DNA of 53,160 bases, the filler included, from Sluysia triapertura (taxonomy: Eukaryota), in the NCBI GenBank assembly GCA_046118255.1. It is 4 parts of 4 records of this genome, joined end to end, with 100 filler letters (N's around TTAATTAATTAA, not from the genome) between each part and the next. Parts side by side here need not be neighbours in the genome. Positions count along the whole stretch, not along the records: positions 30,846 to 41,721 come from JBJNIA010192196.1; 3 more parts are not named here. The stretch is one strand, 5' to 3'. Shown one piece after another: positions 1 to 53,160 of the stretch (position 1 is the first letter of the stretch; each line of letters starts with the position of its first letter). The position numbers were made by a program, and so were the translations under genes. The notes beneath the pieces were generated by a model, which ran no database searches, had not been told where the DNA came from, and worked only from the letters and a program-made list of their open reading frames with translations.

Positions 1-51
1 CAAAATAACGGATGAATATTCGTGTACCTATCCTGGTATTGTTTGTAAATA

Positions 52-77
52 CACGGGCCGCCACTTTGACACCACTG
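52..77 (-). mobile_element. hAT/Charlie-like DNA transposon terminal inverted repeat (one end only)
   Basis: Reverse complement reads CAGTGGTGTCAAAGTGGCGGCCCGTG, resembling hAT-Charlie termini (CAGGGGTGTCCAAAC..CGGCCCG). It is flanked by TTCTATGT, similar to the NTCTAGAN target. The partner TIR is not in the window. Confidence 0.5.
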
Positions 78-942
78 TTCTATGTATTAGCCAATTAACT
101 AAGTGAGTACATGCGTACTATATATTTGTTGGTGAGTATTAAGAGAATGCGTACACGTACCTTTTATGGTGCCAAAAGTGTGAGTAGATACTCTTTGCTT
201 TTGCGAATTCTTTTAAAATCATTATTATCATGTTATTATTGTTATTATATTTTGTATTATTATTTTTACTGTATTATTAAAATTATAATTATTATTGTTA
301 TTATATTATTTAATAATAATATTATTACTTTATTTACATATTATTATAAATATTTCCTTGACGTTAGCTTAAGATCCTGACAACGACTTCAACCGATCTA
401 GAATCTTTGTAGATTGTGTTGCTTAGTATTCGTATCAAACACTAAAATATTATTTACAAAACACGTACACTCATCCTTGTTTTTTTAAAGTACTTCTACT
501 TCTAGTACTATTATTTGAGTAGATAAAGGGTTATTGTGCCAGTTCTAGACCGGTTAATGGTAAGCTCATTAAACATGTTTTAACATTACTCTAATATCTC
601 TCTGTCATTCAATTTTTCTATTTTGTTTTAATAATAAAAGTGCCATTTTTATTAAAATTATTTTCTATTTAAATTATTTTTTTTAATTTATTGTCGAAAT
701 ATCATTATTTTCTCCCTATGTAACTCATAAAATAATGTAACATTAAAAGAAAGAAATCATTTAATTACTCTTTTACTAATGTAAAACATTAAATATTGAT
801 TAATATGTTATGCACATTATCTAGAAATTAAGAACAAAAAGTTCAATGTTTCATGTAGTAGTATTGATAATACTTTGATAATAATAATTAATAAATATCA
901 ACAATATTTGTTAGTTTTCATTTCAATAAAATAATTCGAACA

Positions 943-1629
943 ATGAGTCTAAGTGAAATTCAACCGACATTTTGGAAATGTACTATTAAATTACCTGGTT
1001 ATAAGAAAGAAAATATAACAGCAAAATTAAAGATTGATGCAAACGAATATTCTTTAATTAAACTGTCAGCTATTGATGATAATCAAAGTGAAAAAGTAAA
1101 ATATATACGCCTTCCAAATAATGTGGTATTAGACCAACTTCATCTATTAGTATCTGATGAAATGGCAATTATTAAAGCACCTTACAAAGTAAATGCTGCG
1201 CATAACAATACAAATTTATCTGCTCAACAAAGTGAAGAAAATATTGAACGTTGGAATAATTTATGGAAAGAATTAGATAGAATCAACAATAAATTAATAA
1301 CATGGCATAATTCAGATAGCGGTTCATTACCTAAAATAGAATATATTCAATCGGATGACAATGGTATTGTTTGGAGAGTCAAAATTTTTATGAATCCTAT
1401 TTTTCAAATTGAAGATATTGAAGTATTAAAATGTGATGAAAGTATTTCTATAAATGCTAAAAGAGATGTGTTTAATAAATGGGGTTGTAGCTCTAAAGTA
1501 TTGTCTGAAAATATATATTTGCCAGATAATGTGGATTCGAATATTATAAGTTGTCGTTTAGAAAGTGGTGGAATATTGATTATAGAAGCACCTGTAACGT
1601 TTGCTGAAAAGCGACTGAGAAGGAAATAA
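943..1629 (+). CDS. Small heat-shock protein with two alpha-crystallin domains (p40/Tsp36-like), 228 aa, intronless
   Basis: Two HSP20-like repeats (..IRLPNNVVLDQL..AIIKAPY and ..IYLPDNVDSNIISCRLESGGILIIEAP). Colinear with the paralog at 10288-11040. AATAAA downstream. Confidence 0.85.
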   Translation: MSLSEIQPTFWKCTIKLPGYKKENITAKLKIDANEYSLIKLSAIDDNQSEKVKYIRLPNNVVLDQLHLLVSDEMAIIKAPYKVNAAHNNTNLSAQQSEENIERWNNLWKELDRINNKLITWHNSDSGSLPKIEYIQSDDNGIVWRVKIFMNPIFQIEDIEVLKCDESISINAKRDVFNKWGCSSKVLSENIYLPDNVDSNIISCRLESGGILIIEAPVTFAEKRLRRK

Positions 1630-2705
1630 AATAATATTAGAATTATTATTCTTACTGTTTATACAATCATTAATAAAGAATTTGTTTTACCTTACTCATA
1701 AAAAATAATGAATGTAACATAATATTTTATTTTTATATCGGCGCCCCGGGGTAGTCACCCCTTTATCCGACGTTGATTAATTCGTTAATAAATAAATCAA
1801 AATAATTAATGTAAACAAAGATTAAAATAAATGAAAGTGTACATTAAGATACAATTTTGTTAATTATTAATTCAAAATTTAAAAGAATCAGAAAATAAAA
1901 ATCATTTAAATATAATTTGGAGCAATTCTTTGTCATTTACATCGAAAATATTTTTGATATCGATTTAACTCAACCTACCAAACTGTTTGAAACTCAACAG
2001 TTCCATCAAGATCTTTATTTAAAGAAGTATGACATTAATCAATATCTTTTAGTTTTTATTTAAGTAATTAAAGTCGATTTTAATGGTCAATTAATCAGAA
2101 AATTGAGTTGTGTTTCACCACAACATGTGTTACGATCTGTTATAACTTAATCTGACGACTAACCAAAAATAATTTATAAATTATGTTCATGATGGTTCCA
2201 TGGTTACCACGGTTATACCTGTGGTAACTCAATTCTGCGACAGCACCATCACATAATAAACCTGTAACTCATAACATATTTAACAAAATTCGTAATTTTA
2301 ATCACACATTCTTAGATCATTAATTAGTTCTTACATCCAGTATCTTACAACTTTTATCATTTCAAACCATTTAATAAAAACGTTACAAAATCAAACATTT
2401 TATATTTCATAGAATCTTATATTGAAATTCACTTCGACATCACACCTTAGAAAATCATCGAATAGTCTTTTTTATTCATATCATTTTTTAAAAATAACAA
2501 TCTTGAAGCATTCTTTAAAATTTATTTCTTTAATTTATTTACTTTTATTTATTTTTTCTTCTTTGAAAATTAATACAATCTACGATTTATATCTGATCGA
2601 AGACTTAGCTGTTTATTTAGAGGGCCTCCTTGTCAATAATTGCTAATGCGACTAACTAGATATCAATTTTATTGTAATAAAAGTAAAGTACACAAATAAA
2701 TTTAT

Positions 2706-3213
2706 TGTTACTATCAAATTATATCAAAAAGAGATATTAAATAGCTAGTTAAATATGTATACAAGGTGCAAGGTCAACTACAGTTTTTCTCAGTAAGATA
2801 ATTAATAACAATTTAAGGTATTACAGGTTAGTCAATTTTAGTCAAGATTTTAAAATTGTATTTACCAAATTTTTTGAAATATATCGAAATATGCGTGTAT
2901 CTTTCTCACAATTAAATAAATTCTTCGCTGCCAGTATAAAGTAATATTTTGTTATTGTATTAGTAAAATTCACTTACTGCTTTTTGCACAAAACTGCTAA
3001 GGCTAAAGAAAAAGAAATTCCAAAAGTAATAAAAACTTCAAAATAATTTTTTAATAAAATTTTTGAAATAAAAATTTATAATTTATTAAAAACAAAATTT
3101 TATTTTATTTAATGTTTTAAAATAATTTTAATTATTTTTTAATAATTTTATCTATAAAATATTTACAATTTCTTAAGAATATTCAATGTTCGACATAAAT
3201 TTTATTCCTAAAA
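2706..3213 (-). mobile_element. Putative 3' LTR of orphan-ORF LTR element, copy A
   Basis: Follows the PPT at 3214-3246 and ends ..GATAGTAACA. Contains a GTAAGT donor near 2977 and short blocks (TTTAAAATCTT; TTAAATTGTT.TTAATTA.TC) shared with 39361-39878. Boundaries are approximate. Confidence 0.4.
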
Positions 3214-3246
3214 ATACTTCCACGTTAGGAAAGATTTGTCCTCAAA
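3214..3246 (-). mobile_element. Ty3/gypsy-type 3' terminal motif / polypurine tract (degenerate), copy A
   Basis: Minus strand TTTGAGGACAAATCTTTCCTAACGTGGAAGTAT aligns with TTCGAGGACGAATTTTCCTGAAAGGGAAAGTAA(TGT) at 41485-41520. Confidence 0.6.
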
Positions 3247-3349
3247 ACAGAATTACAAAAAGAAAATGAGAGCATGTCAAGTGTCATAGTCCTCTTCGCA
3301 CTCTAGACCCATCATGACGTTGGATGACTGACTGCCAATGCCTTTACGT

Positions 3350-5748
3350 AGCTTGTTCAAAGAGAGAACTGTAACCGCGACTGATATCGACGTGTTTGTA
3401 TTCCCATTTGTCGTGTATTCTCAGCCAGACATGTAACAGAGCTGGAAGGTGTAGCAGTAGATGAGGAAAAAGAATAAAGTAAAGGAAGTAGTAATAAACA
3501 ATTTGGTAAAAACGTCCTACTTTGTTGCTAATAAGATCGTATAGCGTAACCATTTCTGTGGCAAATCGAGCACACGTCATTTAATAGTTTATGTAAAAGA
3601 AATGAGGTTAGGTTTGATAGATTAATAATCCAACACAGTCATAAGGAAGGTAAATCAATTTTATCTATTACGAGCCATGGATGAAGCGAGATCAGTATCT
3701 TGTCATGCATGTTTCCAAGAAAATACTGGCGGATGTCACCAGTATCGCATGGCTTTACTATATCATTCGGTATAAAAAGATCTTTTAAAAAAATTTAATG
3801 CTGTAAAGGTATTTGTATTTCATAAATTTCATAAATTATTTTTAATGTATTTAAAATATATTTTTATGTGTTAAGAATAAATTTAAAAAAATAAAAAATT
3901 TATAAGTGAAATTACCATTAAATATTTATTAAAATATAATTATTATTATTTATAAAATTATTAAATAATAATATATTATTATTAATATTGTAAAAAATAA
4001 AATTATTAAATTATTAAATACTATTATTATTATTAAAAGTTTGTTTAAATTCATGTTTAGGACGTAAAACATTCTATAAATAGAGTTTTCAAAATTTAAA
4101 AAACTCAATGGTTTAAAATTTAGGAAACAGTTACAGTTGTTTCAGTTTAAAAAACGCAGTCATTATTTATTTTAAAGAAAATAGTTATAACAGTTATTAT
4201 TTGCTTCAAAGAAGAATTCTGTCGTGATAGCTAAAATTTAAGGAATAAAAGAAGAATGTTTCGTTTGATTGAAATTTATTTAAAGCGATTATTAATTTTG
4301 TAATCGTTAGTTTTCTTTTATTAGGAAAAATTTAATTATATAATAAATTATACTTAAATTTAATTAAATTTTGGTAGAATTTAATACAATATAAATTATA
4401 AAAAGAAAAATTTTATACCTAAATATTAATTATAGATTAATATTGATTAAGTTTTTAATTTTAATTGAATATATTGATGGAATATTTAACATTATTAATA
4501 TTAACATTTTGTGACATTAAATTTTTGTAATGTAGGAATACAAAGTAATATAATAATACAGTTTTTATAAATAAATCTTCTTGTAATATCATTTCATTTT
4601 ATTATAATCAATTATACTATCAATTTATTATCATTTACATTATAGATCCTTTAACATCTTTTGATTTTATTGTAATCAGTTATACTATTAACGTTTACTT
4701 TGTAATTTTTAATATCCTTTGATTAAATGTACTATCAATGTTTGTCTTGTGGTTATTTCTTATCATTAAAATAATAATAATTGTTGGACCTAAATAAGAA
4801 GTTACATAAAACCAATCACATATATATCTACCTCCAGTTTTAATGTCTTTTCTTGACGTTGCAAATCTATGTGCTGGCCCCTCAGTGAGTAAGTCCAGTA
4901 TCATAGAGAATTCAAGAGCAAAAAAATAAACTAAGTAAAATAAAATCATCATTATTTTCTTACCGCAAAATTTCCACAATGCGCATGCGCATATGAATCT
5001 TGACTTCCGTGTGGTGTTGCTTACTATATGAAGTACTCACAAGAGGAATAATTTGCAGTTTCTTCTTGAAATCGAGGGTATGGTGGAACTCAATCAAGAT
5101 TAAACGATCCTCATCGTTGATCGAAAGAGGTGGCTCATGAGTATAAGAAGTATCTGTTGTACACCTTCCCAAATTGGCCCTATCTTTCTCGCATAAGTTT
5201 GGCAGGAAGGAAGAAGGAGGTGATACTTAAAAAGTGACTGAGCAGAATATACCTTGGCGGAATAAAGGGGGCCAGGGAGGGGAATGTCCCCTGGGAAGCA
5301 AAATTGATTCTAGAAAAATGGAAAAAGAAATAAATGTATAGTCAAGTATAGTGCTTTGTGACCATTCGTGGTAGTCGAGATCGAGGTCTTTCCCTGAGAA
5401 TATAACACTGAGAATATAACTCTTCACAATATGAAGAGTTGTGAACACGAGTACTCTTATGCTTAAAGGTGTCTTATTCCCCTCCAGAGTTACCTTATAG
5501 GCTTATCTTGCCACGGCAATATAAAGGGTCGTCAATAAATCTATTAACAGAAATTTCAAGTTTTTCCGGGGTTAACGAAAAAATGTGGATTGTTACGTTA
5601 ATCTCCAGTTCACTTTTCAATTTATTATCTGTTACGAGAGAAATATGACAAAATGTAGGAGTGGCTTCTCATCACAAAATCGATCGTCAGAAATATAGAA
5701 AGTTTTGAGTTGGTCGATAATTATGGCTTGTGGTGAAGACATAGCCAT
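3350..5748 (-). pseudogene. Decayed orphan ORF of LTR element, copy A (split by a ~1.2 kb insertion at 3768-4965)
   Basis: Translated pieces MAMSSPQAIIIDQLKTF, TDNKLKSELEINVTIHIFSL, AYKVTLEGNKTPL, SYTHEPPLSINDEDRL..TSYSKQHHTE, DTGDIRQYFLGNMHDKILISL..IINLSN and MTCARFATEMVTLYDLI align in order with the 40081-41389 ORF. Multiple stops and frameshifts. Confidence 0.75.
3768..4965. mobile_element. Unclassified insertion interrupting the copy-A ORF
   Basis: Homologous coding sequence resumes on both sides. Termini are imperfect inverted repeats (CGGTATAAAAAG / CGGTAAGAAAAT). No in-frame AG acceptor found, so it is not a clean intron. No TSD seen. Confidence 0.45.
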
Positions 5749-5769
5749 CACGTAATCAAATAAATTTTC

Positions 5770-6190
5770 ATAAGTTTATTCTTGCGCCATTTTGATATTC
5801 TTACATAGTCACCAACTTTTTATTTGGGTTGATATTGCCACATTTCTATATATTTAGTACAATTAATATCTCTAGGTTTACATTCATCAAGTTCTGGGTG
5901 TTTATTATAATTGCACGTATCAATTATACTAGGTAGTATCTTAATTCTTTTTTATTATCTTGTTTTGTAAAATATTTTTTAATCTGTTTTTGATGGTTCA
6001 ACAAATACTATTTTAAATGGACTGAATAATGATTAAGTCCATACTTTTTTTGCATCTTTATTGTAAACCATTTACTTAAATCAGTTTGAAATTTTGTGTT
6101 TGTCGTTTTTAATTAATTTCGATACTGCTTCATTCATATCTTTACCACTCTTTGATTTAACTGATACTGCTCTTGCAAATCAGATGCCAT
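5770..6190 (-). pseudogene. Polinton/Maverick-type rve integrase relic
   Basis: Frameshifted translation FARAVSVKSKSGKDM..KFQTD..YNKD..KKYGLNHYS..KKYFT..ILPSII..KPRDI..PK*KVGDYVRISK matches the motif order of Polinton integrases. Confidence 0.65.
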
Positions 6191-6240
6191 ATTTAATTTG
6201 CACTTCCTTTTTCATATTTACTTAATGAAAATCTCCGTCT

Positions 6241-7410
6241 TGTTGAGATTAGTGAAGGTTAATGGCAAACATAAGGGTCAGGACTCAGGATAATAAAATA
6301 AAATAAACATCATTGAAGAATTAAGAAAAGGTATTATGTTGAATTGTAATGGCAAAATAAGCATATAAAATACGTAAATCAAAACAAAAGAATGAGAAAT
6401 ACGAAGAAATAACCCTTTAAAAGGTTTTATTTACTTTTGTTAATTAAGTTAATTAAAATTTGTTTAATTTGATAAGTCAATAAAAATGTTTGCTCATGAC
6501 ATGATATTAGATTTAGTATTTTTAATGATGAAGTATTACGAAGCATGTCGACGTAGAAAAGCTAAAAATTAGTTACTTTAATTAGTTTTCATAATTTAAA
6601 ATGAAAGTTAAATATGTTCCGATGTCCAAGTATATATCAAATTAATGCTCATAACGATACTAATTCAAATATATTATTGAACTTAACGTGCATCAACGTA
6701 CAGTTGATGCACAAAGCATGAGAAGTGAATTTATCATTACATTAATTTTATTTTTAAATTAAGTTGACAAATTGTGTTATGAATATAATAACAATTTAAT
6801 AACTTTTAATATAATATAAATTTTAATTAGATGATATTGAAAAAATAAGGGGATTGTTTACCATAAATCCCATTATCTTTAGATAATTAAAATGATAATG
6901 AAGTTGAACAAGGACGGAAATTGCTGTCGAAATTCAATCATTAAATTTGGTCGGCTTATTACCGACTAAAAGAGAATAGGCGGCATTAATTTCTGCCTTG
7001 CTCAATTTCTAATTTTTAATTTCCCAAATCGTCATAAATCTGCTATAAAAGTAGTTATATTTTTGCAAAAAATTAGATATAAAAAACGACGTGAAATAAA
7101 AGAAAAATTTCTAGCTATATGGACGCTGTTTCAGTTCATCAGTGGGTAACTGTGAAACTGTAGTTATTTCTTTAGCAATCAACTAAAATAAAATATTTTA
7201 GTATAAAATAAGAGCAAGGGCTATTATTGATTATATTTTGTACTAATACTAAATAATTAAAGAATAATTTGCATTGTTATTGTTATAAAGAATAATTTAT
7301 AATGCTGTTACCAATAATATTTTAGTTGCAATCTTGTGATAATATAAAGAATATATCGAGATTTGAATTTATTGATAATTTGAAAAATAAAAAGTATAAA
7401 ATACGTAACA
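6241..7410 (+). mobile_element. LTR family B, copy 1 (probable solo LTR)
   Basis: TGTTG...TAACA termini, TATA-like CTATAAAAG near 7043 and AATAAA near the end. Long reverse-complement homology with 35250-36290 and 12470-13820. No clean TSD. Confidence 0.6.
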
Positions 7411-10287
7411 TATTTAAAAAGATGAAAATAATTTTAATCTAGAGACAAAACAAAAACACAACATATTACTTTTCTAAAGAGGTAAATAAATAAATTATTC
7501 ATTTCAAGTTTTATAGTTTTAGGATCTTTTAAATAACATTAAATATTTAACATAAACTGCATTTTTTTGCATATATTATCTATTTAAATTTATCAAAAAA
7601 ATTTGGTTATATTGGTATTTATTTAAAACTTCTGCGTACTTATTCATGTGACTAAGGTACTGTAATGTTAATATATAAAAGTACAAATGCTGATCTTTAG
7701 TTGGAAGAAAATGTGACCTAATTTTATAAAATAATTTGACATCATATTGACTCGATTGCATCCGTTAATATTTTACTAACTTAACTGTCGAAATTGCTTT
7801 TTCTGTTCCTCAAATTAGCTTTAATCGATTTTGTAATATCATTTCACGCTCGTAATTTTCCAAATTTTTTACCTACTACGTCAACAATAATCAATTTCAT
7901 TATTATGTTTTGGTAAATCATTGATTTCTAGGTCATGATCTTTAAATAGTTCATGTTTTTCACCTTAAGAGGGTATGGAACCCTGTGACACCATTTATTT
8001 TGTAGTTTAATTGATATTAATATTATAAATAAGTTTTAAATGATTAATGTATGAAATAAAATTGTTATAAAATTCTAATTTAATTATGACAAGGTTTCTA
8101 TAGATCAATCTATTTAGTTCATATATGTTCTTACATGTATCTTCTTATTAAGTAGATGGCATTAAAAAGTGATGTACGGACACATACTGGAACTAATTAG
8201 ATGTGGATGGCCGGTACTTGCAGAAATTGCTGTTTGAAGAGGTTCACTGAACAAACTTGCGATATATATTGACTCATGAATACTGCTTATAAAATTTGTT
8301 GTAATTACATCTATAAATTGATCAGGCAGAATTAATGATAAGGTTTCGTCTGATGCACTGTTAATATCTGATATTAAATAATCTGACGAGTTTGAATAAG
8401 CATATATTAATTTTGATTCACTGTTCATAGTCAAATATTCTTTTAGAAATTTATAAAGCTAATAATGATATTGTCGTTTGCTGTATTAACTTTAAATTTA
8501 GTTTTATTACATCGTTCTTCATCTACATCATGTCTACGATTGTTTGTCTAAACTAATTCAATTTACTTCAATGTCATTTAGCGAACATATCTTTTATTGC
8601 ATTAATTCTAAGAAAAATATTGTCTAAATCATTTTTTAATTCAATCAAAGCAGATAAACAATTCTTTAAAGCATAAGAAATGGCTTCATACCTACTACTA
8701 GATAATTTATTAACTGTATTCAGCATATTATTCGTTTTTGTAAGTCGATTGAGCGTTGTTCATGACTAAGGCATTGATCAATGTGATTAATAGAATTTGA
8801 CACTAATTTTATTAAAATATTCTACCTAAATTCGTTTGATAGAAAAAGAGCAAGTTGCCAATGCTTATTTTGGTACAATTTGAATTAATTGTTTTTAAAA
8901 TGGTAAATGTATTAATTGAATTGAGGACTAACAACAATTGCGGTTGTTTTCATTAGTTGGCCAATAAAGAGCAAGCAATATTGTCGCCAACTAAAATTTT
9001 TAATTTTAGAAATTTTGGCTGACAATGTGATTGTCTGTTAATTGTTGACAGAAATTAAATTGAAAACTGTCAAGCTTGACAGTGCAAATGATTTAATAAT
9101 AGTGACGACTACTGCAACAGGATATAATAATTGACAATGCAAATACTAATAATAATAATGGAATAAAAATAATAATAAAATAAAATGACATTAATAATAA
9201 TAATATTGTATAAATTTCTTCTTTTTTGAGATATGTTCTCTCTTTAAATATTTCTTTATCTTAAAAATTTCTTTGTTCTTTTCTTTAAAATTTAATTCCC
9301 TTTCATTATTCTTAAAATAATATAAGCTTCTCAGGTTATGCTGATAAATATTTGTTATTCCCTTCCGTTTATTTCGTATATTTACGGGATAACTAAAACT
9401 GACCAGAGCATGAAATCTCGTATATATACGATATAAAACGACGTGTGAAATATCTTTATACACTACTTTTGTTATTATTTAATATTACATTGTATGTTTT
9501 ATTATCATGTTTGTCTGGTTTTATTTGTTTTTCTATAAGAAAAACATTGTCTTCGCATTTTAGAAAAGTAGCCAGTTTTCGACCATAAACTTGAAAAATA
9601 AATGAACAGGGAAGGGGTTATAGAAGAGCTGTGTATAATAGGAAGTTAATATTTTGAAATTTAAAATGTAAATTTACTTATTTTTGATGTTGTAGAATTA
9701 TAAACTTAAGTATATGAAAATTTTGAATGTTAAACAATTTTTAAATCACGTACTACTCATTTCCTTTTCAAATTCCTAGCAATCTTACATAAATAAACCT
9801 TAGTAAATTATTCATTAAGTATAGATTATATGAAAGCTATTAAATGATTCAGGAATATAACTTAACTTGGAAATTTAATTCACACAATTGTTATTTGTGT
9901 ACCAATATCTTGATGCTTGGTGCACGATTTACAAGAGATTAGTGATTTCCATATGTGCAATACAAAATGAATTTACTGAATTATACTCTCATTTACTTAA
10001 AATTACAACACATTCAAACTCCTAAACGAACCATAAATTATAATTATTATTATGGCCTAATTATGCACCACGTAATTGAAAGTCTGAAACAGTGAAAGAT
10101 ACTAATAAATAAAAAGTAATAAAAGTCAAATTTAACTAACAAATACTTTAAAAAAATTTAAGCTATTACACAAAATTTGAAATAGACTCTAAAAACTTAA
10201 AATATATTTTTATCATTTACTTTATGAACAACAATTAATGCGTATATTAAACATTACGTAAAAAATGTGCCAATTAATTTGCTTCAC

Positions 10288-11040
10288 TCAGCTACTTTCG
10301 ATAGGAATGGGTCTTCCAACAGTCAAATCATGAAGAGCTACTTTCACAGCTGGCGCTTCTATATACAATCGACCTCCACGAATATTGCATTTAAGTTTAT
10401 CCTGTTCTACTCCTTCTGGAATAGACACTACTTCGTGCAAAGTTCGTATGCTTCTACCGTGATCGGTATTTATTTCTTTTTTACCATCTACATAAATCAT
10501 ATTATCTTTGGTTCGTACCTGAATATTGTCACTATCAAAACATTTACCTATATTCATATAAACTTTCCATTTTCCTTTATCACCTTCATCTTGAATAAAT
10601 TCTGTTCTTGGTAGACGAACATGGTCTTGATTCATTACATGATTCATATATTGGTTCATTCTTTCCATCTCATTCCATATGCCATTCCAATCGTCAGTTC
10701 GTTGTAGTATAAATGGATTAAAAAACTCCGAACGAACACTTTTATAATTGGCTTCAAATTCAATTCCATGTTTAGTAAAAGAGTGACTTAAAGTATTAAC
10801 ATCGACATTCTGAGGCACATTAACGACTTTCTTAGTTTCACTAAAACATTCATCACTTTCTACTTTTTTGGCATGAATGATTATTTTAGTTTCATCTGCA
10901 GTTTTCTTTATATCAATTTTGATATCTTCAGCTCCGAAATCATAAAGTGTCACAAAATGCTTCCATTTCTCTCCTTGTTCTAAACCATGAAATGGTTGCA
11001 AAAAATTATCGTCCATAAATGGAACTAAATTACCAAACAT
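10288..11040 (-). CDS. Small heat-shock protein with two alpha-crystallin domains (p40/Tsp36-like), 250 aa, intronless
   Basis: Two ACDs (..VNVPQNVDVNTL..; ..FDSDNIQVRTKDNMIYVDGKK..VSIPEGVEQDKLKCNIRGGRLYIEAP) and a C-terminal IXI motif (PIPIE). Confidence 0.9.
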   Translation of the reverse strand: MFGNLVPFMDDNFLQPFHGLEQGEKWKHFVTLYDFGAEDIKIDIKKTADETKIIIHAKKVESDECFSETKKVVNVPQNVDVNTLSHSFTKHGIEFEANYKSVRSEFFNPFILQRTDDWNGIWNEMERMNQYMNHVMNQDHVRLPRTEFIQDEGDKGKWKVYMNIGKCFDSDNIQVRTKDNMIYVDGKKEINTDHGRSIRTLHEVVSIPEGVEQDKLKCNIRGGRLYIEAPAVKVALHDLTVGRPIPIESS

Positions 11041-11082
11041 TATTAAAATTACATAAAATAATAAATGATAGAGTCACAGTAT

Positions 11083-11131
11083 CTATATATAGAGTTAATG
11101 AATAATTGAAACAAAAATTACTAGAAAAATC
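11083..11131 (-). promoter_or_regulatory. TATA box plus degenerate heat-shock element upstream of sHSP
   Basis: CTATATATAG at 11083-11092, about 45 nt before the ATG. GATttTTCtaGTAatTTT (11114-11131) is in nGAAn register with mismatches. Weak given the AT background. Confidence 0.35.
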
Positions 11132-12469
11132 CTGCACATATAGAAAGTAAAAAAACAATAATTTTGAATTAATTTTGTTAAATTGTGCTTTATGTTTATG
11201 AAAATTAATTAAATCGAATATTTAATATTTTGTTATTAGATATTTTACATGATATAATCGGTTATAGATTTAAGATATGCAGACTATCATAGGTTTGGTA
11301 TTTAGAAAATTAAACATGTTAGAATAAATTTAAGATATTTTATGATTATGGAAATTTATGATTATTCTAACTTGTTTTAACATTATTTATTAAATTAGTT
11401 TTGTTTTGTAATATGATGTAAAATATTTGTTAATGATTATTTCAAAATAATGTTAAAGTTATTAACTTCACAATAATAAAAAAATAACAATCGCTTTTAT
11501 TATTAAAATAAAAACATTAAATTAGTTAATTAAAAAAACTTAAGAATTAAATGCAAATCAAAATTAAAATAAGACATAATTCAATAATAACATAAAATAT
11601 TAAGTATAAAAATTAAATTTACCTCACCATTATGATATAAATAATTTAATTGTTAATAGTTTAAAGTAAAATAGTTTAAATATAGTCAGGGAATATACAA
11701 GTATTTGCTTAAAACATATTTCAGATATGTTTTAACTAAAAGGACTTACAGATGAAATCATATGACAGGTCTGGATCTAAAATTAAATTACTAATAAAAA
11801 TTTAAATTAATAATAAAAATTAAACTAAAAATTAATTTGTTAAAAATAAAAATTAATTTAATATTGAAAATTAAATTAATAATAAAAATTAATTCAATTC
11901 TAAAAGTAATTTAGAAATTAAATTAATTAATAATAGTAATAATTTAATAAAAATAATTATAGAAATAAATAAAATTAATAATATAAATAATAATAATTAT
12001 TATAAAATTAATAAAATATTTAATAATAGTTAATGTAATTAGTGATAATATTATTGTAAAGTAAATAATAATATTAATATTTGTATATGGATTGACTGGC
12101 CCTCTTGCCGCGCACCTGTGCAATTCGATGTTCTGACCATTAATAACAATAATTAATTAATTAATTAAAATAAAAAATAATATTAATAAGTAATGATAAT
12201 AATAATAATAAAAATAAAACAAATTACTTGTACTTTAACATTTTACCTAAATATAAAATAATTAATTATGCATATTTGAACAGATGGTTAACCTCGGATT
12301 TATATTATCTAAAATTTTATCAATATTTTATCTAAAATAAACAAATTAATAATACATAACTATATAAACTTACTCATGACAAAAGATTGGAATCATATAT
12401 AAAGAAAAACAAAAAAGATAAATCAAACACGGAACTATCTAAAACTTTTTAATGCAATTATTATAGTTG

Positions 12470-26751: not shown

Positions 26752-27979
26752 TGATAGTAATCCATCACAAATAATAAGATGACTGCCCCTTGCCAACTAC
26801 AACGTCCAAATCCAATCAAATGTGAATTAGTTACCTGAATGCCAATTCACAATTCATTGGATACACAGAGATGCATATTTAGAAATCCAGCCAACTAATA
26901 TGTGTCTATGTGTTCATCTATTATATGTCATTAAAAATATGGTAAGAATCACACAGGCAATAAAATTAAGAAAATTAAGAGTTTTAAATATAAAAATTTT
27001 GGCAATGTAAAATTATTACATTACAAGAATGCTGAAATAAACCCAATAAACGAAGTAAAAGTACAGCATCAAAAGATCTTAAAGGATTATAAAGAATATT
27101 AATTAAATCAAACAAATGAAGTAAGAGATTAGCATCAAGGAAATGTATTTGTTTATAAGCTCAAACTAGAACATAGCAATGAAGTAAAAAAGCAGAATAG
27201 CGGGATTTTCACCTATCATGAAAAGTGCCAACAAGATCAAACAAATGAGTCAGATGAGCATTATCACGAAATGCAAAACCACTGTAGTGAGTATAAATGG
27301 TATCAAGGATATGAAGAAAAGAGCCACGTCATGAAAAATGAAACAGATAAGCTACATTTTGAGATTAAAGTGACATTGAAGAGTTTAAATCAAATGAAAG
27401 AAATGAAGTGAAAGAGCGAACACCTTTAAAATATATAAATCAGCTACTCGTAACAAACCTAAAGAGTAGCGAATATTTTCAATTATGTAGATTGAGGTAC
27501 CTATTTTCATTCATTATGCGACTTGTACTTTTGTTCAACGAGTACAGGTCATATTTCATATATATTCTAAAGTTTGTGTTTAGAATACCAGAAGTTGAAA
27601 TCAACAATAATAATTAATGCAATGGCGATTAAAATATTAGCATATACTGAAGATGTGGAATAAAAATGCATCTATCACCAAGTAAAGAAAATTCATTTTA
27701 ATTAAGAGTTAATCGAAAATGGTTCATCAATTCATAAATTCATGCAGAACGTAACAAAAATTTTATATTTAATTGTATTAAACTTTAATGAAAATTTAAC
27801 GTTTACGAAATCATTAAATATTATTGTAGATTTATAAAAAAAAGATTAAAACAATCAAAAATTTAACTGCGACTTTATTACAACTTTTAACAAAATAATT
27901 AAGACAAAACTCTTAAAAATTACTAAAGACGAAATTAATTTAGGCAGAAAACAAATAAAACATTTAAAAGGGTAAAAAG

Positions 27980-28572
27980 GCCAATTGTAAATCTTGTATT
28001 CCCCACTGGGCTGATAAGCAGAACATCTGGTAAATTATTGTTCAGTCGATTCGAGTGAGACTTGATGATCTTCAGACTCAAAACGTTCTATACTACATTG
28101 TTCTTTCAAATTGTTTACGAAATCGTGACACAAAAAGTTTGAGATCCATAATAGACTTATTTTTATTTCTATAAATTAATTATTTACTAAATTCGTATAA
28201 CTTTCACATGGTGGACGTTCAGAACTATCTTGGTTTACGGAATTCAAATTCTCAATATAATAAATATTTTAAATAATTTAAATCATAAATAATTTACACA
28301 ATATATTATGGCCTGATTTAAAGAATTTAGTTTATACTGCACAGCAAAATTTCAAAAGACTTGACCAACTACAAGATCAAATTGTATGGAAAACGTTTTC
28401 CAAACTTTGCCCAAAGGATTGAACTGTGTATCGAACATAATGTTTTTCATTTTTTACAGGACAGTCGTTTTTCCACAAAACGTTAGTTTTTTACATAAAT
28501 AAATGTTTAATTATTGTGAAATGTGTTTTTAAATGAGTTTATTATTTTAAATGACTTTTGGATTATCCGGTA
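27980..28572 (+). mobile_element. Decayed Tc1/mariner-superfamily (rosa/maT-like) transposon 3' end, in G-alpha intron 4
   Basis: Relic C-terminus KNLVY..LDQLQDQI..ENVFQTLPK/RIELCIEHNVFHF. Terminal repeat reverse complement TA|CCGGATAATCCAAAAGTC ends at 28570, followed by TA. Confidence 0.5.
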
Positions 28573-28716
28573 CATTATTTCTGTAAAATTTACGTAAATA
28601 AAAATTTGTAGAGGCTTTGCAATACCAAAAATTGCTTAAATTTATGAATTTATTAATATAATGAACAATGTAAGATTCAAAACCATTGTTTATTAAAATA
28701 CCTTAAAATAACTTAC

Positions 28717-29280
28717 TATTCGGCAGAATCATTTAGCTGATATTCACAAGATCTTTTAAAACACGCTTTGACACCATTATCGTTCCAAAGACGCTTTATT
28801 ATATCAATTAATTCAAGTTTAAATACACCAGATTCTACAGTATTCCCTAATGAGAAAACTTGTCTAGCATCGTCCTTAATTAAAATATATAAATATAAAA
28901 AACAGTACAATTAATTCAGGTTTAGAGAACTCTATTTTTAGTGTTCCCATTGCTCTAATTATTGCTGTAATACTTTGAATAGTGTTACAAAAAACTATAA
29001 TTTTATATTGATGCCTTTCTTCATCGGTAAATCCATTTAGGTGTAAAATTCTAAGACGTATATTAATAAATTAAATGTGTCAAACTTCATTTGTTTAACA
29101 ACTGTACTTTTACCAGATTCCCCCGCTCCTAAAAATATATAAAAAACAAAATAAATACATACCAAGAAGCAAAATTTTAACGGTGTTATCCTGTTTCTTG
29201 TAATCTTCTTTCAAACTTTCGTCTATTTCCTTTGATCTCTTTGAAGCCCCTGTAGATTCATGCGTATTAATGCAACCCAT
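28717..29280 (-). CDS. Heterotrimeric G-protein alpha subunit, Gi/o class; exons 1-4 only (29163-29280, 29086-29128, 28909-29050, 28717-28874)
   Basis: Spliced protein [80 protein letters not shown] introns of 34, 35 and 34 nt. Exon sizes 118/43/142/158 match the Gi gene structure as I recall it. N-terminal MGC acylation motif. Confidence 0.95.
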
Positions 29281-30745
29281 TTTATTAAAACTTTTCTGCA
29301 CATAAAACTTTTCGCGTGTACAATATTGATGTCTTCAATAAAATAAAACTGTGTATATTAATTAAGACTTGAAATACATTAAAGATTACCTTGAAATAAA
29401 ACCTTAATAATTAATATAGGTCAGTAAAATATATCAAACTAGATATGCGAAAAATAAGATGCCAAACTTCATTTTAATAATATTGTAATAATAATCTTGT
29501 AGTAAATTATAAGTTACAGTAATAGTTAAAAAAGAACAATTTGTATTAACCTAAATTTGTAGGTTATTAATGAAATATAACATTAACACATGAGGAAATT
29601 TGTAAGTGTTTAAAAATTAACTGTAAAATTATATCGAAATACTTAACGTACAAATTTAATCTTTTGAGATTGCATGTGTACGTAATATACATATAATAAG
29701 AATGTCTAAATATATTTTAAAAATATGTAATAAATTATTTCACTACTGTTAAATACATTTGCTTTTTATTTATCATTGGAAAAGTAAACCAAAACTCAGA
29801 ATTATTGTTGATAATTATTTTAGACGATATTGAGTCCATTTAGTTTACAAATTGCTGTGTATTATTGCTTACAATATCTTATTATTAACAGAGCTTTTAT
29901 TTACATGATTTATTCTAAGTTTTTATTAAATGGTATTTATCTCTATGAAATCGCAAAAAAGATAAGTTTTTACAATTTCAGCCTGAATCATTTCTGTGAT
30001 AATTTCAATATTTGTACTATTTACATCAATATTCTCTTTTTTTTCTATTATTTATCATTGTAGTGAACCCAAAACCGGTACATTACAATTGCGAATAAAT
30101 TCACAATCAAACACAAAATAATCTGTTAAACAAACTACATCATATCAAATAATCAAAGAATACATACAATTCTTATAATATTACACATTGTTAAATCTCA
30201 CCAGTTCCAAACAAAATTTAATTTCTATTTTTTACTCTATCTTTTATCATAATGTCGTGTTACTTCGTCGATTAATTCTACTATAGTAAAATATTTGGAT
30301 CCGTTAAGAGTTATTTATTAATCGCTAATGAACACTTTATTCGATAGCAGATGTAAGATCACTTTCTATCTTAATCTTATTAACGATATACAGCTTTTGA
30401 TCCAGCACCTAGTCATGAAGGAAGAATTATTATTATCATGTTATTAAGATTATAATCTAAATGTCATGTTACCATTTTCAAATCGAACCCGGACCCTCTC
30501 GTTGTGTAGATCGGTGATTAAGAAACATATATTAATATAATAGTTTGCTAGTGTTTTCTTAAACTTAAACTTATTCACTGCAAATTATCTGATGAGTCGG
30601 TTCGCCAAATATATACGCTTTATACCAATAATGGAGACGTATTATTAAGATTTAATATAATTCCTTAATTAGTGCTTAACCTAACACTCTTACTTACAAA
30701 CAGTTAAAATTAATTAATTAAATTAATCAAATTTATATATATATA

Positions 30746-30845
30746 NNNNNNNNNNNNNNNNNNNNNNNNNNNNNNNNNNNNNNNNNNNNTTAATTAATTA
30801 ANNNNNNNNNNNNNNNNNNNNNNNNNNNNNNNNNNNNNNNNNNNN
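30746..30845. other. Artificial contig-join spacer
   Basis: 44 N + TTAATTAATTAA + 44 N. Confidence 0.95.
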
Positions 30846-32024
30846 TTAACAATTTTATTGTAATCGTGTTCACTTTTATTTCGTTGGCCTAAAATATTTG
30901 AATAACATAATTACCATTAGTTCTTTGATATTATTAGTGTCTGTTGCGTCACTCCTGGTTGTTGTATTTTTAAAGAAATTGTAATATTTTCATTATTATT
31001 GTAATTGCTATTTTACTTTTGCTATTTTAGTTTCATTTTGTGAAGACTCATATTAATAATAATAAATTTTATTTTGGTTTTTATTTAATAGTACATTATT
31101 GGTTTTGTTTTGATTTGATTGTCAAGAAATTTAAAGTTCGTATAATAGTTATTGACATAGTTACAAAAGAAGATTACGATAAAATTATACTTGATATACT
31201 ATCTATTGAAATTATTAAGGTTTAAAACAGTCAAAATAATAATAGTGAGTCTTAATAATTCATAAGTTTTAAACACGCAACACTATCAAACTCTCCATTT
31301 ATTGATTTATATCTACGTGATTTTTTTGCATATAAGTTTTAAAATCTATAATAATATTAGATTTAAAATAGACTTAAAACCGACTCCTTAGGTATTTTGT
31401 AAGTTAAGTCTTTAGAAGTAACACTTGCATGTACATAAAAAATATAACTATTTTTAAAAATTTCATTCACGATAGTTATGTGAGCAGTAAGCCTAAAATG
31501 AATAAATTGATTTCTGTCTTTAACCCATTTAATTGACTTTTTGTATTCAAAAAATTCATATTTATACTATTTTATACCTATCCAAATAATGTAACTATAT
31601 TTTAAAAATATATTTATATTTTTCATATATTCTTATTATTTATATTCCTTTGAAAGAATTGTAGCATCTAAATTTTATAAGATAAAAATCAAGCAATAAT
31701 AATGTAACAAGCTTTACGTAAGATAAGCATATTAAGTTACAGATGTGCTTAAATATAATATAATTTTATTTTGTATATTTTTTATTAAATATTTTTATTA
31801 ACTTGCTCTTTAAAAATTTTGTTTCCGGTTTTAGTTCGATTGCTAGATACATTTTAAAATCTAAACTAAAAAATACTTTTAATTGTTAAAATTATATAGA
31901 TTGCATAATTGTATATAAATTTAATTAGTGTTATCATTTATAACTTTTAAGAATTTTGATGTGCATATGTAATATTTTATTTTAATTTTGTAATTTTAAA
32001 TACAGTTTTAGTTTTATAAATTTA

Positions 32025-34542
32025 ATGTCTGTTGATACATTTTCATCTAGAGGTTCCTTACCGAAGAGACCAAAGCCTTTTACAGGTTTTTTGCATTTTC
32101 AATTTAATAAATATTTTAGATACCAGTTTTAATCTCGCCAATTTTGAAGCGAAATGGTCTAAAGTTGTAATTGAAATAAGAAATATTTTTAAAAGTGAAC
32201 CAGTATCACTTGGATACACGAATCTTCTTAGAGTAATTAAATTAATAATATAAATCTTTTTTAGATTATCAGATGTTTTGATGGTGAAATTTGTGGACAA
32301 ATATTTGATAATTTGAGGAAATTATGCTTGGAACACGTTAATCGGTGTGCACCTGCACTTTATGAATATCCTTTTATCATTATTTTTATTATTTAATTTT
32401 TATATATTAAATTTTTCCTTAACTACATTATTTACAGATAAAAATACTGATTCAAAATTTCTAACTCACATTGATAACAGTTGGAAAGATTATTGTTCAA
32501 AAATGGAAGTTCTTCGACGCTTGTTTATGTACATAGATCATAAATATTGGTCAAGTAATCCAAATTATATTTCATTTTGGGACATGACAATGCGTTTATG
32601 GCATGATATGTTCATTTCTACAAATTTATTAAATAAAATCGTCGTACTTAATTTGAGACAAGTTCATGCTCAAAGAAATGGTAATAATGAATATTTAGAA
32701 TTAACGAAATCTATTGTTAATATGCTTAAAAGTTTGGATCTTTATAATAAGTTTTGGGAACATAAATACATGGAAGAAGCATGTCACTTTTATTCTAAAG
32801 ATTGTGAAATCAAAATGAAGGAATTACCTGATGTGCGATATTTAAAATATGTGATGAGCAAATTGGAAGAAGAAAAAGTAAGGTCAAATGATTATTTAGA
32901 GGGAGATAGTATCAGGATTCAATTTCGTGATGCTTTGATTAATATTATTTTGAAGCCACAATTAGATACTTTATTGGGTGTGTTTTTTAATGGCATTATG
33001 AAAGAAAATGACTTAGATAATTTAAAGACACTTTATAGTGTAACTGAATTAATATACGCTAAGCCTAATGAATTTACCGGTATTAGTTGTTTACGAAGTC
33101 ATTTTAAAAATTATATTATGAAAGTTGGATTAACAATAGTGGAAAATAGTGGAGATGATGTTGAAAAAGATAAAAAAATGACACAGCAGTTATTAGATTT
33201 AAAAGATAATTTAGATAAAATAGTCGTTGAATGTTTTAAAAACGATTTAGTATTTCATAAAACTGTACGAGATTGTTTTGAAAGCTTTGTAAATTCTCGT
33301 CCTAACAAACCTGCTGAATACCTGGCAAAATTTTTGGATTCTAAGTTAAGATCTGGAAATAAAAACTTAACTGAAGAAGCAATGAACATAATTATGGATA
33401 AGGTAATGACATTATTTCGTTTTATTACTGGTAAAGATGTATTTGAAGCCTTTTATCTAAAAGATCTTGCAAAACGATTGTTAATGGGTAAAAGTGCTTG
33501 TGTGGATACAGAAAAAGCAATGCTGGAAAAACTAAAGCAAGAATGTGGCCCTAATTATACGCGTAAAATGGAAGTAATGTTTTCTGATATTGAAAACAGT
33601 CAACGACTAAGCTCTCAGTTTAATAAAAGTCAATCTTTGAAAACAGTTTTGTCAGAAATAGATCCTGAAAGTCCTTACAAAGATGCTGAAATGAGTGTTC
33701 ATGTCATTTGTAATGCAACATGGCCTAATTTAGGTGGTTGCAAAACATTAAATTTACCAAGTCCATTGTTGAAATTACAGGAAGCGTTTTGTCAATTTTA
33801 TAATAGTGCTCATACTGGTCGAAAATTAATTTTTGAACCTCATTTGGGTACTTGTGTAGTGCGTGCTTATTTCCCAAAAGGTAGGAAGGAATTACAGGTA
33901 TCAGAATTTCAATGTATGGTTTTAATGCAATTTAATGGCGAAGGAGAAATAAGTTTAACTTATCAACAATTAGAAGATGCGCTGAAAATTGAACCAGAAG
34001 AAATGAAGAAAACTGTTCTTTCGTTGTCGGTTGGTAAAGGTCAAAAAGTGCTTTGTAAGAAACCAATGGTAAGTATTCAAACAATTCAAATTAATATAAT
34101 TAATTTAGACTACTGTTTTGGAATCAACTGATGTTTTTACATTCAATGAAAATTTCCAGCATAAACTTACTAAAATAAAGTTTAATCAGATTCAAACAAA
34201 AGAAACGGTTAGTATTTCAATTCATTTATTGTCATTATGTACACGTAACTACAGAAAGAAGAGCAACAGGCGACCGAAGAACAAGTATTTATTGATCGGC
34301 AATCGCATTTGGATTGTTATATTGTAAGATTAATGAAGTCTCACCGAAAATTGGAACATACAGCTTTAGTAACGGAAATTTTAAAAGAGGTGCGATTTCC
34401 GGTGAAGGTTAGTGCTTAATTTTATAAAGAGTACTTTTAAATTTAGGGAGCGGATATAAAGAAACGTATTGAGCATTTGATTGAAAGGGATTTTATGTCA
34501 CGAGATTCTTCGAATCCTAGTCTTTATCATTATGTTGCTTAA
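32025..34542 (+). CDS. CUL4: Cullin-4, 751 aa; exons 32025-32085, 32120-32232, 32265-32365, 32436-34068, 34109-34207, 34255-34407, 34447-34542
   Basis: CUL4-type motifs [54 protein letters not shown], neddylation site IVRLMKS and C-terminal [18 protein letters not shown]. All seven exons splice in frame (2256 nt). Confidence 0.95.
32366..32435 (+). other. U12-type (minor spliceosome) AT-AC intron, 70 nt, CUL4 intron 3
   Basis: 5'ss ATATCCTTT; branch site TTTTCCTTAAC ending at 32423, about 13 nt before the terminal AC. Removal restores the frame (TAT GA|A GAT AAA). Confidence 0.93.
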
Positions 34543-35249
34543 TATTGTCATGTTTCTCTGAAATACATAATTCAAGTTTTTGAATGTTATGGTATTTGTT
34601 AATTTTTTAAAAAGCAGAAAATAAAGAGTATCATTCTTATCGAATATTTAAATAATAAATATTAAAATAGTTTTATTAATTTGGTTTCAAAATAATTTAT
34701 TTATTTTTAACACAAATGAAAAATAAGTTTTAATGTCATATTCGAAAATACGACAATAACATGGGAAAGAATATTTCGTTGCAAAGAATTTTTGGCATTG
34801 AAACTAAAAGTTTTATGAAATAAATTGTATTCATTAACATTGTTAAAGAATAAAAGTGAAATTGACTCTAGATGTTTCATCTTCATGATCCCTCTTTCAA
34901 TAATGTTTTACATTTTATATCATGTTTTTATTCAGTTGAGCAATTCCAGCATACTTGTTAAAGTATTAATAAAACTAATATTGAGTTAGAAAACATTGGA
35001 GATAAATTAAATTCCAACGACATTTTGGCATTTTTAACACGAATAGATGACAACCGGGAATTATCGATGTTTGTATTTAAAACAAAAGTTTTGCTTAAGG
35101 AATCATTTTCTAAACGTAGTAAAACTATAAAAAAAATGATGAATGAACACAGAATTAATGGATGAATATCAAAACGGGTTTGGTCAACTCGTTAGAGTAC
35201 TCCCAAAGTGTGGCATGAAATTTTTGCTTTACCGAAAATATTTAAATTG

Positions 35250-36290
35250 TGTGTGTGTGTGTCTAATACTTTTATTTTTCGAAATTATTAAACTAAAATT
35301 CGATAACTAAGTAATTCAAAATCTCGATATATTCTTTATATTATCACAAAATTATAACTAAAATATCTTTTTTAACGATACAATTTATATTAACAATAAA
35401 AATTAATCTTTATAACAATATGAATTATTCTTCAGTGACAAATGTGTCTTTTGTACTTTTTTTATTTTTACAAATTATCAATTAAAAACTCAATAATTAA
35501 ATAAATTCAGAATCTCGCTATATCACATATTTACAACTAAAAAATATAAATTATTCTTTAAAAACAAATCACAACCAGGGGTGACACAACCTATTCAAAT
35601 ATTAATACAAAAATATAATCAGTACAAAATAATTCACTAACTTTTATTCCTACTTTATACTAAACTATTTGATTTTAAAGTTGATTGCTAAAGAAATAAC
35701 TTCAGTTCCACTGTTATCCATTTATGAACTGAAGCAGCATCCCTACAGCTAGAAAGTTTTCTTTAATCTTAATTCTTATCTATATCTCTTTTCTGTTTTC
35801 TAACTTTACGAAAAAAGGTAACTGCTTATATAGTTCTTTATGATGCTTTTAGGAAATTAAAAATCAGAAATTGAACAAGATAGAAATTAAAGCTGTCTAT
35901 TCTCTTTTAGTCGGTAATAAGCCAACTAGTTTTACTGAATGAATTTCGGCAGCAATTCAATCTCATTTTTATTATCTAAAGATGATAGGATTTGTGGTAA
36001 ACAATTCCTTTATCTTAATATCACCTAATTAAAATTTAAAATCATTGTTACATTGCTTTTATAATAATAACGCAATTTGTCAACTTAATTTATCATTAAA
36101 ATTAATGAAATAATAAATTTATTTCTAACAAGAGTATTCTGCATTAATATGTTGTGCGTTACCCGTACGTTGCACATCAATTCAATAGCATATTTAACTT
36201 TAATTTTAAATTATAAAAATTGATTAAAATAACTAATTTTTACGCTATCTTCGTTAACGTGCTTCGCAATACTAATAAAATCAATAATAA
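35250..36290 (-). mobile_element. LTR family B, copy 3 (truncated)
   Basis: Extended reverse-complement match to about 6530-7400 (e.g. TTGATTGCTAAAGAAATAAC, TATTCTCTTTTAGTCGGTAATAAGCC, ATCTCGATATATTCTTTATATTATCACAA). Confidence 0.65.
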
Positions 36291-36299
36291 TACGAAAAT

Positions 36300-38125
36300 A
36301 TATTAACTATAAATTGAAAATCTTCGCCCGAAGGCAGTAAATACATAATGATTTTCATACAAAATTTGTTTTTGTTTTTTGTTTGTTAGAGTATGAAGGG
36401 ATCAATTAAATATTTAGAATGAGAAATCACATCATTGATCATTAGCAGTTGTTGGTTCTGGGGCAGGAACTGACACTGGATCCAGACTTAGGATTGGTTG
36501 TTGGATTGTAGCTGCTGTTGGATTTGGAGTAAGGGCAGCATCACTGCGGCGAAGTTTTGAGTACCGCAAAAGTACGTGATTAACGTAGATACGATATGAC
36601 ATCTTCACCATATCCGTAGAGATATCTACCAAGAGCTTGTTAATACCACATTTGCTGAATTTGAAGTTTTTAAGAATACTTACATTTTCGGGGTTCATTG
36701 TGCCAAGTATGGGAAATTTTAACTTTACGACGAACAATTTTACTTAGATATTGAGAAAAAGGTGAATATTTTAAAAAAATTTCTTTTGTGAATATTAGAG
36801 TAAGAATGAATTTTGTCGAATGGGGTTTTAACATCAATTAAGAACACTTGTCAAATTTACAGAGTAAGTCAGGGCGTTGCCGTTAATTTCATCAAGAACA
36901 TCAGAGCGCTCTGAACATCACAAGTGATGGGGTGAGCAGGGATTGACACTTCAAGGATTGCCAACGATAGAAATGAGATAGCCCAGTTAGTTGGTAGAAA
37001 GCCTGGGTAAGGTTATCCTTTTCATCCCTTGTGAAAGAATAAGAAGTATCTTGAAGGGAAAGATTGATAGAAAAGGAATCTTCAGCAAAGGCAATCAAAA
37101 CCTGAATGTTATGTTTAGATTTCAATGCTTTACAATAATCCCTAACATTGGCCCAAAGCGTAGATTTAGAGGGATACCAGAGAGTCAAGGGTTGTAATAA
37201 AGTCAGGATTCCGAAAGTATAGTTTGGCATCTAATTTAAGGTAATCAAGAGAAAAATAGCGTAACGTTTTATCAGTGGAGGTAAAAATTCTGCAGCAGTG
37301 AACTACTGTCTGAATTAAGTATTCACTGTGGAGGGAGGTAAAACCAATACCTCCCAAGTCAACAGTGGTGTAGAAGAAGTCAATAGAGGTAAAACGAAAA
37401 TGTATTTCAAGGACAGGTCGAAGAATGTTTCTAAAACTCCTATCAAAGGAGATAATATCATTAGAGTGCATTTTTGCCTATCTAAGCTGGATTCTTAGAA
37501 TTTTACATGCTCTAAAACGATAAGGAAATCGTGAAAGTATAAAGATTTTTATTGACCTAATTTTCTGTACTGGATGAAGGCGAGAGTTTTAAATCTTTGA
37601 ACAATAAGAGAGAGCAGTTTGAAGTAGATATTTTATTGATAGATATTTAGCATTACCAATTTTTGAGCCGAGATAGGTGTAGTGATTTTTAGAATCAATA
37701 ATAGGAACTGGAATGTTATAAATACTCAAAGGTAGTTCTACATTTTTCTTAAGAGTATTCAGATAACCACATTTATCAGGGCGAAATTTCAGATTGATGT
37801 AAGAATAAATAATAGAAAGTTCATTTAAAGTATATTGTCTTGATTGATAAGAATCAGATACAATCATTATGTCATCAGCAGAAGTAAGGCAGATAAAGGA
37901 ATATCCTAAATAACGAAACGTAGAGATTTCACGAATAACAAATCGAAGTAAAGGTTCAGTAGCAAGGCAGAAAAGAGTCATAGATAGGGGGCAGCTTTGC
38001 TTAACACCAACTTTAACTGGAACAGGATTTGTGACGCCAAGAGAGTAAGTACAAGAATTATAACTATATAGGTTCTTCAGTAATGAAAGTGTTGGTTTTT
38101 GTAAGCCAGAATTTTCAAGCAACCA
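36300..38125 (-). mobile_element. 5'-truncated, decayed non-LTR retrotransposon with C-terminal restriction-like endonuclease (NeSL/Utopia-like)
   Basis: RT motifs GVKQSCPLSMTLFCLATEPLLR, SADD (for YADD), KC, YTYLG, LGGIG. RLE motifs RPDLL..LIDVKTPFD and LGTMNPEN..DMVKMSYRIYVNHV. Many frameshifts. Confidence 0.85.
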
Positions 38126-39389
38126 AAAGCATTTGAATAATCATTCCAACAAACAAACAATGGAGATCTTGGCACGTGAGTTATGCTAGCTTGTAAAATG
38201 GTTTCAAATTCAACATATCATACCGCATTCAAAAGTTATTCACGAAAACGTACTTTTTCTTAATTGAGTTAAGATTTTAATTAATTAATATATTTTTAGA
38301 CTGAATATTATTCTATATTTAAAGGTTTTAATAAGGTTCCAAAGTTATTTAGTAATTTAAAAGGCATTCAGGAGGCTCTAGATGTTTTCACCTTTACCTC
38401 TCTGATTCCTTTTTCTATTTATTCATGTTTATTATTACCACATTAAACTTATCTTTATTATTTTGAACAAAGATTTTATATTTCAAACATTTTGATGATT
38501 TTATACATTTTATAATATTACTCGAATATCTTTGATGCTTAAGGTTTCCAGAATACATAAAAATTAATGGAGTCTTAGATGATATCAAAATTAACAAGCT
38601 CAAGGGTATTCTAATGCCTTCAAAGATTTTTAAAGTCCATTTCAAGCCTCCACTATGTCTCGACACCTTATATAGTTCTTTGGAATATCAAGGTATTCTT
38701 TAGCTGTTATAATTATTATAGATTTTTTATTTTCATGATTCTTTTTCCAACAATGTTTATAATTTCAATCTATCACTTTGTATCAACTCTTTCTTCACTT
38801 TGTGATTCTATGTTTCTTACTAATATCCTAATCCACAGTTGGACAATCTCAACATATCTCATTCCCGACAAAATTCTCTGACCGCTGACAATACGATAAA
38901 TTATACTGTTTGTGAGAGTCCAACAGCCTTAACACTTTACATTATTATTCAATAATCCGTAACACTTTATATTATTATTTATTGTGATTATACATTTATT
39001 ATTTAATTATGATTTTATCATTTATTTAATTTTATGAGTAAAAAATTATTATGTAAAATATTATTGTAAAAAATTATTAATTAAAATATTAAAATATTAT
39101 ATTGTAAAAAAATTAACTAATTAAAATATTATATAATTTAAATAAATATGATTTAAATAAATATGATTTAAATAAAAGTTATTTTTGTTTAATAATATTA
39201 AATTATTTTTGTTTAAATGAATTACTTTTGTATACGTGTGAGCAATATGGTGATTGAAGACAATATTGGGTATAAAATCCAATGAATTTTGTGGGTTGAA
39301 CACAATTTTGTCGTCAACAATTTGTTGCTCACCAAACTTCGAATCAATTCCATGAAAATGGTAAGTTTCTTTTTGATAAGATTTTTAAT

Positions 39390-39766
39390 CTCCTCACCGT
39401 AAGAAGGGAGGAGTAAACTAATACTTAAATTAATTGTGTATTTTTTGTACTTATACCGTAACCGGATAAGTCAAATTGAATTTAAAATCTTATAAAGCTA
39501 AATTCTTTAGAATTTAAGCAATATAAAATAGTTATTTTTATTATAATTAATTGTGTATAATTGATTTTTAGTTATAGTAATAAAGCTTCCTATGTTAAAT
39601 TGTTCTTTAATTAATCACTAAAGTCTTATAAAACGCTAGACCGTAATAAGGCTAGCTTAATATTATAAAATCAATAATTGAGTTTTCAATAATTAGACCG
39701 CAACAGGCTAATTTAACATTTTTTATTAACATTTTATTAACAAGTTAGACCGTAAAAAGGCTAACT
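39390..39766 (+). other. Array of five covarying bulged-A stem-loops (stem-A-CC-GYAA(N2-3)-GG-stem)
   Basis: 39390-39413, 39449-39471, 39635-39656, 39691-39713 and 39743-39766. Each has a different but perfectly complementary 5-6 bp lower stem. Confidence 0.85.
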
Positions 39767-40080
39767 CAAAATCATTAAGTTTAAAATAATTTTAATATTT
39801 TAAATAAACTAAAATTATCTTCAAACGATCCTTATCTTATCCTTTGTTTGATTTTATTTTGCACAGTAAATAATAACAGGCCGCCGTCGTTCAGACTTAA
39901 GTCGTTTTGTTAGGTCGAATTCTTCTAGGCTTATTTGCATTGTAGGTTAGGTGAAACCAAATCGTCTTTGCAGTACTAAGGTACATTATTGTATATAAAA
40001 AATTACTTTTTAATATTTTTCTTTTATTTTTTTATGAATTGTCCTCTTTATGTAAACTTTAATTATTCTTTGTAATCCAG

Positions 40081-41389
40081 TACACACCAAACCAAAACAC
40101 CACAAGCAAGAACCATCAATCAAGTCAAAGTCTTTTACTCTTCCATTGATAAGTTATGCGTCGAAAATACTACACCTAAATTCCTTCCTAACTCGTTTGC
40201 CACGGACTGTAAATTAAAGTCCGAACTAAATGATAATGTGGCAACCCACATCTTTGCTTTATCGTCAGAGGTACCTTTAGTTTCTCTACAAGGGTTATCC
40301 AACGCACCTGACGAATTCGACACAATGTCCATAGTAGCTGCGCGCGGGGCGATTAAGGTCACTTTAGAGTTCGAAAAAATCCCTTTGTTGTTGCGCCTCG
40401 AAAATCATTCAACTTTCCATCTTTCAAATTTATCTAAAAATTGTAAGGTTATGGTAGAATTTCCCACTCATCTTGCTTTTCTCTACTGCTCTTTTCGCTC
40501 CTTCTTTCCTGCCGTTTGCTGAGGATCTCGACAATATAAGTAGATGGAAAAAACGGTTCCTCATATACGCATGTTCCTCCTCCTTCCGCGTATGATGAGG
40601 ATGGACTTATGTTTGTGGCGTTCCAATATGCCACAGATTTCTTAAATAACCCACAATTGATTTGCGTGACCTGCACTTCGTACAGTCGTCAATTCCACAC
40701 CGAGGCTCGCATAAAACCTCGATGCCGCATCCAGAATTTCCGCCGAAACATTCAGGTGGTTACAGATGTCGACGACATCCGGCCTCAGATCATTGGGATC
40801 CTTCGAAACAAAATTCTAGTCTCATTAAACTCTAAATTTCTCATTGAGACATTAAATATTCCTTTTGGGCTACTACGTGGGATAATAAACTTGTCCAATC
40901 ATAACTTGGTTCCGTTTTCCACAGATGATATTTTCATTAGAGCGCGCCAAACGTTGCGGCTCATTTTTCCAGTTTCATCAGTGTTAACATGCAGGCAGAT
41001 GGCCTCAGAACTGGTGACCCTGCTTGATTTCATTAGGGAGCGAGACTTGCAATTAATTTCTCGCTGTAATAACCCTCTACCCGTTCTATTTAAAAAACTG
41101 TCCACCATCCCTAATCCTGCTTCTAAGCTTTCTTCTCCTCCTCCAAAAAAAGGCAAAACTCACCCCTTCTTCCTCTACTTCTTTTTCTATTTTTTCTTTA
41201 ACTTCACCATCATCTACTCCATCATCGACCAAACCATCCACAATTACATCATCAAAAATTTCGCCATGTACTAATTTACCAACGACGGCAGCAAAATATC
41301 AGGAATTACGAACAATATCCCCACAGAAATTCCGAAACGATAATGGCACCCAGTGTCTATTCAGATACGACTACTTACTTCAAGATTAG
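40081..41389 (+). pseudogene. Orphan ORF of LTR element, copy B (~430 codons, about 3 frameshifts)
   Basis: Includes track ORFs 40238-40522 and 40609-41274. Protein-level homology with copy A throughout. A frameshift in the A7 run near 41145 gives PPPKKAK and a Ser/Thr-rich tail ending in TAG at 41389. Confidence 0.75.
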
Positions 41390-41721
41390 GACTCAGTAAT
41401 AATAATGTGATTTATTATAATAATAATTTTTTTTACTGACAACGATAATAATGTGATTAACAATAATAATAAATTTTTTTTATATTCGAGGACGAATTTT
41501 CCTGAAAGGGAAAGTAATGTACATATGTAAATTATTTTTATTTGTGTTTTTATATATGTGCTATTTTATAAATATTATTATTACTATAATTAAAATATAA
41601 ATTAAATAAATATTATAAAAAATTAAATAAAGATTAAACAATATAAAAATATAAAATTAAAATAAATTAAAAAGAAAATAAAGTAATTTGTTTAAATAAA
41701 GTAAATTATTTAGTTTTAGAA

Positions 41722-41821
41722 NNNNNNNNNNNNNNNNNNNNNNNNNNNNNNNNNNNNNNNNNNNNTTAATTAATTAANNNNNNNNNNNNNNNNNNNNNNN
41801 NNNNNNNNNNNNNNNNNNNNN
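41722..41821. other. Artificial contig-join spacer
   Basis: 44 N + TTAATTAATTAA + 44 N. Confidence 0.95.
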
Positions 41822-42503
41822 TTAATCCACAGTTTGAAATTTATTTGCTAAATAAATCTTAATGGGGGAAATGAAAAAGCCGGTATGAAAATTTAAAACG
41901 AAAATGTATTATTTATAAGAAAAGTTGCAATATCTAAATTAGGTGAAATGTAGAATAAAACAATAGTAGTTTTAAATTTTTGTTTATATTTATGATATTT
42001 ATTAGTTTTGTTTTAATATTTATAATTATATTTTAAATAATTTGAAAACGATTTAAAAAATAATTAAAATTTTGAAATGTATTTTAAATTTTCAAAGCGT
42101 GTTTGATATTGAAGAGCATATTTTATTTTTAGGTTTTTATATTTTCTATATTTATAAATTAAAATATATTGTTTTATTCGATGATCCAACACTTTCATTT
42201 TATTTATTATCTTTATTTTATTTATTATTATTGTTATATACAATTATTTGGTGGTTCAAACATTTCATTTAAAATTGCACTATTTCAAATATTACAAATT
42301 ATTTAAAATAAACAAAATATGCAATCACGTACAGACTTAGCACATCAACATAAAAACCACTAAAAACCTAAAGTCAAACACTGTTTCTATAAATGAAATT
42401 TCTATAATAACAACTTCTAAATGTTCTTTATACTTTTGTTATTTTGAGACTTTATTATTATTATTATTATTATTATTGTTATTGTTATTATTATTATGTT
42501 ATA

Positions 42504-44190
42504 CTATAGTGGGAATAGGTTTTGGTCTTTGTTTATTACAGTTTGTCGATTTACCTTTTCCTTTGTGGTTAAACTCTTTGTTATTTCGTCTATTTGTTCT
42601 AACTTGTCTTGATTTTTTAATTTATTTTTATCATAATTCTGTTTAACAACATTTCTAATTTCATTAATTAATTCTCGTATCTGATTATTTTCATTATTCT
42701 TAAGTTCATCATTTCCCGTTGCATTATCATTTTCTAATTCATTTAATAAGTCATAGAAGTTTGGATCATCGTCTAAGTCTACTAGTTCTTCGTCAAATGT
42801 TACATTTTGATTTCTCTTCATGCCGTAGTTGCATTATTTGGTACGCTTTTAATTGGACTTTTACTTATTGATTCATTTTCTTTTTTATTATCATTGCTTT
42901 TTTGACACCATTCTTTTTCATCTCTTCTTTATTTTGTTCCTTATCTAACTTTTTTTCAAGCCGCATCCAAAAACTTAAAAAGGGTCATAATTTAGGGGGT
43001 GCGGTTTATACGTTGATGTTTAAAATCCTCAAAACTTCCTGACTCTAATAAATAAAAAATGTCATTTTTAATGCAAAGTCCTATTCTAATAAACTATCTC
43101 GTCATTGTGCGATATATTTGTTTAAATATTATATTCCGCAGAGTAACCAGGAGAGTATTTCTAAGTAGATTTATTTAATACAGGGACCAGCATCTTAGCT
43201 TTTGTATTTTAATGGTGCGGCTTATACGTCAATTACATTTTCTGAAAAATATTGGGAATGTGCGGCTTATAGTCTGGAAAGTACGGTATTTGTTTCTTCT
43301 ATTATCACTAATATTTCTTCCTTGGGGTTTTCTCCAATAGGATAACTGCAGGCTACAATTATTTTCACCGTCATCTGATTCTTGTTTATTATATAATATC
43401 TTTATTTGCATACCACAACAATTAATTTCATTCTTAATTTTATCTATAATGAATCCTGCAGTCGTATGAATATGTCGTTGGATTTCTTTTGTTTCGTAAG
43501 GTAATTATTATTATTATTATTAATATAAATAATTCAACCTAATTTTTTTTGTCTTACATATTTACCATAACTCTTTAGTATAGCTTTTGCGTATTTCTTT
43601 TCGTTTTCATTGAAAAGGTCTCTTATAATTTTTAATAGAGTTTCCGTTTTGCTAATATCTACACCTTCTGTTGCGTATTCCCTTAAGGCATTAAGTAATT
43701 CTCTATGTCCCATACTCTTTTTTATGATTTCTTTTGTATCTTCTTGAGCGGTATGCCTAGTTTCTTCATCCCCAACGGATGCTCCTGCTACTATTGTATT
43801 CATTTGCCCATCATCTAACTGACTCCTTGTTTCTTTTTCTTCTTTGTCTTTTTGATCTATCTTTTGTCGTTGATACATCGTGTACCATTCCTTGTTATCC
43901 ATTGTAACAAAGTTTCGCACTTGTTCCATTTCATTATTTTCCAACACATAAACATGATTTCTATCTAGCGGAAAGTTCGTAGCGTGATCTGGCAAGCTCT
44001 CTCATAATGTCCATATTTTTTTCTATGATTGCAATATATCCTAACCCTTATATCTACTTTATTTCTGTCGGAGGAATTTTGAAATTTATCTCTGTAGTCA
44101 TTATGTGGTCAAACTTTAAGAAATCGATTTATTTGACTGTGTGTAATCATACCTTTGTGGTGAATTGTCTTTACGTATCCACTTACGTAT
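42504..44190 (-). pseudogene. Decayed gag/ORF1-like coding region with degenerate CCHC zinc knuckle
   Basis: CNHRKKYGHYERAC at 43992-44033 fits Cx2(C>R)x4Hx4C. It is followed by charged helical ORF fragments (43534-43995, 42504-42821) and interrupted by a pogo-like element. Confidence 0.5.
42950..43288. mobile_element. Non-autonomous pogo/Tigger-like element
   Basis: Terminus reverse complement TA|CCGTACTTTCCAGACTATAAGCCGCAC. Internal repeated TGCGG(C/T)TTATA motifs at ~43000, 43216 and 43261. Left TIR degraded. Confidence 0.65.
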
Positions 44191-46324
44191 CAACTAGACA
44201 CACCTTATAGTTGTATTTGAACATTGATTTTAATTAAACAAAACCATTATTTTTATTGTAGAATTGATAAATACTGAAATAAATATAATAAGTACTTTTA
44301 AGATAGATAAAATTAAATAAAATTTAAAATTTGCTTAGCAACTCAGTATGATATACTTAGTTTTCTAGCATAATAAGGTTTAGATTTCATAATACTATCC
44401 ATTTTTTTACATTATTTGCTTTATTTGTAAATGAATATTATCAATACAATCTTTTATCTCCAATAGAATATAAAGTAGCATCATTTTTATTAACGACATA
44501 CAGCTGATTAACGAGTATAATTGATGAAAGTAATTTTGTAATTACAAAAACCTCTAAAGTGTTTTATGTCAACAAATTTCTCTTTAATAAATCAATTATT
44601 ATATGCATGTTTTATGTTCTTTGATGCAACTCATAAATAATATTGATATATAGAGTTTTCACCATGCTCACAGTTGAAGTTTCTAAGATTAACATGAATA
44701 TATCTTAATGCTTACTTAAGATAATATGTATTTGAGAAATTCTTTATTTTTAATTTGTAATTTTTTTTACTCCCAAGTGCTTTACAAACTTGACATTTAT
44801 TACGAGATTTGATAAATTCCTTCATTTAAGATTTTTATAAAAAATATAAACATATAAATATAAAATATAAAATATAAATATTTTGAAAGATATATTAAGG
44901 TAAATTATTTCTTATATCTAGATTGGTAATAGATGTAAATGTTATTGTGAAACTGAAAGTACGGAATATAGAATGCAGCATGAATTCAAACATAAAATGG
45001 ATTAAAACTTTAATTTTACTGTTGAAAAGTTTAAATATCAGTTGAAGAGAATATCAAATATTATTAAATTTAATAATAAATATATTCAAACTTTATTGCA
45101 TATTCTATGTTAACTAATAATAAAGGTTTATAACGAAGGTTTACTCATTTAAATAAAATTAAGTGCGAAACATTTAAATGTTCGTGTTAAACGTAAATAC
45201 CCCGTTTAATTTAATTAGTTTAATGTTAAATACAATATACTTTTAAAGAAAAATGAATTTTGATAATACTTTAAACATTTTTATTATGATTAATACAAAA
45301 ATTTTCTTGTATGGTTCATTTTAACAAACAATTTGTAACAATCTGTTGCAATTTTCTATGCATTTCACATACAAACTTTTAACAGTTACTGCATGTTGTG
45401 TTCACCTTTTTACTATATTTCATTGGACACTGTGAACATCTTTTACGTTTCTTATGAAGATTTGCTCACTCAGGTTCATGTTTTACAACATCATCTTATT
45501 TGACATGTCACAATATACTAAGAATTAAATTTCTTCAATATATAAAGGTAATTTTGCCGAAATGTACAAATAAACAAGTTATTAAAAAATTGTCTGAGGT
45601 ATTCAAAAGATTAAGGGTTAAATAATTAGTTTTGAATCAATCACTAAACTATTTTTTCAATTAAAAATGAGATCTTACGTAACATCTTATTTTGAGGTGT
45701 TAGACTAGTCATCAATAAAATCAAGATTAAAATTCAAAATACTGACAGTAACCTTTAAATGCGTATCTCTTAGAAATAAGAAAAATTTTGAAACCAACTG
45801 AATTTCTTTAGGATATAAAAATTTATATTCAGTGGAAGATTCAGATTTTAAAAGAAAAAGTTTTTTTTGAAACATTACGATTTCAGATTAGATATTAGCA
45901 CTATATAAAATAATTTATAATAATTATTTTTATTATTATCAATATTAAAATTATCATTATTTCTATCATTATTATTATTAATATCATATTGTACAATAAA
46001 CTATTCTATTTTAAAATTAATGAAGTTAAATTTCCCATGAAAATATCTAAAAATTAACGTCTAATAAAAATAGAACAACTTCTTCATTTATATATAAACG
46101 CAAAATAAATTAATTAACATAAATTTTATATGATTAAAAATACAAAATAAAACTTACACTATAGAAAATTAATCAAGATTTTATTACTTAAACATATTGA
46201 TAAATACTGCGATTAAAAAATGACAGAAATTTTAATGAATATGAAATTATATTTTACTAGGTTTTATTCAAAACTTTTACAAATAGATGTGAAATAAAAA
46301 CATTAATTTAATTTTACATTTGCT

Positions 46325-46326
<2 letters not shown>

Positions 46327-46360
<34 letters not shown>
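46327..46360. repeat. (TA)n microsatellite
   Basis: Direct reading. Confidence 0.95.
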
Positions 46361-46363
<3 letters not shown>

Positions 46364-47600
46364 ATATTTTAATTTTATTTAAATAAAGTAAAAATTAATT
46401 TACTTATAAAGAAATTTTGATAATTTCAAATGAAATTTAATAATTACTATTTTACTAATTAATTTAAATTTTAAATTTGTTAGTTATTGAAACTTTATAA
46501 ATATTTCAATCGACAAAAATAACAATGATTATTTGTTATTAGTCTAAAATAATTATCATTGAAATAATATATTTTGGTACAATTTAATAATTCAACGCAT
46601 GTACAATGATTTAAATAATAGATGGAATTTATCGTTTCAATAAAAAATAGGATTATATTTACTTCACAACAATGTTTAAATCAAAATAATAAATTTTCAC
46701 ATTAATTTTAACAAAAAATTAATGTGTTACTTTAAAATCACTAAATTTATAAAGGAATATTCATTTAAAATAAGATAAAATATGATTATCAAGGGCATTT
46801 ATAAATTATTATAAATTATAAATTATAAATATTAATGAAATATTTGTCATTTTTGATTTTGTTAGAANNNNNNNNNNNNNNNNNNNNNNNNNNNNNNNNN
46901 NNNNNNNNNNNNNNNNNNNNNNNNNNNNNNNNNNNNNNNNNNNNNNNNNNNNNNNNNNNNNNNNNNNNNNNNNNNNNNNNNNNNNNNNNNNNNNNNNNNN
47001 NNNNNNNAGAAGACCAATTAAAAATTTTTTATTTATTAATGTAAAATTATAAAATGTGGATGTTCTGTTCAAAAGGTAATATTTTTCAAATTTTCAAATC
47101 ATTCTGAAATTTAAATGAAGAAATAAAACTTGCCAAAAAAGAATAAATAACAAAAGGAAAATTTTTTAATGATATATCTTTTAAATTTAAATCTCAAAAT
47201 ATTTCAAAAACACAAAATTGTAATTAAAATCAAATTTAAAATAATTACTTAGCATAATTTATTCTACAAAATTTGAAATATTAATAATAGAGTTAATCCC
47301 TGAAATCTTCATTGATTTTATAATTTGAACTATTCTCAATTTTGACTTTTAAAAATCAAATTATATAAATATAATTTTTCATACTGTTTATAAAAAATAA
47401 GAATGCATATTAAAAGGAAAATAAATCCGTAATGGAAAATTAAGTTTACTATAAAATTAAATTTTACAAAATAAAGCATTTAAAGTAATATTTTTTAAAA
47501 TTATCATTTAATTGAAAGTGTTTAATATTTACTTTTAAATAAAACATTATTACACATTATTTCGAAGATTATTTTGTTTGATGAATCAATTTTTGTTAAG

Positions 47601-50386
47601 ATCGATAATACAGAAACTACAAAAGAAATACAAAATGTTCAATTAATTAAAAACTTTAAAACAGAAGAATCAGAAGACGAAAATCAACAATATTCTACAC
47701 CACCTGTTCCCAAAATGAATATAATTGAACCTATAACAAACTCTCCAGCTGGTGATAAAAAGCAATTAGAGAATTCTGAGCAGAAACAATATGATACTGA
47801 AGAATCAGTGCCTGAATATCATGAAGGGGTAGGTTTTATGAATGATATTTTCTATACATAATAAAATTTAAATAATAAAATTTGGGTTAAATAGTGCAAA
47901 ATTAAAATAAAACATCTTTTTATCGCTAATAAAATCAAATAATATTATTAATTAATTAAATTTAATTAATTATTAATTATTAATTATTTTAAATTATACT
48001 TGTTAACCATAAACATATTTAGGATATCTTTTATTTTTTATAAATTTCGTATACGTTTAGAAAATATTTATAATATAATATATGTAATATGTACTTATAT
48101 TTGTTATAAATTATGTATTCAACAGCATCTTAATCCCTTCACTTAGTTATTAAATGGTTGAAAGTAAATTAAAAAATAAAATTACAATTTTACATTAACA
48201 TTGCGAAAATAAATTTTAAAATTTTTTAATGCATACGAATTTTAACTTAAAATAAAACAATTTTGTAAATAATTATTTAGTAAGATTCCCAAATAACTAC
48301 ATTCCTGAAAAAAACATAAGCTCTAAAAATCAACTATAAGTACTATAAATCAACAATAGTACATAGGTTATTAATGCAAAAATTTTATTTCAACTAATCA
48401 TATTATTTTTAGAATAATTTTGGGCCCTTTTTTTAAAGGAGACGATCATAAATGAAATTTCTCAGTACCCAACAGAAGTATTTTTAGAATTAAAACAATT
48501 TAATACGATATAGTGGATTAGTTGTTTATATTAAATTTTATAAATAAGTCGATTGTGTATTTTTAATACAGAAAATGCTATTAAAAAACCGAATTAATAA
48601 TAATAATAATTTGAAAATCAAAGAAAAATTCAAATTTATAATTTTCGGTAATACAAACAACTATAATAAATGAAATAATTAAATAAATAATTAATTTTAA
48701 GGCGAATCTCTGAGTATGGAATATCGGTTGTAAAAATAAATATAAATTGTATTTTCTAAAATATGTCAATACCAATCATTTATTTATTAGTAAAGACAGA
48801 GCAAATTTAATTGTGCATTCAGATTATAACTAATAAAAATGAGTAAACACAAATGAATGTCATTACTGTAACAATTTATATATAACATGTCCTATGTGGT
48901 AATAATAAGATAAATAATAGGTTGCACATTGTTTAAAAAATATACGAGATATACTAGAGAATTAGAAGATTATGAAATTTTTAAGAATAGAAAGTACTTT
49001 CTACTTCAGAAATATTATAATTAATGATGTATTTTATTTCAATGATTTTGTAGTACTTATTACTGACTTCGGGCATAGGTCAACGTCAAAATTGCATACC
49101 CTGAGTTAATTTGGGCAGCTTTGTTTTTGACTTCGAATTAATGCACATGTCCAAATTAGCTAGGTGACGAATCGCAACTTGAATAACATGTAAAAATAAG
49201 TTTAATGCATAATACCTAGTATTTTATGATATATATTTTTTGCATTTATTACATTATATTTATTTTCATTATATTCTTAATTTTAAAATAATAGAGGTAA
49301 TTTCTTTATTTCTTAATATTCGTTTTGATAATTTAATTATAAAAGATAATTTTAGTTTTGTTTGCTGCCACCAAAGAGATAGAAAGGAAAAAGTAAGGCT
49401 TGAGTCACGCTACCATTGTAGTTCATTAATGTTGCATTTATATGAAGGTACAATCTTTTATTAATGTAAATTTCCTCTATTAACTTATTCTGAAAGTAAT
49501 ATCTATATTTTATCTTTTTGTTTACCTTACCTGGAAGTTTGAATTCGAATACTCGTCTCAGTTATTCGAGATGAAAGTTCTTAACAAAAGTTCTACTACT
49601 TTAAAATTTATTTATTTAAAAGTGTTGCATTGTGTGCAGAAATTTGTTTTATGGTTTACCATATTTAATTCTACGTTATACAATATCGATAAAACCTAGC
49701 AAATAAAGTTTTTTTATTCAATTAATATTAAATTTCCATTTTTAACCTAAAACCTCTTTTTTTCTTTTTATTTTTGTGACTTCTTATAAGTCTAGGCTAA
49801 AAAAGTAATCATGGTCTTGTCGAAAAAAATCATGCGTCAAGTGATTCACTGATTAATGATACGAAAAGTATTCACATTATTGAATTTTCTAAACAGAATG
49901 AAAAATAAATAAAATAATTATTTAATAAATTAATTTCATCTTAAGATGTTATATTAAAAAGTAAAACATTTTAGCAACAACCAAATACATCTGAAAATAG
50001 TATAATTCAACAAGCGACTGTAATAATTCATACACAAGATACACAACAAAACCATGCAGAAGCAATGTTGCCAGATCAAATTAGTCAAGATTCAAAAAAA
50101 TCACAAGAACCAGAAGAGGCAGTAGCTTTACAAGAACTAGATCTGGCAATAGCCCATACTGAAGATGTCGAAATTGAAAATCAAAACAATGACGATGATA
50201 ATGGGAAAAAAACAGAAGAACAAGAACAAGAACAAGAACGAGAACAGGAAGAAGAGCTTCTACTGGCTTCTACAAATATAATACCAATACGTGAAAAACA
50301 AGAAACGGAAAGTAAGGAGAAAAGCAATGATGAAAAAGAAATTTGTGACAGTGAATGTGAAACTGATAATTTAGATAATAATTCTA
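47601..50386 (+). CDS. Two exons (47601-47828, 49975-50386) of an acidic, E/Q/N-rich low-complexity protein; partial
   Basis: AG/GT-bounded open frames with a phase-0 join (..YHEG|QQPNTSEN..) and similar composition. The second exon ends A|GTAAGT or at TAA 50394. Start and end exons not established. Confidence 0.55.
49443..49620 (+). repeat. ~180-bp near-identical direct repeat, copy 1 (copy 2 at 51702-51880)
   Basis: TGAAGGTACAATCTTTTATTAATGTAAATTTCCTCTATTAAC...TTTATTTATTTAAA present twice with few differences. Confidence 0.9.
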
Positions 50387-51701
50387 GTAAGTAATAATAT
50401 TTTATAATAAATTATCCAATTATTATATTATACATTAAACTATACTGCGTCACATTATATTTCTGCCTTTGTTATTACATAATCTGCATTTATGTATAAT
50501 ACAAATCCTATTTTAATTTTATTAAGTATTCATGTTATAAAAAAAATTATAATTATTGTTACATAATTATTATTATTTCTATAAAAATTATAAATCACTT
50601 AAAACGTGCATATAATACAAAACAAAATGTGGTATGTTGTATTACATTAATTAAATATTAATTTTTAAATATTTAAATTATTATTATTACTCAATTAAAA
50701 TCACATTATTTTTCTCATTGCATTTAAAAAAGTAAATTTAAAAAACTAAGTTTATGTTTTATATTCTAAGTTAGATTTCAAGTTACAAATCAAACATTAT
50801 TATTTACTTTTACATAGTGTTTTTATGTCTTTATTGCTGAAATTTTTTTAAAAATTAAAATCATTTCCTAAAATAATTAAATTAAAAAAATTATGAATTG
50901 AAATTTATGCTGAATAAGCTTAAATCATTTGCTTTTATTTTGTTTATAAGTACTTAAAAGTATCAAAAAGTTTAATAATAATAAACATTAATAATAAAGT
51001 ATTATTTTTAATTTCTGATTTAAAGATAATTCAATAATTGTTCTATGAAATTTTACAGACATTTTTAAGGCGAAGTCATGTTCAATTTTTTGAAATTTAA
51101 ATTTAAATTTATCTTTAGTGATTAAATTTAAATTTATCTTTAACTTTAGTACAATTAGTAAGAATAAAAAATACACAAAGTTTTAAACGTATTAATTATA
51201 TTTAATGTATTAAATGATTTAATGAAAGTATGATTAAATCATTCAATCTAGTAATAATATATCTATTTTCGAAATAGATTTTGTAACATTTTCAATAAAC
51301 TCTAAAAATTGAAAATTTTATTACTGTTTATTATTATTAAGTTTTAATTTTTGAATCATTATTTTTATAATAGTAGAAGTAAAAACTGAAATAATTATTT
51401 AAAGTATTGGATTTTAAAATCTAATAATATTGATTAAATACTTTAAAAGAATTGTGTGATAATATGATCTACAAAATTTATATTTATTTTTTATTTTATA
51501 CTTATATTTTATATATTGATATTTAATTTTATTATTAAAATCTAAATAAAAAATATAAATGTGATTAATTAAATTTAATTAAGTAATAATAATAATATAA
51601 TTATAGTATATATGAACATGTTGAAATGAACTCTTAGTCTCTGATACTAATCTAAACTTCTTCAATATTATTCTCACTTTATATCACTACTTAAATTTAT
51701 C

Positions 51702-51880
51702 TGAAGGTACAATCTTTTATTAATGTAAATTTCCTCTATTAACTAATTCTGGAAGTAATATCTATATTTTATCTTTTTTGTTTACCTTACCTGGAAGTTT
51801 GAATTCGAATACTCGTCTCAGTTATTCGAGATGGAAGTGCTTAACAAAAGTTCGACTACTTTACAATTTATTTATTTAAA
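51702..51880 (+). repeat. ~180-bp near-identical direct repeat, copy 2
   Basis: Matches 49443-49620. Confidence 0.9.
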
Positions 51881-53090
51881 TTCTTCTATGTGCTCTAATA
51901 TTATTCAACAAAAAACTTAATTTAATTTACAAAACTAAATTTGTTCGATTCGCTTTATAAAAAAATTTACTTAAACTTTAAACTCTTCGATAGAGTTTAT
52001 AAGACGTTTAAAACGACTTAGTCTTTAATTAAAACTTATCTTTATAATATTTATCTAATTCTAATCCCTTTCAACAATTCAATTTTCAAAAATAAAGAAA
52101 CTTATAACACAATGAAGTTTATATTTTTTTTAAAGTGATACTTTACAATTATTTTAACTGTAAGAAAATAATAATTTATAATTTTAATTTTTATTGATAA
52201 TTGTATTGAAAATTTAATTTTTATATTCAGACTTGTGTTCAAGTAAAAATAAAAATATCTTAATGTTCAAATAAGATATTCAATTATCAACTTCTTAAAA
52301 CTTTACCTAAATTCTTTTACAACTATTTTTTTCTATTGTTTATCAAATGACAGTAGTATTTATACTGTCCTACAAAATTTTGTTAATATTAAATTATAAT
52401 ATATTCAATAGTAATTAATTTTTTATTTTGAGTATATACAATAGCAGTTAATAATATAAAGGTTAGTTTGTAATAATAATAATTTAATTTATAATTTATT
52501 TTCTAAATATTTTGCTTAATAATAGTTAATTTATAATATAGTAATTACCATTTTAGTTATTAACGCTTATCTACAAATATAATATTAAATTAAGCAATAT
52601 TAATTTATAATATATTTTTTTAAACAACAACAAATTTTTCAGCCCAATCTTTATTTTAATTTAATTTTGATCGAATATAATGTTATTAATTTTTGATTAC
52701 ATACTGGTTCTTTTTAATCTCAATTTTATATGATTTTATCTTATGTATTGTAATATTCTGAATCATGTTTTTAAGATAATTTTGATCGGATTTTAAGCTC
52801 TATAGTTTGATTTCATATTATTTAATGACTATGATATTAAGGTTTGATGTTTAAATTTTTTAAATTTATATTGTCTTTATTGGATCTAATTTTAAAATCA
52901 TTATTTATACAATTTCAATTTAAAATTGATTGTTATGTGTTATCAAATTTTGAATTTATATTAACTCTATAATCTCACTTTAATTCATATAAAAACATTA
53001 TAATCTTAGTGATAATAATTTTAAATTTATTTGGAAAATGAATTTAAAAATGAAAATTTGATTTAAAACCCCAAATGAGTATTATTTTAC

Positions 53091-53091
<1 letters not shown>

Positions 53092-53160
<69 letters not shown>
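53092..53160. repeat. (AAT)n microsatellite running off the window end
   Basis: Direct reading. Confidence 0.95.

Follow-up and report, generated by a model that had tools for sequence, protein, structure and literature searches.

A highly repeated, decayed gene of Sluysia triapertura with a probable DEDDh-type domain devoid of catalytic residues

Results

Architecture of the two gene copies

The stretch of DNA analysed here (the window) comprises 53,160 nucleotides, filler included, of AT-rich DNA from Sluysia triapertura (GCA_046118255.1), and all coordinates run along this joined stretch. Two decayed copies of one gene lie in it on opposite strands, 35 kb apart in window coordinates: copy A on the minus strand (5748-3347) and copy B on the plus strand (40081-41389). 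Translation and a tblastn comparison of 39800-41500 with the window gave five collinear minus-strand matches running from 5736 to 3521, and the copies share 112 identities over 262 aligned codons, in seven collinear blocks spanning the gene. A 57-residue block, which runs downwards from 5148 on the minus strand in copy A and upwards from 40561 in copy B, contains exactly the 28 identities counted in it by an earlier, sequence-only reading of this DNA, with a tblastn E-value of 5e-12 over 65 residues at this block; each of the sequence matches quoted in that reading was also found at its position. The homology that it proposed between minus-strand fragments and 40081-41389 is therefore retained, but the three pieces it described become at least six in copy A, and 40081-41389, which it had taken for a single ORF, consists of four open stretches whose frame changes at three breaks.

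Copy B starts with an N-terminal region whose fold is unassigned (40081-40519), matched pairwise at E 2e-5 by the N-terminus of the intact relative P0001 described below; no ATG lies ahead of the conserved part in its frame. A linker in another frame, with breaks on both sides (40458-40548), was delimited by comparing translations with the fourth piece of copy A, and leads into the DEDDh-like domain without catalytic residues (40549-41067), which was defined by Atlas, profile and pairwise comparisons. In the translated tail (41068-41389) a basic patch, which we take to resemble a nuclear localisation signal, extends across the break at 41145-41151 and is followed by a Ser/Thr-rich stretch. The first of the three breaks falls in the interval 40430-40497, while the second (40548-40553) and the third (41145-41151) each coincide with an A-run. 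A public-run contig identical to 41058-41512 also has the third break and shows it to be no assembly artefact, provided that the run is not itself the source of the window.

In copy A, whose coding pieces are all on the minus strand, the reading is broken by in-frame stops, by three or more changes of frame and by a 1.17-kb interruption. The first piece (5635-5748) opens the N-terminal region at the first ATG, 5748, and shares 13 of 30 residues with copy B 40097-40186; the second (5525-5662; TDNKLKSELEINVTIHIFSL), in a different frame, shares 21 of 46 with 40172-40309; and the third (5230-5502), homologous over 5502-5428 and ending in an in-frame stop, shares 12 of 25 with 40349-40423. The fourth piece (4963-5226; 29 of 63 identities, ungapped) covers the linker and then the exonuclease-like domain in its first half, with the SYTH block. 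Beyond the interruption (3795-4962, minus), the fifth piece (3612-3794) carries the second half of the domain with the motifs DIR..G...KIL.SL and IINLSN and one in-frame stop (19 of 45 identities to 40765-40899), and the sixth (3347-3580), aligned to copy B as protein, completes the domain with its last helix (TCARFATEMVTLYDLI) and continues into a decayed tail. Within this tail 3491-3445 matches copy B 41175-41223 as DNA with a score that none of 300 shuffles reached, by a margin of one point.

The interruption is missing from copy B and has 18% G+C, compared with 36-39% in the coding pieces. It begins with GTAAGA where homology ends, a hexamer present at 31 sites in the window when both strands are counted; near its other end TTTACAG ends at 3801, out of frame, and no in-frame AG occurs near the right end. 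The interruption may be an intron or an insertion, and we keep both as alternatives since GTAAGA stands at the end of homology but TTTACAG is out of frame.

Flanking sequences and other features of the window

The DNA upstream differs between the two copies. Copy B follows a highly repeated, non-coding leader on the plus strand (39637-39980) with three TAGACCG...AGGCTA units (39637, 39694, 39746), and a putative 100-nt GT-AG intron (39981-40080, plus), proposed from the sequence only, separates leader and gene. The summed contig depth of the leader is 10,800-36,600 over 39700-39967, its segment 39880-39975 is very highly repeated, and the depth drops sharply at the leader end, near the putative donor at 39981.

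Copy A is abutted by a decayed, frameshifted coding relic on the same strand (5780-6200), recognised in translation, which breaks off about 30 bases before the first ATG of the copy. From its motifs we assume that it resembles a Maverick-type integrase, an identity that Pfam, NCBIfam and viral contigs did not confirm. Upstream of copy A there is also a non-coding repeat of about 1.1 kb (6273-7369, minus), with further copies at 35313-36297 (plus) and 13363-13799 (plus) of approximately 70% identity by blastn. Each of the three repeat copies leads into a different sequence, and a palindrome is located near 6690-6710, inside the copy at 6273-7369. A fragmented reverse-transcriptase element (36432-38140, minus; RVT_1, E 1e-7) adjoins one of these repeat copies, and its relic at 37592-38140, on the strand opposite to copy B and 2 kb from it, is the sole reverse transcriptase in the window. 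A search with Rfam gave no match in the window.

Elsewhere the window contains two intronless small heat-shock genes of approximately 230-250 codons (895-1629, plus; 10288-11073, minus), 27% identical over 215 residues. Their products exceed one crystallin domain in length and are possibly two-domain proteins; the best solved relatives of the small heat-shock protein are animal crystallins. A cullin gene occupies one very long exon (32317-34131, plus; Pfam E 4e-140). Past the gap after copy B, open stretches of 90-155 codons belonging to no family are found on the minus strand (42507-44108), possibly another decayed orphan gene. A recent duplication of 185 bases (49436-49620 and 51695-51880) is 96% identical, and three different tandem duplications of 77-80 bases are clustered at 17091-17781. 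The largest apparent repeat families of the window were rejected as artefacts, being gap N runs around the TTAATTAATTAA spacer (19176-19280, 30744-30848, 41720-41824 and others).

Evidence for purifying selection

The sequence-only reading had also claimed that the gene was once conserved as a protein. Over the 262 aligned codons the copies differ at 118 first, 76 second and 169 third positions, instead of the even spread over codon positions expected under neutrality. This pool includes a seven-codon block probably read in the wrong frame of copy B and part of a block in which copy A is frameshifted; its blocks were furthermore chosen by protein score, and for this reason the ungapped 63-codon block was tested separately as an unbiased test. 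There the differences number 25, 17 and 41 by codon position with 29 identities, while 20,000 neutral simulations gave a mean of 17.2 identities and a maximum of 26, and none reached either the third-position excess or the 29 identities. As second-position differences are rare and third-position differences common, beyond all neutral simulations, these data demonstrate past purifying selection on the gene, in agreement with the claim. The position bias is present in the N-terminal blocks as well (43, 30 and 62 differences in 101 codons).

We estimate dN at approximately 0.5, whereas synonymous sites are saturated (dS 2.1 by NG86 for the 63-codon block and undefined overall, with maximum-likelihood values of 13-19 that are not meaningful), so that dN/dS between the copies is bounded only roughly, at 0.25 or below, rather than measured precisely. 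The antisense frame that shares third positions retains 27 of 62 identities; it was rejected as the coding frame, being interrupted by stops in copy A as well as copy B and requiring that first positions carry the fewest changes.

Further support for selection comes from an excess of synonymous variants among other copies in the public run X1, where 40 of 354 variants were listed; 37 of these could be classified and 3 lie outside the frames. In the C-terminal frame of copy B, 14 of the 22 listed variants are synonymous compared with 24-32% expected (p 0.002), or 13 of 21 when one site upstream of a frame break is dropped (p 0.005). No selection signal is seen among the listed variants of the N-terminal region (3 of 9 synonymous) or of the tail (1 of 6). 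Five of the seven amino-acid-changing variants from other copies carry the residue that is present in P0001, whereas the residue of copy B agrees with P0001 or copy A at one of the seven sites; the changes in copy B are thus mostly its own decay.

Repetition of the gene family

In the one public run that contains this stretch, 1,554 of 6,252,256 records match copy B and its flanks (39700-41700): 127 contigs at 99% identity or more, 285 at 95-99%, 493 at 90-95% and 649 below 90%. The family is therefore abundant and highly repeated, and as 1,142 of the contigs are less than 95% alike and 649 less than 90%, its description as old and abundant in the sequence-only reading is well founded. Over the C-terminal domain the summed depth rises to 15,000-20,000 in the first half, compared with about 18 for fully identical contigs; summed contig depth is not copy number, and a rough guess would be hundreds to about a thousand copies. 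Some public-run contigs connect the domain to the downstream flank, and internal deletions are frequent.

Many dispersed and diverged copies, the general mark of mobile elements, are thus found here, and we consider a mobile-element origin of the gene probable. Neither copy could be linked to a transposase, an LTR, terminal repeats or target-site duplications, and within the window no direct repeats surround either of them. In the scanned flanks, which are decayed, neither a Kolobok transposase nor terminal inverted repeats were found, and the packaging ATPase, protein-primed polymerase and capsids of Maverick/Polinton elements were not seen; Pfam likewise detected no polymerase, capsid or gag-pol beside either copy.

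A single intact relative

Among 1.84 billion representative proteins, a HMMER search recovered a sole relative (E 9.5e-9), P0001, an intact protein of 365 amino acids from a single contig of 1,964 bases. It is 25% identical to the C-terminal domain of copy B over 171 columns and matches the N-terminal region more weakly, and the two matches together indicate that both halves belong to one protein. The gene, which had been described as an orphan, is not fully so in view of this intact relative and of its probable DEDDh fold, although just one relative was found. Word-index searches covering 190 candidates of similar length and 726 longer ones gave no homologue, and when alignment was used only P0001 was recovered among 2,949 candidates. 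Viral contigs, metagenome contigs and plasmids contained no relatives, and the annotated phages gave one chance match (E 2) and no relative. Pfam returned nothing for copy B or P0001 and PHROGs nothing meaningful. For the N-terminal region of copy B no family was found (Atlas 0.76); a dUTPase-like assignment, suggested by eye, was not supported.

A probable exonuclease fold

The C-terminal half probably adopts a DnaQ/RNase T-type (DEDDh) fold, as judged from four sequence comparisons, each of them weak alone and none reaching a family cut-off. The Atlas grouped the domain of copy B with eukaryotic RNase_T clusters at 0.91, with 27 of 30 matches in one set and a shared-feature count of 161, below the 170 typical of true family members. 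For P0001 the sole NCBIfam match was a DEDD exonuclease model (E 0.076), and in the PDB a single entry matched, the exonuclease domain of PolC (2p1j; E 0.77 and 0.3). A DnaQ-type profile was built from 11 domains of bacteria and phages, 8 of them phage loci and 3 chosen from five E. coli domains. Against it the P0001 domain scored 15.1 bits, compared with at most 0.6 bits for eight other sequences; copies A and B are among these eight and score no better than unrelated proteins. The comparison of profile with profile gave E 0.0011, a score as high in none of 100 column shuffles, and an hhalign probability of 20%. The similar stretch covers about 90 columns, and the same stretch was aligned in the NCBIfam, PDB and DnaQ-profile tests. 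The strands and helices predicted for P0001 196-364 fit the DnaQ order; both structure models are poor (pLDDT 35 and 42). Three fold searches (PDB, viral and VIA libraries) returned no exonuclease, an absence that is not evidence there. The closest DEDDh type is presumably the compact eukaryotic REXO/ISG20 one, as the eukaryotic Atlas clusters also suggest.

Catalytic residues

DEDDh enzymes require the motifs Exo I (DE), Exo II (D/E) and Exo III (D and h), according to the parts of PMC7968707 consulted. At the Asp column of Exo II the profile alignment places Ile in P0001, Leu in copy B and Val in copy A. The D and E places of Exo I are occupied by Q/A in both P0001 and copy B and by H/T in copy A, in a register deduced from the end of the first predicted strand and not from the hhalign alignment. 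The His and Asp of Exo III are both missing in copies A and B in the two registers considered, and P0001 keeps at most one residue, a His in one register or a Glu in the helix-set register, the alignment confidence at Exo III being low. With these residues absent, the protein is not a member of the active DEDDh family, and since the intact P0001 also lacks the set, its loss likely predates the decay of the copies. P0001 177-365 contains no cysteine, so the EHHCHC set of Maelstrom cannot be present and the protein is not Maelstrom.

Discussion

The gene described here is, on balance, best understood as an accessory gene of an unclassified mobile element that encodes a catalytically dead DEDDh protein. 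We predict that the protein binds nucleic acid but does not cut it. In the least certain step of this reading, we tentatively propose that the element captured a host 3'-5' exonuclease, that the captured enzyme lost its metal-binding acids with retention of the binding groove, and that the protein could then have served the element by gripping nucleic-acid ends; by analogy, it would most likely have protected RNA or DNA of the element against trimming and silencing by the host. Selection would have acted during the active period of the copies, most of which, A and B among them, would have decayed afterwards. A more specific proposal, which we regard as unlikely, is that a transposon-encoded Maelstrom-like pseudo-exonuclease acts as a suppressor of piRNA silencing, either by capping element transcripts at their 3' ends or by jamming the host enzymes that trim small RNAs; the dead DEDDh domain would then have been kept under selection across old subfamilies.

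If a dead DEDD nuclease was indeed maintained by purifying selection in a family this abundant, the implication would be that the element kept the fold for binding, the same step from a cutting to a binding fold that was taken by the host piRNA factors Maelstrom and Exd1. If the gene was merely decayed cargo without such a role, the present assignment is still of use for annotating a large family of repeats.

Among the alternatives, an expanded host gene family, in which a lineage-specific pseudo-nuclease comparable to Maelstrom or Exd1 gave rise by birth and death to many duplicates and retrocopies without being the cargo of any element, would agree with the intron-like GT...AG ends of the copy A interruption, with the putative 5' intron of copy B and with the failure to tie the gene to a mobilising enzyme, and DEDD pseudo-nucleases are known in hosts (PMC5408684, PMC2628886, both in part). 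Such a family is nevertheless improbable in view of a depth that exceeds the value for identical contigs by a factor of hundreds to a thousand, of the repeated flanks on both sides and of many internally deleted copies; both copies in the window are broken, and one relative in 1.84 billion proteins would be odd for a conserved host gene. A relic gene of an endogenous virus-like element, either Maverick/Polinton or a Burro-like giant LTR element, seems just as improbable. The relic that we take to be integrase-like does abut copy A on the same strand, and the coding pieces have about 36-42% G+C within a window that is mostly at about 20-30%; however, the integrase reading found no confirmation in Pfam, NCBIfam or viral contigs, no relative of the gene came from viral contigs or annotated phages, and neither copy has a polymerase, capsid or gag-pol beside it, the region upstream of copy B being moreover different. 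Captured accessory ORFs are borne by Burro elements (PMC6431247, in part), in favour of the latter type of carrier.

The protein might also derive from a DEDD nuclease and still be an enzyme, its active site having been moved or replaced as proposed for Maelstrom. Conserved acidic residues cluster close to the first strand (DED, DED, EE) and in a D..D/E helix, and the Exo I and Exo III registers are of low confidence, but the conserved acids do not align with the catalytic columns, and no Cys/His set is common to copies A and B and P0001, the domain of the last being free of cysteine; we consider this quite improbable. A chance resemblance to exonucleases in a protein of different fold, for which one could invoke the blank fold searches and the lack of any test passing a family cut-off, is hardly to be expected when a DEDD exonuclease is the top or only match in each of four different libraries and the NCBIfam, PDB and DnaQ-profile tests align an identical stretch.

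The proposed dead accessory gene of a mobile element can be compared with several known systems. With the DEDDh (DnaQ/RNase T, PF00929) exonucleases it shares the profile similarity of about 90 columns and the predicted order of strands and helices; it differs from them in lacking the Exo I, II and III residues, in falling below every cut-off and in being fused to an N-terminal region without known family. KolobokD, an animal DNA transposon, likewise bears an accessory DEDDh protein; its domain, which is presumed active, is TREX/ERI1/exuperantia-like, whereas no Kolobok transposase was found near the present gene (PMC9587614, in part). DEDD exonuclease genes were also captured by bdelloid LTR elements and Terminons, whose DEDDy ORF3 has intact catalytic residues (PMC5408684, in part), and by Dada transposons, whose exonuclease keeps all four (PMC3706591, in part). 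According to these sources they are of the DEDDy type with residues kept and stand in a gag-pol or transposase context not seen here, whereas our gene is DEDDh-like with residues lost.

The planarian giant LTR elements Burro and GYPSM1 resemble the present family in their high copy number, captured host-like accessory domains and decayed fragments; the available parts of PMC6431247 include no exonuclease among those domains, and no LTR or polyprotein is linked to our gene. Those of PMC11161782 describe no free-standing dead exonuclease in Polintons. In the literature searched, with most subscription papers, Repbase and supplements outside its scope, we found no report of an animal mobile element on which a catalytically dead DEDDh gene is amplified.

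The closest parallel to the loss of catalysis is offered by Maelstrom (PMC2628886, in part) and Exd1 (PMC5408684, in part), DEDD-type folds of the piRNA pathway that lack the DEDD residues and are thought to bind RNA. Both are host genes, whereas the gene studied here is highly repeated, mostly decayed and without the EHHCHC set. Transposon-borne DEDD nucleases with residues kept or presumed active are thus already known, and the new element in the present case would be a dead DEDDh domain on a mobile element.

What the first reader, a model, noticed from the sequence alone, without database searches (positions are those of the whole stretch)
39390..39766. Array of five covarying bulged-A hairpins with MS2-operator-like architecture in a retroelement leader/intron
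Seen: CTCCTC-A-CC-GTAAGAA-GG-GAGGAG; ACTTAT-A-CC-GTAACC-GG-ATAAGT; GCTAG-A-CC-GTAATAA-GG-CTAGC; AATTAG-A-CC-GCAACA-GG-CTAATT; AGTTAG-A-CC-GTAAAAA-GG-CTAACT. The lower stems differ in sequence but stay perfectly paired, while the bulged A, the CC/GG closing pairs and the GYAA loop start are invariant. Spacing is about 52-60 nt, with possible decayed units near 39500 and 39577. The array lies between a GTAAGT donor (39361) and an acceptor (40080). Known: a 5' bulged A two pairs below the loop is the geometry of the MS2 coat-protein operator, and retroviruses place packaging or export signals in sequence retained only in unspliced RNA. Inference: a multivalent protein-binding RNA array (packaging, export or localisation) marking the unspliced genomic RNA, possibly bound by the element's own orphan protein or a helper Gag.
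Basis: partly seen in the sequence, partly recalled or inferred. Interest (0 to 1): 0.9.

Follow-up and report, generated by a model that had tools for sequence, protein, structure and literature searches.

The report
Hairpin array in retroelement leader
Five small, similarly built RNA hairpins sit in a row just inside a short, gene-poor retrotransposon copy of an AT-rich flatworm-like animal. Their stems differ but always pair, which points to a repeated protein-binding signal of a kind not yet catalogued, though only this one copy could be examined.

Summary
Five hairpins lie on the + strand at 39390-39413, 39449-39471, 39635-39656, 39691-39713 and 39743-39766. Each has a 5-6 bp variable stem, an unpaired A, two C-G pairs and a 6-7 nt loop starting G-Y-A-A. 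The core motif occurs 5 times against 0.15 expected. A covariance model built from three hairpins finds the other two and nothing else. 39 of 40 pair cells are Watson-Crick, and 6 of 8 pairs show changes on both sides. Arms and spacers are otherwise randomised, while the core is 94% identical.

The array lies in the leader of a probable gag/pol-less LTR-type element on the + strand: a 5' LTR from 38983, a broken orphan ORF, a purine tract and a 3' LTR from 41518. The nearby reverse transcriptase is a separate non-LTR fragment on the other strand.

The intron is unproven, and the proposed exon-1 ATG is out of frame with the ORF. The likeness to the MS2 operator covers only the bulge position. 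Rfam has no match.

My best reading is a multivalent protein-binding signal on the element's RNA, for packaging, export or splicing control. No other copy or leader of a relative could be found, so family-level conservation is untested.

The parts
38983..39352 (+). Probable 5' LTR. Its start is fixed by likeness to the 3' LTR start. Only 38996-39208 is backed by similarity. The 3' end near 39352 is a guess, because the 3' LTR is cut by the edge of the piece. A TATAAAA lies at about 39271.
   Evidence: score 91 against a piece-wide median of 30 and 95th percentile of 51; 84% identity without gaps, 70% with gaps..
39361..39366 (+). Not verified.
   Evidence: sequence only.
39390..39766 (+). The array: about seven units of 48-64 nt, five of them with an intact hairpin.
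39390..39413 (+). Hairpin 1: 6 bp, bulged A, two C-G pairs, 7-nt loop.
   Evidence: -12.1 kcal/mol; 33.6 bits.
39449..39471 (+). Hairpin 2: 6 bp, bulged A, two C-G pairs, 6-nt loop. It can also form a third upper pair with a 4-nt loop.
   Evidence: -7.6 kcal/mol; held out of the model, 19.3 bits, E 1.7e-3.
39497..39519 (+). Unit 3: AT-only palindrome in the expected register, without the core.
39570..39593 (+). Unit 4: resembles a hairpin unit but has lost the core and the pairing.
   Evidence: (no fold).
39635..39656 (+). Hairpin 3: 5 bp, bulged A, two C-G pairs, 7-nt loop.
   Evidence: -9.5 kcal/mol; 34.3 bits.
39691..39713 (+). Hairpin 4: 6 bp, bulged A, two C-G pairs, 6-nt loop starting GCAA.
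   Evidence: -6.1 kcal/mol; held out of the model, 19.8 bits, E 1.2e-3.
39743..39766 (+). Hairpin 5: 6 bp, bulged A, two C-G pairs, 7-nt loop.
   Evidence: -8.0 kcal/mol; 34.5 bits.
40079..40080 (+). The relative also has CAG directly before its ORF. Not verified.
40076..41271 (+). Orphan ORF of the element, broken. It is read in two frames (at least one frameshift), has no stop inside either open stretch, and has no in-frame start codon at its head.
   Evidence: only relative is P0121, E 1.4e-8; N-terminal stretch also matches P0121, E 2e-5; no other relatives, no Pfam or PDB match.
41399..41480 (+). Two copies of a 46-nt repeat between the ORF and the purine tract. The relative has 64-nt repeats in the same place.
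   Evidence: (D6).
41504..41514 (+). Purine tract, a candidate PPT. It is preceded by GAGGAC, as in the relative.
41518..41721 (+). Start of the probable 3' LTR (TGTA...), cut off by the edge of the piece.

Best explanation
The array is a cis-acting signal on the + strand RNA of a short LTR-type retroelement that lacks gag and pol. It is a row of originally about seven, now five, copies of one small structured motif. The lower helix matters only as a helix. The unpaired A, the two C-G pairs and the G-Y-A-A loop start, a GNRA-like turn with 2-3 extra bases, are read by sequence. That is the layout expected of a hairpin recognised by a protein on single-stranded RNA. Several copies 52-59 nt apart would give avidity for an oligomerising binder. 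The binder is most likely the capsid or nucleocapsid protein of an autonomous helper element, less likely the element's own orphan protein or a host RNA-binding protein. The result would be that the full-length, leader-containing transcript is selected for packaging, or else exported, stabilised or kept unspliced. Shown here: the motif, its non-random clustering, its compensatory changes, its stability as RNA, and its position just inside a probable 5' LTR. Inferred: transcription of the + strand, protein binding, the binder's identity and the downstream effect.
For: The motif occurs 5 times against 0.15 expected, all on one strand within 377 nt. A model built from three hairpins finds the other two and nothing else. 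39 of 40 cells are paired, 6 of 8 pairs change on both sides, and 0 of 500 shuffles match. Stem length is uniform at 5-6 + 2 bp. Core identity is 94%, arms are 40-43% identical, and spacers are no more alike than shuffled sequence. GC is 0.45 in hairpins and 0.15 in spacers, so G/C is retained only where the motif needs it despite the AT-rich background. The one unit that lost the core also lost the pairing. As RNA the hairpins fold at -6 to -12 kcal/mol; as DNA only at -3 to -5.4. The leader position follows from the LTR pair and from the purine tract and TGTA start shared with the only relative locus. The variable loop position (U, U, U, C, U) is the free position of a GNRA-type turn (the fold type itself is my own knowledge). 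The LTR halves differ at about 16% of aligned bases, and the ORF is broken, yet no stem carries an internal mismatch. That hints at constraint after insertion or a recent origin from a constrained master copy (inference).
Against: There is only one locus. No second copy, no relative with its leader and no transcript data could be obtained, so the covariation is among five neighbouring paralogous units, not among orthologues. There is not a single G-U pair among the 39 pairs, which is a little unusual for an RNA helix family. Both strands would form the hairpins, so strand cannot be decided from pairing. No gag, nucleocapsid or RNA-binding domain was found in the piece. No primer-binding site was identified. 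The LTRs are low-complexity AT-rich DNA, and the 3' one is cut off. Unit 3 is a palindrome without the core, which a purely protein-site model does not explain.
Confidence: 0.45

Rival explanations
1. The array is a set of DNA binding sites in double-stranded DNA for a host or element-encoded factor, acting as an enhancer, insulator or silencer. This would resemble the row of Su(Hw) sites in the transcribed leader of the Drosophila gypsy element (my own knowledge). The conserved ACCGYAA...GG would be the site.
For: The position (leader just after the 5' LTR), overall length (about 380 bp) and layout (short conserved cores in AT-rich spacers) match that precedent. The core is 94% identical. There are no G-U pairs.
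Against: A duplex-binding protein gives no reason for variable flanks to stay complementary: 6 of 8 pairs have changes on both sides. It also does not explain the uniform arm length or the constant single unpaired base. All sites share one orientation.
Confidence: 0.12
2. The array has no function. It is an old tandem repeat whose founder unit held a short palindrome, and pairing is kept or renewed by a mutational process such as template switching within quasi-palindromes or local conversion.
For: There are traces of a ~57-nt register, with shared short words in some spacers (D3, 32). Unit 3 is a different, AT-only palindrome in the same register. All pairs are Watson-Crick with no wobble. 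AT-rich DNA makes many chance hairpins.
Against: Palindrome 'correction' should erase the bulged A and the asymmetric loop, yet both are invariant in 5 of 5. The arms are as different as random sequence while the core is 94% identical. G/C is retained only in the motif against a strong AT bias. Chance hairpins elsewhere in the piece never carry the core.
Confidence: 0.18
3. The array is a host-level RNA element unrelated to retrotransposition. It would be binding sites for a host RNA-binding protein in an intron or non-coding transcript, affecting splicing of the adjacent GTAAGT donor, localisation or stability. It would have been exapted from, or merely lie next to, a dead element.
For: The element copy is dead: its ORF is broken and its LTRs have diverged. 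The stems are nevertheless intact, which fits selection in place. The first hairpin begins 29 nt after a consensus donor.
Against: No host gene is identified around it. The only ORF downstream is the orphan element ORF. The splice model is unverified.
Confidence: 0.12
4. The hairpins act in single-stranded DNA, or on the minus-strand RNA. They would be recognised during replication or recombination, or by a nuclease, or would belong to the 5' part of the non-LTR element on the minus strand.
For: The pairing is equally possible on both strands, and the minus-strand fold of the region has the better z-score (-3.9 against -2.5). The non-LTR reverse transcriptase fragment lies on the minus strand, so the array sits 5' of it in that element's own orientation.
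Against: As DNA the hairpins are only marginally stable, at -3 to -5.4 kcal/mol. No open stretch with detectable homology links the RT fragment to the array across the 20% GC, ORF-free stretch between them. The probable LTR start at 38983 separates the two.
Confidence: 0.06

Closest known systems
Coat-protein operator hairpins of RNA phages (MS2/R17 type, PP7 type)
   Same: A short helix whose sequence is free, a single unpaired A on the 5' side two pairs below the loop, and specific loop bases. Engineered tandem arrays of such hairpins have a similar spacing. The comparison with the phage hairpins is from my own knowledge; no comparator was fetched.
   Different: The loop is 6-7 nt starting G-Y-A-A, not a 4-nt loop. 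The upper pairs are invariant C-G. The host is an animal. No coat-like protein is present and no Rfam family matches. This is an analogy of design, not membership.
Packaging (psi) hairpins in the leaders of retroviruses and LTR retroelements, and the bulged-A encapsidation hairpin of the yeast L-A virus
   Same: The location is between the 5' LTR and the first ORF, downstream of a candidate splice donor. The hairpins have conserved loops and free stems, and a non-autonomous element would need such a handle to use a helper. This is my own knowledge of those systems; the position here comes.
   Different: The known signals are one to four different hairpins, not five copies of one motif in tandem. 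No gag or nucleocapsid gene is present here, and binding is untested.
boxB-type hairpins bound by arginine-rich peptides
   Same: A GNRA-like turn with extra loop bases on a short G/C-closed helix, read by a small protein motif (my own knowledge). The loop's free position varies as a GNRA turn allows.
   Different: boxB has no bulged A and is not arrayed. No such peptide was found in the window. A very basic arginine-rich tail does exist on the ORF upstream of the relative's orphan ORF in L122, but that ORF is absent from the window.
Su(Hw) site array in the leader of the Drosophila gypsy element
   Same: A tandem row of short conserved cores in AT-rich spacers, a few hundred bp long, in the transcribed leader of an LTR element (my own knowledge).
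   Different: That array works as duplex DNA and has no complementary flanks. Here the flanks covary.

Membership tests
MS2-type coat-protein operator | Single unpaired purine on the 5' side, two pairs below the loop | tested here: met
   All five hairpins have A, then two pairs, then the loop.
MS2-type coat-protein operator | Four-base loop with fixed adenines | tested here: not met
   Loops are 6-7 nt starting G-Y-A-A. Only hairpin 2 can form a 4-nt loop.
MS2-type coat-protein operator | Cognate coat protein encoded by the same genome | tested here: not met
   No Pfam family for any open stretch of the element. The orphan ORF has no PDB relative. Its structure model is unusable at pLDDT 31.
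Any Rfam family | Score at or near the gathering threshold | tested here: not met
   No hit at E<=1 in the piece. Over 39340-40100 only chance hits, 15-19 bits against thresholds of 50-114.
LTR retroelement (non-autonomous) | Two direct long terminal repeats | tested here: inconclusive
   The last 204 nt match 38996-39208 best and uniquely. The DNA is low-complexity, and the 3' repeat is cut by the edge of the piece.
LTR retroelement (non-autonomous) | Purine tract directly before the 3' LTR, and an LTR starting TG | tested here: met
   Purine tract at 41504-41514, then TGTA at 41518. The same GAGGAC, purine tract and TGTA order is seen in L122.
LTR retroelement (non-autonomous) | Primer-binding site after the 5' LTR | tested here: inconclusive
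   A TGG lies at 39359-39361, but no tRNA gene is in the piece and no tRNA of this organism is available to compare. The 5' LTR end is not fixed.
LTR retroelement (non-autonomous) | Target-site duplication | not testable with these tools
   The 3' end of the element lies outside the piece.
LTR retroelement (non-autonomous) | gag/pol absent between the LTRs | tested here: met
   No Pfam hit on any open stretch in 39850-41400 on either strand. The only RT is non-LTR type, on the other strand and outside the LTR pair.
Retroelement packaging signal | Lies in the leader, present in full-length but not in spliced RNA | tested here: inconclusive
   The leader position fits. Splicing at 39361/40080 is unverified, and the exon-1 ATG is out of phase with the ORF (frame arithmetic).
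Retroelement packaging signal | Conserved among family copies and shared with the helper element | not testable with these tools
   The source genome is not in the collections. The only relative locus lacks its leader. Scans found nothing related.
Retroelement packaging signal | Bound by the capsid or nucleocapsid protein | not testable with these tools
   This needs binding data.

The most novel reading that the evidence does not exclude
This is a natural counterpart of the engineered phage-operator arrays: a previously undescribed structured RNA motif (free helix, bulged A, two C-G pairs, GNRA-like extended loop) repeated in tandem. It would serve as the multivalent handle by which a gag-less flatworm retroelement recruits a capsid or RNA-binding protein made elsewhere. 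That would define both a new RNA family and a new RNA-protein recognition pair.
Probability: 0.2. Interest if true: 0.75.

Novelty: new variant of a known kind. Interest (0 to 1): 0.6.

Why it matters
Cis-acting RNA signals of LTR retrotransposons outside yeast, flies and vertebrate retroviruses are almost unknown. How elements without gag or pol get themselves copied is understood in only a few cases. A tandem array of one compact, covarying hairpin would be an unusually clear such signal. It would make the question testable by description alone: which copies carry it, which transcripts contain it, and which proteins sit on it. It would also add a family to the RNA catalogues from a poorly sampled animal lineage, and a compact natural RNA-protein pair may be of general interest. 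If it proves to be a single-locus oddity, it is a minor curiosity.

Tried and rejected
**Searches for other copies or relatives (all failed)**
- An exact look-up of the cullin exon product found nothing on record.
- Cullin relatives reach at most 44% identity, so the source genome is not in the protein collection.
- The C-terminal open stretch of the orphan ORF gave no hit by word-indexed search and one hit by full HMMER (P0121).
- P0121 finds only itself. Its 1964-bp contig has no leader and no motif.
- A viral-contig scan with the ORF alignment found nothing.
Both are chance matches inside a bacterial coding sequence.

**Orphan protein**
- No Pfam or PDB match.
- The AlphaFold model has pLDDT 31, so no fold search was run.

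**Ideas considered and dropped**
- tRNA or tRNA-like.
- Ribozyme or any Rfam family.
- CRISPR-like repeat-spacer array: the geometry is similar but the repeats are not identical.
- Precursors of small RNAs: the stems are too short.
- Helitron or HUH-type DNA hairpins: no matching termini or protein, and the DNA hairpins are weak.
- The 3' repeats of L122 as equivalents of the hairpins: they share a short CGTAA word but do not fold.
- The array as part of the minus-strand non-LTR element: no homology bridges the gap.

**Other dead ends**
- MAFFT misaligned the 23- and 24-nt hairpins, so the model-based alignment A7 was used instead.
- Literature searches found nothing relevant.

Full report
**1. 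The observation**

Each has a 5-6 bp lower helix, one unpaired A on the 5' side, two C-G pairs and a 6-7 nt loop that starts G-Y-A-A. One coordinate needs correcting: the third perfect stem is 39635-39656 and has 5 bp.

- **Motif frequency.** The core pattern ACCGYAA-N1-4-GG occurs five times in the window, all on the + strand and all inside the array. Dinucleotide-preserving shuffles give 0.15 +/- 0.44, and none of 100 shuffles reaches five.
- **Geometry alone is not special.** The same geometry without the core occurs 19 times in the piece against about 10 in shuffles. The other 14 are scattered AT-only hairpins. What is exceptional is the core together with the clustering.
- **Folding.** Each hairpin is the minimum-energy fold of its own RNA, at -6.1 to -12.1 kcal/mol with z -2.7 to -4.4. 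All five persist when the whole 440-nt region is folded.
- **Held-out test.** A covariance model built only from hairpins 1, 3 and 5 recovers hairpins 4 and 2 at E 1.2e-3 and 1.7e-3 in the 10.9-kb piece, both strands, filters off. The next hit has E 0.25.

**2. Covariation and constraint**

On the model-based alignment A7, 39 of 40 pair cells are Watson-Crick. Six of the eight pairs have changes on both sides, none changes on one side only, and 0 of 500 column shuffles reach any of these values. Sliding the partner by 1-3 columns drops pairing to 20-57%. RNAalifold gives the same picture.

- The arms are 40-43% identical between units, about random for this composition. The seven-base core is 94% identical. 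The 28-nt spacers on either side are no more alike than shuffled sequence.
- G+C is 0.45 in the hairpins and 0.15 in the spacers.
- So if the units arose by tandem duplication (weak traces of a ~57-nt register remain), everything has been randomised except the core and the complementarity of the arms.
- Of the two 'decayed' units, one (39570-39593) has lost both core and pairing. The other (39497-39519) is an AT-only palindrome without the core.
- Caveats: the five sequences were chosen because they pair, the alignment is fitted to the structure, and these are neighbouring paralogous units at a single locus.

**3. Surroundings**

- **Host.** The piece comes from a very AT-rich animal genome. 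A cullin-4 gene lies at 32347 to about 34541 (+) (Pfam Cullin 3e-140 and Cullin_Nedd8). Its closest relatives are flatworm proteins at only 43-44% identity. CpG is not depleted.
- **The reverse transcriptase is a separate element.** The RT fragment lies on the minus strand in one 183-codon open stretch within 37592-38140. Its best solved relatives are R2-type non-LTR proteins. The rest of that gene is not recognisable, so its breaks cannot be counted. It is not the element that carries the array.
- **The orphan ORF.** The G+C-richer block 39850-41400 holds an orphan ORF on the + strand. A full HMMER search of 1.84 billion representatives with its C-terminal open stretch found one relative: P0121, 365 aa, E 1.4e-8. 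The N-terminal open stretch matches the head of the same protein at E 2e-5. In the window this ORF is broken. It is read in two frames (at least one frameshift), has no stop inside either stretch, and has no in-frame start codon at its head.
- **The relative's locus.** P0121 sits on a 1964-bp Logan contig (L122). There it follows the end of another ORF and is followed by tandem repeats, GAGGAC, a purine tract and TGTA.
- **Same order in the window.** The window has a 46-nt repeat at 41399-41480, GAGGAC, a purine tract at 41504-41514 and TGTA at 41518.
- **LTR pair.** The 204 nt from 41518 to the edge of the piece find their best and only strong match in the piece at 38996-39208 on the same strand. 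The score is 91 against a median of 30 and a 95th percentile of 51. Identity is 84% without gap columns and 70% with them.
- **Reading.** I take this as a short LTR-type element without gag or pol: 5' LTR from 38983, leader with the array, orphan ORF, purine tract, and a 3' LTR cut by the edge.
- **What remains unknown.** The LTR evidence is moderate, because the DNA is low-complexity and one repeat is truncated. No primer-binding site could be identified, and the target-site duplication is out of reach.

**4.

A GTAAGT follows an ATG at 39358-39360, and an AG precedes the ORF at 40080. The relative also has CAG directly before its ORF, but there the ORF has its own ATG. By frame arithmetic, base 40081 is the third position of a codon in the open stretch that is homologous to P0121. 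The exon-1 ATG ends a codon. So the proposed junction is out of phase in this copy. Whether the array is intronic therefore stays open. That it lies in the leader does not depend on the splice.

**5. Mechanism**

A helix whose sequence is free, combined with an invariant bulge, invariant closing pairs and an invariant loop start, is the design of a hairpin read by a protein on a single strand.

- The only variable position in the loop start (U, U, U, C, U) is the free position of a GNRA-type turn. The fold type is my own knowledge.
- As RNA the hairpins are stable. As DNA they are marginal, at -3 to -5.4 kcal/mol, which argues against cruciforms or single-stranded DNA.
- The element is on the + strand, and a TATAAAA at about 39271 would place the array 90-470 nt into its transcript (sequence only).
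- I therefore favour a multivalent protein-binding signal on the element's full-length RNA. For an element without gag, the obvious use is to be recognised by the capsid protein of a helper. Export, stability or control of the adjacent donor are alternatives.
- The LTR halves differ at about 16% of aligned bases and the ORF is broken, yet no stem has an internal mismatch. This hints at constraint after insertion or a recent origin from a constrained master copy. The fast evolution of AT-rich repeats makes this weak.
- Against the RNA reading: there are no G-U pairs at all, and the minus strand folds at least as well.

**6. Rivals**

- **Duplex-DNA site array, as in the gypsy leader.** It fits the position but not the covarying flanks.
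- **Neutral tandem repeat with self-renewing palindromes.** It fits unit 3 and the lack of wobble pairs. It does not fit the invariant bulge and asymmetric loop, or the retention of G/C only in the motif.
- **Host-level RNA element exapted from a dead copy.** It fits the intact stems in a decayed element.
- **Belonging to the minus-strand non-LTR element, or acting as single-stranded DNA.** This is the least likely.

**7. Comparison with known systems**

Rfam has no match. The likeness to the MS2-type operator is real for the bulge position only. Loop length, loop sequence and the absence of any coat-like protein fail the membership test. The closest analogues by logic are leader packaging hairpins of retroviruses and LTR elements, the bulged-A encapsidation hairpin of the yeast L-A virus, and boxB-type GNRA-like loops. 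None of these is a tandem array of one motif. These comparisons rest on my own knowledge; no comparator sequence was fetched or typed into a tool.

**8. Limits**

No second copy, no leader of a relative and no expression data could be obtained. The orphan protein could not be modelled (pLDDT 31).

- My first checkpoint note and an early generic ORF-listing script print the same bounds. I noticed this later, have deleted nothing, and do not repeat the bounds here.
- I fetched one natural contig (L122) that carries the relative of the element's ORF. It was only read, aligned and folded as it stands.

**10. Verdict**

The retroelement-leader context is probable. The function as a protein-binding RNA array is the best inference but untested. 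The motif is uncatalogued. I score interest at 0.6, as a new variant of a known kind of signal.

Noticed in passing
window 32347-34541 (+): Cullin-4 gene: one long exon of about 590 codons plus short C-terminal exons, separated by introns of about 40-50 nt with GTTAGT donors. The best relatives are flatworm cullin-4 proteins at only 43-44% identity, so the source is a divergent, poorly sampled lineage.
   Followed up: partly
window 36435-38140 (-): Decayed non-LTR retrotransposon fragment. One 183-codon open stretch carries the C-terminal half of the RT domain, and its best solved relatives are R2-type proteins. Neighbouring open stretches have no detectable homology. It is a separate element from the one carrying the hairpins.
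   Followed up: partly
window 40076-41271 (+) and L122 510-1607: An orphan protein family with a single relative among 1.84 billion representative proteins. It has no Pfam or PDB match, is mildly basic (pI 9.2-9.5), and shares a short well-conserved stretch near the middle of the C-terminal half.
   Followed up: yes
L122 1-354: The ORF upstream of the relative's orphan ORF ends in a very basic, arginine-rich tail. It has no family match, and nothing equivalent is in the window.
   Followed up: partly
window 38927-38979 (+): A 30-nt tandem duplication directly before the probable LTR start. The second copy contains CCGTAAC, the only other CCGTAA word in the piece outside the array. I cannot say whether it is related to the hairpin core.
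   Followed up: no
window 39036-39135 (+): Inside the probable 5' LTR, GTAAAAAA-containing units recur every 28-40 nt. The covariance model gives one of them (39095-39118) its best sub-threshold score (E 0.25). It reads like a hairpin unit whose C and G have been replaced by T and A. This may be chance in low-complexity DNA.
   Followed up: partly
window 41399-41480 and L122 1625-1785: Both elements carry tandem repeats (46 nt and 64 nt) between the orphan ORF and the purine tract. The L122 units share a CGTAA word with the window's hairpin core but do not fold into hairpins.
   Followed up: partly
window 30846-41721: CpG observed/expected is about 1 across the piece, even in 20% G+C DNA. This is consistent with no CpG methylation.
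   Followed up: no
window 35248-35262: A (TG)7 microsatellite in the spacer between the cullin gene and the non-LTR fragment.
   Followed up: no
L120 and L121 (BNJU01003798.1, BNJV01000852.1): The two metagenome hits to the two-hairpin pattern are near-identical stretches of one bacterial coding sequence. They are pure chance matches and have no hairpin.
   Followed up: yes
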